The notes below the pieces were generated by a model. It saw only the letters and a list, made by a program, of their open reading frames with translations, searched no databases and was not told where the DNA came from. This document shows, in pieces, positions 1 through 51,152 of a stretch of 51,152 nucleotides of DNA (positions within the stretch are counted from its first letter, which is position 1; each line of letters opens with the position of its first letter). This DNA comes from a virus (taxonomy: Duplodnaviria > Caudoviricetes): IMG/VR virus record IMGVR_UViG_3300021373_000228, positions 1-51,152 of that record; one strand, written 5' to 3'. The translations under genes and the position numbers were made by a program.

Positions 1-654
1 ATAATTGCGGCGCGGATTGTTAACGATACGATTGATATCTTTCACGTAATCATAACATTGAACGCTTAGCATGTCGCATAGGTCAAACAATTCTGGAAAA
101 AGCTTTTCAAACTTAATCTCGCTAAAGACGTTAGGACGAAATGCCATTGCAATTCCCTTTGCGCGTAATGATTTTGCTTTCGCTTGTATCTCTTTCAAAA
201 GCTTTGCTTTGAATTGATCACGATATTTAAACCATAGGATGGTGCGAATAATACGGGCAATCGCTACTTTGTGTTCACCATCCGATGCAATCATGAATTT
301 CTGCCCCATGCCAGTAAACATTAAACAAGCTTTGGCGCATCCGTTTGATAGGCCATTACATGTATTAAATCCGCTGATGTAATGGGGTGCTAAAGATAAA
401 CCCCATATTTCTAAATCAGTATCGGTATTAGAAACGTCTTTAGCTATTTTTGTGTTTTGTCCAATAAGCTTTGGAAGCTTTGCCCATTGCACATTGCCAT
501 TTTCGTCAATCGCATTGTTTACTTTATCCCACGCAATAGCGCGGCAATGCTGAATGAATGTATCGCTTTCACATTCCTCTTTCGCTTGGCGCATAGCGTT
601 GCGCGTGTTGAATTTGTATTCATTGAAAGCGATTTCATTAATCATGTTAGTCAT
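1..654 (-). CDS. GP88-family (radical-SAM-like Cys-cluster) phage protein, runs off the left edge; absent from the ORF track
   Basis: Manual translation from ATG at 654 (SD AGAGGA), open to position 1: MTNMINEIAF...LSLAPHYISGFNTCNGLSNGCAKACLMFTG...AFRPNVFSEIKFE...QCYDYVKD. Confidence 0.8.
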   Translation of the reverse strand, partial: MTNMINEIAFNEYKFNTRNAMRQAKEECESDTFIQHCRAIAWDKVNNAIDENGNVQWAKLPKLIGQNTKIAKDVSNTDTDLEIWGLSLAPHYISGFNTCNGLSNGCAKACLMFTGMGQKFMIASDGEHKVAIARIIRTILWFKYRDQFKAKLLKEIQAKAKSLRAKGIAMAFRPNVFSEIKFEKLFPELFDLCDMLSVQCYDYVKDINRIVNNPRRNY

Positions 655-807
655 TGTGTGTGTTCCTCTTGTTAAACGCAATTATGGCCTTGCCGCAGTT
701 GGTCGGCCTCTCGTAGAGAAGTGGCATATTTTCAAAACTGTCAAGATACCCACCACCATTTTGTTACCAATTATTTCAGTTTTGTAACATTTTGTGATGA
801 TAACGCA

Positions 808-999
808 AACATTCAAAACCCGGAATATATATAGGTAGAATTACTCATATGTAATGAAATCAATAGCTTAACATTTTATGCATTCACATAATCGTTTTAA
901 TGAATGTTTGAATGTGTTTTTCATGATCGCATTACATAAAAGAGAAACAATACATTCAATACCGGGAATGTTATGGCTAACATTCAAAACCCGGAATGT
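808..999. repeat. Three copies of the dyad ACATTC-N8-GAAT(G/A)T, operator-like
   Basis: Copies at ~809, ~952 and ~980; the first and third share AACATTCAAAACCCGGAAT. Confidence 0.8.
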
Positions 1000-1007
1000 A
1001 TTGCATT

Positions 1008-1093
1008 TGTGATCACATATGGTGGGGTGTGTCTGTTTTGTGATCACATGGGTATGGTATTTCATGCACGTTTTTCGCTTTTGTGATCACAAA
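1008..1093. repeat. Three copies of the palindrome TGTGATCACA
   Basis: 1008-1017, 1039-1048, 1082-1091 (third extends to TTTGTGATCACAAA). Confidence 0.85.
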
Positions 1094-1389
1094 CATGAAA
1101 ACGCCTAAAAAATAAGCACATATTGTAATTTAATGATAATATATCAGTATAAAAATGTAATAATATCAACGCTTTAATCCAATAAAACAGCTCTTTCTGC
1201 ACAATTTAAAACGAAAACAGCCAAAACGGCACCCCGCGAGGGCCACCGGGGGGTATGACGTTACACGTATATGTACAAATACACAGAAGTGATTTTTAGT
1301 TTCTACAACTTATACGGGTACTTCTTACATATATACCAGGATACTAATCACAATTTGTTACAATACTGTAATATTTAGCAGAAAGGGGG

Positions 1390-1418
1390 TTGACTAGGGG
1401 TAAAATATGGGTACAACT
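1390..1418 (+). promoter_or_regulatory. Putative sigma70-type promoter
   Basis: TTGACT-N16-TACAACT. Confidence 0.5.
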
Positions 1419-1545
1419 GCGGAGCAGGAGCAGCAGAGTTAAACTTTTAGTGTATTAACTTAAAATAAAGTAATAAATAATAAATAGTTAAACTTTATAT
1501 AAGAGTGTTGCAATAAAGAAAGTGGACATAGGTAGAGTTTAACTC

Positions 1546-1575
1546 TTGACATATTCACTATTTTATATGTATACT
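1546..1575 (+). promoter_or_regulatory. Putative sigma70-type promoter for the + arm or leader RNA
   Basis: TTGACA-N18-TATACT. Confidence 0.65.
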
Positions 1576-1581
1576 ATTATC

Positions 1582-1706
1582 AAGTAACACACAATAACAA
1601 GTATAAACATAATAGTGTTACACTATAGGTACGTGTCACGAATATATGTGTCACTCTTCCTCTTGTCTCCTCTCCCTCACACGTAGTTTGCGACACGTAC
1701 CTTTTT
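1582..1706 (+). ncRNA. Candidate small RNA or attenuator: long hairpin with anti-Shine-Dalgarno pyrimidine loop and U-tract
   Basis: Stem 1627-1651 pairs with 1679-1702; loop CACTCTTCCTCTTGTCTCCTCTCCCTC; TTTTT follows; upstream promoter; 5' end estimated. Confidence 0.55.
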
Positions 1707-1724
1707 CTCATAAAGGTATTGACA

Positions 1725-1982
1725 ATGAAACGTAAGCATATACAACTATATGCAGGCGATAACGTTATTGAAGAGTTTTACTCCGCTATAGCCGAAGGTA
1801 ACTCACGTAAATTACAACGCATACATATCCCCCGTAGTGATGTATTCTATGTTCGTGCTGCAATAGAGCAGGACACTGGTGTTCGCTACTCCTTAGACCA
1901 TGTAGAAAGAGCTATGTACCTAGAGGGTATGCTTGATCGCAAAGATGTATTAGACCCTGATAGAGAGCGAGACTATGGATAA
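1725..1982 (+). CDS. Hypothetical phage protein
   Basis: ORF; ATG at 1725 preferred over TTG at 1719; overlaps next gene. Confidence 0.75.
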   Translation: MKRKHIQLYAGDNVIEEFYSAIAEGNSRKLQRIHIPRSDVFYVRAAIEQDTGVRYSLDHVERAMYLEGMLDRKDVLDPDRERDYG

Positions 1983-2349
1983 CCTAAAGCTACCTATAGC
2001 ACTTGTGCTTGCTATGGCTGCTCAGCTAGCAGGTGGTGTGTGGTGGGTATCACAACAGGCAGCAACTATTGCTAGCCTTGAAGAGACAGTAGCACAGTTT
2101 GCTAGTAAGATGGCGGTAGAGGATAACGTCAATCTTAAGCGTGATGTGCAGGATAACGCAGACTACATAGCTGGTGCGTTTGATGAGATAGATGAACTTT
2201 GGGAAGAGACTGAAGAGTTGTGGGACGAGGCAGCATCAATGGCAAGCCATATGGTTAGCATAATGCAGTTACAGCAAAGAGTTGCAGTTCTAGAAAACAG
2301 CTTAAAGTTTCTTAACAGAGTGGACACCCCTAAATCTGATATGCGGTAA
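1975..2349 (+). CDS. N-terminal membrane anchor plus coiled-coil protein
   Basis: Hydrophobic N-terminus (LPIALVLAMAAQLAGGVWWV), then heptad-rich acidic region. Confidence 0.7.
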   Translation: MDNLKLPIALVLAMAAQLAGGVWWVSQQAATIASLEETVAQFASKMAVEDNVNLKRDVQDNADYIAGAFDEIDELWEETEELWDEAASMASHMVSIMQLQQRVAVLENSLKFLNRVDTPKSDMR

Positions 2350-2825
2350 TGGACCCCGTTTCCTGCATAGCCCTTGCCAGTGGCGCTTATAAAACGCTTA
2401 AGGCAGCTATATCCACCGGGAAGGATATACAGTCAATGGGTAACACCTTGGCTACATGGGGTAAAGCTGTATCAGATTTTGGTAAGCTAGAAGAACGCGC
2501 TAAGAATCCACCCTGGTGGGAAAAGACCTTCAAGGGTAGTGACGAAGAAAATGCAATACTCATTTGGAATCAGCGCCGTAAGCTGGACGAAATGAGAAAA
2601 TCCATTAAGGATGAAATAAGTTTTTTGTATGGGCCTTCAGCTTGGGAGGAGGTTCTCAGAATTGAGGCAGAGCAGCGGCGTATACGTAAAGAAGCTGCAT
2701 ATGCTAAGCAAGAATTTATAGATAATATAATAAACTGGACGGTAGGCTTAACTATTGCTATAATAGGCGCTGGAATATTTAGTTTTATTATTTATCTAAT
2801 AGGAGTATCCCAAGGCAGATGGTAG
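2349..2825 (+). CDS. Hypothetical membrane protein (C-terminal TM helix)
   Basis: Coupled ORF; C-terminal hydrophobic segment. Confidence 0.75.
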   Translation: MDPVSCIALASGAYKTLKAAISTGKDIQSMGNTLATWGKAVSDFGKLEERAKNPPWWEKTFKGSDEENAILIWNQRRKLDEMRKSIKDEISFLYGPSAWEEVLRIEAEQRRIRKEAAYAKQEFIDNIINWTVGLTIAIIGAGIFSFIIYLIGVSQGRW

Positions 2826-3167
2826 ATGCGACTAGTCGAGTTAGGCAGATTAAAGTATGCTCTATATGATGACAACGACAAGCTGGTTATACTAACATCT
2901 TATAAACGGATAGCTGAGAATATGGCACGTAACTACAAAAAAGAGTACGATAACTATCAGGGTAAGCCAACCCAGCGCAAACGTAATGATGCGCGTAAGA
3001 CAGCTAGACGTAAGATGGAAAAAGCTGGTAAGGTTCGCAAGGGTGATGGCAAAGATGTGGATCACAAGGATGGCAACCCTAAGAACAACAGCAGTAAAAA
3101 CCTACGGGTTACCAGTAAATCTAAGAATCGTAGCTTTAAGCGTACCAAATCAGCAGGGAAAGCATAA
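2826..3167 (+). CDS. HNH endonuclease-like basic protein (start may be ATG 2922)
   Basis: DVDHKDGNPKNNSSKNLRV...NRS motif. Confidence 0.75.
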   Translation: MRLVELGRLKYALYDDNDKLVILTSYKRIAENMARNYKKEYDNYQGKPTQRKRNDARKTARRKMEKAGKVRKGDGKDVDHKDGNPKNNSSKNLRVTSKSKNRSFKRTKSAGKA

Positions 3168-3436
3168 TGGCTAAACCAGCAAAAGGTAAAATGTTTGCTA
3201 AGACAGTGACAAACCCTAAAACAGGGCGAAAGCGTACTGTATCTTATGGTCAAGCTGGTAAAGCTAAGGATGGTGGTAAACGTATTCGTCCCGGTACTAG
3301 TAAAGGTGATTCATACTGCGCACGTAGCGCTGGGCAGATGAAGAAACACCCTAAAGCAGCTAAAGACCCAAATAGCCCCTTACGTTTATCTCGTAAGAAA
3401 TGGAAATGTAGTGGTACGAAATCGCGGAGAACATAA
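3167..3436 (+). CDS. Small basic protein, DUF6321-like
   Basis: SYCARSAGQM...KDPNSPLRLSRKKWKC motif. Confidence 0.65.
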   Translation: MAKPAKGKMFAKTVTNPKTGRKRTVSYGQAGKAKDGGKRIRPGTSKGDSYCARSAGQMKKHPKAAKDPNSPLRLSRKKWKCSGTKSRRT

Positions 3437-3750
3437 TGAGTCTGTGGGTAAACATTCACAACAAGCGTAAACGAATTGCTGAAGGTAGCGGTGAGAAGAT
3501 GCGTAAAAAAGGCGCTAAAGGTGCGCCTACAGCAGCAGCATTTAGAAAAGCACAAGGTTTAAATAATGGGGGAATGCCAATGAAGTGTACTTGTGGAAAA
3601 GGTGGGACATGCAACTGTGGTGGCATGGCAAAAAACAAAATGTCTAAAGGCGGTATGCCTAAGAAAAACTATGGTAACGGTGGCATGGCTAAGAAAGGTT
3701 ATCGCAACGGTGGCTTCTGCACTGGTCCAGCTAAAGGATATAAAAAGTAA
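3436..3750 (+). CDS. Small Lys/Gly-rich protein with tandem xxxGG motifs
   Basis: LNNGGM, MSKGGM, YGNGGM, YRNGGF. Confidence 0.75.
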   Translation: MSLWVNIHNKRKRIAEGSGEKMRKKGAKGAPTAAAFRKAQGLNNGGMPMKCTCGKGGTCNCGGMAKNKMSKGGMPKKNYGNGGMAKKGYRNGGFCTGPAKGYKK

Positions 3751-4061
3751 TGGCACGTAATACACAACACTTGGCACCCTCTAATCGTTTCGCTAAATCA
3801 CGAATAAAGCTTTACTCAGGTCGTAGTGGATCAGCTTCTAATAATCGCTCCATTGGCGGCGGAGTACCCCAGCATACGTATAAACCATTAGGTAGTAGTG
3901 GCTCTCAAAAAGTACGGTCTGGTGCAGCATCTCAGAAAGAATACATCAATACTTCAGGTGTGGATTCTATGCGAGGGGGGAGCAATGGTAATTTAGGTTG
4001 GTCACAATCTAGGCTAGACGAGGTGAATGCAAAACGTAAAAAGAATAAGAGTAAAAAGTAA
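3750..4061 (+). CDS. Small basic hypothetical protein
   Basis: TAATG-coupled ORF, Ser/Gly/Lys/Arg-rich. Confidence 0.65.
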   Translation: MARNTQHLAPSNRFAKSRIKLYSGRSGSASNNRSIGGGVPQHTYKPLGSSGSQKVRSGAASQKEYINTSGVDSMRGGSNGNLGWSQSRLDEVNAKRKKNKSKK

Positions 4062-4093
4062 AACTTTGACAACACACACACAGGAGAAGTAAA

Positions 4094-4327
4094 ATGTCAA
4101 ATCCATATCAAATTCGTACAGATGTAATGTCTATGGCAAAAGAGATGCTAGATAAAGCATATGACACACAAATGACATTAGCATACACTGTTATGAATCA
4201 ATATAAAGAGAACTCAGAGCAGGCTTTAGAAGCATGGAATCGGTATGTACCAAAGATGTACACACCAGAAGAGCTAAAGAAGCAAGCTGAAACACTATAT
4301 GAGTTTGTAAGCAACGATAAGAAATAG
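4094..4327 (+). CDS. Hypothetical phage protein
   Basis: Strong SD (CAGGAG); NPYQIR...AETLYEFV pattern. Confidence 0.8.
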   Translation: MSNPYQIRTDVMSMAKEMLDKAYDTQMTLAYTVMNQYKENSEQALEAWNRYVPKMYTPEELKKQAETLYEFVSNDKK

Positions 4328-4328
4328 C

Positions 4329-4646
4329 ATGAGTTACTTTAAAAAATATGAAAAAGCTTTAAAGGCTGCAGGATATCGCTTAAACGGAAAGGGTGTTTAT
4401 GATGCTCGTGGGAATTGTGCAGCGATGGAAGACCGCTTTGGTACGGCTTATATTAATGATGTGCGAATTAAAAATATCATTACTGCAGAAGAGAGTAAGA
4501 TACTTAATAAAGTTAAGAAGACGGTTAAGAAAGCGACTCCAAAGCTGAAGAAAGTACGTGCGCGTAATGCTGATGGTACTCTTCGTGCTGATGATCCTAG
4601 CACACCTGATGTTAATGAAGCGTGGACATACGTAGAGGATAAGTAA
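4329..4646 (+). CDS. Hypothetical protein with C-terminal RAR..G...ADDPSTPDVNEAW motif
   Basis: ORF in operon; motif recognised from marine phage proteins. Confidence 0.75.
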   Translation: MSYFKKYEKALKAAGYRLNGKGVYDARGNCAAMEDRFGTAYINDVRIKNIITAEESKILNKVKKTVKKATPKLKKVRARNADGTLRADDPSTPDVNEAWTYVEDK

Positions 4647-5005
4647 TGGCACTTAATCAGTTAGGTAGGCCAGCTAGACGAAAATCTGTGTATGGTCATA
4701 ATACAGGAACTACAACAGAGACAATCTATACCTGCCCACCTAACTGTACTACAGAGGTGACATTCATCCATGTACATAACTCTAGTGGTAATACTAGTAT
4801 AGAGATTGAGTGGTATGTTGCTGAAGACAACTACACATCTCACTTCCTAGAGGGTAAAAACCTAGGTGCAGCAGAGTATATTCAGTTTCCTGATGTTGAG
4901 CTTGTATTACAGGCTGGTGATGAAATAAGAGTAACATCTGCATCTGCAGCACATATTGATACCATTATTACAGTTACAGAAACATTTGCTCAAACTAGAT
5001 CATAA
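4646..5005 (+). CDS. Beta-rich hypothetical protein, possibly virion
   Basis: TIYTCPPN..V.FIHVHN pattern; coupled start. Confidence 0.7.
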   Translation: MALNQLGRPARRKSVYGHNTGTTTETIYTCPPNCTTEVTFIHVHNSSGNTSIEIEWYVAEDNYTSHFLEGKNLGAAEYIQFPDVELVLQAGDEIRVTSASAAHIDTIITVTETFAQTRS

Positions 5006-5084
5006 CGGGTATGCAAAAATAGGTACTACTACCTGACATAACCATAAGTATAACTATCTCCGCACACAAACAAAGGAGATCGTG

Positions 5085-5258
5085 ATGCTTAACTTTCTAA
5101 AACGTGTATTCAAGGCTATTGAAACAGCACAACAAAAACGCGCAGACTACAGACTATTACAAATGCTATCTGAGCGTGAACTACGTGACCTAGGCATTGG
5201 TCGCTCACAAATTAAGGAAATCATCTATGGCGAGGACACTAACGGAAAAGCAGCTTAA
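5085..5258 (+). CDS. DUF1127 (YjiS-like) small protein, 57 aa; absent from the ORF track
   Basis: SD AAGGAG; MLNFLKRVFKAIETAQQKRADYRLLQMLSERELRDLGIGRSQIKEIIYG matches the L..LSDREL.DIGI.RS.I signature. Confidence 0.85.
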   Translation: MLNFLKRVFKAIETAQQKRADYRLLQMLSERELRDLGIGRSQIKEIIYGEDTNGKAA

Positions 5259-5595
5259 GTTCCTTGAGGTACTATTTGACGAAGCTGGCGGTGATGTTGT
5301 TACAGCTAAGAAACTGGCAGGTTATGCACCTGAGTCCAGCACTGCAGCAATTGTGGAATCTCTAAAAGATGAAATCGCAGATAAAACACGCACTTATTTT
5401 GCTCGTACTGCGCCCAAAGCTGCTATGGCTATGGTTGGCGCTTTATATGATCCTACTGAACTAGGTATCAAAGAAAAGATGGTTGCGGCAAAAGATTTAC
5501 TTGACCGCGCTGGGCTTGGTAAGGTAGATAAGGTAGATGTCACCAGTGGTGGTGGCGTTTTCTATTTACCACCAAAAGAAGGTACGAACGAATAA
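5227..5595 (+). CDS. terS: Terminase small subunit (probable)
   Basis: LTEKQLKFLEVLF..AGG...AKKLAGY HTH and AAKDLLDRAG; lies upstream of terL; ATG at 5227. Confidence 0.7.
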   Translation: MARTLTEKQLKFLEVLFDEAGGDVVTAKKLAGYAPESSTAAIVESLKDEIADKTRTYFARTAPKAAMAMVGALYDPTELGIKEKMVAAKDLLDRAGLGKVDKVDVTSGGGVFYLPPKEGTNE

Positions 5596-6023
5596 GTAAA
5601 CCGTTAGTAATCCCTGAGAGGGAGCTTGGGTACTGGCAGTTACCCCTCCCTCCCAAAACACATAACAAAAACTGGCACACAATAGTTCGGGTAACAAAGA
5701 AGATACCGTGGGGCTATGAACAGCATCCAGACAATGATAGGCTTCTTGTACCTATTGAGTCAGAGCTAGAAGCGTTAGAGCTTGCAAAACGACACCTCAG
5801 GCAGTATAGTTACCGTGCGGTAGCTCAATGGTTGAGTAAAGAAACAGGCCGCTACATATCACACATGGGCCTAAAAAAGAGAATCGAAGTTGAGCAAAGA
5901 CGTAGGAAAGCAATTACAATTAAACGCAAGTTTGCCAAGTGGCTCCAAGAAACGCTACACGAGATCGAAAAGCTCGAAAGCCAAGGGGTCGGGGCATACT
6001 CAGAGTCCAGAGAAGACAGTTGA
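5592..6023 (+). CDS. HTH/recombinase-like DNA-binding protein; no canonical start (ATA at 5592 proposed)
   Basis: Frame open 5532-6023: KIPWGYEQHPD..LLVPIESELEALELAKRHLRQYSYRAVAQWLSKETGRYISHMGLKKR; ORF track gives only the last 63 aa. Confidence 0.65.
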   Translation: MSKPLVIPERELGYWQLPLPPKTHNKNWHTIVRVTKKIPWGYEQHPDNDRLLVPIESELEALELAKRHLRQYSYRAVAQWLSKETGRYISHMGLKKRIEVEQRRRKAITIKRKFAKWLQETLHEIEKLESQGVGAYSESREDS

Positions 6024-7485
6024 AACAGTCGCACCCCCAGTAGAGACTGTACCTGCAAAAGTATCTGCTCCTGAGTTTGACGTGGATATTGCACAGGATG
6101 TTGTGTTCAAGCCAAACCCCGGCCCCCAAACATACTTCTTAAGTTCATCTGAACGAGAGGTACTTTATGGTGGGGCAGCAGGCGGTGGCAAATCTTATGC
6201 GATGCTTGCAGACCCGCTGCACGGTTTAAATGATCCTAACTTTAGTGGGCTATTAGTACGCCATACTACAGAGGAACTACGTGAACTAATACAAAAATCT
6301 CAGGAGTTATACCCTCGTGCAGTGCCCGGAATCAAATGGAGTGAGCGTAAATCCCAATGGACTAGTCCTAGGGGTGGGAGACTATGGATGTCTTATCTTG
6401 ATAAAGATCAAGACGTTACTAGGTATCAAGGACAAGCATTTAATTGGATTGGATTTGACGAGCTTACTCAATGGTCTTCACCTTTCGCTTGGGATTATAT
6501 GAGATCACGCTTAAGGTCTGCATCTAAAGACCTTGGGCTATATATGAGAGCTACAACAAACCCCGGTGGCGCAGGACACCAATGGGTAAAGAAAACATGG
6601 ATAGACCCAGCGCCTGCTGGAAAAGCATTTTGGGCAACCAATATAGAAACTGGTGAATTACTAACTTACCCGAAAGGACACAGCCGTGCAGGTGATCCAT
6701 TATTTAAAAGGCGTTTTATTCCAGCTTCTCTGTTTGACAACCCTTACTTGGCAGAAGCTGGTGACTATGAAGCAATGCTTCTCTCGTTGCCTGAACACCA
6801 AAGAAAACAACTCCTCGAAGGAAACTGGGACGTAAATGAAGGAGCAGCTTTCCCTGAGTTTGACAGATCAAAGCATGTCGTGGAAGCTTTTGACGTTCCC
6901 CGATCTTGGGTTAAGTTTAGAAGTTGCGACTACGGTTACGGGTCTTACACAGGCGTTCTCTGGTTCGCTGTTGCACCTGACGAGCAACTCTATGTATACA
7001 GAGAGCTATATTGTTCTAAGGTTACTGCTACAGATTTAGCAGATATGATCTTAGAGATAGAAAAAGATGATGGTGGAATGAGATACGGTGTGCTAGACTC
7101 ATCTTTGTGGCACAACCGTGGCGACACGGGGCCATCCCTAGCAGAGCAGATGATCATGAAGGGGTGCAGATGGCGTCCATCAGATCGCAGTAGAGGCTCT
7201 CGTGTCGCAGGTAAAAACGAAATACATAGACGGTTACAGATAGATGAATTTACTGAGAAGCCTCGTCTTGTATTTATGGATAACTGCACAAACACTATTG
7301 CGCAGATACCAAGCATCCCCTTGGATAAGAAAAACCCAGAGGATGTAGACACCAACGCAGAGGATCACTTATACGATGCTTTACGTTATGGGGTGATGAC
7401 ACGCCCACGCAGCAGCATATGGGATTATAACCCAGCAAAACAACGCACTGGTTTTCAAGCTAGTGATCCTAACTTCGGGTATTAA
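5890..7485 (+). CDS. terL: Terminase large subunit (start uncertain)
   Basis: Walker A YGGAAGGGKS, Walker B WIGFDEL, ATTNPGG, nuclease DYGY and DHLYDALRY. Confidence 0.95.
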   Translation: MSKDVGKQLQLNASLPSGSKKRYTRSKSSKAKGSGHTQSPEKTVETVAPPVETVPAKVSAPEFDVDIAQDVVFKPNPGPQTYFLSSSEREVLYGGAAGGGKSYAMLADPLHGLNDPNFSGLLVRHTTEELRELIQKSQELYPRAVPGIKWSERKSQWTSPRGGRLWMSYLDKDQDVTRYQGQAFNWIGFDELTQWSSPFAWDYMRSRLRSASKDLGLYMRATTNPGGAGHQWVKKTWIDPAPAGKAFWATNIETGELLTYPKGHSRAGDPLFKRRFIPASLFDNPYLAEAGDYEAMLLSLPEHQRKQLLEGNWDVNEGAAFPEFDRSKHVVEAFDVPRSWVKFRSCDYGYGSYTGVLWFAVAPDEQLYVYRELYCSKVTATDLADMILEIEKDDGGMRYGVLDSSLWHNRGDTGPSLAEQMIMKGCRWRPSDRSRGSRVAGKNEIHRRLQIDEFTEKPRLVFMDNCTNTIAQIPSIPLDKKNPEDVDTNAEDHLYDALRYGVMTRPRSSIWDYNPAKQRTGFQASDPNFGY

Positions 7486-7487
7486 GA

Positions 7488-9599
7488 ATGGCAGAACAAG
7501 AAGAAATGTTTGAAACAGATGAAATCGTAGCTGCAGAAGACAGTGAAGATTCTATCTTTGAAAACCAAGCTGGCGTAGTTGGCTTTGTTCAGGATCGCTA
7601 CAAACGAGCAGAAGATGCACGTTTTGCTGATGAAGAGCGCTGGTTACGTGCTTATCGCAACTATCGTGGTATCTACAGTTCTGAGGTTCAGTTCACAGAT
7701 ACAGAGAAATCACGTGTATTTGTAAAAGTAACAAAGACTAAAACTCTAGCAGCATATGGACAAATTGTAGATGTATTATTTGGAAATAATCGGTTTCCTC
7801 TTTCTGTTAACCCCTCTGTTCTACCTGATGGCGTTGCTGAGTCAGTACACATAAACGTAGACCCTAACGCAGCACAGGCAGGGCAACAGCTTAACGCTGT
7901 AACTTCAGATGCCCCAGCGCAGCCATACTTACTAGATGGTACAAAAGGGCAGCTACAACCAGGTGAGACTCTTATTGATCTACAACGCCGCCTAGGACCA
8001 GAGCAGAACAAGCTACAAGCTGTCTCTGATAAGATTGTTGAGGGTGACGGTACTACACCTAGCACAGTGACATTCCATCCTGCTATGGTAGCAGCTAAGA
8101 AGATGGAAAAGAAAATTCACGATCAGCTACAAGAGAGTGGTGCTAATACACATCTACGCTCTATGGCTTTCGAGATGGCTCTTCTAGGCACAGGTGTCAT
8201 GAAGGGTCCGTTTGCTGTAGATAAAGAATATCCTAACTGGAATGAAGAGGGTGAGTATGAGCCTCTCATTAAAACAGTACCAGAGTGTAGCCATGTAAGC
8301 GTATGGGATTTCTATCCAGACCCTGAAGCTAAATCTATGCAAGATGCAGAGTATGTGGTAGAGCGTCACAAGATGTCACGCACACAGCTACGCGCTCTAA
8401 AACAGCGTCCATACTTTATGGATGATGCAGTAGATATGGCTGTAGCCAAAGGACCAGATTATGTACAGAAATCTTGGGAAATGGTTATGGAAGATGATGA
8501 CACACAGCCTACATCTGAGCGCTGGGAAGTGTTGGAGTTTTGGGGTTTTGTAGATGTAGAGCTTCTAGAGCAAGCTGGAGTTAATATTCCTAAAGAGCTA
8601 AAAGACCTAGACGAAGTAAACTGTAACGTTTGGACATGTAACGGTGAAGTACTACGTTTTGTATTAAACCCATTCAAGCCTACACGCATTCCTTATTACG
8701 CAACACCATATGAGCATAACCCATACAGCTTCTTTGGTGTAGGTATTGCAGAGAACATGGATGATACGCAGACATTAATGAATGGTTTTATGCGTATGGC
8801 TATTGACAATGCTGCATTATCTGGTAATCTGATTATCGAAGTAGATGAAACCAACCTTGTACCGGGGCAAGACCTAAGTGTCTATCCTGGCAAGGTTTTT
8901 CGTCGTCAAGGTGGTGCCCCGGGTCAGGCAATCTTTGGTACCAAGTTCCCGAATGTTGCACAAGAAAACATGCAACTCTTTGATAAGGCTAGGGTTTTAG
9001 CTGATGAAAGCACTGGATTCCCTAGCTTTGCTCATGGTCAAACTGGCGTGTCGGGCGTTGGTCGTACAGCTTCAGGTATTAGTATGCTTATGTCTGCTGC
9101 TAACGGTTCTATCCGTACAGTAGTTAAGAATGTAGATGATTATCTGATTCGCCCACTAGGTAAAGCTTTCTTCTCATTTAACATGCAGTTTGATTTTGAT
9201 GAATCACTTCGTGGTGACCTAGAGGTTAATGCATCAGGTACAGAAAGCTTAATGGCTAACGAGGTACGTTCCCAGCGCCTAATGCAATTCTTACAGGTAG
9301 CACAGAATCCAGTTCTTGCACCTTTTGCTAAAATGGATTATATTATCCGTGAGATTGCAAAGAGCATGGACCTTGACCCTGACAAGGTTACTAACTCTAT
9401 GCAGGACGCAGCAATCCAAGCAGAAATACTCAAGGGCTTCCAAGCACCACAACCTACGCCTGAGGCTATGGGACAAGGTGTACAGGGTGTCCAAGATACT
9501 ACTGGTGGCGGCGGCGCACAGATGGGCATAGGTACAGCACCGACACCGGGCGAACAAGGATTTACAGGTAATGAGCAACCTCAAGCCGTTGGTCAATAA
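7488..9599 (+). CDS. Portal protein
   Basis: 703 aa after terL; GTGVMKG, WDFYPDP, FFGVGIAE, RTASGISML motifs. Confidence 0.85.
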   Translation: MAEQEEMFETDEIVAAEDSEDSIFENQAGVVGFVQDRYKRAEDARFADEERWLRAYRNYRGIYSSEVQFTDTEKSRVFVKVTKTKTLAAYGQIVDVLFGNNRFPLSVNPSVLPDGVAESVHINVDPNAAQAGQQLNAVTSDAPAQPYLLDGTKGQLQPGETLIDLQRRLGPEQNKLQAVSDKIVEGDGTTPSTVTFHPAMVAAKKMEKKIHDQLQESGANTHLRSMAFEMALLGTGVMKGPFAVDKEYPNWNEEGEYEPLIKTVPECSHVSVWDFYPDPEAKSMQDAEYVVERHKMSRTQLRALKQRPYFMDDAVDMAVAKGPDYVQKSWEMVMEDDDTQPTSERWEVLEFWGFVDVELLEQAGVNIPKELKDLDEVNCNVWTCNGEVLRFVLNPFKPTRIPYYATPYEHNPYSFFGVGIAENMDDTQTLMNGFMRMAIDNAALSGNLIIEVDETNLVPGQDLSVYPGKVFRRQGGAPGQAIFGTKFPNVAQENMQLFDKARVLADESTGFPSFAHGQTGVSGVGRTASGISMLMSAANGSIRTVVKNVDDYLIRPLGKAFFSFNMQFDFDESLRGDLEVNASGTESLMANEVRSQRLMQFLQVAQNPVLAPFAKMDYIIREIAKSMDLDPDKVTNSMQDAAIQAEILKGFQAPQPTPEAMGQGVQGVQDTTGGGGAQMGIGTAPTPGEQGFTGNEQPQAVGQ

Positions 9600-9774
9600 T
9601 AAAGAACTCTATGAAGCATTTCTTAAACATGTAGATGATTTAATCTACCTACAGCATAAACAAATGGAGCAGGCTACAGAGCCTGTGGTGTTCTACAGAG
9701 CGCAGGGTGCTGTCTCTACTCTGCGTAAGCTAAAGTTACTAAGGGAACAGGTAAACGATGGATCAAAGCCCTAA
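9571..9774 (+). CDS. Small hypothetical protein following the portal
   Basis: YRAQG...LRKLKLLREQV motif; overlaps both neighbours. Confidence 0.7.
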   Translation: MSNLKPLVNNKELYEAFLKHVDDLIYLQHKQMEQATEPVVFYRAQGAVSTLRKLKLLREQVNDGSKP

Positions 9775-12739
9775 GCCTAAACTTCGCCCAAAGCTTCGCT
9801 TATCATACGATGATCTTAAAAAGATTGAACGTGTTGTTAATGAGGAAGCTAAGGGTGAGGGTGTAGAAGGAAGGAACGCTATTCGTGGCGTTATATTCAA
9901 TCGTTTAATGTCAGATAGATTTCCTGACAGTGTAGATGAAGTTCTGTCACCTAGAGAGTTTGAGCCAGTAGGCAAATATGGGTCTATTGATAAAATACCT
10001 GTTAACGAAGATACTCTACTTGAACGCCTCACAGAAATGGCTGACTATATTCAGTATGGTGAGGATGCATCTAAGGGTAGCACTTTCTTCCTTAACAAAA
10101 AGCTAGCCAAGAAACGTAAGACAGATTTTGGTGGTAAGGGTGGTATGACTATTGGTAACCACACTTTTTATAAAAGCTATGAAGGGCAGGAACCTGTAGA
10201 AGATATTAACTTCTCTCACAACATTGAAGTGTCTTATGATGGTTATGATGAAGGTGGTTTTATAGAGGGTTCTAAAAAGCGAAATAGCAGGCGCAGTGAT
10301 CCTAAAGGATTATATAAACAACGTGTAGAAGAATCTGATGCCTATGAAAATATAGCAGGTATGATACCCGGTATAGGTACTGCTATGACCTTTACTGATA
10401 TAGAAAACGAGCTTAAAAAAGAAGAACCTGATTATCTAAAAATAGGTATGCTAGCAGGTACAGAAGCTATAGGGCTTATACCCGGTCTTGGTACTGCTGC
10501 AAAAAGTATGATCCGTAAAGGTGCTGACATGGCAAGGCAAACGGATGAGGTTGTAGAAGTAGCAAGTAATGTACCAAAAGTAACTAAAACTACATATAAT
10601 AATACAGTAAAAGCATACAAGTTATTCACAAAAGGTGAGGACGGAAAGCTTTATCCTTTGTTTGTAGACGCAGACACAGAGGTGCCTTTAGGACAGTACA
10701 TGAAGGCTGTATTTCCAGAATATCGTTTTAAAGCAGAGAACGGTAACTTTTACGTACCTTCGCGTGGTACTGCTGGTAAAAAAGGTACAGGTGACAGTAT
10801 CAAAATACCTGACCAAGAAACAAGAGATATGCTTATTGAGGCAGGTTTCTTACCTAAAGGCTCTAAAGCAAAAACCATTAAAGCTGTTGCTGCAAGACCG
10901 GGTTGGCACGCTGGTGATAATCCTACTGCCGCGCATATTGGTCCAGAAATTAAGATAGACGGTAAAACATACAAGATACGTGGTGAAGATCAAGTATGGG
11001 CTGAAGTAGAAATGCCTGCAGATGTAGATTGGCAAGCTATTGCAGATAGCCGCGCTATTTTAAAAAAAGATGGTACGCCTAACGTAAAAACTGCGCACAT
11101 TACAGATGAACTACCTTTTGGTGGCTACTATCGTTATAAAACCAACCCTAATATGCAAGGTAATTGGCTTATTAGCGGTGACATGAAAGTTAATCGTATT
11201 TTAGATCGTGACGAGGTAAAACGATTAAATGCAGAAGCAGGTGTTGAAGATTTGCCTACAGAGGCAGAATTAAGAGAGCAATTAGGCAACGGCTTTGCCG
11301 CTGGTGGATTAGCAGGAGAAGATATGTACCAAGGTGTTGATGATTACCAGATGGCAGAAATGGGTGCTGGTATGAAAGAAGGTGGCATGATGTTTAAATC
11401 ATCACGCGGCTTAGCAATGAATGAAGGTGGAGAAGTAGGTGAAGCACCTGATACAACAGTCGGTGTAGACCCTGTATCAGGTAACGAGATTCCACTAGGC
11501 TCTACTGCAGAGAATGTACGTGATGACATCCCAGCGCAACTAAGCGAAGGTGAGTATGTTGTACCTGCTGATGTAGTTCGATACTACGGTGTTAAATTCT
11601 TTGAAGACCTACGCACAGAAGCCAAGATGGGCTTTAAACAGATGCAAGAGAATGGTCGCATTGGTGGTGAACCTGTAGGCATGGAAATGGCAGGAGATGA
11701 CCTACCGTTTGACATTTCTGAGTTACAGATGGTTGATGATGGTGAAGAACAACCTATGATGGCTGCAGGTGGCTACATGAAAGCTTATGCACCCGGTGGC
11801 TTTGAAGCATATTCACCTGCTGATTATCAACCCGGTGGCTCTATGGGTACTGGCGGTATTGAAATTGTTAAATATGTACACCCTGATGGACGCGAGATAT
11901 TTGTACAATTCATGAATGGCACCCCTCTAACAATGATTCCAGAAGGTTTTGAAAAAGCAGCAACTGCAGAAGAGCAGGTGGCAGAGGGTGTAACTGAACA
12001 AGTAACTCGTACTAATAATAATGATGATAGTGGACCAAGCACACCTATTGAGGCACCAGAGCCTATTGATTGGTCTAACGAGGCTACAGTAGAAGATTTC
12101 CAAAACTATGCTGATCGTCGTGGTGGGTTTGGTCAAAAAGCCCTTGCTACAGGTGTAGGTATGGTTGCAGGTTTACCCGGCCTTGGTTTAGTAAGATTAG
12201 CACAAAAAATGGAAGACAGTAGAGTTCGTGAAGGTCTTAAAGATCAGATTGAAGCTGCTAATGAAGCAGGTAATACACAAAAGGCTGCTACGCTTCAAAC
12301 CATCCTAGACGGTATGGATAAGCCAAAAGATAAAGAAAAAGATGATGGTAAAGCTATCTTTGGTGGTAAATCTAGTCTTTATGAAGACCTAGAATCTATG
12401 GATGACCCCACTAAACAAGGTGATTTCGGTGATACATGGTTGGGTGATCTACTAGGCTTTGATGATGACGGATTTGGTGTGCAAGGTGATTCACTAGCGG
12501 ATTCACTAGGTGGATCACGTAGAGATGGTAAACCCTCAACCACAACTTCATCAGGTAAAGATGACGATCCATTCGCCAGCATAGTAAAATCAGGTGATGA
12601 TAGTTCTAAAATTGGTACTGATGCAGGTGATGGTATGACATGGGTTAAATCAGAAAACAGTAATGCGCTTACTAGAGTAAGGGATGATGACCCACGTGCA
12701 AAAGGACAAACCGCCGCTATGCAAGGTTGGGATGAATAA
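9758..12739 (+). CDS. Modular putative virion/ejected protein: SleB-like cell-wall hydrolase, pre-toxin-TG-like helices, RPGWH domain, DDIPAQLSEGEYVVPA core, acidic tail
   Basis: EEAKGEG..G..AI..VIFNR....FPDSV...IGNHTFY (Hydrolase_2); AGMIPGIG..GLIPGLG; AYKLF..LYPLFV..RPGWH..WAEVE..YRYKTNPNM. Confidence 0.75.
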   Translation: MDQSPKPKLRPKLRLSYDDLKKIERVVNEEAKGEGVEGRNAIRGVIFNRLMSDRFPDSVDEVLSPREFEPVGKYGSIDKIPVNEDTLLERLTEMADYIQYGEDASKGSTFFLNKKLAKKRKTDFGGKGGMTIGNHTFYKSYEGQEPVEDINFSHNIEVSYDGYDEGGFIEGSKKRNSRRSDPKGLYKQRVEESDAYENIAGMIPGIGTAMTFTDIENELKKEEPDYLKIGMLAGTEAIGLIPGLGTAAKSMIRKGADMARQTDEVVEVASNVPKVTKTTYNNTVKAYKLFTKGEDGKLYPLFVDADTEVPLGQYMKAVFPEYRFKAENGNFYVPSRGTAGKKGTGDSIKIPDQETRDMLIEAGFLPKGSKAKTIKAVAARPGWHAGDNPTAAHIGPEIKIDGKTYKIRGEDQVWAEVEMPADVDWQAIADSRAILKKDGTPNVKTAHITDELPFGGYYRYKTNPNMQGNWLISGDMKVNRILDRDEVKRLNAEAGVEDLPTEAELREQLGNGFAAGGLAGEDMYQGVDDYQMAEMGAGMKEGGMMFKSSRGLAMNEGGEVGEAPDTTVGVDPVSGNEIPLGSTAENVRDDIPAQLSEGEYVVPADVVRYYGVKFFEDLRTEAKMGFKQMQENGRIGGEPVGMEMAGDDLPFDISELQMVDDGEEQPMMAAGGYMKAYAPGGFEAYSPADYQPGGSMGTGGIEIVKYVHPDGREIFVQFMNGTPLTMIPEGFEKAATAEEQVAEGVTEQVTRTNNNDDSGPSTPIEAPEPIDWSNEATVEDFQNYADRRGGFGQKALATGVGMVAGLPGLGLVRLAQKMEDSRVREGLKDQIEAANEAGNTQKAATLQTILDGMDKPKDKEKDDGKAIFGGKSSLYEDLESMDDPTKQGDFGDTWLGDLLGFDDDGFGVQGDSLADSLGGSRRDGKPSTTTSSGKDDDPFASIVKSGDDSSKIGTDAGDGMTWVKSENSNALTRVRDDDPRAKGQTAAMQGWDE

Positions 12740-12812
12740 AGTTGGACCCGATCCTATAATAATATAAGGCTACCCGGTCTACTTGACTGGCCCCACATAA
12801 AGGAGTAAAAAA

Positions 12813-13772
12813 ATGTCGGAAGCCCAAACTATTGATGTAACATCTGCATCACATTTACGTAATATGGCACGTGTTAAGCGTGATGAAGAAGAACTAGAGG
12901 CACTGAAGCGGCAAGCTCGTGGTGAGACTGATGAAGATCAAACCGACGATACACAGAGTGAACCCAGTAGCGAAGACACTGAGGGAGCCGCAGTTCAGGA
13001 TGCGAGTGTATCTGAACAAGAAACAAAAGAGCAAGTTAAAGCAGAAGCACCCAAAGAAGAACCTGAGGGAGATGCTGGATTAAGTGCTGAAGAAAAATCT
13101 TTCAAGAAACGCTATGGCGATCTTCGCAAGCATATGCAAGAGAAAGATGCTGAGTTCAAGGCACAGCTTGAAGAGCTAAATAATAAGCTGGAGCTAGCAA
13201 CTAAGAATGAGCTAGTACTACCAAAGACAGAAACTGAGGTAGAAGCTTGGGCTAAGAAGTACCCAGATGTAGCAGGTATTGTAGAAGCTATTGCAGAAAA
13301 GAAAGCAGCAGAACGTTCTACAGATTTAGACAATCGTTTAAAAGAGATTGAGGAGCTACGTACAAAAGCTAAGCGTGAGAAAGCTGAAGCTGAGCTAGCT
13401 GCACTACATCCTGATTTCTCTGAGATTCGTGCAGATGATGCATTCCATGAATGGGCTAAGACACAGCCTAAAGTGGTTCAGGATGCTCTATATGAGAACA
13501 CAGAGGATGCTAAATCTGTAGCCCGTGTCATTGATTTGTATAAATCAGACAAAGGTATAAAAACTAAGAAGGACAACAGCGCAGATAAAGCTGCAGCCTC
13601 TTCAGTTAAAACTAAAGGTAAACCCACAATTGATCCACAGGACTCTTCACAGTACCTACGTGAATCAGAAGTAGCTAAAATGTCTATTAAAGAGTATGAG
13701 AAGCGTCAGGAAGAAATCCTAAACGCACAACGCTCTGGGAAATTTATTTATGATGTAACAAAAAGAGCTTGA
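12813..13772 (+). CDS. Capsid scaffolding protein (probable)
   Basis: Acidic coiled coil, FKKRYGDLR, HPDF; directly upstream of the capsid gene. Confidence 0.75.
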   Translation: MSEAQTIDVTSASHLRNMARVKRDEEELEALKRQARGETDEDQTDDTQSEPSSEDTEGAAVQDASVSEQETKEQVKAEAPKEEPEGDAGLSAEEKSFKKRYGDLRKHMQEKDAEFKAQLEELNNKLELATKNELVLPKTETEVEAWAKKYPDVAGIVEAIAEKKAAERSTDLDNRLKEIEELRTKAKREKAEAELAALHPDFSEIRADDAFHEWAKTQPKVVQDALYENTEDAKSVARVIDLYKSDKGIKTKKDNSADKAAASSVKTKGKPTIDPQDSSQYLRESEVAKMSIKEYEKRQEEILNAQRSGKFIYDVTKRA

Positions 13773-13797
13773 CACTCTTAACATCCTAGATAAAACT
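13769..13797 (+). promoter_or_regulatory. Putative capsid gene promoter
   Basis: TTGACA-N16-TAAAACT. Confidence 0.6.
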
Positions 13798-13799
13798 AT

Positions 13800-13832
13800 A
13801 GCATATACACAGCATAAAGTGTGTATGCTTTT
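13800..13832 (+). terminator. Hairpin with short U-tract after the scaffold gene
   Basis: AGCATATACAC-agcataaa-GTGTGTATGCT-TTT. Confidence 0.5.
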
Positions 13833-13836
13833 AAAG

Positions 13837-13949
13837 CACTAGCCACACAAAGAACTACCTCAGATGACAGGCCCAGCGCAGAGAAACAGCGCAGTTTCAA
13901 CGCAAGCTGACTACCCTAGATGACGAGCCTCTTTAGTGGATATGTAGTG
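13837..13949 (+). ncRNA. Candidate structured cis-regulatory RNA in the capsid 5' UTR
   Basis: Nested stems and a duplicated ACTACC..AGATGAC..GCC motif. Confidence 0.45.
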
Positions 13950-13985
13950 TCACTTTTCACGCCATATCTATAAGGAGAATTAATT

Positions 13986-15059
13986 ATGGCTATTACTTCC
14001 GCATCAGGAGGTTTTGACGGTAACTGGTCCCCAGTTATTTATTCAAAACAGGCACAGATTGCCCTACGCAAATCTGCTGTCACAAACGCGATTACAAACA
14101 ACTCTTACTTCGGTGAGATTGCAAACCAAGGTGATGTTGTTCGTATTCAGAAAGAACCAGATGTAACTGTTAACGCACTAGAGCGTCACACAGCTATCTC
14201 TGTAGAGAAATTGAACGATGAAGATTTCTCACTAACAATTGACAAAGCTAACTACTTCGCATTCAAAATGGATGACATCGAAGATCAGTTCGCAAACGTT
14301 GATTATGTTAGCCTAGCTGCTGATCGTGCAGCATATAAAATGGCTGACGCGATGGACTCAGACGTTCTATCATACTTGTCAGGCCACACAACTGCAGGTG
14401 CTAAAATCACTGCTACATCTGGTGATGCACAGCACGACACACCAGCTAACCTATCAGGCGAGTTCTTGCTAGCAAACCACCTAGACGCAACTGATTTTGG
14501 TCAGCTAGGTACTGAAGACGGTCAAGATACACCAGTTGCTTATGCAACAGGTGACTCTATCCCTCTAGCACCACGCCTACCAGGTGCAACAGCATTGTCA
14601 GACCTAACAGTGTCTCCTTTGACTGTTGTAGCACGTATGGCTCGTCAAATGGACGTAGCAAACGTTGATGCACGTGGGCGCTGGATCGTTGTTGACCCGG
14701 TATTTGTAGAGATGCTTAAAGACGAAGATTCACGTATGCTTAACGCGGATTTCGGCGGTGCAGGTCTACAAAATGGTTTGGTATTGAATAACCTACACGG
14801 CTTCCGTGTTTATATTTCAAATAACCTACCAGCAGGCGGCACAGGTGCAGGTACTTCAGGTACAACCGCACAAGATTCCAACTTCGGTGTTATCGTTGCA
14901 GGTCAGGATGAAGCGGTTGCTTCTGCTGAGCAAATCAACAAGGTAGAGAACTACCGTGACCCAGATTCATTCGCAGACATTGTTCGCGGTATGCATCTAT
15001 ACGGTCGCAAAATTCTTCGCCCAGAAGCTCTAGTAACAGCACGTTACAACGCAGCTTAA
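13986..15059 (+). CDS. Major capsid protein
   Basis: YFGEIANQGDVVRI, LTIDKANYFAFKMDDIE, FADIVRGMHLYGRKILRPEAL; strong SD AAGGAG. Confidence 0.92.
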   Translation: MAITSASGGFDGNWSPVIYSKQAQIALRKSAVTNAITNNSYFGEIANQGDVVRIQKEPDVTVNALERHTAISVEKLNDEDFSLTIDKANYFAFKMDDIEDQFANVDYVSLAADRAAYKMADAMDSDVLSYLSGHTTAGAKITATSGDAQHDTPANLSGEFLLANHLDATDFGQLGTEDGQDTPVAYATGDSIPLAPRLPGATALSDLTVSPLTVVARMARQMDVANVDARGRWIVVDPVFVEMLKDEDSRMLNADFGGAGLQNGLVLNNLHGFRVYISNNLPAGGTGAGTSGTTAQDSNFGVIVAGQDEAVASAEQINKVENYRDPDSFADIVRGMHLYGRKILRPEALVTARYNAA

Positions 15060-15072
15060 TTAAAGTAAACAG

Positions 15073-15107
15073 AGAGGCTGGCTATATGCTGGCCTCTTTG
15101 TGCTTTT
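15073..15107 (+). terminator. Rho-independent terminator after the capsid gene
   Basis: AGAGGCTGGC-tatat-GCTGGCCTCT-TTGTGCTTTT. Confidence 0.75.
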
Positions 15108-15127
15108 AACCTATAAGGACATTCCCA

Positions 15128-15565
15128 ATGGCAATTACTACGGCAATGTGCAACAGCTTCAAGCAAGAACTACTTGGGGGTGTTCACGATTTAGATACAG
15201 ATTCTTTGAAGATTGCTTTGATTAAAGCATCTCCTACAGGCACATATGATGCCACAACAACTAATTACTCTGATGTTACAGGTAACTCAGATGAAGCTAC
15301 TGGTACTAACTATACAGCAGGTGGTCAAATTTTAGATAACCCTGTTATTACACTCACATCAGGAACAGCTTACGTTGATTTTGCAGATGAAGTTTTCTCT
15401 AACTTGACGATTTCTGCAGATGGTGCTATTCTTTATAATAGTTCAAATGCTAATCGTGCCATCGCAGTATTTGATTTTGGCGGCACAGTAACAGCTACAT
15501 CTGGTGATTTCACAATTGTGTTCCCTACAAACGATCAGAATAACGCGGTGATCCGTATTTCATAA
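15128..15565 (+). CDS. Virion structural protein
   Basis: MAITTAMCNSFKQELL..D.LKIAL..YTAGG..FDFGG motif; follows capsid. Confidence 0.75.
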   Translation: MAITTAMCNSFKQELLGGVHDLDTDSLKIALIKASPTGTYDATTTNYSDVTGNSDEATGTNYTAGGQILDNPVITLTSGTAYVDFADEVFSNLTISADGAILYNSSNANRAIAVFDFGGTVTATSGDFTIVFPTNDQNNAVIRIS

Positions 15566-15567
15566 TT

Positions 15568-15924
15568 ATGGCTCTTATACTTAAAGATAGAGTAAAAGAA
15601 ACTACATCGGTTTCAGGTACAGCGGATGCCGCACTTAACGGTGCGGCTGATACCTATGTTACGTTTAGTTCAGTTATGTCAGATGGTGATACGACATATT
15701 ATACTATCGTTACATTATCTTCAGGTGTAGATGAATGGGAAACAGGTATAGGTACATATGTTTCTTCTACAAACACACTACAAAGAACAACTATATTAAA
15801 CAGTTCTAACTCAAATAATAAAGTAAGTTTTGGTTCTGGTAATAAAGATATATTTCTTACATTACCAGGTGACAAGGTTATACAGCAAGCTGATGTTATT
15901 GCAATAGCAATGGCTCTAGGATAA
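15568..15924 (+). CDS. Virion structural protein (fibre-anchor-like)
   Basis: LKDRVKETT..GT..WETGIGTY..LQRTTIL motif. Confidence 0.7.
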   Translation: MALILKDRVKETTSVSGTADAALNGAADTYVTFSSVMSDGDTTYYTIVTLSSGVDEWETGIGTYVSSTNTLQRTTILNSSNSNNKVSFGSGNKDIFLTLPGDKVIQQADVIAIAMALG

Positions 15925-15928
15925 TAAA

Positions 15929-18900
15929 ATGGCAAAAAAGCTAGTCTTCGATTATACGTTTGATGCGTCAGCGCAAACAGTTACACTTACTGACGATGTG
16001 TATCCAAAGCGTAGGCTTTTGATGATTACAAACGTTACATCAGGTGATATAATTTACCTGTTTAATGATGCTGCTAAAAGCGGCACATTTACTTTTAACT
16101 ATGAAGACTACTCAACCACAATTACGCTTGATTATGATACAACAAGCATGTCTGATACAGACGATCTGCAAATTTTTGTAGAGTGGGATAACCAAACAAT
16201 TGAGTTTGATGAAAGCTATGTTGATCCTGTTTCTAAGATTCGAGTTTCTCAACCAGAAAACTTGATTGATACCGATTTTGAATACGGCTTACAATCAACT
16301 AAATGGGAAACATTAGAGCTTACTAAAAACATTCCTACTTTTTATAGTCGTAATGGTGATCTATCATTTGAGTTAGATGATATAACCGTACAACAAGACA
16401 GTAACACCGTAACAGTAGTTACTACAAACCCACACGGCTTACAGCGTGGTACACCTATTCTTATTCAAGGTACTTCATCTTCTCTCTGTGATGGGGGTTT
16501 TACAAGTTTATCTGTTGTTGATGAAAATACTTTTACATATCAAGCAAAATCTAATTTAGGTTTTAGCGGTTCAATTAAGACAACTAATACAGAGGTTTTT
16601 CAAGGCTCTATATATTCTGGTACAGAGTTTAAAATTAGAAGTATCGCGGGTATTATTTCTGACGGTGTAACTGAAGGTTCTACTCTAACTGTTACTACTG
16701 AATATCCAACTGATTTTGTAACAGGAACACAGTTCGCATTGACTAATAGTTTTGCATCATCAGGTGTATCTTTTGAAACGGATGATGTTGAACCAGATAA
16801 TACTTCGACAAGTACAACTACAGTAACAGTGGGTTATGTTTCCTCAGAGGCATCGGATAATACAAATATTTCAAATTCAACAATTACTCCTTACAATTGG
16901 GTTGGTACAAGCACTCGTTCAATTTACATTGACCCTAATGATGTATCAGTAAGTAATGGAGATATAGTATTTTCAGGCTCAGGTCACGGTCGGTACACTG
17001 GTGATAATACATTTGATATTTTTTCTTTCTATTATAATTTACCTGCTTATACTAGCAATAAATATACTACAATTGGCGGTCTAGTAAGAGGCCAAATGTA
17101 TATTGGGAGATATATTAATTCCACCACACTTCGTATATGGGATAGAAGTGAATATGTTAACGCTGTTAACAATAACTCAGCAGGTAGAGTAACAATTACC
17201 AGCATACCCACTCGTCAAAATTTTAAGCACCAGTTTTTAGCTGGTACTATGATGGAAAATAGCACCACAGGTGATTATTTTTATAATTACACCAACCTAA
17301 ATGGCATATATGATTGGAATTGGCCCACTGTAGCTTTTACAAACACCGCCACCAATAGTGATAATTCTTTTGATGGTGGCGCTACCTTAGGTCGCCACCT
17401 AATTATGAGTGAAGACACCACTGATAGTAGTGTTGATGGCGGCGGTAAATTTACATTTGGCAGCGGTGGTACAGTAGGAAACTTTGAATCCTTAGCAACT
17501 TCTGATAATAGAATATTCCTTGTGTACAATGCAGGGTATTTTTACGTTTATCCTAGTGTAAATGGCTCCTTTAGAATGAGCCTTTCTACTGTGGTTAATA
17601 CTGATATAATTGTTCCTATTACTTTAAACCCTAATAGAAATACAATATATTTACAGAACCACGGTTTCAACACAGGAGATAGTGTAACTTATACTTTAAC
17701 AAATGGTATTGGTCAATTTGGATTAACAAGTGGAAACACTTACACAGTTCAAAAGGTTACTAATGATCGCTTTAGATTACTAAGCGGTACATCTGAAGTT
17801 AATTTTACTTCTTTTGCTGAAGCTGGAGATCAGTTTACTCTTACTATAGTTCAATATAATGATAATGGCGACACGGTATATGTAGAAGACAGCACCTTCC
17901 AAGAAGGTGATGCTGTTCTTTATAATACTAATGGCGGTACTGCTATTGGTGGTTTAGTAAATGATGAACTTTATTACGTTTATAGAAAATCAGGTGACCG
18001 CTTCCGTCTTGCATCTAATCCTGCCTTAGTAACAGGGGCGAGAGTTCTTTCAAGCTCTTTCTCTTATTATTTAAATACAGGTTATTTTAGAACAGATAAC
18101 TCAATACTTACCAGATATAGTACAATTAACAATTATAGCGTTATTGATTTTACTACAGGTAGCGCCGTTTTATACAATCAAAATTCTGGAACACCTGTGG
18201 GAAATTTAAAAGTTGGTGGTATATACTATATTAATAGAATCACCAGTAGACAATTTTCTTTGCATTACACAAAGGCAGATGCATTAGCTGACACTAATAG
18301 AATCTCAATAACGGTTCCAAGTAACTATCCTTCTTTTACTGAAACCTACGCAGTTGATCTAACTAGTAAACCCGCACAAAACGAAACACATAATCTTAGT
18401 AGTTCCTTCGTTGGTGCAGCAGATGGCAACTATTCTTTAGCTTCTACTTCAGCAGATCAAATGTCTTTTACATTATCATCTAATGCAACCATTAAAGGTC
18501 GTAAGATTGAGACAACTGTTCAGCAATCTTTACTTTCTGGTCAAGATGCGTTTTACTATCCAAGCCACGGTTTTTCATTAGGTGCAGATGTAGAATATAC
18601 ATCAACAACAACTCATATAACAGGTATAACAAGTGGTACTACCTATTATGTAATTCCCTTGGATAGAGATCGCTTTCAATTAGCTGCATCATCAAGTGAT
18701 GCTCTTGAGGGGACTAATGTTTCAATAACTGGCCCTAGTTCAGGTGTGGCGGCTCCTGTTACTGATAGTATTACATTTCAAGGAAATAGTATTGTAGCTG
18801 CTGCCACTGGTACTGGTACTGTTTCAGCGTCTTCTGGTAGTACACTACTTGTTGGTGATGGGACTCTATTTAATTCTATATTCAAACCAGGTGACACTAT

Positions 18901-21343
18901 TAAGATAACACCTCCTATAGTAGTGAATCCTTATTATTCTGACGGTGGTGGTGATTACATACAACTTTACAGCCAAGATTCAGCGGTTGTTATTTCTCAT
19001 AACCTTACAAATGGCGATGCTATTAGATTCACAGGGACTGCTTTTCCTGCTAATACTAACGGTACAGACATTTTTTTCATAAGGCTTCTTTCTAGTAATG
19101 CATTTTATCTCTACAACTCAGAGGCTGATGCGCTTGCTAATGTAAACAGAATAGATTTAAGTACCGTGAATGTCTCTTCACTATCCACAAGAGGTATAGT
19201 AAAATTAGATTCAACTGATAGGCCAATTGAGAGAACCATAGATTACGTAAATAGTAATACACAATTAGAGGTTACAGAAGAATATGATGACTCTATTTCA
19301 GATGGTGATTATTATGTAAGCTCTCAACTTTTACTACGTCCTGATGGGTTTGCGCTCCACAGACCATATGATGGTGGAGTGGAATTAATACCACCAACGA
19401 ATCCTGATAGCCAAATGATACGTCAAACACGTAAGTATTTCCGATACCAATCAGGTAAAGGTATTCAGGTTTCATTTGCTGTTAACTTTAGTCCTACAAC
19501 GCAAATTGATGATGCTTATTATGACAGTAGTGGTGATCTTTATATTAAAACAAGATTTCCACACAGATTATCAGCAGGTTTAGAAATTGAAGTTTCAGAG
19601 GCAACAGGGTCTAGTGCGACAGCTTTTAATGGTACGCGCACAGTTTCATCTATTGTTGATGATTATACAGCAGTTTTTGACACAGGTGTTACAGCAGATG
19701 CCAATAAAATAATTAGTGGTAATGCTGAATTTTATGTAAAAGGTTGGAGAAATAGCTCACTAAAATGTGGATTATTTGATGATCAAAACGGCTTATTCTT
19801 TTCCTATGATGGGGATAGATTATTCTGTTCTAGACGTTCATCAATCAGACAAATATCTGGTACAGCTCAGGTTACTTTCCGAAGCGGTGATGTAGTAGGT
19901 AATAATACTAAGTTTCAATCGCAACTAAATAAAGGTCAGTACATAGTTATAAAAGGACAAAGCTATCAAATTACAAAGATATCTAGTGATACGCTTGCGC
20001 ATATCACACCAAGTTATCGTGGTGTAGATGCATCAGGTGTTATTATCACAGTTACTGAAACTACCTCAGTACCACAAGAAAATTGGAATTTAGATAAAGC
20101 TGATGGTACAGGCTACACGGGTTTTAAATTAGATTTAGCTAGAATCCAAATGGCTTACATCGACTATTCATGGTATGGTGCAGGTAAAGTACGCTTTGGC
20201 TTTAAAGACCAGCACGGTAAAGTTCAATATGTACATGAATTTGTGCATGGTAACTTTAAGACAGAAGCGTACATGCGATCAGGTAACATCCCAGCGCGTT
20301 ATGAGATTCAAAATACTGGACAGCCAACATATGTTCCTGCACTAGCACATTGGGGTACATCAGTTATTATGGATGGTCGCTTTGATGATGATAAAGCTTA
20401 TGTCTTTAACGCATCAGGCAACAACATTACAACATCTGGCTCAAATAGTGTTTCGTTTGTGGGTGAGGTTGAAACGTTAAAGAAATATCGTGAACCTAAA
20501 AATGGAAATATAGTCCTAAACTATGCAGTTCATGTAGAGGTGCCAAACTCGCAGCTTAATGCTGCATTTGCTGGAGTAGAAATTACTGGGGCAGGTTTAG
20601 CTAGTGGTACAAAACTTGCGTTGCCAGAAAACTTTAATGCTACATACTATCAACCTTACCAACCCAGTATTTTTTCCAGAATTTATGGTGAGGGAAGTTC
20701 TACAGATAGAACAAGAACGCTTATGTTGATAGACAGAGCGCCTACATCACTACCCACCCCTGATCCCCAAACAGGATTAACAACAAGTACTTATACTCTT
20801 GATCTAGATGTTGGTGACGGTGGTGCTGACGCGGCACAGGTTACAAGAAATATTCCTCTGATTAGTGTACGCTTAGCTCCGTCTGTTGACACATCTACAG
20901 TTGGAAAGCTTGGGGAGCGTGAAATTATCAACAGAATGCAACTTATTCTAAGCCAAGTATCTATTTTGACCACACATACATGTGAAGTAAAACTGATTCT
21001 GAATGGTCTTCTATCTTCTAATGCATGGCAGAGGGTTACAAACCCATCACTATCTGAGCTAATTTATCATGGTGGTAATGATACAATCTCTGGTGGTGCG
21101 GCACTCTTTTCATTCCGTGCGGCTGGTGATACAGGTACAGCCCGTTCACAGCAGCTTACCAATCAAGAGCTAGGGGAAGTTGCTACACTAGGTAACTCAA
21201 TTCTAGGGGGTGACCAACCCTTCCCAGATGGACCAGATGTCCTAACAGTTGTTGCAACACTTACTGAAGACCCCTCAACAGTAGATACAACAACACCGTT
21301 TAACGTATCTGGTCGTATTTCATGGTCTGAGTCACAGGCATAA
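15929..21343 (+). CDS. Giant 1804-aa virion/fibre protein with repeated HGxxxGDxVxY..GL..YYV..FxLA domains
   Basis: Thr/Ser/Gly/Asn-rich; about 6-8 repeats; DPVSKIRVSQPENLIDTDFEYG and RQTRKYFRYQSGKG blocks. Confidence 0.75.
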   Translation: MAKKLVFDYTFDASAQTVTLTDDVYPKRRLLMITNVTSGDIIYLFNDAAKSGTFTFNYEDYSTTITLDYDTTSMSDTDDLQIFVEWDNQTIEFDESYVDPVSKIRVSQPENLIDTDFEYGLQSTKWETLELTKNIPTFYSRNGDLSFELDDITVQQDSNTVTVVTTNPHGLQRGTPILIQGTSSSLCDGGFTSLSVVDENTFTYQAKSNLGFSGSIKTTNTEVFQGSIYSGTEFKIRSIAGIISDGVTEGSTLTVTTEYPTDFVTGTQFALTNSFASSGVSFETDDVEPDNTSTSTTTVTVGYVSSEASDNTNISNSTITPYNWVGTSTRSIYIDPNDVSVSNGDIVFSGSGHGRYTGDNTFDIFSFYYNLPAYTSNKYTTIGGLVRGQMYIGRYINSTTLRIWDRSEYVNAVNNNSAGRVTITSIPTRQNFKHQFLAGTMMENSTTGDYFYNYTNLNGIYDWNWPTVAFTNTATNSDNSFDGGATLGRHLIMSEDTTDSSVDGGGKFTFGSGGTVGNFESLATSDNRIFLVYNAGYFYVYPSVNGSFRMSLSTVVNTDIIVPITLNPNRNTIYLQNHGFNTGDSVTYTLTNGIGQFGLTSGNTYTVQKVTNDRFRLLSGTSEVNFTSFAEAGDQFTLTIVQYNDNGDTVYVEDSTFQEGDAVLYNTNGGTAIGGLVNDELYYVYRKSGDRFRLASNPALVTGARVLSSSFSYYLNTGYFRTDNSILTRYSTINNYSVIDFTTGSAVLYNQNSGTPVGNLKVGGIYYINRITSRQFSLHYTKADALADTNRISITVPSNYPSFTETYAVDLTSKPAQNETHNLSSSFVGAADGNYSLASTSADQMSFTLSSNATIKGRKIETTVQQSLLSGQDAFYYPSHGFSLGADVEYTSTTTHITGITSGTTYYVIPLDRDRFQLAASSSDALEGTNVSITGPSSGVAAPVTDSITFQGNSIVAAATGTGTVSASSGSTLLVGDGTLFNSIFKPGDTIKITPPIVVNPYYSDGGGDYIQLYSQDSAVVISHNLTNGDAIRFTGTAFPANTNGTDIFFIRLLSSNAFYLYNSEADALANVNRIDLSTVNVSSLSTRGIVKLDSTDRPIERTIDYVNSNTQLEVTEEYDDSISDGDYYVSSQLLLRPDGFALHRPYDGGVELIPPTNPDSQMIRQTRKYFRYQSGKGIQVSFAVNFSPTTQIDDAYYDSSGDLYIKTRFPHRLSAGLEIEVSEATGSSATAFNGTRTVSSIVDDYTAVFDTGVTADANKIISGNAEFYVKGWRNSSLKCGLFDDQNGLFFSYDGDRLFCSRRSSIRQISGTAQVTFRSGDVVGNNTKFQSQLNKGQYIVIKGQSYQITKISSDTLAHITPSYRGVDASGVIITVTETTSVPQENWNLDKADGTGYTGFKLDLARIQMAYIDYSWYGAGKVRFGFKDQHGKVQYVHEFVHGNFKTEAYMRSGNIPARYEIQNTGQPTYVPALAHWGTSVIMDGRFDDDKAYVFNASGNNITTSGSNSVSFVGEVETLKKYREPKNGNIVLNYAVHVEVPNSQLNAAFAGVEITGAGLASGTKLALPENFNATYYQPYQPSIFSRIYGEGSSTDRTRTLMLIDRAPTSLPTPDPQTGLTTSTYTLDLDVGDGGADAAQVTRNIPLISVRLAPSVDTSTVGKLGEREIINRMQLILSQVSILTTHTCEVKLILNGLLSSNAWQRVTNPSLSELIYHGGNDTISGGAALFSFRAAGDTGTARSQQLTNQELGEVATLGNSILGGDQPFPDGPDVLTVVATLTEDPSTVDTTTPFNVSGRISWSESQA

Positions 21344-21364
21344 CACAGAAAGGCAAGTAGGTCT

Positions 21365-23050
21365 ATGCTAGGTTTTGTAGCATTATCAGATTCTGCCTTA
21401 AGTGATATAGAGGTTGCAGAACAGCTTATACAGGTAACACAAGCTGTTACAGGTGTAGCTGCCACTGTATCTGTTGGAACACTTAGTGTAAACAACGACA
21501 GAACTATAACATTAGGTAGTGTAGCAGCTACTAGCTCTATAGGTTCTGTTTCTGTAATACATGATGCTGCCATTAATCTTTCTGCTGTTACAGCAACAGC
21601 GTCAGTAGGTACTGCATCTGCTGCCCAAGACTCTAGCATACCACAAACTGGTGTATCTGCTACAAGTGCAATAGGTAGCTTAGATGTTCTACTCTCTGCT
21701 AATGTTGATCTTTCATCTGTAACTGCAAATGGAGAACCTCGCTCAGAAGTTAACTACACTGTCACTGTTGCCGACAATAATGGTAACAAATACTATATAG
21801 ACGGTGTATCAAACCCGACTCTAAACTTTAAAAGAGGTACTACATACATATTTGATCTGTCGGATAGTTCTAATACAGGACATCCATTTGCGTTTAAAGA
21901 CGGTCAAGGAAACAGTTATACAACTGGTGTAACAACATCAGGAACAGCAGGACAGGCAGGCGCTACTGTCACTATAGTAGTAGCTTCAGATGCCCCTAGT
22001 ACTCTAAGATATTATTGTACTGTACATGGCGAGGGAATGGGTAACACCATTTCTGTTTCTGATGCAGTATCTATAACAGTTAATGCAGATGCTAATACTA
22101 CACTAGCAGCCGCAACTTCTACAGGTAGTGCAGGCACATTAGATGTTAATCTAACTGCAAACCCAGTACTACCCTCAGATACAGTTACAGTCACAGCAGG
22201 TAGCTTAGATGTTCACCTAGATGCAGCAGTAGAGCTTACAGGTGTAACAAGCTCTATAGCCTTTGGTACAGCAGCAGACGCATTTGATGCAGACGCTAAT
22301 ATAACGCTACCAAGCGCAACGGCTATTGGTTCTGTATCTGATATAGCTGAGATACTACTAGATGCTGCACCTGTATTACCTGAAGCAGCAGCCACGCTTA
22401 CAGTAGAAGCTTTAGAGTTTGATGCAGATGCAAACACTAATTTAGCTTCTGTATCAGCCACTACAGCATTAGATGAAGTTGAATATAAAGGTGCTGCAGA
22501 CGTTGAAATAGATGATGTAGATGCATCAACTGATACAACAGCACCAACAATAACATTAAGCGCTGCACCAGAAATTAGTGGAGTAAGTTCTACACTTGCG
22601 TTTGGCACAGCAGCAGATGCGTTTGACGCTGATGCTAATATAATAGTTAGTGCTGTTGTTGCTAATGTTGTTGCTAATGCATTTGCAGATGTAGAAGCAA
22701 AAGCAGAAATAGAACTAGGTTCTGTAACAGCAGCTTCTTCAACGGGTGGTGTCACAGTATCAGTAAGTGTTGCTAGAGAATTAACGACTCTAGTAGCAGA
22801 CATTGTTATTGATACAGTAACAGCCAATGGTGTACAATTTGTATATGATCCGAATGACTATGATAGATCACGAGTTATATATCTAAACGCACAAGATAGA
22901 AACAACGTAGTAACGATAAACCCAGAATTACAAACAGTATATACAACAAACGTTAGATCATTTAACACAGTAATAATTGAACCTGAAAACAGAACAATAG
23001 TTGTAGATAAAATACCAGTAAACAGCACAACTGTTTATATTGCAGCATAA
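21365..23050 (+). CDS. Ala/Val/Thr-rich virion protein with inserted cupredoxin-like domain
   Basis: GHPFAF...YYCTVHGEGMG; repeated AFGTAADAFDADANI. Confidence 0.7.
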   Translation: MLGFVALSDSALSDIEVAEQLIQVTQAVTGVAATVSVGTLSVNNDRTITLGSVAATSSIGSVSVIHDAAINLSAVTATASVGTASAAQDSSIPQTGVSATSAIGSLDVLLSANVDLSSVTANGEPRSEVNYTVTVADNNGNKYYIDGVSNPTLNFKRGTTYIFDLSDSSNTGHPFAFKDGQGNSYTTGVTTSGTAGQAGATVTIVVASDAPSTLRYYCTVHGEGMGNTISVSDAVSITVNADANTTLAAATSTGSAGTLDVNLTANPVLPSDTVTVTAGSLDVHLDAAVELTGVTSSIAFGTAADAFDADANITLPSATAIGSVSDIAEILLDAAPVLPEAAATLTVEALEFDADANTNLASVSATTALDEVEYKGAADVEIDDVDASTDTTAPTITLSAAPEISGVSSTLAFGTAADAFDADANIIVSAVVANVVANAFADVEAKAEIELGSVTAASSTGGVTVSVSVARELTTLVADIVIDTVTANGVQFVYDPNDYDRSRVIYLNAQDRNNVVTINPELQTVYTTNVRSFNTVIIEPENRTIVVDKIPVNSTTVYIAA

Positions 23051-23059
23051 GGACTAGCT

Positions 23060-23377
23060 ATGTCTTACAAATGGCCTGATAAAGACCCAGATGAAACAGT
23101 AGATTACAGCGTAGATTGGTCACGCTTCCTTGGAACAGACACAATTTCTACAGCTACTTGGTTTATTAAAGATGCAGATGGAAACAAAGAGCAGGTTTCT
23201 AATACTGAAACTGTAAATGGTCTTCAGTTTGTTAGCGGAACAATCACCGACACAGTAGCAACAGCTAGGTTTGGTTTGGGTACAAATAATATACGATATA
23301 CTATAACATGTAGGATTAATACCGCAGGCGGTTTGCAGTACGAACGTTCTATCTTTCTACGCATTAGGGAGAAATAA
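23060..23377 (+). CDS. Small tail/fibre adaptor-like protein
   Basis: KDPDETVDYSVDW..L..DTI motif. Confidence 0.65.
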   Translation: MSYKWPDKDPDETVDYSVDWSRFLGTDTISTATWFIKDADGNKEQVSNTETVNGLQFVSGTITDTVATARFGLGTNNIRYTITCRINTAGGLQYERSIFLRIREK

Positions 23378-23379
23378 TA

Positions 23380-24069
23380 ATGGCATATGATTACATATCT
23401 CTCGTTAATGATGTTAACCGTAGATTAAATGAGGTAGAGCTTACTAGCTTAAACTTTGCTAGCACTACAGGTTATTACAGTTTTGCTAAGGACTCTGTTA
23501 ACTCAGCTATTCGCCATATTAATCAAGAAGAGTTTGAATGGCCTTGGAACCATGTTGAGGCAACTGAGGTGCTAACTGCAGGTACGACTCGCTATAGCTT
23601 CCCTTACGATGCTAAAAATATAAACATGAACACGTTCAGAATTAAGCGTGATCAAAGTTTAAATGTCAGCACACAGAAACTAAGAGTGCTGTCATACGAA
23701 GAATATCTTGACAAATACGCTGATAGTGAATATAACTTGGAGTCATCTAATCGTAGTACACCGATGTATGTAGCACGTACTCCAAGTAGAGAGTTTGTAT
23801 TATTTCCTACACCAGATAAAGCATACGAATTAATATTTGAGTATTACAAAGATTCATATGATCTAGAAAATCCTGCAGATGTACCTAATCTACCAGAACA
23901 ATATCGTTATGTAATTGTAGATGGTGCTATGTATTATGTTTATCAGTTTCGTGGTGACACACAAGCCGCACAACTTTCTTTAGGTAAATTCCAGCAAGGT
24001 ATTAAGCACCTTCGTAGCTTACATATTAACCGCACAGATTATTTAAGAGATTCAAGAGTTAGATTCTAA
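23380..24069 (+). CDS. Head-tail adaptor (tail tubular protein A-like)
   Basis: Position and size; NEVEL..WPW..LFPTPDKAY..IVDGAMYY. Confidence 0.7.
   Translation: MAYDYISLVNDVNRRLNEVELTSLNFASTTGYYSFAKDSVNSAIRHINQEEFEWPWNHVEATEVLTAGTTRYSFPYDAKNINMNTFRIKRDQSLNVSTQKLRVLSYEEYLDKYADSEYNLESSNRSTPMYVARTPSREFVLFPTPDKAYELIFEYYKDSYDLENPADVPNLPEQYRYVIVDGAMYYVYQFRGDTQAAQLSLGKFQQGIKHLRSLHINRTDYLRDSRVRF
23708..23737 (+). promoter_or_regulatory. Putative internal promoter
   Basis: TTGACA-N17-TATAACT inside the adaptor gene. Confidence 0.5.
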
Positions 24070-25625
24070 TGGCTACACAATGGAATACATTTCCTATTGA
24101 GTTTAAGGGTGGATTGATATCTAACCTATCTGCTCTACAGCAGGGTGCTAATGCTGTTGGTTCAGCTACTATCTTACAAAACTTTGAAGCCAACAAAGAA
24201 GGTGGCTACTCTAAAATCAGAGGCTTTGAAAAGTTTAGTACATCCACCGTACCAGGTCAGGGTGAAGTAGTTGGACTAAAGGTTATTTCTTCTGGTCGCT
24301 ATGTAGTTGCTCGTAAGAATGCATCAAACAATACCGTTTATTATTATGGTACTGGTGGTGCGTGGCAGAGTATGACTAATAACGTTAGTACTCTTACAAA
24401 TGGTGGTAAAGTTCGTCACGTAGAGTTTAACTTTGATGGTGACGATAAAGTTATATTTGTAGATGGTGTTAACTTCCCTGCTGTGTATAATACATCAGGT
24501 AATACCATTTTCTTTATGAATGCTACAGATCATAGTTCTGACATTTCAGGTGCTTTACATGTAACTATATTTAAGAACACAGCTTTCTATGCAGTAGGTA
24601 GTGATCTTATCTTTACAGCACCAAACACTGTTGACGATTTTAGTGTAGCCAACGGCGCTGGGACAATTAACGTAGGTTATGACATTACAGGTATGGCTGT
24701 TTTTCGTGAGCAGCTAATTGTATTCACTAATAGCTCAATTAAAAAGATCACAGGTAGCACTGCTGCTGATTTTCTAATGGCACCCATCACTGACAGTATT
24801 GGTTGTATCAACGGCGATACAATTCAAGAAGTTGGTGGTGATATTATGTATCTAGCACCTGACGGTATTAGACTACTAAGTGCAACAGATCGTATTGGCG
24901 ATTTTGCTCTCGATGTTGCCTCAGATAGAATATTTAAAGATGCTGCTACTTTCTTAGAGAGTGCTTCAAACTTTAGCTCTGTTGTGCTTAGGGAAAAAGC
25001 TCAATACAGAATCTTTGGGTATATCGCATCTGAACAAAAAGATGTTGCACGTGGATTAATTGCCACAAAATTTATCACACAAGGTGCGTCAGGTATTCAA
25101 TGGTCAACCACTAAAGGTATCAAAGCATATGTAGCAGATAGTAGATATTTTAATGACCAAGAGATTATAGCGTTTGCACATAGTGATGGTTACGTGTATA
25201 CTATGAATACAGGTAATAGCTTTGATGGTGCAGCTATTGAGAGTATATATGAATCACCCTATATGCCAATAAGTGATCCGCAAATACGTAAAACATTCTA
25301 TAAAATGACCTTGTATACAAACCCTACAGGCAACATGAGTTTAGATTTAAACTTAAAATACGATTTTGCTTCACCAAATAATAGTCAAACAATACAACCT
25401 GATACAATAACAATAAACAGTACAAGTTCGGGTGTTTTTAGTTATGGCGCGGCTGATGCTGTATTTGGTACGGCTACCTATGGCGGCGAAGTGGATCAGG
25501 TATATAATAAAAACGTTATAGGTTCAGGTAAAACAGTAGCTATTAGAATAGAAGACCTTTCAACAAACCCAACGTATACATTGGACACAGCTATATTAGA
25601 ATTTTCTCAGGAAGACAGGCAGTAA
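24069..25625 (+). CDS. Tail nozzle / tubular protein B-like
   Basis: Beta-propeller-like; ITGMAVFREQLIVF, IGCINGDTIQEVGGDIMYLAPDGIR. Confidence 0.7.
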   Translation: MATQWNTFPIEFKGGLISNLSALQQGANAVGSATILQNFEANKEGGYSKIRGFEKFSTSTVPGQGEVVGLKVISSGRYVVARKNASNNTVYYYGTGGAWQSMTNNVSTLTNGGKVRHVEFNFDGDDKVIFVDGVNFPAVYNTSGNTIFFMNATDHSSDISGALHVTIFKNTAFYAVGSDLIFTAPNTVDDFSVANGAGTINVGYDITGMAVFREQLIVFTNSSIKKITGSTAADFLMAPITDSIGCINGDTIQEVGGDIMYLAPDGIRLLSATDRIGDFALDVASDRIFKDAATFLESASNFSSVVLREKAQYRIFGYIASEQKDVARGLIATKFITQGASGIQWSTTKGIKAYVADSRYFNDQEIIAFAHSDGYVYTMNTGNSFDGAAIESIYESPYMPISDPQIRKTFYKMTLYTNPTGNMSLDLNLKYDFASPNNSQTIQPDTITINSTSSGVFSYGAADAVFGTATYGGEVDQVYNKNVIGSGKTVAIRIEDLSTNPTYTLDTAILEFSQEDRQ

Positions 25626-25626
25626 G

Positions 25627-27327
25627 ATGGCAGGATATTCAAGACAGGACACCAATAACAATATTGCCAATGGTAACGTTATTGATGCAGATGATCTAGA
25701 CAATGAGTTTAACGCTATTGAGGATGCATTTAATGCCTCAACAGGTCACAACCACGATGGTAGTGCAGGTGGTGGTGCGACTATTAATAGTCTTGGGCCT
25801 AGTTCAGATTTTGTTGTTAGTGCAACAGAGATTAAAGGTAAGACAGCAAACACACTAGATGTTGGTACTTCTAGTACACCTTTTAAAGATGGTCACTTTG
25901 ATGGCACTCTTAATACAGACATTCTAAGCGTTGATGAAACATCTACTTTTACAGGCGCTGCAACTTTTAGTGGCGGTATTACAGGTGATGTAACGGGCGA
26001 TCTTACTGGTGATATTAAAAATGCTGATGGTACTGTTGTAGTAGATGTAGGCACAGATGCAGTAGCTGCTGTGTTAACAGGTAATGTAACAGGCAATCTT
26101 ACAGGTGATGTACTTAACTCAGATGCTACAACTGTTTTAGATGTAGGTTCTGATCTTGTAACAGCAACATTTACAGGTAACGTCACAGGTAATGCAGATA
26201 CAGCAGATGCTTGGTCTACAGGCCGCACAGTGACATTTGCTACAGGTGATGTAACAGGTTCATTTACTATTGATGGTAGTGCTGATGTAACAGATGTTGA
26301 TCTTTCTGTAGCATCTAGCCTAACTACTGATCTAGTAGGTGATGTATATGCATCTGACGGTACAAGCAAGATACTAGAGTCTGGTACAGATGGTACAGAT
26401 GCTGTATTAACAGGTACAGTTTCTTCACTATCAAACCATAACACAGATAACCTATCTGAAGGTACAACTAACGTATATTATACAGATGCACGTGTAGATA
26501 CACACCTTAACACAGGAACAGCTACCAGCAGCCAATTATTAAGCTGGACAGGTACAGATTATGATTGGATTGATGCAGGTGCATCAGCTAACTATTATGT
26601 AGATGGTGCGTCATGGGATGTTCAGACAGGTGTACTAACACTACAAGTAAATGGCACAACAAATGTTACAGTTGATCTAGATGGGCGTTACGCTGAAGGT
26701 ACTATCCCTACTGACAACAACCAATTAGCAAATGGTGCTGGCTACGCCACTACCGCACAAGTACCGTCTGACAACAACCAATTACAAAATGGTGCAGGAT
26801 ATGTAACTTCTTCACAAGTAGGAACTATCCCTACTGATAACAGTCAATTAACTAATGGTTCTAACTACGCTACCACATCACAAATTCCATCAGTACCAAC
26901 CAACAACGTCCAATTAAGTAATGGTGCTAACTACGCTACTACATCACAAATTCCAAGTAATAATACCCAATTAAGTAACGGGCGCAGCTACGCCACCACA
27001 TCACAAGTTCCAACCAACAACGCCCAATTAAGTAATGGCGCTGGTTACATCACTAGTGCAACACCCCCGACTACAGCGGGTGCCGTAGGTACATACGCCT
27101 TGATGAGATGGAGGGGCGTAGGTGTTACTTTTGGCACTACCAAATCTGGCTCTACCCTATACCCTGCTGCTGGCTATGGTAGCAATTCTTACGTTCCAAA
27201 TGCTCCGTGGAATGGTGATTGGACAACAACTGCTCAGTCAGGCACATGGAGACACATGGGTTGGGCGGGCTTAAGCAATAGTTCGGATGTGACCCGCTAT
27301 GGTTTATTTATTAAGATTTCCTCATAA
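25627..27327 (+). CDS. Tail fibre protein
   Basis: N-terminal LDNEFNAI..TGHNHDG anchor; GDVTGDLTG repeats; IPTDNNQLANGAGY repeats; chaperone gene follows. Confidence 0.85.
   Translation: MAGYSRQDTNNNIANGNVIDADDLDNEFNAIEDAFNASTGHNHDGSAGGGATINSLGPSSDFVVSATEIKGKTANTLDVGTSSTPFKDGHFDGTLNTDILSVDETSTFTGAATFSGGITGDVTGDLTGDIKNADGTVVVDVGTDAVAAVLTGNVTGNLTGDVLNSDATTVLDVGSDLVTATFTGNVTGNADTADAWSTGRTVTFATGDVTGSFTIDGSADVTDVDLSVASSLTTDLVGDVYASDGTSKILESGTDGTDAVLTGTVSSLSNHNTDNLSEGTTNVYYTDARVDTHLNTGTATSSQLLSWTGTDYDWIDAGASANYYVDGASWDVQTGVLTLQVNGTTNVTVDLDGRYAEGTIPTDNNQLANGAGYATTAQVPSDNNQLQNGAGYVTSSQVGTIPTDNSQLTNGSNYATTSQIPSVPTNNVQLSNGANYATTSQIPSNNTQLSNGRSYATTSQVPTNNAQLSNGAGYITSATPPTTAGAVGTYALMRWRGVGVTFGTTKSGSTLYPAAGYGSNSYVPNAPWNGDWTTTAQSGTWRHMGWAGLSNSSDVTRYGLFIKISS
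26704..27056 (+). repeat. Six tandem 19-22 aa repeats in the tail fibre
   Basis: [IV]P[TS][DN]NxQLxNGxxYxTxxQ. Confidence 0.85.
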
Positions 27328-27345
27328 GGATAGGCAGTTACTATT

Positions 27346-27771
27346 ATGACTATTGAAACTATTGAAATCACAGAGTACCGCAACGCGGTAGCATTAGACG
27401 CAAACGCTGACCGCATGGACGTTGAGATAAACCACCCAGAACATGGTTGGATACCTTACACAATGGATGCAAGTGTATCTGAGCCTTCAGTTAATCATGC
27501 TTTATTACGTTCCCTCATAGGTTCAGACTACAGTGCCTACGTGGCCCCTACCCAAGCAGAACTAGATGCAGAAGCTGAATTAGAAGTACGAGCAGAAAGA
27601 GATTATAGACTACTAACAGAGGTAGACCCATTGGTATCCAACCCTCTGCGCTGGGGCGATCTTACGGAAGCTAAACAAGCTGAATGGACTACATACAGAA
27701 CTGATTTATTAAATATCCCACAGCAGGCAGGGTTTCCAAATACAATCACTTGGCCTACTAAACCAGAGTAA
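27346..27771 (+). CDS. Tail fibre assembly chaperone
   Basis: EINHPEHGWIPYT; RAERDYRL...W..YRTDLLNIPQQAGFP..I.WPTKP. Confidence 0.85.
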   Translation: MTIETIEITEYRNAVALDANADRMDVEINHPEHGWIPYTMDASVSEPSVNHALLRSLIGSDYSAYVAPTQAELDAEAELEVRAERDYRLLTEVDPLVSNPLRWGDLTEAKQAEWTTYRTDLLNIPQQAGFPNTITWPTKPE

Positions 27772-27776
27772 GATAA

Positions 27777-28028
27777 ATGTCTAACATACCACCAGAAGAA
27801 CTAGAGGCTATGCTTGATCGTGCAGCTAGACGTGGCGCTAAAGAAGCTTTACGTTCTATTGGTTTGTTAGATGATGACGCGCACAAAGATATTACAGAGA
27901 TGCGTGGTTTATTAGAAGCATATAGAGATACAAAGAAAAGCGTATGGATTACAGTAGTACGTATTACAACAATTGCATTGCTATCATTTGTAGCAGCATC
28001 TGTTTGGATGCAGATAGGGAATAAATAA
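27777..28028 (+). CDS. DUF6127-like membrane protein
   Basis: ELEAMLDRAARRGAKEALRSIGL..A..DI.E.R.LL plus C-terminal TM helix. Confidence 0.65.
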   Translation: MSNIPPEELEAMLDRAARRGAKEALRSIGLLDDDAHKDITEMRGLLEAYRDTKKSVWITVVRITTIALLSFVAASVWMQIGNK

Positions 28029-28030
28029 TT

Positions 28031-30250
28031 ATGGCTAAGAAGTTTGCAGGGTTTACACCAGACCAGCTAGGTAAAATTGATCCTTCTCTGCAGGGTAAAC
28101 AGAGTGATGAACAGAATGCTATCATTGCTGCTAACCCAGCGCTTGCTGCACGTGTAGGTAAAATGGCTATGGTTGCACAAAAGCGTATCAATATGGCTTA
28201 CGGTGGTATGGTTAAGAAGGGCTTTAACACTGGTGGTATGTCATTAGAAGAGATACAGGCTCAAAATGAAGCAGCCGCAAGAGATCGTATTCTTAATGAC
28301 GGTGACCCTAGCAATGATTACTTAGCTGCAGGCGCTACAGGTTCTACAGGTGGTGGCTCCACAGGTGGTGGCTCTACAGGTGGTGGCTATAGTCAGGCTG
28401 ATATAGATGCGGCTCAACAACGTTTAGCAGATGCACAACAAAGACTAAATGACGCTATGGCTGCATCACAGGCTAACCCTGAAGATGAGGCTTTAGCCCA
28501 AGCTGTTACACAAGCACAGGCAGATGTTGCTGCTGCACAGGCTGCACTTAATAATATTACTTCTGGGTTTGAAGCGGTAAATGTCCCAAGCCCCGGAGAG
28601 GTACGTGATACTCTGCTAAACGATCCCGGCAGTGTAACAACAACTGCTGATGTAGAAACTACTACTGAGGAACAAAAAGAAGCAGGCACCATTGAAGAGG
28701 GTACTGGTCAGGTAGACACAAAAACAGAAGCAGATGTTACAACAGTTGATACTACTAAAACAGTAGATCAGCCTGATAAAATAACAACAGAGACATACGA
28801 GCCTTTAGAGATTTCTGCTGATGTTGAAGACATCATGGAACGCCTTGAAGAGGTTACAGGTGAGGTAGGTGAGAACGCTCTAGTAAAAGCTCAAACTATG
28901 TCACCAGACGAGTTAGCTCAGCTTGGTCTAACTGCTGCTCAGATTGAGAAAGCGCAGACAGTACAGGGTGCGCCTACTCGTGTAGTAGAGGAAGGTGAGC
29001 TTATTGATGGTTCTACTGTCGATATGGATCGCGTCAAGAAAGAGACAAACTTTGAGGCAGCTACTGGACAGCCCTCTGAAAATGCTACGGTACAAGGCCA
29101 ACTTAATCAGTTAATGGCAGATTTTGAGGGTACTAACCCTCCACCTTGGGCTGCAGGTGCATTACGTGCTGCTGCTGCAATGATGGCTTCACGTGGTCTT
29201 AGCGCTTCCTCTATGGCAGGACAGGCTGCAGTACAGGCTGCTATGGAAGCTGCTCTACCCATCGCTAATGCTGATGCACAGACGTTTGCTAGATTTGAAT
29301 CACAAAACCTAAGCAACCGTCAGCAGGCTGCTATGTTTGCAGCAGAACAACGTGCTAAATTCCTTGGCCTAGAGTTCACACAAGATTTCCAAACTAAGGT
29401 TGCTAACGCTGCTAAGATCAGTGACATTGCTAACATGAACTTTACTGCTGAACAGCAGGTAGCGCTAGAAAATGCACGGCTTGCACAGTCTGTTGACCTA
29501 GCTAATCTACAAGCTGCTAACGCTAAGGTTCTTGCTGATGCTGCAGCTATGACACAGTTAGACCTAACTAACCTAACTAATCTGCAGCAGGCAGAAGTTC
29601 AAAACGCTAAAGCATTCCTACAGATGGATTTAACTAATCTTAGTTACCAACAGCAGGATAAGTTATTTAAAGCCCAATCTATGGTAAAAGCTATGTTGTC
29701 TGATCAGGCTGCTACAAATGCTGCTAATCAATTTAATGCAGCTAGTGAAAATCAGACAAATCAATTTATGGCTAACCTGACATCACAGATTAGTATGTTT
29801 AACACAGAACAGTCTAATTTAATGGAGCAATTTAACGCGGGGCAAACTAATGCTATGTCCCAGTTTAATGCTAACCTTGAAGCTGCTCGTGAACAGTTTA
29901 ACGCAACTAACTCTCTTGTGATTGCCCAAGCAAACGCTAACTGGGCGCAATCATACACGTTAGCAGATAATGCAGCTATTAATGCAGCAAACCGTGATGC
30001 GGCTTTGTTTACAAATGAACTAACAATGGCAGGCTACAATAACATCTTGCAGTATGAGCGTGACTCTATTAGCTACGCATTTAAAGCTTATCAGAATGAG
30101 TTGCAACGTGAGCTACAGCTTCTTCTTGAGCAGATGCGTAAAGATGTTGATCTTGCTAAGGCACAAGCAGAAATTGATATGTCGGCAGGACAATCACGTG
30201 GTGCTATAGAACAGATTATATTCAATAAAGTGCTTGATTGGGCGTTCTAA
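28031..30250 (+). CDS. Internal virion (ejection) protein
   Basis: Ala/Gln/Asn-rich helical; NQFNA repeats; STGGG repeats at ~28340-28387. Confidence 0.75.
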   Translation: MAKKFAGFTPDQLGKIDPSLQGKQSDEQNAIIAANPALAARVGKMAMVAQKRINMAYGGMVKKGFNTGGMSLEEIQAQNEAAARDRILNDGDPSNDYLAAGATGSTGGGSTGGGSTGGGYSQADIDAAQQRLADAQQRLNDAMAASQANPEDEALAQAVTQAQADVAAAQAALNNITSGFEAVNVPSPGEVRDTLLNDPGSVTTTADVETTTEEQKEAGTIEEGTGQVDTKTEADVTTVDTTKTVDQPDKITTETYEPLEISADVEDIMERLEEVTGEVGENALVKAQTMSPDELAQLGLTAAQIEKAQTVQGAPTRVVEEGELIDGSTVDMDRVKKETNFEAATGQPSENATVQGQLNQLMADFEGTNPPPWAAGALRAAAAMMASRGLSASSMAGQAAVQAAMEAALPIANADAQTFARFESQNLSNRQQAAMFAAEQRAKFLGLEFTQDFQTKVANAAKISDIANMNFTAEQQVALENARLAQSVDLANLQAANAKVLADAAAMTQLDLTNLTNLQQAEVQNAKAFLQMDLTNLSYQQQDKLFKAQSMVKAMLSDQAATNAANQFNAASENQTNQFMANLTSQISMFNTEQSNLMEQFNAGQTNAMSQFNANLEAAREQFNATNSLVIAQANANWAQSYTLADNAAINAANRDAALFTNELTMAGYNNILQYERDSISYAFKAYQNELQRELQLLLEQMRKDVDLAKAQAEIDMSAGQSRGAIEQIIFNKVLDWAF

Positions 30251-30269
30251 TTTAATTGGGGTAATAATA

Positions 30270-31301
30270 ATGGCAGGGTTTTTTGAATCTGCGCAAGATG
30301 TTTATAAAATGCAGACACAGGCTATTGAGTCTTTAGCTAATTCTAAAGAGGTGGCTGCAGATGGTATTATGTCTAATGCTGCAGAAGAAAAGGATGACGG
30401 TGTATTAGGTTCTCTTAAATCATTTGTTAATGATATCAGAGCATCTCGTGAAAAGAGTAGACAAGAGGCTGCTGAAGAACCAGTTGTACCTCAAACAAAA
30501 CCTAAGCCTCTTATTTCACAAGAGAGCGTTGATGCATTTATGAATGAGACAAAACTCCGTTATCCAAATATGGTAGATAAGGCACCTAATAAGCCTCTAG
30601 ATTTTAGTGATGCGGCTGTTGAAAAGCAAGAAGCTACTAAGCCTGAATATCAGCCAAATGAAAAGATAGGTAACGCCCGTACTGAAGATCGTATGGGCTT
30701 AATGAGTCAGGACACAGTTGATGAAGAAACGACTACTACTACTGACAGCAGTACTAGCTCTGATACCCCTAGCCTCATGGAACCCCCAGCCAAAAAAGTA
30801 ACTAGTCTAGAGATTGTTAATGGGTCACGTGCAGACTATGCCCCTACTGCAGACATGCCAAACATATCTCTAGATTTTAATTCTTTTAAAGGTGCTAAAG
30901 GTACAGAGGTTATTATACCAGATAATGCCACACCAGAAGTACGTGCTGCTGCAGAAAAGTTTAATCAGTTAGTTGTAGAATTTGCTGCTAAACATGGTTA
31001 TGAGAACTATAAAAATCGCGGCGTAAAAACAAGAAGCGAAAATAAGCGTGGTGTGTCTAACACTATTCATTTAGAGCCTTTCTTTACACAAGACGCAAAG
31101 ATAGAAGCCATCATTAATGATAACATGGATGAGTTTGCACAGATTTATAAAACAGCATTTGAAGGTGTTACAGGCCGCATGGTATTACCACACGGTGTTA
31201 AAAACTCCAAAGGTATACAAGATAGAGGCGCTGTATCTAAAACATTTGGAGATGAATACTCTTTTGGTGAGATGATTATCTCAAGATTGTTAGGTGAGTA
31301 A
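30270..31301 (+). CDS. Putative virion protein with C-terminal amidase_3-like domain (permuted)
   Basis: ISLDFNS..GTEV..NRGVK..IHLEPFF..HG..DRGAV..E; ATG at 30270. Confidence 0.6.
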   Translation: MAGFFESAQDVYKMQTQAIESLANSKEVAADGIMSNAAEEKDDGVLGSLKSFVNDIRASREKSRQEAAEEPVVPQTKPKPLISQESVDAFMNETKLRYPNMVDKAPNKPLDFSDAAVEKQEATKPEYQPNEKIGNARTEDRMGLMSQDTVDEETTTTTDSSTSSDTPSLMEPPAKKVTSLEIVNGSRADYAPTADMPNISLDFNSFKGAKGTEVIIPDNATPEVRAAAEKFNQLVVEFAAKHGYENYKNRGVKTRSENKRGVSNTIHLEPFFTQDAKIEAIINDNMDEFAQIYKTAFEGVTGRMVLPHGVKNSKGIQDRGAVSKTFGDEYSFGEMIISRLLGE

Positions 31302-31744
31302 TGTTTGGTTTACCCCTAGAACTAGTCACAATGTTGTTCTCCACCGTCTTAGGTGGAGTCATGTCTATTTGGGGTCAATCCATCAAGGCCCGACAAGCAG
31401 AGCAAAAGATGCTGCTGCAACGTGCAGAGTTTAATCGCAGTGCTGTAGCTGATGCGCGTGAAGCAGGTAAGGATGATAAACACTTTGCATGGACACGTAG
31501 ACTAATAGCTCTATCTGCTGTGTTCTCAATTATCGTATTGCCAAAGCTAGTCGCTGTATGGTATCCTGATGTTAGCGTTTATGTAGGATATACAGAGGTT
31601 CAAGGTGGTTTCATGAACTGGTTATTTGGACCAGAGGAAGCTGTGCAATGGAAAATGGCACGAGGCTTTGTTATCACTCCACTAGATACACACATTGTTT
31701 CCGCTATTGTGGGATTATACTTCGGCGCAGGATTTACTAAATAG
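31301..31744 (+). CDS. Membrane protein, holin candidate
   Basis: 2-3 hydrophobic segments; WTRR and IVGLYFG; adjacent to the amidase-like gene. Confidence 0.55.
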   Translation: MFGLPLELVTMLFSTVLGGVMSIWGQSIKARQAEQKMLLQRAEFNRSAVADAREAGKDDKHFAWTRRLIALSAVFSIIVLPKLVAVWYPDVSVYVGYTEVQGGFMNWLFGPEEAVQWKMARGFVITPLDTHIVSAIVGLYFGAGFTK

Positions 31745-31752
31745 GTTATATT

Positions 31753-32289
31753 ATGGACTCTAAAGATATTCAATCACAGGTTTTTTCTGGCCCTGTTCCC
31801 GGCCACTCTCTTACAGATGAACCCGGTGCATTTCCTTGGGAACAGCCACCTATGTACAATGAAGTAGACGATGTACGTAATTATTATACTAAGAAGATCG
31901 CTGATGAAGAGGTTAGTGATAACTTATTAGATATGATGGATTTAGGTATTCCTATTAGTGTTATCTCTGGTTCAATGCTAAGTAAGGGTATCATGGATGG
32001 TATCCATACTGTAGATGTTAAACTTATTCTACAGCCTCAGATTGGTGTGCTTCTTAAGAATATGGCTGAAGAGGCAGGTATTTCGTATAAAGAAACTATG
32101 AATGATTATATTGATGAAAACCCTGCTAAAGAGCGTAAAAATAGAATGAAGTTAGCAGCTAAACTTGCCATCAGACAATCTCAGCGTGGTAAAGATGAAG
32201 GTGACATGATTCAAGAGGTCGTAGCAGAAGAGATCGTGGAAGAGCCACAAGAACAAGAAGAGCCTAAGGGCTTGATGGCTAAGGAGTAA
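31753..32289 (+). CDS. Hypothetical (virion-associated) protein
   Basis: PVPGHSLTDEPGAFPWEQPP motif. Confidence 0.7.
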   Translation: MDSKDIQSQVFSGPVPGHSLTDEPGAFPWEQPPMYNEVDDVRNYYTKKIADEEVSDNLLDMMDLGIPISVISGSMLSKGIMDGIHTVDVKLILQPQIGVLLKNMAEEAGISYKETMNDYIDENPAKERKNRMKLAAKLAIRQSQRGKDEGDMIQEVVAEEIVEEPQEQEEPKGLMAKE

Positions 32290-32294
32290 ACACC

Positions 32295-34304
32295 ATGTTA
32301 AGAGGTGCATATGCAGCAGGTCGTGCTAAGGGTTTTACTGATTCTCTTGTTGCGGGTATAGAAAAGCGTGAAGAAGAACGTACTAAATATGTTGATCTAG
32401 CCATTGATAGTGCAAAACGTACAGCACCTAGATATGCTGCTGGCGAGGCTAATGCAAAACAAATAGAAGATATGATGTACCAAATGGAAGAGGATTTTGG
32501 TATAACTAATGAAGAGTTTATTGGATTAGTACAAAACTACGATATTAATAAAGTTTATGAAAATGTCTATGCAGCTAAAGCTGTAATGGAAAAGAATAAT
32601 ATTGCTGGTCAGATTGATAAGAGCTTAATCTTAGGTAGCCTTACTCTACCAGAGAAGATCAACTTAGGCGAAAATGTAGACCCAGCAAAAGCTCTACGTA
32701 TGATTTTAATGGGTGTATCTGCCCACACTGACCCAAACAATAAATCAGAATCACATAGAACAGGTGCTATTGGTAAAGCTATCTCTGATATGTTTGCATT
32801 GAACCCACGCCTGTCTGCAGAAGACATGATTAAGGGTATGCAGATAGCGGGTGTTCCTATTGAGCAGCTACAACAGTATGAAGCATCTGGTGGCATAAAG
32901 CAAACACCGTTCCCTCAATTAAAAGCATCTGGTCCTTTCCAAGGTGTTGAAATTGATTACACAGCAGATAACTTTAATACTACAAAGAATCGTTTTGCAT
33001 CTGTCTTCACTCGTTTAGGTACAGCCGGGCTAGCAAACGATGTAACAGGACTAGGAGAGCTTACACAAGAGCAGCTTGCTGCTACTGTATTTGGTAAAGG
33101 CAAAACTAAAGAACAGCTTTATGCTTTTGTTGATAATGCTGGTCTAACATTTGCTCGTTTAGAAAAAGCTCTTATTGCTAAAGGTCTAAATGTTGGTTTT
33201 GCAAACCGCAACTCTCGTATGGATGCAATGGGTGAAATTGCTAAACGCATTGGCGGTAACCCTACAGAAACACAAAAGTTTATGGCTATGGTAGCAGAAA
33301 GCCCTGCAGTAGCTGAGCGTATCGTTGAAGTGTATGGTAATGACCAGTATATCACTGATGAAGAGTTTGAATACATCATGTCTGGTGAGCGTACAACCAT
33401 TGATGATGGTGTGCCTGTAGTAGAAGCCCCTGATGGTGCAATGAAAGTAAAGCCAGAAGAGGCACCCTCTGTTACTGAGCAGACAGAAGAAGCACTTAAA
33501 GATTTCACTATGTCTCCAAATGAAGAGGAACAGCTAAGCGCTCAGGAGATTCCTACAATAGCTGATCCTGATGTACCGTCTTTACGTGAGGGTCCAGAGG
33601 GTCTGACTATGTTCCCAGACGTAGTACCACCACTAAACATTCCTGAAGATGTTATTAGTGAGGATACACTCTTTACTGCAAACCTTCGTAAGATTGCTGC
33701 ACAGAATGATATGACAGTAGATGAAATGTTAGGCACACCTGGTGGTGGACCACGTGCATTAGCTCTTCAAGCTATGAAGGATGCTTGGAAGCCTCAGATG
33801 GAGAAATACACTAAGGCTGAATGGAAAGCTATGGATAGAGATGAACGCAGAGATCGTGGTCTTCCAGTTCGTCCTATTGATATGTGGGCTGCAGGTTCTA
33901 GCAACTTCAAAGATCAAACACCTTGGTATGAAAAGTTCTCTTCACGAGATCAGGTGCAAGCAGGTGACGCTGGTAGCCGCCTAGATGCTGAAGGTAATGT
34001 TAAGCCTGACGTTAAAGCTGCAGAGGACGAAGACCTATTTGAGGATATTAATTCTGCAATTCTTGAAGCTGCACTAGAGGATAAACCTACATTTGCATCT
34101 ATCTTTGAGGCACGTGCATACTCTGAGCAGTGGTTAAAGAAAAACATCCCAGATTATGAAGAGTGGATGACAGAAACAGGCTATTCAATTGAGCGCATTG
34201 CATTGGATATGTTCAACGAACTAAAAGCTGTAGATACACCAACTACAACACCAAGTAATGTAGATTCTGAGGCGGCAAGCTTAGCAGACGAACTATTACA
34301 GTAA
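32295..34304 (+). CDS. Internal virion protein (probable)
   Basis: 669 aa helical protein in the ejection-protein block; SD AAGGAG. Confidence 0.65.
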   Translation: MLRGAYAAGRAKGFTDSLVAGIEKREEERTKYVDLAIDSAKRTAPRYAAGEANAKQIEDMMYQMEEDFGITNEEFIGLVQNYDINKVYENVYAAKAVMEKNNIAGQIDKSLILGSLTLPEKINLGENVDPAKALRMILMGVSAHTDPNNKSESHRTGAIGKAISDMFALNPRLSAEDMIKGMQIAGVPIEQLQQYEASGGIKQTPFPQLKASGPFQGVEIDYTADNFNTTKNRFASVFTRLGTAGLANDVTGLGELTQEQLAATVFGKGKTKEQLYAFVDNAGLTFARLEKALIAKGLNVGFANRNSRMDAMGEIAKRIGGNPTETQKFMAMVAESPAVAERIVEVYGNDQYITDEEFEYIMSGERTTIDDGVPVVEAPDGAMKVKPEEAPSVTEQTEEALKDFTMSPNEEEQLSAQEIPTIADPDVPSLREGPEGLTMFPDVVPPLNIPEDVISEDTLFTANLRKIAAQNDMTVDEMLGTPGGGPRALALQAMKDAWKPQMEKYTKAEWKAMDRDERRDRGLPVRPIDMWAAGSSNFKDQTPWYEKFSSRDQVQAGDAGSRLDAEGNVKPDVKAAEDEDLFEDINSAILEAALEDKPTFASIFEARAYSEQWLKKNIPDYEEWMTETGYSIERIALDMFNELKAVDTPTTTPSNVDSEAASLADELLQ

Positions 34305-34313
34305 GGAACGGCA

Positions 34314-37300
34314 ATGTCTTATACATACTACACAGAAGAGAGTATGAAGGATAAGAAGCTGTCAGATTTAGAGAACAACAAAGAGTTCCTTACTGATGCT
34401 ATTACCTTCCTTCGTAGTACTCGTAAAGGGTACACGGACGATGACATTCGTGCTGCAGGTAAAGAGCAAATCGTTTACGATATCCTAGAACATTTCCGCG
34501 TACAGAGTACAAATGAAATGACTATGGCTAAAGATTACTACTATCTTGAATCGCCAGAAACATCAGATAAAGATAAGCAAGCTTTTGGGCGCTTGATGTA
34601 TGCATTTGATCGCGCCAAGGGAGAGGGTATGCTTGATGGTGGGGGCGCTAAGATACGTGACTATGCAGAGGGTATTATTACAGCCCCTACAACGTATCTT
34701 ACAGCGCTGTCTGTTCCTTTCACTGGGGGTGCGGGTGCTGCTGCTGCACAGGGTACTAGAGCAGCCTCTTTGATGGCTTTACGTGGATTGGCTAAAAAGC
34801 AACTAGGTAAAGCTGCAGTAGTTGGTGCTATTGATGGCGCTGTTGCTGGTGGAACAGCTTATGGTATTGAGAAACTAAAAGAGGAAGCTGGTAAAGAGAT
34901 TGGCGAAGATTATGATGTTAATCTAGTCAATGTTGGTGCTTCTGCTGTATTAGGTGGCACAGTTTCTAGTGGTGCTTATTTAATAGGCAATCAGTTCCAG
35001 AATAGAGCAGCCAAGAGATTAGCAAGTACTATCGCTACGGGTAGGGAAACTAGAGCAGCAGAGATTGCTGCAGCCCAAGAAATGGCTAACAATACACTGC
35101 TACAAGCATCAACTAAAGACAGCGAACTTCTAAGCTATACAACAAGTAAGATACTACGCTCTATTGATCCTAAGCTTGTACGTGAGGGTGTAGATGTTAA
35201 AGAAACTATACTTAGTGAAAATCTACCAGATGGTTTAATTGGTGGTTTTGACAGAGGCACAATCAAGCGTCTAAGCGCTGCATCATTTGAGCTAGCTAAA
35301 GAGCTAGGTGTTAAGCCTGAGAAAGGCCAACGCATCACAGAGTTTCTAGCCCAGCGCATGGAAGCGGGTGATGGCGTAGCTATGTTTGATGAAATAGCTA
35401 AGAAGTATGGCCTATCCAAGCGGCAGCTAAGCGCAGCATATGCAGCAGAAGTATCAGAGGCTGCTCGTACTCTTGCCGCACAGCGTAACCTTGTAAGCCG
35501 TGGCGGTGTTAAGGTTAAGCCTATTGATGTTAAAGAGTTCAGACGTAAGCTAGACATGCTGTATGATGAAGGTATGTCATCTATCTCAGGGCGTGAGGCT
35601 ACAGAGCTAACACAAGCACAGCTAGACGCTATGACAGGTGTATCAGGTAAAATCTGGCGTGGTTTTAAAGAGGTTGAAAACCTTCGTCGTGCGTTTATGA
35701 CATCACAGCCTGCAACCACAATGCGTAACAATATCTTTGGTGTAGCCATGACAGGTATTGATATGGTTGACAACATCTATGCTGCTGCTATTCGTGGTGT
35801 GAGGGGTGAACGTGCTGCTGCAGCTTCTACGTTTAGAAATAGTGCAAACACATTAACATACCTTACGTATGACAACTACGTGTCTGAAGCATTAACAACA
35901 ATGCTTGCACAGGAAGCACCAGAAAAGATGGCGCGTGTATTCCTTGATGCAGCACAAGCAGAGTCAAACGTTGTTAAGAATACAGGTTTATCTAAGGTAG
36001 GTAACGCAGTTAATGTGCTGAACACAATGTCTGACCACGTGTTTAAACGTGCTGTTATTACAGCTTCTATTGATCGCCAGTTAGGGCAGCTAGGCAATAA
36101 GAAGATTGGCACATCTGTAATGGAGATGCTAGAGAAAGGTACACTATCTCTGCTCCCAGAGGATGTACTAGACAAGGCTATGAACGAAAGCTTTGCGTTC
36201 ACCTTTCAACGCCGCTTTGGTGGTAAGGGTGCCAGTGAGACTAATAAGTTTGTAGGTAAGACAGTTAAGTTTATCCATGATTCAGGATTGACTGTGGCTA
36301 TCCCATTCCCTCGTTATATTGCATCACAGGCTAAGTTCATCAGTGACTACACTGGTTTAACCATTGCACGGCGTGGTTTTAAGAATGCCATGACAGAGGA
36401 CTACGCCCGTTTCATGACAGGCGCTACAATGTTTGCTGGTGCGTATAGCATTCAGAAAGATAACATTGAACAGGGCCGTGAATGGTTTGAGGCTGAAGGT
36501 AGAGATGGGCAAATCTACAATGCACAAGCTGCGCTGGGTCCAGCAGCCGCAACGCATTGGACAGCTAACATGGTAGCTCGTGTTATGAACGGCGAAGAGA
36601 TCAAAGACCCGTCAATGCTGCTACGTGAGTTTGTTAAGATCGCAGGTGGTACAGAGTTTAGACCTAATGCAGGTATAGCTGATAAGATGTTCCAAGCTGT
36701 AGAAGCAGGAGATATTACCCCAGCGCTTGATACTTTCTTTGACTACTTTGCTTCATACACATACCCTGCAGCAGTTGTGAAAGATTTTTATGGTCAGTTT
36801 GATCCACGTTCATCTTATCTACCAGAGACACGTGATCCTACAGCAACATCATACTACGTAGAGATTCCTATCTTTGAGAAAGGTTTCAACCTACGCATGG
36901 CTAGCTTCCAGCGTATGTTTAGACAGCTACCTGATTTTAACTTTGGTGATATGGATTTGCCAGAGGGGATCACTGAAGAGCAAGCCCGTTCTATGTTTAA
37001 GTATGCAGGACTAGGCGCTCGTACACAATATCAGACTATGATTGATCCTACTAAGGGTGACACAGGTTACGACATGATTAGGTTTGACATCTTTAGTGAT
37101 GGGCCTATTCGTGTGCAGAACCCTCTGGTCAAGCAGGTCACTGGTTTTGTGGGTACACAGCCTAAGAATGAACTACAGCGTGAAATGTCACGGCTACAGA
37201 TTGATCCATTTAAACTGTATAACCCATACAGAGAGAAGAACCCAGCGCTTGAAGTTCTAGTACAATCATCATTACAAGGTGCGTTGGCTGCAGAGATTAA

Positions 37301-37700
37301 TACTCAACTTCTAAACACAAATGAATACAAAGCAGCAGACAGCAAGACGCAAAAGATCGCGGTTCAGAACTTTGTTAAAAATAAGATTAGCGATATGCGT
37401 ACTGCAGCTAAAGAGCATCTAGTCTCTATGGCTGGTAAGAGTCCTGATTTTGATGCCTATGTTCGTGGTGAAGTACAGGCACAATCTCGTCAAGAGCGTA
37501 GCATGGCTAACCTTTACTGGGAGTCTGTCAGGGGTGAGTTTGGTTATGACGATATGAGTTATAACAAAGCTGTGGGTAGTATCTATGATGATCCAGAGCT
37601 TGATGATTTAGAGAAACAGGCTCGACATACTACAATGGCCCTCATATATCTTAATGGGGGAAAGCAAACAAATAAACTCTTTAAGGGTATAGGTAAATAA
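34314..37700 (+). CDS. Large internal virion protein
   Basis: 1128 aa, last gene of the + arm; Gly/Ala hydrophobic segments. Confidence 0.7.
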   Translation: MSYTYYTEESMKDKKLSDLENNKEFLTDAITFLRSTRKGYTDDDIRAAGKEQIVYDILEHFRVQSTNEMTMAKDYYYLESPETSDKDKQAFGRLMYAFDRAKGEGMLDGGGAKIRDYAEGIITAPTTYLTALSVPFTGGAGAAAAQGTRAASLMALRGLAKKQLGKAAVVGAIDGAVAGGTAYGIEKLKEEAGKEIGEDYDVNLVNVGASAVLGGTVSSGAYLIGNQFQNRAAKRLASTIATGRETRAAEIAAAQEMANNTLLQASTKDSELLSYTTSKILRSIDPKLVREGVDVKETILSENLPDGLIGGFDRGTIKRLSAASFELAKELGVKPEKGQRITEFLAQRMEAGDGVAMFDEIAKKYGLSKRQLSAAYAAEVSEAARTLAAQRNLVSRGGVKVKPIDVKEFRRKLDMLYDEGMSSISGREATELTQAQLDAMTGVSGKIWRGFKEVENLRRAFMTSQPATTMRNNIFGVAMTGIDMVDNIYAAAIRGVRGERAAAASTFRNSANTLTYLTYDNYVSEALTTMLAQEAPEKMARVFLDAAQAESNVVKNTGLSKVGNAVNVLNTMSDHVFKRAVITASIDRQLGQLGNKKIGTSVMEMLEKGTLSLLPEDVLDKAMNESFAFTFQRRFGGKGASETNKFVGKTVKFIHDSGLTVAIPFPRYIASQAKFISDYTGLTIARRGFKNAMTEDYARFMTGATMFAGAYSIQKDNIEQGREWFEAEGRDGQIYNAQAALGPAAATHWTANMVARVMNGEEIKDPSMLLREFVKIAGGTEFRPNAGIADKMFQAVEAGDITPALDTFFDYFASYTYPAAVVKDFYGQFDPRSSYLPETRDPTATSYYVEIPIFEKGFNLRMASFQRMFRQLPDFNFGDMDLPEGITEEQARSMFKYAGLGARTQYQTMIDPTKGDTGYDMIRFDIFSDGPIRVQNPLVKQVTGFVGTQPKNELQREMSRLQIDPFKLYNPYREKNPALEVLVQSSLQGALAAEINTQLLNTNEYKAADSKTQKIAVQNFVKNKISDMRTAAKEHLVSMAGKSPDFDAYVRGEVQAQSRQERSMANLYWESVRGEFGYDDMSYNKAVGSIYDDPELDDLEKQARHTTMALIYLNGGKQTNKLFKGIGK

Positions 37701-37731
37701 AAGAGGGGCCAAACGGCCCCTTTATTTTATT
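37696..37731. terminator. Bidirectional rho-independent terminator between the arms
   Basis: AATAAAAG-AGGGGCC-aaac-GGCCCCT-TTATTTTATT between convergent stop codons. Confidence 0.9.
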
Positions 37732-37925
37732 CCATGCATGTCTGCTGTATGTTTTGTCCATAGTACTGCTTCTGTGAACTTAAGCAGGGCTTCCTCTTTC
37801 TCTTGACTCTCCCAAAGATTATCACTGATAAGCTGTTTAATTTCTTTAATCTGATTTTCTAGTGTGTTAATAAAGATTTTCTTTTTAGCATCAGTGAAGG
37901 CTTTAGCTTCGTCTTCTATTTTCAT
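37722..37925 (-). CDS. Hypothetical protein
   Basis: ATGA-coupled to phoH. Confidence 0.7.
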   Translation of the reverse strand: MKIEDEAKAFTDAKKKIFINTLENQIKEIKQLISDNLWESQEKEEALLKFTEAVLWTKHTADMHGIK

Positions 37926-38638
37926 AAACCTTCTTTCATAAATACCTTAACCCATTCAGCACAGATATCACTGCGTACAATGTCATCCACACCAAACTCA
38001 ATAATAGGGATAGGCAACATGTGCTTCTTTGCTAGATGAATGATCTTTGATAGACCATCTGCTTCTTTCAAATCTGACTGTTGAATATCACCATTGAGTA
38101 CAATTGTACTACCTTCACCTACACGGGTCAACAACATCTTAAGCTCATGTGTCGTGATGTTCTGTGTTTCGTCTACAATTATAAAGGCATTATCAAAGCT
38201 GCGCCCACGCATAAGAGCAATAGGTGCCATTTCAATGTTACCATTCTTTATTCCTGTATCTACGGTACCTTTACCTAAGTGTTTCTGCAGTACATCAAGT
38301 ACTGGTAATGCCCAAGGGTATGTCTTTTCTTCAAGGCTACCAGGTAGGAATCCTAGGTCTTTACCAACAGCCACATGAGGGCGTGTTATAATGATCCTAT
38401 CTATTTCCTTTAGCGTGTATAGGTCTGCTGCATAGGTAGCGGTAACATATGTTTTACCTGTGCCAGCACACCCAAGTACGATGACCTGAGTGTTCTCGCG
38501 CATTGCATCCCATAAAGCCTTTTGATTATCAGTACGAGCAACAAAACCTGATGTCTGCTTATTAGCAGCACCTTTGTAGTTTGTTTTGCGTCTACTCCTC
38601 ACGGGCTTCTTTGGGAAATCTGTAATGTTATCATCCAT
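37922..38638 (-). CDS. phoH: PhoH-family ATPase
   Basis: GCAGTGKT, LGFLPG, MRGRSF, DETQN, LTRVGE, GDIQQSD. Confidence 0.95.
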   Translation of the reverse strand: MDDNITDFPKKPVRSRRKTNYKGAANKQTSGFVARTDNQKALWDAMRENTQVIVLGCAGTGKTYVTATYAADLYTLKEIDRIIITRPHVAVGKDLGFLPGSLEEKTYPWALPVLDVLQKHLGKGTVDTGIKNGNIEMAPIALMRGRSFDNAFIIVDETQNITTHELKMLLTRVGEGSTIVLNGDIQQSDLKEADGLSKIIHLAKKHMLPIPIIEFGVDDIVRSDICAEWVKVFMKEGL

Positions 38639-39143
38639 TGATTGCTTCTTTGGCTAGGTCTACTGACATTTTAAACCATTCACCACCACTATGTTGCTCA
38701 CAAAGTTTCTTTGCTAGTTTATGTGCAGCCTTTTCAGCTTTACGCCTGTTACTTACAGGTAAGGTATAGACCATTTCATAGTCAGCAAAAGGTGAGCCAG
38801 TTTGAAAGCTACCTAAACGTTTGTTTGGCTGTACTGTCATACCAATTTTTACCCAACCTGGATATGCATTTTCATTGACAACTATGTAGATGTAACCTTC
38901 TTCCTGCTGTTCTAATTTAGTTTCAGCTAATAGTAGGTCTTTTGTTTTAAACCGTCCCGGCCCTAACAACTCATAGATGTAGCTGTATTTAGGAATGTAA
39001 TTACCATCTAGATATAAGCGTGTTTTATTAGTTTTTTCATCACTTTTTTGACCACAGGATTTACATTTAAATGTTTTATTTTTCCAGCTTTTATGCCAGT
39101 TGTTATCGTTTAGTTCTACGCTACATTTCTTACATGTATGCAT
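38631..39143 (-). CDS. T5orf172/GIY-YIG-like endonuclease with N-terminal Zn ribbon
   Basis: CKKC..CKSC; GYIYIV..WVKIGMT..RL..FQTGSP..AEK..H..EWF; ATG at 39143 with SD AAGGAG. Confidence 0.8.
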   Translation of the reverse strand: MHTCKKCSVELNDNNWHKSWKNKTFKCKSCGQKSDEKTNKTRLYLDGNYIPKYSYIYELLGPGRFKTKDLLLAETKLEQQEEGYIYIVVNENAYPGWVKIGMTVQPNKRLGSFQTGSPFADYEMVYTLPVSNRRKAEKAAHKLAKKLCEQHSGGEWFKMSVDLAKEAING

Positions 39144-39144
39144 A

Positions 39145-39336
39145 TTAAACTCCTTTCGGCACCTCACTGCAGTAAGTGATTGCCCATGCATCTTCAGTTG
39201 GGGCGGTAGCCATAAGGTTTTCGTCCAACAATTCTTTAGCCATCATGCATATTTCATAATCTGGAAATAGCATAGGGGCAGGATCAATTTTATAGAACTG
39301 TTGTCCCATAAACAATATGGCTACCAAAACATACAT
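39145..39336 (-). CDS. Hypothetical protein
   Basis: Coupled ORF with hydrophobic N-terminus. Confidence 0.65.
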   Translation of the reverse strand: MYVLVAILFMGQQFYKIDPAPMLFPDYEICMMAKELLDENLMATAPTEDAWAITYCSEVPKGV

Positions 39337-39476
39337 TAGTTAGTGCCAACGATATGTTCTTGATACAATTCTGTACCTGTTTCATAAGCGTATGTACCTG
39401 CTGGTACTGCTACTTCTTTAATAACACCAACAGCAATAAATGCTGTTACAATTGATGCGAATGCTGTTGCGAACAT
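39336..39476 (-). CDS. Small membrane protein, 46 aa; absent from the ORF track
   Basis: MFATAFASIVTAFIAVGVIKEVAVPAGTYAYETGTELYQEHIVGTN; SD AAGGAG; TAATG coupling. Confidence 0.7.
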   Translation of the reverse strand: MFATAFASIVTAFIAVGVIKEVAVPAGTYAYETGTELYQEHIVGTN

Positions 39477-39477
39477 A

Positions 39478-39705
39478 TTAATCTCCTTCTAGGTATTTCT
39501 GCAACTCTGTATAACCACCTATGTGATTACCCTTTGAATCCCATACTTGGGGTACCGTCTTTATATCAGCCTTTTTGAAAAGGTCAAGTACCCATCGGGA
39601 CGACTCTAATGAGTAACAAGTATATGCTACCCCATTCTTTTTGAGTAACTCTGTCGCCAATGTACAGTAGCTACAATCATTTCGTGATACGACTACGTAG
39701 GTCAT
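39478..39705 (-). CDS. grx: Glutaredoxin
   Basis: CSYC, KTVPQV, HIGGYTEL. Confidence 0.9.
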   Translation of the reverse strand: MTYVVVSRNDCSYCTLATELLKKNGVAYTCYSLESSRWVLDLFKKADIKTVPQVWDSKGNHIGGYTELQKYLEGD

Positions 39706-39886
39706 CTTTTCTCCACATTAGTTCATATAGTAGTTTCTTTTGTTCATACTCAGACATGATCATCCAATCGCGTATCTCGTCTGTAGTGCGTAGGCACCCC
39801 ACGCAGTATTCACCTTCTATTCGGCAAACCTTTACGCAGGGTGACGGTACCTTACCTAGGCTGCGGTTAGGTCTACGATTTCGCAT
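39677..39886 (-). CDS. DUF1289 family protein
   Basis: SPCVKVC..CVGCLRTTDEIRDW. Confidence 0.85.
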   Translation of the reverse strand: MRNRRPNRSLGKVPSPCVKVCRIEGEYCVGCLRTTDEIRDWMIMSEYEQKKLLYELMWRKDDLRSRITK

Positions 39887-41763
39887 GAGTCACCTGAACA
39901 AGCTAGAGTCTGCATAGCTGCAGTGTTATCTTCTTGCTCATACTCTGATAGCTTAGTCCAATCAATACGCTCTGGCATCTGTGCTAGTAGCTCTTCATAC
40001 TGTTCCTTTGTGCAATCCTGATAAGGCGCTTGCTGATAAGTATGATCAGAGTGTGGTAGGAATGATACGCCTGACATCTCATCAAAGTGTTCGTATACAA
40101 ACGCACCTACAGCTAGCCATTCAGAATCCCGTACTGAGATAGTCACCGATGGTTTATGCTCACACCAGTGTCGTTGATACGTAAGCCATGTTTCTAGCTG
40201 TTCAATAGCTGTCATATCATTACGTGTAACTGCACCTGCAGGGGCTTTCTGTGGGAAGCTAAACACTGTAGTACTATCAGGCTTAAACACACAAGGTTCA
40301 TTAGGGATACCATTATCAATCATGAACTGTGTTAGTGGGTCTTTGTTATCGCCACGTACAGTACGTATGTAATAGGGGCTATGGCGAGAGTGTATACCAC
40401 TGGCGCTATCCACCAACTGCGAGACAGTGCCTGATGGCTTGACGCAGGTAATAGCAGCGCTATGAGGGATACCAAGACGATCAGCCCACTCAGCGTTAGT
40501 GGCGACAGCAATATTTCGTAAATGCTCAAGAGTCTTCTCCAATCCTTTGTTCGCAGATGTCATAAGAGGGTTGTCCATGATACCTGTTAGGCTCACACCT
40601 AGTAGGCGCTCCTCTTCTGTGTTACGCTGCCAATCCTTAGATAGGTATGGAAACTTAGTGTAGCTAGATTGAATTGTACCCAAGATCGTAGCAAACTTTA
40701 CTTTACGTTCAATATCATCAATATTGTCTGTGGCGCGGATAACGCACTCAGTAAGGTTGCAAAACTGCGCTGATCTGAGGATGATCTCACTGCATGGATT
40801 AGTACCAAATTCCCAATTACTATCCCTTCGGTTATATTTAGCAGCCTGTTTCTGTGATGCTTCACGGTTGAACACACCACGCTCACCTGATTTAGACTCC
40901 ACAAGGGCTGTCCATTCACGCATAAACGTTTCAATATCTGGTTTCTCTGAGTAGGCTACAGAGTTATTAGCTAGCGCACGGTGCGCTGCTGTCTCCCACC
41001 ATTGCCCTGATTTAGCATGGCGCATACGATCATCACTTAGGTTAGACAAAGAGATCATAGCAGAACGGCGTACCCCACCGACTACCACGATTTGTCCTAT
41101 AAAACACATTAGATCGTGACATTCCATGCTAGTAAGCTTACGGCCTTGTGCGCCTTTGAATGTAGTGACAGCAAAGTTAAACAGTTCAACTAGAGGCGCT
41201 GGGCCTGAAGCGCGTCCACCAAATGTTTTTAGTCGCGCACCTGCAGGGCGTACCTTTGATACATCCCACTTGGGAATCTCACCTGTCCATAGTAGTGCCA
41301 ATAGTTGACGGAACGCTTTCGCCCAACCTTCTTTGCTGTCTTTGACTACAATAGTTGTTTCACTGTCAAATAACTTCTCTGGTACCTCTGGTAGCTTACT
41401 GATGTACTGGCGCTCTACAGAGAACCCTACACCTGTACCACACAATAGGATAAACATAGCTTCGTCAAAACGTGTAGGCTTGTCTACAGCTACATAAGAA
41501 CAGTTATACATACATGTGTTATCACGTGCTGCTGCTGCCCCTGCTGTCATCATAGAGCGCATAGAGGGCATAATCTCTAGATTAAGGATAGCCTCTTCAA
41601 TCTGAGTGATATAGCTGTCATCACCTGCAATAGGACGCACAATGTTTTCCATATAGCGTGATACTGTTTCATCCCAATTCTCACGGCCTTTACCATCAAA
41701 GTATTTAGCATAACGTGATTTGTGGATGAATGATTGATAGTCGGTTGGTAAGTAATTATTCAT
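39856..41763 (-). CDS. nrdJ: Class II (adenosylcobalamin-dependent) ribonucleotide reductase
   Basis: YNCSY, GTGVGFS, VVGGVRRSA, TNPCSEI, TCVKPSGTVSQL, C-terminal CSGDSC; no small subunit in window; ATG at 41763 with SD GAGGAG. Confidence 0.92.
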   Translation of the reverse strand: MNNYLPTDYQSFIHKSRYAKYFDGKGRENWDETVSRYMENIVRPIAGDDSYITQIEEAILNLEIMPSMRSMMTAGAAAARDNTCMYNCSYVAVDKPTRFDEAMFILLCGTGVGFSVERQYISKLPEVPEKLFDSETTIVVKDSKEGWAKAFRQLLALLWTGEIPKWDVSKVRPAGARLKTFGGRASGPAPLVELFNFAVTTFKGAQGRKLTSMECHDLMCFIGQIVVVGGVRRSAMISLSNLSDDRMRHAKSGQWWETAAHRALANNSVAYSEKPDIETFMREWTALVESKSGERGVFNREASQKQAAKYNRRDSNWEFGTNPCSEIILRSAQFCNLTECVIRATDNIDDIERKVKFATILGTIQSSYTKFPYLSKDWQRNTEEERLLGVSLTGIMDNPLMTSANKGLEKTLEHLRNIAVATNAEWADRLGIPHSAAITCVKPSGTVSQLVDSASGIHSRHSPYYIRTVRGDNKDPLTQFMIDNGIPNEPCVFKPDSTTVFSFPQKAPAGAVTRNDMTAIEQLETWLTYQRHWCEHKPSVTISVRDSEWLAVGAFVYEHFDEMSGVSFLPHSDHTYQQAPYQDCTKEQYEELLAQMPERIDWTKLSEYEQEDNTAAMQTLACSGDSCEIVDLTAA

Positions 41764-41773
41764 GTCTATCTCC

Positions 41774-42376
41774 TCATTGATAGTTTGGAAAATTATAAAA
41801 GTTTGATATGCAGTAACGTCCTCTATTAGGTACATCTGCTGTATATTTTACAGGTGTTACTTCATGAGCTAGCTTCATAGACATAGCTAATGCTCTATTA
41901 TGCTTGCACTCAATCGTTACATCATTATCAAGTATAATATCCCCACCTTCAAAACCTTTAGGTTGCTTGAAAGCCCAAAATAACATAGTCATAATGCTAA
42001 CGTCTGTATGCTGTCCGTAGTTATCTTTGTCTTCATAATATAGTATCTGAATAGACTCTGTAAGTTCTCCACCGTTTAAAGCATCAAAAGCCCAGTGTTG
42101 CGCAGAAAGTGGACCCATCATTTCAGGGGTCATATACTTTCTAGTATTCTTATATATGTTAGAAGCCTGAGAGTCTTTGAACACTTCATTTAAGAATATT
42201 GCATTAGTATGTTTCTTTTCTGTACCACCTGTATTTTCTCTACGCATCAGAGGTTTAATGTTAAGATCAATTTCTAACATCATGCGAGACAATGCATCAT
42301 CCGTAAATACATTATCGAATACCATGTAGGGTCTACCTGATTTGGTAAAACCAGGTGTCATAATCATATCACTCAA
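41774..42376 (-). CDS. 2OG-Fe(II) oxygenase (prolyl-hydroxylase-like)
   Basis: HTD...FEGGD...HEVTPV...RY metal triad and Arg. Confidence 0.85.
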   Translation of the reverse strand: MSDMIMTPGFTKSGRPYMVFDNVFTDDALSRMMLEIDLNIKPLMRRENTGGTEKKHTNAIFLNEVFKDSQASNIYKNTRKYMTPEMMGPLSAQHWAFDALNGGELTESIQILYYEDKDNYGQHTDVSIMTMLFWAFKQPKGFEGGDIILDNDVTIECKHNRALAMSMKLAHEVTPVKYTADVPNRGRYCISNFYNFPNYQ

Positions 42377-42720
42377 CGCTTATCTCCTGATCCTGCAATT
42401 TTACCACGGCGTTTACGGTCATCTAGCTTTTGAAGGTTATTATTTGCTAGGTCTGCCATGTTTACGTTTAGGTCACGACATAGGGCAGCAATGTACCATA
42501 AGCAATCACCTACCTCATCTGCAATAGCCTCACGGTTAAACGTTCCATCACGTAAGATTTTCTTTACCTTGTTAGCTACCTCACCTGCTTCTGCAGCTAA
42601 GCCCAGCGCTGGGTAGATTACTGCATGTTCTGCTTTATAGATAGCAGTATTTGCAGCCTTATTTTGATATTCATTCATTTCCATATTAATATAATCTTCT
42701 TGGTAGTGCAGTATATCCAT
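42373..42720 (-). CDS. mazG: MazG-like NTP pyrophosphohydrolase
   Basis: LGLAAEAGEVANKVKK..DEVGDCLWY. Confidence 0.9.
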   Translation of the reverse strand: MDILHYQEDYINMEMNEYQNKAANTAIYKAEHAVIYPALGLAAEAGEVANKVKKILRDGTFNREAIADEVGDCLWYIAALCRDLNVNMADLANNNLQKLDDRKRRGKIAGSGDKR

Positions 42721-42722
42721 AC

Positions 42723-42890
42723 CTATGCCCTCTCTTTCACAGTTAGGTTGTCTATCTTTACATCATCAACATCATACATCACATTAGTGATTAGATCATG
42801 TACATCTTCTTCATGATTATCGTCAAACGAAGACAGTATATTATTATCCTCGTCCATCTCTACAACAAACGTGACGCTGAACTTTTTCAT
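42723..42890 (-). CDS. Small acidic protein, 55 aa; absent from the ORF track
   Basis: MKKFSVTFVVEMDEDNNILSSFDDNHEEDVHDLITNVMYDVDDVKIDNLTVKERA; ATGA-coupled. Confidence 0.75.
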   Translation of the reverse strand: MKKFSVTFVVEMDEDNNILSSFDDNHEEDVHDLITNVMYDVDDVKIDNLTVKERA

Positions 42891-43171
42891 TTATGGTTCT
42901 CCACGTATCGCTTACGCAAACGGTTAAGATACCAGATAGCCTTATCAATATCTTCAAGACCATTCTTATATTCATGCCGCCACAAATACTTTAGTACGTT
43001 TGCTGCATGTGGTGCTGTTGTACCTGACATATTTTCTGTCATTGCCTCAATAGCATCAATACACTCTATCCCTGCCTGATTGTAGTGAACAGGTTTATTT
43101 ACTGGGTCTACTTCCATTTCATGTGACGTAGATGATGCAGTAATTGTAGTTAATGTAGGTTCGATTCTCAT
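42887..43171 (-). CDS. DUF3310 family protein
   Basis: VNKPVHYNQAGIECIDAI..NVLKYLWR..KNGLEDIDKAIWYL. Confidence 0.9.
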   Translation of the reverse strand: MRIEPTLTTITASSTSHEMEVDPVNKPVHYNQAGIECIDAIEAMTENMSGTTAPHAANVLKYLWRHEYKNGLEDIDKAIWYLNRLRKRYVENHK

Positions 43172-43548
43172 GCGCTTCCCTTTGTCTCTGTCCATCTATT
43201 GAGGCGAATTACGTTATCTTCACGTTCATACTTAACACCACCATCAGCCTCTACTTCTTCAGCTTCTACCTGTGCTAGTGCTTCAGCATGAGCCTCAGGA
43301 AATACCTCTTGAAGGATTAAGTTTTTGTAGTAGTCATAGTCTTCCATAAATTCAGGATAGTCTTCTAAGAAACGCTCTGTTGCCGCCATAGTGATAGCAA
43401 TGTCTAAACCTACCTTCATAGCTTCAGCATGTTTCTCAGGACCGAAGATAAGCCCTGTGTTTAACCGTCCGTTCCAGTAACCTTCTTCGTCTTCTAGTGG
43501 ACGCAAGACTATAGCTATCTCACCTGGTTGTACTTTGTAGCTCATCAT
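43168..43548 (-). CDS. Hypothetical protein
   Basis: Coupled ORF ending NVIRL..TKGSA. Confidence 0.75.
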   Translation of the reverse strand: MMSYKVQPGEIAIVLRPLEDEEGYWNGRLNTGLIFGPEKHAEAMKVGLDIAITMAATERFLEDYPEFMEDYDYYKNLILQEVFPEAHAEALAQVEAEEVEADGGVKYEREDNVIRLNRWTETKGSA

Positions 43549-43973
43549 GTTCTCCGTTTCACTTTTAATCGTTGTTCTTTCATGCGACTACCTTTCTCAA
43601 GTAACCAACCTTCTGGTATCACACGGTGCGCCCACTTGAAACCTTTTTGTTCACACCAATCGCAATACCTAGATTTAGCACCTTTGTAAAGCTTTGCATT
43701 AGCATTGCTGAACACGAAGCGAATATCTAAATTAGGATGTTGCCTTTGTATTTCAAGATGTTTGCGTCTATCTGCAGCACTGAAGATTCCCTTAGTTTCT
43801 ATTATGATACCGTTGTCCAATTCAAAATCTGGCGTGTATGTACGATACTTAAGGTCTTCCCACTCAATCTTAAGCTTTTCATATTCTACCTTCTTTTGCC
43901 TAGTTTTTAGAAACGCAGCGGCTTCTTCTTCTAAGCCACTACGATATGTTTTACTAAGATGTCTGCGCTTCAT
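43545..43973 (-). CDS. T7 endonuclease I-like Holliday junction resolvase
   Basis: YRSGLE, YTPDF, IIETKG, DIRFVF. Confidence 0.92.
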   Translation of the reverse strand: MKRRHLSKTYRSGLEEEAAAFLKTRQKKVEYEKLKIEWEDLKYRTYTPDFELDNGIIIETKGIFSAADRRKHLEIQRQHPNLDIRFVFSNANAKLYKGAKSRYCDWCEQKGFKWAHRVIPEGWLLEKGSRMKEQRLKVKRRT

Positions 43974-44820
43974 CGCCTACAAACACATAGTCCACCTCAG
44001 GTGGGTTAGCTGATTTAGAAGCACGGCTTGGTAGTGTCTGTAAAGTGGGATGACACTTGTGCTTGAAGCTACAAAACTTACATGCGCTGGGTAGCACAAT
44101 GTTACCTGTAGGCTTACGATAGTATGTCTCAGGCACAGGCTCAAAGCAACGCTCAAACGGCGCATCACTATCCATGTAATCCACTAGGGCTTCGATGTCA
44201 TCCAGTACCGCTTCTTTGTCTACCTCAGAGGCATCCACATACTTGAACTCACCATTACCTTTATTGACTACCCACCAACCACCAACATCTTTACCTGCTG
44301 CTGTGGCGTACCCTACAAGCTGTGCGATGTAACCAAAGCTATCACCTTGTGCTAGGGCATCGAAGGATGCAAACTTGTTCTTGTATGACCACGGGGATGC
44401 AGATTTAACATCGTCAATCTTACCATCCATTTCCATGTCGTACTCGCCATTGATCTCTTTACCGCTTTTAAGCTTTAGCGTTACTTGATCATTGTCTTTG
44501 AACTCTTGCCCTGCAGCACGTAACAGACCTTTAAACACAGCCTCAACAATATCGCCAAGGATCATGTTCATCAGGAAGTGTGGTGGCAGAGGTGTCTTGT
44601 CTTCAGGATCGTTCTTTTCAAACCACAACTGGCACTTAGGCTTACCTATGTTAGACATACGTAGCTTAAACTCGTCACGTGGGCCTGAGTTAAACTGTTT
44701 GTTCAACGCAGCCTCGACATCAGAGGCAACCTGTTTGGTCACCTCTTCTGCCATTGACGATTCACCAGCCATAGCTTTCTGCAAGAAACTGTAGACAGCT
44801 AATTCAGCAGGATGATTCAT
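43954..44820 (-). CDS. PD-(D/E)XK exonuclease
   Basis: LRMSNIGKPKCQLW, GEYD..IDDVKSAS, YIAQL..Y, C..C..K..C. Confidence 0.8.
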   Translation of the reverse strand: MNHPAELAVYSFLQKAMAGESSMAEEVTKQVASDVEAALNKQFNSGPRDEFKLRMSNIGKPKCQLWFEKNDPEDKTPLPPHFLMNMILGDIVEAVFKGLLRAAGQEFKDNDQVTLKLKSGKEINGEYDMEMDGKIDDVKSASPWSYKNKFASFDALAQGDSFGYIAQLVGYATAAGKDVGGWWVVNKGNGEFKYVDASEVDKEAVLDDIEALVDYMDSDAPFERCFEPVPETYYRKPTGNIVLPSACKFCSFKHKCHPTLQTLPSRASKSANPPEVDYVFVGDEAQTS

Positions 44821-45695
44821 TACTCGTCCACCTCTACAAAATCATTGTTTAGGATTTCTTGAACAAGCCCTTCGTCTTCATCCGTATGCCCCTTGGCACG
44901 TTCATGGTGTAGATCAAGAATCTTACCATTGCTGTACTCAATTAGCTCAATGAAATCTTTGAGCATACCATTATCTGCCTCAGCAATATCAATGCGATCA
45001 CCTAGTGATGCTTCGATTTTACCAAACTTAGCACCTGTTGGGATGCTATCCTCTACGCCTACCAACTTAACAGTAGACATAATTGGCAGGATGTTCTTGC
45101 GCTGCAAACCATTCAACACTGAGTCAATGCTCTTCAATGAGTCACGGTTCTTTACATCCATAACAAATGGTTCATCAACAAACTCACCGCTGACAGGCTG
45201 TCCTTGTTCATCCATAGGGTTGTCTAGTGTTACAGTACCATAGAATACCTTGACACGCTTAACACTACGGATGACCCGTTTAGTTTCCTCAGGAAGTGAT
45301 TGGAAATCTTCAATGTAACCTGAAGGACGCCCTAGGTTTAGACCACCAATGCTATCCTTTAGATCGCCATTCAATGAGTTAGACAAGACAGATTTCTCCA
45401 TCTCTTCTGTCTCACTGTTCCAACGCTGCCATTGATTGCGCTGGGCGAAGATGCGAACAGAGACACCTGTGCTGAACACTTTGGTGTCACCCTTTGTGAA
45501 GGTAAACGCACCGACAGGAATAACCTCTGTCTTGATTGCTTTACCGTTGTACTCCACCTCACCCATGATAGGCTGATGGATCATACCAAGCCGCGCAATG
45601 GACGGTGTTGACTCAGCAGGGGCTGTAGATGATACGCCCATTAGTTCTGCCATTGATTGACCGCGCTCTGTTGCGATTGATAGTTCTGTACTCAT
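44820..45695 (-). CDS. Replication-module protein, possible ssDNA-binding protein
   Basis: Position between pol and exonuclease; acidic C-terminus. Confidence 0.55.
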   Translation of the reverse strand: MSTELSIATERGQSMAELMGVSSTAPAESTPSIARLGMIHQPIMGEVEYNGKAIKTEVIPVGAFTFTKGDTKVFSTGVSVRIFAQRNQWQRWNSETEEMEKSVLSNSLNGDLKDSIGGLNLGRPSGYIEDFQSLPEETKRVIRSVKRVKVFYGTVTLDNPMDEQGQPVSGEFVDEPFVMDVKNRDSLKSIDSVLNGLQRKNILPIMSTVKLVGVEDSIPTGAKFGKIEASLGDRIDIAEADNGMLKDFIELIEYSNGKILDLHHERAKGHTDEDEGLVQEILNNDFVEVDE

Positions 45696-45728
45696 TTCTA
45701 TACCTTTCTATAGAGTCAAAAGAGTCTT

Positions 45729-45757
45729 AGTTATACACTACACATCAACTGTGTCAA
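45729..45757 (-). promoter_or_regulatory. Putative promoter overlapping the end of pol
   Basis: TTGACA-N16-TATAACT on the - strand. Confidence 0.6.
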
Positions 45758-47789
45758 GCCAGTTTGTACCTATTTTTGCTTCTAATAATAGAGGCACATT
45801 CATAGTGACACCGTAGGCTTCCTCAATAAGATCATTCAGATCATTATTCATATCATTAACCATTTGAATTACTTGCTCCTCTTCTTCAGGGTGTACATCT
45901 ACAACCATTGAATCATGAACTGTATTCACAAGACAGGACTCCATAGGCTGTAATCGTTTGTGCATTTCATTTAGTACAACAGGGACAACATCACCTGTGG
46001 CAAAACCTTGCACTGGGTAGTTCTTAATCATAGTGAAGTGTGTTGGTGTGCCACTGCTGCGGCGTGTAACTTCAGGAAAAGCATACTGTCGGCCTGACAC
46101 ATTAGTAATCTTAAGAAACCTTAGTGCCTCTTCACCTAGCTTTTTATGCCATGCAGCAATCCCTTTATACTTCTCTATGAAGTGTGTGTAATAAGCTTGC
46201 TCAGCTTTGGTTCTTCCGTAACCAGTTGCGCCAAAGAGGGGTGCGAAGGTGTGTTCCTTAGCTTCTTGGCGTGTCGTTGGTTGACCTGCATCAGAGATAA
46301 CTTTCGCTGTGTAGCTGTGTACATCAAACCCTGTTGCAATCTCTTCCATTGCTGTCTTGTCCTGCGCGAGAAACGCAGCCGTTCTAAATTCAAGTTGTGC
46401 AAAATCCGCTTCCATTATTTTTCCGTTTTCCCACCGTGATATAAACACTCGCTTTATGGGGAAGGTACCACCTCTTGGCATGTTTTGCATGTTGGGATTT
46501 CGTCCAGAAAATCTACCTGTATGTGTGATTGATTGAGTGAGTTGGACGTGTAAGTTTGAGGTGGTAGGTTTTCTATAAGTGTCAATACCATTAACAAAGC
46601 TAGTAATGTAACTAGAAACAGCAGAGTGACGCATAAGATCACCAAGGAAGCGAACAGCATCATCCATATTATTGTTTTTAGCAGTGACCATAAGCTTTTC
46701 CAATTGCTTCTTGGATGTTGAGAAGCCACTGTTGCTAGCCCATTCTTTACTTGGTGCTGTGAACCTAAGGCCAGCAACCTGGTTTGTTTCCATAAGTTTA
46801 AAGCCACGTGCATCACACTCCTTACATTTGTTTGGTTTGGCATACTTACTGCCATCTTTCTTTACTTTGTATGTCTTGCCTTTACCATAACAAGATTCGC
46901 ATTGATACGCCTTAGTCTTGAATATTGTTTCGGAGTTCGCTTTAACGGCTTCTTTAAATTCTTTGGGCGTTGATGTAAATTCAAACAAGCCTTCCCAATC
47001 TTTTTTGTTCTTGGGTTTGCGGCTGAAGATAACCTGTGATTTCTGTTCGGGGGATGCAAGATTAACAGGGGTATCGCCCATGAGGGAGCGTACCTTCTCT
47101 TGGAGCCTCTCTTCGATCTCTGCTTTTTCTTTTTCAAATTCATCTCTTACTCGCCCAAGCTCTTGAATATCGACTCTGAATCCGTGCATACGCATGTGGG
47201 TAAGGGTTTTGCAGGTTTCAAAGGTGATGTCTCTAACTTTGGTGAGGGAGCTTGAATCGGGGTCTGCATAGTCTCGTTGCTGAGCCTTGAACAGCTCACT
47301 AGTTGTGAGGATATCAGCCCTAAGATAAAGGCTAAGAGAATGTAAATCTGTTTCATTTGTGTTGATCCCTTGTTTGATACACTTGCTAAGGTAGTCTTCC
47401 TTTTGCTCAGCTAGGCCACGCGCTTCTGCTACAGCAGCCAAGCTTAAAGGTTTCTCCACCCCACGATGCAGTAGATACTCAGCAAGCAGTGTGTCCCAAA
47501 TAAGGCCATCATACTTAAACCCTGCTTCCCATATCCACATTAGGTCATGGCTACCATTGTGCATGATCAGTAGTTCTGTCATGTCCAACACTTGCTGCAC
47601 AAGCTTATGCCCAGCGCCTGATGTATCCTTCTTTTCGTTGTGATCAAATGTTACAATGTGTAACTCTTCGTGATTATCTGCATTGACCAAACCGATCTGT
47701 GTAAGTGTGTTACCCGCCTCAAACGGATCGTTAAGAATTTTACCATCACGCCATGTGACGCTATTCTCTACATCTAATACTAGTCTCAT
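45738..47789 (-). CDS. polA: Family A DNA polymerase with 3'-5' exonuclease and inserted DnaJ-type Zn finger
   Basis: LDVE, HNGSHD, TGRFSG.NPNMQN, DFAQLE, R..AK...F, VHDS; CESCYGKG/CKECDARG; ATG at 47789. Confidence 0.95.
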   Translation of the reverse strand: MRLVLDVENSVTWRDGKILNDPFEAGNTLTQIGLVNADNHEELHIVTFDHNEKKDTSGAGHKLVQQVLDMTELLIMHNGSHDLMWIWEAGFKYDGLIWDTLLAEYLLHRGVEKPLSLAAVAEARGLAEQKEDYLSKCIKQGINTNETDLHSLSLYLRADILTTSELFKAQQRDYADPDSSSLTKVRDITFETCKTLTHMRMHGFRVDIQELGRVRDEFEKEKAEIEERLQEKVRSLMGDTPVNLASPEQKSQVIFSRKPKNKKDWEGLFEFTSTPKEFKEAVKANSETIFKTKAYQCESCYGKGKTYKVKKDGSKYAKPNKCKECDARGFKLMETNQVAGLRFTAPSKEWASNSGFSTSKKQLEKLMVTAKNNNMDDAVRFLGDLMRHSAVSSYITSFVNGIDTYRKPTTSNLHVQLTQSITHTGRFSGRNPNMQNMPRGGTFPIKRVFISRWENGKIMEADFAQLEFRTAAFLAQDKTAMEEIATGFDVHSYTAKVISDAGQPTTRQEAKEHTFAPLFGATGYGRTKAEQAYYTHFIEKYKGIAAWHKKLGEEALRFLKITNVSGRQYAFPEVTRRSSGTPTHFTMIKNYPVQGFATGDVVPVVLNEMHKRLQPMESCLVNTVHDSMVVDVHPEEEEQVIQMVNDMNNDLNDLIEEAYGVTMNVPLLLEAKIGTNWLDTVDV

Positions 47790-47809
47790 TTCTCTCACCT
47801 CATTGAATA

Positions 47810-47874
47810 GACACAGGGGGCAGTGCAAAGCGCAACATGCGTTCCAATTATGTTACAAGGTTGCCCCCTGTGCC
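47810..47874 (-). other. Long intergenic stem-loop between helicase and polymerase
   Basis: GGCACAGGGGGCA...TGCCCCCTGTGTC outer stem plus inner TAACAT/ATGTTG. Confidence 0.7.
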
Positions 47875-47878
47875 TAAC

Positions 47879-49099
47879 TTATGCTGAATAGATAGAACGT
47901 GATCCATCTAGGACACAGGTAATCTTACCTTGGAATCCATTCAGTTTGTTCTTAGCTAAGTTCAAGTGACGAACTGGGTCTTCGTCTTCACCCTCTGCCT
48001 GTTGTGTCTTGCCTATCAAGATCATCAGGTCAGCCTCACTTGCCTTGCCTGTCTTACTTCCTTCCATCATAGACTGATTCAGGTCTGCTTTACCTTCAGC
48101 CTCTGCGCTTAGCTGCGACATCCAGATAACACAACAGTCATATTGCTTAGCAATGTTACGAGCGTGGATAGCTGCTGCTTTAAGTGTGATGTCGCTACGC
48201 TCACTCTTTATATCAGCAAACTTATCACCCATGTCAAGTATTACGATGTCAGGCTTCTCAAACTTAACTACAGACTCAACCCAATCCATGCTCTTGCCTG
48301 TGCTATCCTTGAACATAATGTTCTGTCGTACAGGTTCGTAACGTTTATGTGCTAGAGCTTTGTTCTCTCGTACCTCTTTCATGGTCATGTTAGATGATGC
48401 ACTGATGTACCGTGAAGCAACACGTGTATAAGCTTCCTCATTACACAACACGATACACTTAGCACCTTGATGTGCAAAGCCACCGTCTGCTGCTATAAGA
48501 GAGGCATGGAAAGAAGTTTTCCCAGTATTAGGCCGTGCGCCCACGATAACAAGATGACCGCCGCTAACACCTTCCACCCTACGAGCCAAGGAAGATATGT
48601 TAAACTTCCACTTGGACTCCAACGCTGTTGCATCAAGTATTGTATCAAGGCTATTATCATCCCACTCAACACGGAGATTGGGAGTAAAATCATTTTTGAA
48701 ATCCTCTAGTAGTTGACGCAAAGGCTGTAAGCTATTCTCTGTACCATTGACGAAATCAAAACCTAGGTTTGCAACCTGGTCGCCCACATATTGTTGGAAC
48801 AATTGTGATAACGTATCCTCTGCAATCTCTTGCTTGATAGGCTCAGTGATCTCAATGCGTTTAAACAGATCGTCATAGGCACCACGTGTAGCTGTTGTCA
48901 TACTAGCATTCATGCGGTTGAACACAGCCTGTAGATCAGCAACTGTCATGTCACCATCATAGGCTTCCATTGCACCGTCTAGTGCTTGCTTAATCTTACG
49001 CACATCTTTGCTAAAGATTTTATCAGGGCAACGAATACCCTTATGGTCATTGTAGAAATCACGGTTAAGCAGTGTTTTAATCAGTGCCAGTTCCATCAT
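47879..49099 (-). CDS. DnaB-like replicative helicase
   Basis: GARPNTGKTS, VILDMGDK, WMSQLS, SKTGKASEADL, KNK. Confidence 0.9.
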   Translation of the reverse strand: MMELALIKTLLNRDFYNDHKGIRCPDKIFSKDVRKIKQALDGAMEAYDGDMTVADLQAVFNRMNASMTTATRGAYDDLFKRIEITEPIKQEIAEDTLSQLFQQYVGDQVANLGFDFVNGTENSLQPLRQLLEDFKNDFTPNLRVEWDDNSLDTILDATALESKWKFNISSLARRVEGVSGGHLVIVGARPNTGKTSFHASLIAADGGFAHQGAKCIVLCNEEAYTRVASRYISASSNMTMKEVRENKALAHKRYEPVRQNIMFKDSTGKSMDWVESVVKFEKPDIVILDMGDKFADIKSERSDITLKAAAIHARNIAKQYDCCVIWMSQLSAEAEGKADLNQSMMEGSKTGKASEADLMILIGKTQQAEGEDEDPVRHLNLAKNKLNGFQGKITCVLDGSRSIYSA

Positions 49100-49274
49100 T
49101 ATCGAAATCTCCTCTCAGGAATCTAAACATTACTTCTATTGCAGCCAAAGGCCAAAAGATTGCAAAGCGCAGTGAGACATCTCTTCCTTCACTGTCCTGC
49201 GCTTCTACTACTAAAGCTAAAAAGGGTATAGCTAGTAGGTACATTACAAACATACCCTTGAAAAACTCTATCAT
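49077..49274 (-). CDS. Small membrane protein
   Basis: Two hydrophobic segments; ATG at 49274 with SD GGAGG. Confidence 0.65.
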   Translation of the reverse strand: MIEFFKGMFVMYLLAIPFLALVVEAQDSEGRDVSLRFAIFWPLAAIEVMFRFLRGDFDNDGTGTD

Positions 49275-49471
49275 TCTTCCTCCAAGCAGAAACCACAAAA
49301 GTTATCTTGCGCTGGTCCACCACAGCTTACGCATTTTCTCCATACGCTGTTGGCTTTTTTCCTTTGCTTTGCTCTTTTGCGTTCCTCATCAGTCATTGGA
49401 CTAATTTGTTTTGCTTTGTCAACAAACCATTCGTCAGATAATGGCTCACGCCCTTCAGGTAGTTTCGCCAT
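49271..49471 (-). CDS. Small protein with C-terminal Zn ribbon
   Basis: CVSCG..FCGFC. Confidence 0.65.
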   Translation of the reverse strand: MAKLPEGREPLSDEWFVDKAKQISPMTDEERKRAKQRKKANSVWRKCVSCGGPAQDNFCGFCLEEE

Positions 49472-49700
49472 CTTGTACTCCAAATATATACTCTGTCAGT
49501 TCTTGTTTCTCTTGGTTTATATGATCTTCTATAAAATCATACACTACCTGTAAATCTAACTTAGCTGCTGCGCAGTACAGTACTAGCTTAAGACCCTCTT
49601 CCTGCAATAGCTTTGCACAGTTACTATCAAGGTGGAACTGATAGGTGGCACTGCCATCCTCGTGTTCCTCTACTTGTTCTACTCCAATCATACCTGTCAT
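49455..49700 (-). CDS. Hypothetical protein
   Basis: VEEHEDGSAT motif; coupled to thyX. Confidence 0.7.
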   Translation of the reverse strand: MTGMIGVEQVEEHEDGSATYQFHLDSNCAKLLQEEGLKLVLYCAAAKLDLQVVYDFIEDHINQEKQELTEYIFGVQDGETT

Positions 49701-50368
49701 TCTTCATACATCCTTAATGCTTCCCATGATACAGGGTATAGCTTCATCATTACATCTTCGATCTTCTCAGCTACAATACGTGTCTCAGCCTGTGTGTCTT
49801 CCTTCAAGCGTAGGCCACACATCTTAGCAAAGGCGAACAGTGTGCCAGACCAGTACCACTCTGTCATCATAGATTGTGGCAGTACCATACGTGCTTGCTC
49901 TTCACATGCTCCTAGCTCTAATAACCTGCGATAGGTACGTGCTGCACCCTTGGTTAGCTGATCGTATTTATTTTGCACAGCTTTCTTTGCACCATTTTGC
50001 ATTGGATCACCGCTGCCTTGCTTCTTATCCTCTGCTGACTCACGCCACTGCGGTACATAGAACTCAGGCTCACTATCGACATACCGCCTCGACACCTCGT
50101 TCCAAGGCATGTACTCGTGCTTAACTAATTGACGTGCCACAAAGATAGGTGCCTTGACGTGGAACGTGGCAAAGGTGTGGTTAAAGGGTGATTTGTGGTT
50201 ATGCTTGGCAAGGTAACGAATCAGCCTAGCATCCTTAGGCTTAAGCACCAACTCTTCACCATAGTGGATACGCGGCATCCATTCTGATTTCTTACCAAAG
50301 CTAACACGCGCTGCGTTAACTACTGATAGGTCACTACCCATGTGGTCAATGTATGTTGCTTCAATCAT
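49697..50368 (-). CDS. thyX: Flavin-dependent thymidylate synthase
   Basis: VVNAARVSF, H.SPF.H, APIFVARQLVKH..WNEVSRRY, EQARMVLP. Confidence 0.93.
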   Translation of the reverse strand: MIEATYIDHMGSDLSVVNAARVSFGKKSEWMPRIHYGEELVLKPKDARLIRYLAKHNHKSPFNHTFATFHVKAPIFVARQLVKHEYMPWNEVSRRYVDSEPEFYVPQWRESAEDKKQGSGDPMQNGAKKAVQNKYDQLTKGAARTYRRLLELGACEEQARMVLPQSMMTEWYWSGTLFAFAKMCGLRLKEDTQAETRIVAEKIEDVMMKLYPVSWEALRMYEE

Positions 50369-50442
50369 TTGTTCATTTCACTCCAAGCTATCCATGCAAA
50401 CCCGCCAATAATAAGAACTAGTATTGATATTGCTTCAATCAT
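50365..50442 (-). CDS. 25-aa single-TM peptide; absent from the ORF track
   Basis: MIEAISILVLIIGGFAWIAWSEMNK; ATGA overlaps at both ends. Confidence 0.6.
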   Translation of the reverse strand: MIEAISILVLIIGGFAWIAWSEMNK

Positions 50443-51152
50443 CTGCATACCTCTGTCAATTTCTCCATGTCCTCATCCATGCGATACTTAATATCATCAA
50501 GCAAACTAACTGCAATAGTTTTTATGCCTGTCCATAGTTCTATCTCTCTGCGATACTCAATCGTCTTACCTACAGCGTCAGGATCAAGAGCGATCACTAC
50601 CTTCTCAAACTCTCCAATCTTTGCAAAGTGTTTGGGGTTCATAGATGTGCCAAGGATAGCCATAGCTGTCACGTTTGGAAACTCTTGTGCTGCCACAATA
50701 GCTGATACAACATCCTCAACCACAAGGCAAACCTGGCCTGTGCCAATCGTGTAATAGTTTGCTGCACCAGTGTAGCGATACCACTTGGGGTGTGCTTTCT
50801 TACCCACAGCCCTGCCTATCGCATCAATCATCCTGCCCTTGTAGTAGATAGGAAAAACTACACGCTCTTGCTGTACATCATACATGCTCTTGCCAAGAGA
50901 TATACCCCAGCGCCGTACAAAGCGTTTATGCTTGGTGTGTGATTGCTGTGGGCTAACTACCTGCGCTGGGATTTCCCATGTATCAGGTTCTTTCTTAACT
51001 ACTTCTAGTTTTGGTTTCATATGTCGCCGTATCTCCGCTGCTGTCATGTCTGTATCAAATACACCACCCACATCACAACCTAGTTTATAACAGTTGTACT
51101 TCAATACACCTGCATCTTTGCTTGCACTGAAGGTGTTCTTACCTTTGCAGAA
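50439..51152 (-). CDS. DNA primase (Zn finger plus TOPRIM), start outside the window
   Basis: Open to the edge: FCKGKNTF..YNCYKLGC; VVEDVVSA, AILGT, IALDPDA. Confidence 0.88.
   Translation of the reverse strand, partial: FCKGKNTFSASKDAGVLKYNCYKLGCDVGGVFDTDMTAAEIRRHMKPKLEVVKKEPDTWEIPAQVVSPQQSHTKHKRFVRRWGISLGKSMYDVQQERVVFPIYYKGRMIDAIGRAVGKKAHPKWYRYTGAANYYTIGTGQVCLVVEDVVSAIVAAQEFPNVTAMAILGTSMNPKHFAKIGEFEKVVIALDPDAVGKTIEYRREIELWTGIKTIAVSLLDDIKYRMDEDMEKLTEVCR

What the first reader, a model, noticed from the sequence alone, without database searches (positions are those of the whole stretch)
1546..1706. Candidate phage sRNA whose pyrimidine loop is antisense to RBSs of the phage's own early/replication genes
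Seen: a TTGACA/TATACT promoter, then a ~23-bp stem (1627-1651/1679-1702) presenting a 27-nt loop CACUCUUCCUCUUGUCUCCUCUCCCUC, then U5. Loop segments equal the + strand at - arm RBSs, so they are complementary to those mRNAs: TTCCTCTTGT at the GP88-like gene (663-672, 10/10); TCTCCTCTC at helicase (49108-49116, 9/9); CTCTC[A]CCTCA at DNA pol (47792-47802, 10 bp with one bulge); TCTTCCTC at the 49274 gene (8/8); TCTCCTC at nrdJ (41769-41775, 7/7). The late-gene RBSs checked (AAGGAG, CAGGAG) match only 5-6 nt. Known: alphaproteobacterial cuckoo/CcsR and AbcR sRNAs act through C/U-rich anti-SD loops. Inference: an RNA-based early-to-late switch or host translation silencer, possibly doubling as an attenuator for the late operon. 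Caveat: any anti-SD-like loop matches SD sequences partly by chance.
Basis: partly seen in the sequence, partly recalled or inferred. Interest (0 to 1): 0.9.

Follow-up and report, generated by a model that had tools for sequence, protein, structure and literature searches.

The report
Phage small RNA mirroring replication-gene RBSs
A conserved two-hairpin RNA element at the head of the lysis and structural genes of an abundant marine roseophage carries a pyrimidine loop whose core is the exact complement of a ribosome-binding motif that marks the replication genes of the same phage group, which suggests an RNA that tunes their translation.

Summary
The window is an HMO-2011-type roseophage contig. 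A near-consensus promoter (1546-1575) is followed by a 7-bp hairpin (1584-1621), a 23-bp hairpin (1627-1702) with a 27-nt pyrimidine loop, and a T-run. The element is single-copy. It is present in 84 of 84 close relatives and in 0 of 6 distant ones. Both stems covary, and G.U pairs outnumber A.C 142 to 18, which points to plus-strand RNA. It matches no Rfam family and fails the cuckoo/CcsR definition.

In the window alone, replication-arm RBSs do not pair significantly better than structural-arm RBSs (p 0.12). Across 10 hairpin-bearing genomes, GGAGACA, the complement of the conserved loop core UGUCUCC, is the top k-mer that separates replication-arm from structural-arm RBS windows (35/331 vs 3/370). 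It is nearly absent from hairpin-less relatives (2/211).

Best reading, confidence about 0.45: a roughly 125-nt phage RNA that pairs with RBSs of the phage's own replication genes. A leader terminator or attenuator is the main rival. No transcript data could be obtained, and the hairpin-bearing phages form one clade.

The parts
1390..1417 (+). P1, promoter-like site TTGACT-N16-TACAAC
   Evidence: One of 4 matches to TTGACW-N16-TAHAAC in the window (0.07 expected). Found at the same relative place in 20 of 21 relatives inspected and in 7 of 7 whole genomes.
1437..1544 (.). Three AGTTWAAC palindromes (1437-1445, 1486-1494, 1536-1544), 49-50 bp apart, the last one abutting the -35 of P2
   Evidence: 15 matches in the window against 5.7 +/- 2.7 expected. 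Possible regulator sites; this is inference.
1546..1575 (+). P2, sigma-70-type promoter TTGACA-18-TATACT
   Evidence: 11 of 12 consensus positions. TTG of the -35 and TA...T of the -10 are invariant in 65 aligned relatives.
1582..1707 (+). Predicted RNA of about 126 nt, from the inferred start to the U-run
   Evidence: The start is inferred from the -10 position. The fold gives two hairpins at -34.3 kcal/mol. The equivalent length in 65 relatives is 119-143 nt, median 127. No transcript data.
1584..1621 (+). HP1: 7-bp stem (1584-1590/1615-1621) with an A-rich loop, 1-2 nt after the predicted start
   Evidence: 95.6% of cells paired, 5 of 7 pairs with changes on both sides, 0 of 500 shuffles reach the observed value. 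Loop 17-26 nt, median A fraction 0.55.
1627..1702 (+). HP2: 23-bp stem that presents the pyrimidine loop
   Evidence: z -5.9. 87.4% of cells paired, 12 of 23 pairs with changes on both sides. G.U 142 against A.C 18 cells. The covariance model scores 132.6 bits and finds a single copy in the window.
1652..1678 (+). 27-nt C/U loop; the conserved core TGTCTCC lies at 1664-1670
   Evidence: CUCC in 59 of 61 distinct loops and UGUCUCC in 51 of 61; median C+U fraction 0.86.
1702..1706 (+). T5 run after the stem (possible terminator U-tract)
   Evidence: At least 5 T in 8 nt after the stem in 52 of 61 distinct relatives, and 4 T in the other 9. The run is kept in L053 and L080, where P3 is not adjacent.
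1719..1746 (+). P3, promoter-like site TTGACA-N16-TACAAC that overlaps the start of gene 1
   Evidence: The 16-nt spacing is kept even where the ATG shifts by 3 nt. The site travels with gene 1 in L053 and L080.
1725..1982 (+). Gene 1 (85 aa, conserved, unknown function, no good SD)
   Evidence: 491 relatives by tblastn. No Pfam or PHROG match. Its RBS ranks among the last 17 in loop pairing in all 7 genomes: 48/54, 76/76, 67/69, 67/82, 64/69, 59/75, 63/67.
41767..41775 (-). Candidate target: RBS of the ribonucleotide reductase gene (GAGGAGAUA on the mRNA)
   Evidence: Pairs with loop UGUCUCCUC through 8 Watson-Crick pairs and one G.U; this is my reading. The orthologue ranks 4-14 of 54-82 genes in 7 of 7 genomes.
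49106..49116 (-). Candidate target: RBS of the DnaB-like helicase gene
   Evidence: 9-nt exact complement, duplex -17.3 kcal/mol. The orthologue ranks 2-19 in 7 genomes.
663..672 (-). Candidate target: RBS of the GP88-like gene
   Evidence: 10-nt exact complement, -14.7 kcal/mol. At the equivalent leader the longest run is 3 nt in CRP-603 and 7 nt in CRP-2. Those leaders are cut to 24 nt by the record ends.
5085..5258 (+). DUF1127 gene in the same arm (possible RNA-binding partner; weak link)
   Evidence: Pfam PF06568, 30.8 bits against a cut-off of 23.3. Present in 13 of 15 relatives, including 4 of 6 without the hairpin.

Best explanation
The region 1546-1707 is a small-RNA gene, or the promoter-proximal RNA module, of an HMO-2011-type roseophage. 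A host-type promoter (P2) starts an RNA of about 125 nt. The RNA begins with a short 5' hairpin (HP1). It continues into a 23-bp hairpin (HP2) and ends, for part of the transcripts, at the U-run after HP2. The rest read through into the lysis and structural arm. HP2 holds a 27-nt purine-poor loop open.

The conserved loop core UGUCUCC, with its C/U flanks, is complementary to the Shine-Dalgarno region GGAGACA (GGAGAYA with a G.U pair). That motif is typical of the opposite, replication-arm genes of the same phages: ribonucleotide reductase, helicase and many small genes. The RNA most likely pairs with these RBSs and lowers, or otherwise tunes, their translation or stability.

Shown: the structure, its strand, its conservation, the promoter, and the co-occurrence of the loop with the RBS motif. 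Inferred: the transcript ends, the pairing in vivo, the sign of the effect and its timing.
For: Structure: z -5.9 on the plus strand against -1.3 on the minus strand.

HP2: 87.4% of cells paired, against 81.0 +/- 0.5 in shuffles (0 of 500 as high) and 24-55% when the partner is slid. 12 of 23 pairs change on both sides.

HP1: 95.6% paired, with 5 of 7 pairs changed on both sides.

Strand: G.U 142 against A.C 18 of 1297 cells.

Distribution: present on the plus strand in 84 of 84 sources (the window, 80 viral contigs, CRP-603, CRP-2, CRP-207) and in 0 of 6 distant relatives. Single copy in the window.

Promoter: the P2 -35 TTG and -10 TA...T are invariant in 65 sequences, and HP1 starts a median 8 nt after the -10.

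U-run: at least 5 T of 8 in 52 of 61.

Module boundary: the module stays with its promoter when 1-2 genes are inserted before gene 1. A separate promoter-like site, P3, serves gene 1.

The phage's plain terminator at 37702-37730 has a 4-nt loop, so HP2 is more elaborate than termination needs.

Targets:
- Real loops bind RBS windows better than 300 of 300 composition-matched shuffles.
- Replication-arm RBSs pair better in 7 of 7 genomes.
- GGAGACA occurs in 35 of 331 replication-arm against 3 of 370 structural-arm RBS windows in 10 hairpin-bearing genomes. In 6 hairpin-less genomes the counts are 2 of 211 and 3 of 237.
- An unbiased scan ranks GAGACA and GGAGACA first, both for replication against structural arm and for hairpin-bearing against hairpin-less genomes (p 2.5e-10 to 1.9e-6). 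Hairpin-less genomes give AAGGAG instead.
- Among distinct windows the counts are 33 of 316 against 3 of 354.
- The motif density is 4.23 per kb in RBS windows against 0.099 per kb elsewhere in the same genes.
- The RNR and helicase orthologues rank near the top in all 7 genomes.
Against: In the window itself the contrast between arms is not significant: p 0.12, with 8.7% of shuffles as low; with the second gene set, p 0.075 and 38 of 200 shuffles as low. Exact GGAGACA is absent from the window's RBSs: 0 of 18 replication-arm windows, and 2 of 18 only if G.U is allowed.

A reversed loop separates the arms as well as the real loop in 3 of 7 genomes, so part of the signal is plain C/U against G/A composition.

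Replication-arm genes have stronger SDs in general (p 0.035).

The 10 hairpin-bearing genomes sit on one side of a 100/100 branch of the polymerase tree, and three pairs are near-copies. The co-occurrence may therefore be a single historical event.

I picked start codons by best pairing to a recalled anti-SD motif, which favours GGAG in every set.

In CRP-13, CRP-9 and MW202701 the polymerase was not found on the strand I called 'early', so their arm labels are uncertain. CRP-13 also scores high with mock loops (0.224).

In L053 and L080 the genes right after HP2 have no promoter of their own, so HP2 cannot terminate fully.

RNAalifold on the raw MAFFT alignment recovered only 7 pairs.
Confidence: 0.45

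Rival explanations
1. A leader terminator or attenuator that acts in cis. P1 and P2 fire constitutively, and HP2 plus the U-run stops most transcripts before the lysis and structural genes. This is like lambda pR'-tR' with its 6S RNA. A phage factor, or the loop as a binding site, lets RNA polymerase through later. The short RNA would be a by-product.
For: The order is promoter, hairpin with U-run, then lysis-type, terminase and structural genes. The U-run is kept in 52 of 61. In L053 and L080 the downstream genes depend on read-through. Phased palindromes just upstream of P2 suggest regulation.
Against: A promoter of the phage's own class (P3) sits 16-30 nt after HP2 and would bypass the block. 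The 25-34-nt conserved loop is not needed for termination, and the phage's plain terminator has a 4-nt loop. No antiterminator was found, but only 30 proteins were scanned. This model does not explain the GGAGACA co-occurrence.
Confidence: 0.2
2. A host-directed anti-SD sRNA. The phage would carry a functional analogue of the alphaproteobacterial cuckoo/CcsR RNAs that occludes SD sequences of host mRNAs, possibly together with the phage DUF1127 protein.
For: The C/U loop carries CUCC in 59 of 61. Cuckoo RNAs with CCUCCUCCC loops and neighbouring DUF1127 genes occur in Rhodobacteraceae, and CcaF1 binds RNA (passages of PMC8034643 and PMC4615179). A DUF1127 gene lies in the same arm.
Against: The element is not a cuckoo RNA by definition: 0 of 61 loops have the motif, there is one C/U hairpin of 73-97 nt instead of 2-4 hairpins of 24-50 nt, and no RF02344 hit was found. 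DUF1127 is also present in 4 of 6 hairpin-less relatives and is never adjacent to a C/U tract. No host genome could be examined. The conserved UGU next to CUCC fits the phage's own RBS motif better than a generic SD.
Confidence: 0.12
3. A 5'-UTR processing, stability or translation element. The 20-25-bp stem would be an RNase III site like T7 R0.3 or the lambda N leader, or the open pyrimidine loop would recruit S1 and 30S subunits for gene 1, which has almost no SD.
For: The stem length of about two helical turns is kept while its sequence changes. Tandem promoters followed by a long hairpin and then the first gene resemble the T7 early leader (this comparison is recalled). Gene 1 has the weakest RBS.
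Against: The hairpin stays with the promoter, not with gene 1, when genes are inserted, and those inserted genes have normal SDs. Loop sequence conservation (UGUCUCC in 51 of 61) is not required for RNase III. Nothing here tests cleavage or S1 binding.
Confidence: 0.1
4. A DNA-level element: a cruciform or single-strand hairpin used in replication, packaging or promoter function.
For: It lies in the 1.07-kb divergent intergenic region, which also holds iteron-like repeats.
Against: G.U-type pairs are eight times more frequent than A.C. The strand asymmetry, the upstream promoter and the downstream U-run all fit RNA. The iterons lie 500-900 bp away.
Confidence: 0.03

Closest known systems
Cuckoo / CcsR / ar14 sRNAs of Alphaproteobacteria (Rfam RF02344)
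   Same: Hairpin loops rich in C and U that resemble an anti-Shine-Dalgarno sequence. Stems vary by compensatory changes while the loop is conserved. The hosts are Rhodobacteraceae, and a DUF1127 gene is in the neighbourhood (passages read in PMC4615179 and PMC8034643).
   Different: There is one C/U hairpin of 73-97 nt instead of 2-4 hairpins of 24-50 nt. The core is UGUCUCC, and CCUCCUCCC occurs in 0 of 61 loops. No covariance-model hit was found. The DUF1127 gene lies 3.4 kb away and is not specific to hairpin-bearing phages. The element is phage-borne and its best-matching RBSs are the phage's own.
c4 antisense RNA of phages P1 and P7
   Same: A phage-encoded structured RNA whose loops pair with the ribosome-binding region of the phage's own gene to block translation (passage of the review PMC12197685).
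   Different: c4 acts on one downstream target in its own transcript and governs immunity. Here many candidate targets lie on the opposite arm and share a short RBS tag. No sequence or structure similarity was tested.
Lambda pR'-tR' unit (6S RNA) before the late operon
   Same: A strong host-type promoter, a short terminated RNA, then lysis, terminase and structural genes (recalled; gene order here).
   Different: A further promoter follows the hairpin. The loop is large and conserved. No Q-like antiterminator has been identified. The lambda 6S RNA has no known trans role.
C-rich-loop sRNAs of Staphylococcus (RNAIII and related)
   Same: UCCC-type loop motifs that start pairing at SD sequences of several mRNAs (passage in PMC4615179).
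   Different: Unrelated host, architecture and sequence. The likeness is in mechanism only.

Membership tests
Cuckoo/CcsR (RF02344, ar14) | 2 to 4 adjacent hairpins of 24-50 nt, each with the loop motif | tested here: not met
   One C/U-loop hairpin of 73-97 nt plus one hairpin with an A-rich loop. Definition taken from PMC4615179.
Cuckoo/CcsR (RF02344, ar14) | Loop motif CCUCCUCCC | tested here: not met
   0 of 61 distinct loops carry it; CUCC is in 59 of 61.
Cuckoo/CcsR (RF02344, ar14) | Match to the Rfam covariance model | tested here: not met
   No hit at gathering score over the whole window, at E up to 10 in 1200-1800, or at E up to 1 in 16 relatives.
Cuckoo/CcsR, CIN1 subgroup | Adjacency to a DUF1127 gene | tested here: not met
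   The DUF1127 gene is at 5085-5258, 3.4 kb downstream. No C/U tract lies next to the DUF1127 gene; two short tracts elsewhere in L100 and L103 (13 loci). DUF1127 is also present in 4 of 6 hairpin-less relatives.
Sigma-70-type promoter | -35 and -10 hexamers at 16-18 nt, with the key positions conserved | tested here: met
   11 of 12 positions. TTG and TA...T are invariant in 65 sequences. Activity was not measured.
Intrinsic (Rho-independent) terminator | Stable stem, short loop (3-8 nt), then a U-run | tested here: inconclusive
   Stem and U-run are present, with at least 5 T of 8 in 52 of 61. Read-through is required in L053 and L080.
Trans-acting base-pairing sRNA | A discrete transcript with defined ends | not testable with these tools
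Trans-acting base-pairing sRNA | A conserved single-stranded seed with complementary sites in targets that co-occur with it | tested here: met
   UGUCUCC is in 51 of 61 loops. GGAGACA occurs in 35 of 331 replication-arm against 3 of 370 structural-arm RBS windows, and in 2 of 211 in hairpin-less genomes; it is the top k-mer. Caveat: the hairpin-bearing genomes form one clade.
Lambda-type late antitermination unit | A Q-like antiterminator and its loading site | not tested
   Only 30 of the roughly 58 proteins were scanned against Pfam. None was a known antiterminator.

The most novel reading that the evidence does not exclude
In a phage that lacks its own RNA polymerase, one small RNA made at the head of the lysis and structural arm acts as a global riboregulator of the whole replication module. 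The replication-arm genes share an RBS tag, GGAGACA (SD plus ACA), that is read by the conserved loop core UGUCUCC. As the RNA accumulates, it turns down translation of reductase, helicase, polymerase and the small early genes together. This would be an RNA-based temporal switch whose loop and tag have co-evolved in one of the most abundant marine phage groups.
Probability: 0.3. Interest if true: 0.85.

Novelty: new variant of a known kind. Interest (0 to 1): 0.7.

Why it matters
[quoted passage not shown] In what I read of those two papers their gene regulation is not described: the words promoter, terminator and sRNA are absent from the first, and promoter, intergenic and DUF1127 from the second.

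This element gives a concrete, testable regulatory RNA with cultured representatives (CRP-2, CRP-603, CRP-207). It comes with a defined seed, a defined RBS tag and named candidate targets.

If the pairing is real, it would be a multi-target sRNA by which a lytic-type marine phage regulates its own replication genes. It would also be a case where the sRNA seed and the target RBSs can be seen to co-occur across natural genomes. The three conserved promoter sites also give a first promoter map for the group.

Tried and rejected
1. Known RNA families: Rfam at gathering score and at loose E-values gave nothing at the hairpin. A weak minus-strand MicC hit scored 22.4 bits against 90 needed and is taken as chance. 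No tRNA or tmRNA was found.

2. DUF1127 as a specific partner: the gene is present in 13 of 15 relatives, including 4 of 6 without the hairpin. No C/U tract lies beside it. I kept this only as a weak lead.

3. Minus-strand or coding readings: the minus-strand fold is not special. G.U outnumbers A.C 142 to 18. An open frame across the loop is missing in 21 of 65 plus-strand and 23 of 65 minus-strand sequences.

4. Pairing of the loop with the purine-rich start of the P1 transcript: rejected by eye, because that segment is GUAG-rich and not complementary in many relatives.

5. Copies in bacterial genomes: a stem-based pattern found 80 palindromic places in unrelated bacteria and none in Rhodobacteraceae. 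Only one marginal model hit, on both strands, resulted.

6. Gene 1 function: Pfam, PHROGs and the ESM Atlas gave nothing. The AlphaFold model had pLDDT 58.8 and was too poor to search with.

7. Conservation of the 10-nt GP88-like match:
- cut the relatives' leaders short, so it is not a valid count.
- One search found the gene start in only 1 of 80 loci (97.5% identical).
- One search gave runs of 10, 3 and 7 nt (window, CRP-603, CRP-2) on leaders truncated by record ends. The result is inconclusive.

8. Pooled statistics: the pooled regression (arm coefficient -1.24 kcal/mol, t -3.96) and the pooled shuffle test (0 of 150) overstate significance. The genomes are related and the shuffles were drawn independently per genome.

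9. One RBS window added was off by one base (start 653 instead of 654).

10. Supplementary files of the papers were not seen. They may hold promoter or transcript notes.
Full report
WHAT THE WINDOW IS. The window is a whole IMG/VR record: 51,152 bp, linear, estimated 93% complete. Its nearest named relatives are Roseobacter phages CRP-603, CRP-2 and CRP-207, at about 75% nucleotide identity over parts of 671-2215. CRP-2 is described as an HMO-2011-type podovirus (passages of PMC6918029).

A 1.07-kb gene-free region (655-1724) separates two arms. The plus arm starts with an 85-aa conserved protein (gene 1). It continues with a membrane/coiled-coil protein that sits beside chitinase and peptidase genes in CRP-901 (endolysin genes lie 3-5 genes downstream of gene 1 in CRP-9 and CRP-13), then an HNH endonuclease, a DUF1127 protein and the large terminase, followed by large ORFs that I did not scan and take to be structural genes.

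I call these the replication arm and the lysis/structural arm. That they are 'early' and 'late' is an assumption.

THE OBSERVATION.
- TTGACA-18-TATACT at 1546-1575 matches 11 of 12 consensus positions.
- The plus-strand RNA 1575-1712 folds to -34.3 kcal/mol with z -5.9, and 0 of 200 shuffles fold as well. The minus strand gives z -1.3.
- The large hairpin (HP2) is 1627-1651/1679-1702, with the 27-nt loop at 1652-1678 and a T5 run at 1702-1706.
- The quoted identities with minus-arm RBSs are exact.

CONSERVATION AND STRUCTURE. Gene 1 has 491 tblastn relatives in viral contigs, and the best 80 loci were kept. A covariance model built from 58 distinct upstream regions finds one copy in the window (132.6 bits; the next plus-strand hit scores 17.4 bits). 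It finds one plus-strand copy in each of 84 of 84 sources: the window, the 80 loci, CRP-603, CRP-2 and CRP-207. It finds none in HMO-2011, CRP-1, CRP-345, CRP-13, CRP-9 or MW202701 (searches show other sequence at that place).

HP2 was tested on a MAFFT alignment made without reference to structure. There, 87.4% of cells pair, against 81.0 +/- 0.5 in shuffles (0 of 500 as high) and 24-55% when partners are slid. 12 of 23 pairs change on both sides. RNAalifold on the same alignment recovered only the 7 lowest pairs. My single-sequence parser found a 20-27-pair hairpin in 49 of 58 sequences, and the other 9 were recovered by the model.

HP1 pairs in 95.6% of cells, with 5 of 7 pairs changed on both sides. 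G.U pairs outnumber A.C 142 to 18. The structure is therefore selected on the plus strand, which means RNA.

The 61 distinct loops are 25-34 nt long with a median of 86% C+U. They carry CUCC in 59, UGUCUCC in 51 and CCUCCUCCC in 0.

PROMOTERS AND ENDS. In 65 aligned relatives the -35 TTG and the -10 TA...T of P2 are invariant. HP1 begins a median 8 nt after the -10, which is 1-2 nt after the expected start. The distance to the U-run implies an RNA of 119-143 nt, median 127.

A second promoter type, TTGACW-N16-TAHAAC, occurs 4 times in the window against 0.07 expected. The sites are:
- 1390 (P1);
- 1719 (P3, overlapping the gene 1 start);
- 13769 (before the capsid gene);
- 45757 on the minus strand.

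The same homologous places recur in 7 of 7 whole genomes. In P3 the 16-nt spacing is kept even where the ATG moves by 3 nt.

HP2 thus lies between P2 and P3. In L053 and L080, one or two extra genes are inserted after HP2. The hairpin and its T-run stay with P1 and P2, and P3 stays with gene 1. The inserted genes have no promoter of their own, so some read-through of HP2 must occur.

At least 5 T in 8 nt follow the stem in 52 of 61 relatives. The T-run followed by an A-run could also serve as an upstream element for P3; this is inference. The arm's own plain terminator at 37702-37730 has a 4-nt loop.

DOES THE LOOP MATCH REPLICATION-ARM RBSs? In the window alone the evidence is weak.
- Duplex energies average -12.2 kcal/mol for 23 replication-arm RBSs and -10.3 for 35 structural-arm RBSs (MWU p 0.12).
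- Pairing to a recalled anti-SD motif also differs between the arms (p 0.035) and correlates with loop pairing (rho 0.47).
- The real loop binds RBSs better than 300 of 300 shuffles, but its preference between arms is reached by 8.7% of shuffles.

I then fetched six complete relatives. The replication arm pairs better in 7 of 7 genomes (p 0.006 to 0.33). Shuffled loops reach the observed contrast in 38, 6, 0, 5, 83, 0 and 1 of 200 trials. A reversed loop does as well as the real one in 3 of 7 genomes.

The orthologues of the reductase rank 9, 8, 4, 5, 14, 5, 6, and those of the helicase rank 4, 19, 2, 6, 3, 6, 17, out of 54-82 genes. Gene 1 ranks among the last 17 in every genome (48/54, 76/76, 67/69, 67/82, 64/69, 59/75, 63/67).

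Reading those RBSs showed a recurring GGAGACA, the exact complement of the loop core UGUCUCC. Its counts in 25-nt windows before start codons are:
- 10 hairpin-bearing genomes: 35 of 331 in the replication arm and 3 of 370 in the structural arm;
- 6 hairpin-less genomes: 2 of 211 and 3 of 237.

An unbiased scan of all 6-mers and 7-mers ranks GAGACA (45 vs 6, p 2.5e-10) and GGAGACA (35 vs 3, p 2.2e-9) first for replication against structural arm in hairpin-bearing genomes. The same k-mers rank first for hairpin-bearing against hairpin-less replication arms. Hairpin-less genomes give the ordinary AAGGAG.

Further checks gave the following.
- Counting distinct windows gives 33 of 316 against 3 of 354.
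- Allowing the G.U variant GGAGAYA gives 45 of 331 against 8 of 370, and 12 of 211 against 10 of 237 in hairpin-less genomes.
- The motif is 43 times denser in RBS windows than elsewhere in the same genes.
- It usually ends 4-5 nt before the start codon.
- Runs of at least 7 Watson-Crick pairs with the genome's own loop occur in 73 of 331 replication-arm and 23 of 370 structural-arm RBSs.

The window itself has no exact GGAGACA. Its reductase RBS carries GGAGAUA and its helicase RBS GGAGAUU, which by my reading keep the pairing through a G.U pair.

CAVEATS ON THAT RESULT.
- The 10 hairpin-bearing genomes lie on one side of a 100/100 branch of a polymerase tree, and three pairs are near-copies. 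The co-occurrence may be one historical event, although the motif sits on many non-orthologous genes.
- Starts were chosen by best pairing to a recalled anti-SD motif.
- In CRP-13, CRP-9 and MW202701 no polymerase was found on the strand I called the replication arm. [quoted passage not shown]
- The pooled statistics ignore relatedness.

WHAT IT IS NOT. No Rfam family matches. By the published definition of cuckoo RNAs (2-4 hairpins of 24-50 nt with CCUCCUCCC loops; PMC4615179) it is not a member.

A DUF1127 gene is present in 13 of 15 relatives, so it does not track the hairpin. DUF1127 is the family of CcaF1, an RNA-binding protein encoded beside cuckoo RNAs (PMC8034643).

No conserved reading frame crosses the loop. 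No copy was found in one-genome-per-species bacterial contigs with a stem pattern.

MECHANISM. The most economical reading has three parts.
- P2 makes a stable RNA of about 125 nt, with a 5' hairpin and a 3' hairpin with U-run.
- The long stem of HP2 holds a purine-poor and therefore unstructured loop open.
- The loop pairs with the SD-plus-ACA tag of replication-arm mRNAs and occludes ribosome binding.

Because the RNA is made at the head of the lysis and structural arm, it could couple the rise of that arm's transcription to the decline of replication-gene translation. Timing, sign and even the existence of the short transcript are inferred.

The rivals are a cis-acting attenuator, a host-directed anti-SD RNA, a processing or translation element, and a DNA element. 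They are listed with their evidence in the rival explanations.

Literature searches on HMO-2011-type phages and on phage sRNAs, and passages of PMC6918029, PMC9038755 and PMC12197685, showed no description of this element. Supplements were not available.

Noticed in passing
window 797-1001 and 1006-1093: Iteron-like repeats in the divergent intergenic region: three copies of ACATTCAAAACCCGGAAT-like 34-mers (797, 940, 968) and three exact TTTGTGATCACA palindromes (1006-1017, 1037-1048, 1082-1093), plus a degenerate copy near 791. They may be an origin or operator sites.
   Followed up: no
window 1437-1445, 1486-1494, 1536-1544: Three AGTTWAAC palindromes spaced 49-50 bp apart between P1 and P2, the last one touching the -35 of P2. 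Similar AGTTTAAC repeats stand before P2 in relatives. They may be sites of a regulator.
   Followed up: partly
window 1390-1417, 1719-1746, 13769-13796 (+), 45730-45757 (-): A promoter class TTGACW-N16-TAHAAC: 4 sites against 0.07 expected, all co-oriented with the genes, and at the same homologous places in 7 of 7 genomes. This amounts to a first promoter map for this phage group.
   Followed up: yes
window 1719-1752: P3 overlaps the first 8 codons of gene 1. The hexamer spacing is kept even where the ATG shifts by one codon, so transcripts from P3 would lack the gene 1 start. Gene 1 would then be translated only from upstream transcripts that read through the hairpin.
   Followed up: partly
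window 1418-1445 and the same place in relatives: The first 20-25 nt after P1 are a purine-rich stretch with a three-base rhythm (GGAGCAGGAGCAGCAGAG; GTAGCAGTAGCAG; GTAGTAGTAGTAG; GAGAGAGAGAG in different relatives), followed by a conserved AGAGTTAAAC. Unexplained.
   Followed up: no
window 5085-5258: A 57-aa DUF1127 protein (the family of the RNA-binding CcaF1) just before the terminase genes. It is present in 13 of 15 HMO-2011-type genomes checked and absent from HMO-2011 itself and from the freshwater MW202701.
   Followed up: yes
L053 112-1486 and 1745-2449; L080 671-1370: Paralogous genes of 223-234 aa (start MKLK.P..NR.RY.VL) are inserted between the hairpin and gene 1, and again after gene 1, in some relatives. 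Function unknown.
   Followed up: no
window 37702-37730: A canonical intrinsic terminator (GGGGCC, AAAC loop, GGCCCC, then UUUAUUUU) at the end of the lysis and structural arm, facing the convergent PhoH gene.
   Followed up: no
window 5614-5655: A hairpin after the gene ending at 5595 in which GAGGGAG pairs with CUCCCUC, so a C/U tract is sequestered there rather than displayed. The fold is not better than shuffles (z -1.15).
   Followed up: no
window 1975-2349: The second plus-arm gene (N-terminal membrane segment plus coiled coil, weak PilJ match) is shared at 73-77% nucleotide identity with unrelated roseophages CRP-4, CRP-7, CRP-13 and CRP-901, where (in CRP-901) it neighbours chitinase and peptidase genes. 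It is probably an exchanged lysis-cassette gene.
   Followed up: partly

Follow-up and report, generated by a model that had tools for sequence, protein, structure and literature searches.

The coat-gene leader of this HMO-2011-type marine roseophage contains one long irregular hairpin (the rod, ~13836-13950, ~115 nt), which is an RNA family new to Rfam and whose helices covary among relatives. The leader is best read as a cis-acting translational ON switch, in which a phage protein, probably oligomeric, binds small internal-loop modules of the rod and frees the ribosome site of the coat gene; the probability of this reading is put at about 40%. The window denotes the whole stretch of DNA that was analysed (51,152 nt).

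Setting of the coat gene leader

The leader is 213 nt long and lies between the gene in the scaffold position and a P22-type coat gene (Table 1). A Pfam search returned no match for the coat protein and none for the upstream 319-aa protein, for which "scaffold" is a putative label given from gene order only. A terminator scan detected a terminator-like hairpin downstream of the coat gene (15080-15094). In public RNA libraries, 24 runs had assembled contigs over parts of 13300-14500; in the four that were examined, contigs extended over the coat ORF and into some of the leader, with little upstream of ~13790. Since such contigs are blind to RNA starts, ends, strand and level, no conclusion on transcription is drawn from them.

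Architecture of the rod

An earlier note on this DNA had described a pseudo-symmetric structured RNA in the leader, made of two near-identical units separated by CAGC/GCTG and GAAAC/GTTTC stems and closed by outer pairings, and all of its sequence statements hold. The two units (13854-13873 and 13910-13929; 20 nt, 80% identical, spacing 56) constitute the sole direct-repeat family in 13700-14050. They had been taken for two separate sites flanking a hairpin, but they are instead the 5' and 3' strands of the one rod and pair crosswise, CUC of the first with GAG of the second and AGG with CCU. This crosswise pairing generates an internal loop, CC/ACUAC with a closing G-C pair, that is present twice, the copies being related by a pseudo two-fold axis. 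The two modules are framed by the helices P1a, P1b, P1c, P2, P3, P4 and P5. Identical strands of the central internal loop were found only in the window and in leaders L004, L006 and L007, the loop being variable elsewhere.

Table 1. Features of the coat-gene leader and its surroundings (positions in the window)
Feature	Positions	Strand	Pairing or basis
Promoter-like site: TTGACA 13769-13774, 16-nt spacer, TAAAAC 13791-13796	13769-13796	+	conservation
First hairpin: arms 13800-13810 / 13819-13829, then UUUU	13800-13833	+	inverted repeat I1
Basal helices, 5' strand: P1a GCACUA 13836-13841, P1b CCAC 13843-13846	13836-13846	+	pair with 13945-13950 and 13936-13939
P1c 5' strand AAAGA (switching helix)	13849-13853	+	pairs with 13930-13934
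Module 1, long side ACUAC	13854-13858	+	opposite CC 13928-13929
P2 5' strand CUC	13859-13861	+	pairs with GAG 13925-13927
Central internal loop, 5' side AGAUGAC	13862-13868	+	3' side 13918-13924 identical
P3 5' strand AGG and module 2 short side CC 13872-13873	13869-13873	+	AGG pairs with CCU 13915-13917
Apical part: P4 CAGC/GCUG (13874-13877 / 13906-13909), P4b GC/GC, P5 GAAAC/GUUUC (13883-13887 / 13894-13898), hexaloop AGCGCA 13888-13893	13874-13909	+	
Core 3' strand (unit 2): ACUAC, CCU (P3), loop, GAG (P2), CC	13910-13929	+	module 2 long side, module 1 short side
CUCUUUA: P1c 3' strand or anti-Shine-Dalgarno strand	13929-13935	+	pairs with 13971-13977 in the latter form; leader MFE, covariation
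P1b/P1a 3' strand, or alternative 3' hairpin 13937-13944 / 13963-13970, 13947-13950 / 13959-13962	13936-13970	+	repeat I4
Shine-Dalgarno UAAGGAG 13971-13977; coat start codon 13986-13988	13971-13988	+	ORF call
Coat ORF	13986-15059	+	PHROG major head protein, E 2.6e-51

Two other pairings were considered and rejected. A local hairpin within each unit (in unit 1, CCU with AGG) does not agree with leaders having an ACCC-type unit 1, where GAG of unit 2 becomes NGG and AGG stays. GGCC of unit 1 could also pair with GCC of unit 2, but this was set aside since it would rule out P2 and P3, both of which covary.

A long, roughly two-fold symmetric hairpin located between structural genes would suit a dimeric nuclease, and in phage T7 RNase III sites whose internal loops are conserved lie between genes. 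The rod could accordingly be pictured as a site for RNase III or another ribonuclease that separates the scaffold and coat messages, or as a protector of the 5' end of the abundant coat mRNA. This role in processing or stability is nevertheless rather improbable. RNase III sites comprise largely unbroken double-stranded RNA over some two turns, whereas the helices of the rod are 3-6 bp long and broken by 5 x 2, 7 x 7 and 2 x 5 loops. In addition, the conserved letters lie in the loops, a promoter-like site of its own stands immediately upstream, and a cut rod would leave the anti-Shine-Dalgarno strand on the coat message.

Conservation and covariation

The case for a structured RNA beyond chance rests on conservation and covariation, not on folding energy. 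Shuffled sequences fold as stably as the rod taken by itself (z -0.18, 74/200 shuffles as good), while the whole leader does fold better than its shuffles (z -3.23, 2/200 as good). With the raw MAFFT alignment of 58 leaders as input, RNAalifold predicted 10 pairs only (-4.96 kcal/mol). The seed from this raw alignment was pruned because the four rows that lack the apical hairpin had been placed wrongly, and the covariance model R1 (26 bp) was built on 46 of the 58 leader rows, leaving out L005, L043, L071 and L074 as well as core duplicates. A MAFFT alignment extended by four distant cores placed these wrongly and was set aside.

In alignment A6 (99 distinct rows), 89.1% of the cells are paired compared with 69.5% in shuffles (0/500 as good) and 35-48% in slid controls, and 23 of the 26 pairs show changes on both sides, while alignment A7 reaches 85.3% against 68.7% with 22 of 26 such pairs; both alignments were fitted to the model, which inflates these pair counts. 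Covariation in P1c (A6 columns) is seen at 4:170 (AU 36, UA 22), 5:169 (AU 76, CG 12) and 6:168 (AU 77, GU 13, GC 3). In the same way, P2 covaries at 15:162 (UA 91, CG 8) and 18:161 (GC 55, CG 25, AU 13, UA 3) and, as read from the alignment, counts 5 bp in several sequence versions in the CRP-9 clade. The extension of P3 covaries as well (34:146, AU 78, UA 11; 29:152, UA 76, AU 11), and every pair of P4, P4b and P5 is changed on both sides. Conservation and covariation in relatives were thus both found and bear out the pseudo-symmetric structured RNA of the earlier note, including its CAGC/GCTG and GAAAC/GTTTC stems, which are present in the window and covary among relatives.

The closing helices it had listed fall into two groups. 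AAAGA/TCTTT (P1c) covaries, but CCAC/GTGG and CACTA/TAGTG, although present, show only loss of pairs in the close clade: P1a and P1b pairs are lost in 10-11 of 47 distinct close-clade leaders, with no compensation within the clade. One compensated P1b variant, CCAA/UUGG, was noticed on reading the alignment in L011-type leaders. A basal helix is found at this position in every clade, though its sequence differs from one to the next, and the energies of the basal helix with cognate and shuffled partners are, clade by clade, -10.1 and -7.0, -8.1 and -4.8, and -10.6 and -6.8 kcal/mol. The 3' strand of the basal helix can, for the most part, also pair downstream near the ribosome site.

Distribution and database comparisons

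The rod was found in ~250 contigs and isolates, including Sinorhizobium phage phiM6 and a Rhizobium phage, always on the + strand and 40-140 nt upstream of the coat ATG. More than 598 relatives are on record. Model R1 matched 82 of 85, 36 of 80 and 100 of 100 sources, once per source, each time on the + strand and ahead of the coat start, and it has one site in the window's genome. A second covariance model, R2, matched 70 of 91 sources, all on the + strand, among which were phiM6, RHph_N3_19, CRP-345, CRP-212, CRP-235 and CRP-3. Off phage contigs, the rod was seen in none of 150 cellular genomes of one class, a sample centred on a metagenome-assembled genome with a contig from a related phage; this absence leans towards a phage factor.

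No known riboswitch or ribozyme had been recognised in the leader beforehand, and the comparison with Rfam agrees. With membership defined as a covariance score at or above the family gathering threshold, Rfam 15 gave no match over the whole window; in 13650-14100 there were three chance-level scores (19, 13.6 and 7.4 bits, where the thresholds are 65, 40 and 50), and the CRP-13, CRP-1, CRP-9 and HMO-2011 loci gave no match at E<=1. A literature search found no paper pairing HMO-2011 with an RNA motif. A term search of PMC9038755 found no mention of intergenic or non-coding sequence, and none of the 7 passages from it deals with an RNA element.

The position and strand of the rod also bear on two readings other than a leader RNA, namely a separate small RNA, or a DNA-level element in which proteins bind the repeats as double-stranded DNA. 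The direct repeats are 56 bp apart, there is a palindromic centre, and in folding energy the minus strand is no worse than the + strand (-35.5 kcal/mol, z -1.10). Even so, both readings are highly improbable. The crosswise covariation keeps base pairs, not the identity of the repeats, G-U exceeds A-C on the + strand (107 vs 48), which fits an RNA read from that strand, and all model matches lie on the strand of the coat gene. The standalone phage ncRNA that had been offered as one possibility is not supported: no terminator follows the rod before the coat start codon is reached (scan of 12500-15500 and sequence), and the rod always lies within 40-140 nt of the coat ATG.

The loop module

The Y-A-C end of the module 1 long side and the next C are near-invariant in the 99 and 59 distinct sequences compared. 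GGCC at the junction of P3 and module 2 is invariant in A6, and ACC, GGCC, CACCC and GCCUC are invariant or nearly so in A6 and A7. An extra upstream hairpin with a CC...YNAC loop was observed in 38/47 CRP-9-clade, 6/60 HMO-2011-clade and 3/8 other leaders, where at most 0.3 would be expected by chance, and in other clades the hairpin at the position of the first hairpin carries a third CC/YAC module. Judged from these sequences, CC/ACUAC is a recurrent unit with two or three copies per leader. Across the window, GGCC/AGCC...CTACC patterns were not enriched (3 vs 4.4 expected and 8 vs 8.1 expected).

A module of 5 x 2 nt might serve just as well as a site for RNA polymerase or for a small ligand.

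The apical hexaloop

The centre of the hexaloop is palindromic in 100 of 118 hexaloops, compared with 72.5 +/- 2.8 when columns are shuffled (maximum 83 in 2000). Five palindromes occur (GGCC 81, GCGC 16, UGCA, GAUC and GUAC), enlarged apices end in UGAUCA or UGUACA, and the 18 non-palindromic hexaloops are of the GGCA and GGCG types. A self-complementary apical loop, as kissing loops have, may be a sign of RNA dimerisation. Retroviral DIS-type kissing hairpins dimerise through palindromic loops, and the leader resembles them in the self-complementary central four letters of its hexaloop and in the alternative palindromes among members. It differs from them in that its loop tops a larger conserved structure in a phage mRNA leader and is dispensable in some members.

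An RNA-RNA assembly, in which apical loops kiss and a four-module dimer is the functional unit, regulatory or structural, would account for an excess of palindromes spread over five sequences. However, the signal comes mostly from GGCC simply being conserved, and 18 of the 118 hexaloops are not palindromic, which leaves such an assembly quite improbable. The apical part is missing or reduced to a few nt in L005, L043, L071, L129 and L146 and larger in others; as several members have no apical hairpin, it is not essential to the core function.

Pairing of the ribosome site

In the window's clade, the Shine-Dalgarno region and the box just upstream of it are alternative partners for the 3' strand of the lower stem. 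The minimum free energy (MFE) of the leader is -46.7 kcal/mol in a structure where the ribosome site is paired to 13929-13935, compared with -41.3 kcal/mol when P1c-P4 are forced, and in the thermodynamic ensemble the ribosome-site bases have an unpaired probability of 0.00-0.04. The same anti-Shine-Dalgarno pairing is predicted in the CRP-9 clade. MFE structures pair the ribosome site with the P1c 3' strand in 32/33 window-clade and 39/48 CRP-9-clade leaders, and a mutually exclusive pairing of the expression-platform kind is supported in these clades; the 10/60 found in the HMO-2011 clade indicate that sequestration is not universal in the family.

The ribosome site and its partner also vary together. 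CUCUUU(U)C is present in 17/17 leaders with a GAAAGG ribosome site and in 0/41 of those with AAGGAG, and cognate duplexes reach -6.9 and -7.9 kcal/mol versus -3.7 and -5.4 across types. A third version, L051, has an extra base on both sides of the duplex. On the coat-gene tree, the two traits change jointly 7 times (6/6 independent pairs, p = 0.031), although the two elements are ~45 nt apart, so these 7 changes might reflect a few haplotypes recombining as blocks and not independent compensation. The alternative 3' hairpin, on the other hand, is not above shuffles (93.3% paired vs 93.1%, 108/500 as good); its changes are one-sided (AU 25/GU 22, UG 36/CG 10) and two-sided at no more than one pair. 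Pairing of the box 13834-13845 with the start region 13987-13998 (10/12) was rejected, the energies being -7.27 kcal/mol for the cognate, -5.48 for shuffled and -7.26 for start regions of other clades, and this pairing is absent from other clades.

Such competition for one strand invites comparison with riboswitches, in which case two or three CC/ACUAC modules would bind a small molecule or ion cooperatively, stabilise P1c and open the ribosome site. As in P1-competing riboswitches, conserved unpaired nucleotides are framed by covarying helices in an aptamer-like layout and the switching helix P1c is shared with the sequestering, anti-Shine-Dalgarno strand. The thermodynamic weakness of the rod is what would be expected if a ligand were needed, and tandem small sites occur in other riboswitch classes. 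A riboswitch is nonetheless unlikely. Rfam 15 provides no match, the rod is confined to phage contigs and was not found in the sampled cellular genomes, and it is always tied to a virion gene, that of the coat, with no obvious metabolite. Moreover, its internal two-fold pseudo-symmetry is unlike riboswitches and the site is very small.

The promoter-like site and the first hairpin

A promoter had been placed at 13769 in the earlier note, and conservation together with rarity in shuffles favours it. TTGACA-N16-TA(T/A)AAC is kept in CRP-603, CRP-2 and CRP-207 (4-sequence alignment), and the pattern is also kept in CRP-1, CRP-9, CRP-13, HMO-2011 and most leaders of the HMO-2011 set. In the window, it occurs 2 times exactly and 5 times at <=1 mismatch, against 0.90 expected from shuffles. 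The site overlaps the stop codon of the upstream gene, and a generic sigma-70 scan did not flag it because that scan demands T at the last -10 position. A transcript would be expected to start ~7 nt past the -10, at the base of the 13800-13829 hairpin.

The repeat search gave this first hairpin 11-nt arms that are 91% complementary; judged by eye in the alignment, the arms vary in sequence among relatives and keep their complementarity. In the scan of 12500-15500, where an intrinsic terminator was defined by a G+C-rich stem and at least 5 U in 8, the hairpin was not called a terminator because only 4 U follow the stem.

A structured RNA directly downstream of a conserved promoter-like site recalls the put elements of phage HK022, and a nascent leader that binds RNA polymerase and so changes how it pauses or terminates along the structural genes would need no phage protein; the element is also phage-specific. 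According to PMC9378689, putRNAs are ~70 nt long, follow early promoters and work on RNA polymerase via the beta' zinc-binding domain; their two stem-loops form a V that includes a triplex. Compared by these descriptions, the leader is like putL and putR in being a phage structured RNA right after a promoter(-like site), with stem-loops and important unpaired bases, and in most clades it holds two structured elements, the first hairpin and the rod, with conserved loop nucleotides. By contrast, the rod is ~115 nt long and coupled to the ribosome site, its arrangement is two-fold and not a V of two stem-loops, and the covariation at the ribosome site points to translation. The hairpin at 15080-15094 after the coat gene further suggests a unit running from promoter to terminator, not read-through. 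A transcription element of this kind is likewise unlikely.

Proposed mechanism

In the translational ON switch favoured here, the free leader would adopt the sequestered, translation-OFF form. A trans factor recognising the modules would stabilise P1c and the basal helix, and the ribosome site would be released. The factor would most likely be an oligomeric phage protein made during infection, with a scaffold- or coat-type assembly protein as the obvious candidate in view of the gene neighbourhood and the symmetry. Such a switch would let a strong host-type promoter before the coat gene coexist with timed or assembly-coupled synthesis of the coat protein. The two-site protein-binding cis-regulatory RNA of the earlier note survives in its cis and two-site aspects, which form the best reading here, whereas its sites are not separate and the binding protein is a candidate.

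Oligomeric proteins act on translational operators of several classes, namely phage coat, regA-type, ribosomal-protein and threonyl-tRNA-synthetase. Like these operators, the leader is a structured cis element 5' of the regulated gene, with repeated or symmetric elements and coupling to the ribosome site. Its predicted logic is activation, whereas theirs is usually repression, its recognition unit is the CC/ACUAC internal loop in two or three copies, and there is no Rfam or sequence relationship. A precedent comes from P22, where a preprint describes the N-terminus of the scaffolding protein as implicated in translational autoregulation (bioRxiv 10.1101/2022.12.13.520362).

A bolder extension would have two leaders kiss via their palindromic loops to give a symmetric particle whose CC/ACUAC pockets, four or six in number, are read by scaffold or coat oligomers and which couples coat translation to procapsid assembly. 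This is a long shot; if true, it would represent a previously unknown class of self-assembling regulatory RNA in abundant marine phages.

Significance

To our knowledge, no RNA polymerase gene has been found in HMO-2011-type phages and the timing of their late gene expression has not been described, so that a covarying coat-gene leader RNA offers a concrete handle on this timing. These phages are presented in PMC9038755 as a dominant and widely distributed marine viral group. For RNA biology, the gain is a new Rfam family, a small recurring internal-loop module and an unusual pairing of internal two-fold pseudo-symmetry with a self-complementary loop. The presence of the motif in Sinorhizobium phage phiM6 and a Rhizobium phage, both of which infect laboratory organisms, makes bench testing feasible.

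Genomic setting of the coat leader

Judged from its coat protein sequence, the phage of this 51,152-base IMG/VR record (estimated completeness 93%) belongs among the HMO-2011-type podophages, and its closest named relatives are the Roseobacter phages CRP-603, CRP-2 and CRP-207, with 78-85% DNA identity over 13600-14200. A 213-nt gap separates the coat gene from the preceding gene, whose protein gave no match in a Pfam search and owes its 'scaffold' label to gene position only. A promoter-like TTGACA-N16-TA(A/T)AAC site, rare in shuffles, overlaps the stop codon of this upstream gene and is kept ahead of the leader across clades. In alphaproteobacteria, a C is tolerated as the last base of housekeeping -10 elements. 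With this site in front, its start site being presumed, and a terminator-like hairpin behind, the coat gene appears to form a separate transcription unit under a strong promoter of host type, for which post-transcriptional control would be useful. A second exact TTGACA-N16-TAWAAC match in the window (45730-45757, minus strand) may mark a further such promoter. The 993-aa protein encoded at 9758-12739 has a cell-wall hydrolase domain at its N-terminus (PF07486, E 4.5e-11), and its weak PHROG matches to tape-measure-like proteins suggest that it is a virion protein, either internal or ejected.

Features of the coat leader and its flanking genes
Feature	5' strand or span	3' strand	Remark
Upstream gene	12813-13772		319 aa; PHROG 13678, function not assigned there
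P1a	13836/7-13841	13945-13949/50	
P1b	13843-13846	13936-13939	
P1c	13849-13853	13930-13934	
Loop J1/2	13854-13858	13928-13929	ACUAC; CC
P2	13859-13861	13925-13927	
7 x 7 loop	13862-13868	13918-13924	
P3	13869-13871	13915-13917	
Loop J3/4	13872-13873	13910-13914	CC; ACUAC
P4	13874-13877	13906-13909	
P4b	13878-13879	13902-13903	
P5	13883-13887	13894-13898	
Hexaloop	13888-13893		AGCGCA; caps P5
Coat gene	13986-15059		357 aa; PHROG 'major head protein', E 2.6e-51
Terminator-like hairpin, U-rich tail	15080-15094		between coat gene end (15059) and next ORF (15128)

An irregular hairpin with a repeated module

The earlier note described two near-identical units in this leader (13854-13873 and 13910-13929), and all its sequence statements are correct when checked against the sequence. 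The 20-nt repeats, 80% identical and 56 nt apart, are real, but they are not two separate sites. Among 58 distinct leaders, from 82 usable loci of 83 (two loci having too little upstream sequence), ACCUC in unit 1 goes with GAGCC in unit 2 and ACCC(A/U) with (C/U/A)GGCC, while AGG of unit 1 and CCCU of unit 2 are constant across these variants. The units thus pair crosswise and form opposite strands of a single irregular hairpin, the rod. The likeness of the strands gives the duplex a pseudo two-fold axis running through its central loop, and the duplex contains one module twice: CC facing (AC)UAC, with a closing G-C pair. The central-loop heptamer AGAUGAC is identical on both strands only in the window and three relatives (L004, L006 and L007), which accounts for the strong likeness of the units in this phage and would allow tandem G-A/A-G pairs around U-U.

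In clades other than the window's, a third copy is usually present in the first hairpin behind the promoter; it is laid out as a stem ending in G, CC, a small loop or mini-stem, Y-N-A-C, C and the complementary stem. It is found in 38/47 leaders of the CRP-9 clade, 6/60 of the HMO-2011 clade and 3/8 others, and in 0/31 of the window's clade, whose first hairpin (13800-13829) lacks the module; chance would give at most 0.3 per group. The module is a unit in its own right. A put-like element (cf. PMC9378689), in which the leader RNA would act on RNA polymerase, is an unlikely reading of the leader. Some loci of the HMO-2011 set (e.g. L184, L172, L239) have, some 60-100 nt ahead of the rod, a first hairpin without a CC/YAC module, whose loop contains instead a palindrome such as (U)AGCGCA(A) or UUGCGCAA that resembles the rod's apical loop type.

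Of 118 distinct hexaloops at the rod's apex, 100 have self-complementary central four letters, where shuffled columns give 72.5 +/- 2.8 (loci of the alignments A6 and A7, of 100 and 70 sequences). Five palindromes occur (GGCC, GCGC, UGCA, GAUC and GUAC), the loops at the end of enlarged apices read UGAUCA or UGUACA, and some members have no apex. This conserved palindromic loop suggests loop-loop dimerisation; a kissing dimer as the purpose of the whole element is improbable.

Conservation in related phages

The rod is more than chance by comparison, not by folding energy: alone it folds no better than shuffles (-23.7 kcal/mol, z -0.18), whereas the whole leader does (z -3.23). Of the 58 leaders, 46 went into a first covariance model of the core (R1); four rows without an apical hairpin and eight core duplicates were left out. 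R1 gave exactly one plus-strand match, located 40-140 nt before the coat start, in 82/85 loci gathered with the CRP-9 coat, and matched 36/80 gathered with the HMO-2011 coat and 100/100 of a mixed locus set. A second model (R2), built from those 100 sequences, matched 70 of 91 sources, including 63/80 HMO-2011-set loci and MW202701. It also matched CRP-345, CRP-212, CRP-235 and CRP-3, as well as Sinorhizobium phage phiM6 (L255 637-706, E 3.9e-7) and Rhizobium phage RHph_N3_19 (L256 676-740, E 4.1e-5); CRP-738 gave no R2 match. The element is absent where the gene gap is short, namely in the pelagiphages HTVC103P, HTVC115P and HTVC033P (L257, L258 and L259), which have related coat genes, only 31-58 nt before them and no model match.

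Covariation in relatives bears out the structured RNA that had been proposed. In A6, paired cells reach 89.1% against 69.5% in shuffles and 35-48% with the partner slid, and 23/26 pairs change on both sides; A7 gives 85.3% against 68.7% and 22/26, in both cases from alignments fitted to the model and related sequences that share changes. By eye, the CRP-9 clade has a 5-bp P2, with four or more sequence versions, and P3 in the HMO-2011 clade reaches up to 6 bp. The excess of G-U over A-C (107 vs 48) and the location of all matches on the coat strand mark the element as an RNA read from the plus strand; a DNA-level element or a separate small RNA is very improbable. In MW202701 (L086, 815-1448), an annotated HNH endonuclease gene separates the scaffold-position gene from the coat gene, and the model match (1361-1448) overlaps its final 24 nt, so the rod survived beside, or partly inside, a homing-endonuclease insertion.

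A predicted alternative fold over the ribosome site

In the leader's best fold under a thermodynamic model, CUCUUUA (13929-13935) pairs with the ribosome site UAAGGAG (13971-13977) and 13937-13950 with 13959-13970, with unpaired probabilities of 0.00-0.04 for the ribosome-site bases. The sequestering strands also serve as the 3' sides of P1c, P1b and P1a, so this fold and the rod are mutually exclusive; imposing the rod has a cost of about 5 kcal/mol (-41.3 vs -46.7 kcal/mol). The two sides covary in the window's clade: CUCUUU(U)C is present in 17/17 leaders with the ribosome site GAAAGG and in 0/41 with AAGGAG, each form making a 7-bp helix in its own register (8 bp in L051, with an extra base on both sides) and cross-type duplexes being weaker. 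On the coat-gene tree, both change jointly 7 times (6/6 independent pairs, p = 0.031), a pattern that could also arise if linked alleles recombined as a block.

The ribosome site pairs with the P1c 3' strand in the best fold of 32/33 window-clade and 39/48 CRP-9-clade leaders, but only 10/60 of the HMO-2011 clade. The basal helix is found in all clades with clade-specific sequence, and in 31/32, 34/36 and 43/58 leaders half or more of its 3' strand has a possible second partner downstream, 14-22 nt ahead of the start codon (a descriptive count without control). In the window's clade, the alternative 3' hairpin changes on one side only and P1a/P1b pairs are only lost. The conserved box bordering the rod on its 5' side (13834-13845), 10/12 complementary to the start-codon region (13987-13998), was rejected as a partner: its energy is no better than controls and the pairing is not present in other clades.

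A candidate translational switch

We tentatively read the element as a translational ON switch, with an oligomeric phage protein as candidate factor (probability about 0.4). The free leader would hide the ribosome site; the factor would recognise the CC/ACUAC modules and stabilise P1c and the basal helix, which would expose the site. An oligomeric phage protein is the most likely factor, favoured by the two-fold layout and the number of the modules (two or three in each leader), the rod's weak intrinsic stability, its position between assembly genes and the restriction of the motif to phage contigs (0/150 other cellular genomes, of one class). The P22 scaffolding protein, implicated through its N-terminus in translational autoregulation according to a preprint (bioRxiv 10.1101/2022.12.13.520362), sets a precedent for an assembly protein that acts on mRNA. 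A nuclease site is an unlikely reading of the rod.

No known riboswitch or ribozyme had been recognised in the leader, and Rfam 15 has no match to the window or to the loci of CRP-13, CRP-1, CRP-9 and HMO-2011; a riboswitch is about as unlikely as the put-like element. Literature text searches found no description of the element, nor did a term search of the text of the main HMO-2011-type paper (PMC9038755). Leader RNAs gating a ribosome site are a known class; the rod architecture is not a known one. The soil rhizobiophages phiM6 and RHph_N3_19, whose hosts are experimentally tractable, carry a compact 65-70-nt rod with both CC/YAC loops retained and different helix sequences, and by eye phiM6 keeps all elements within 70 nt.
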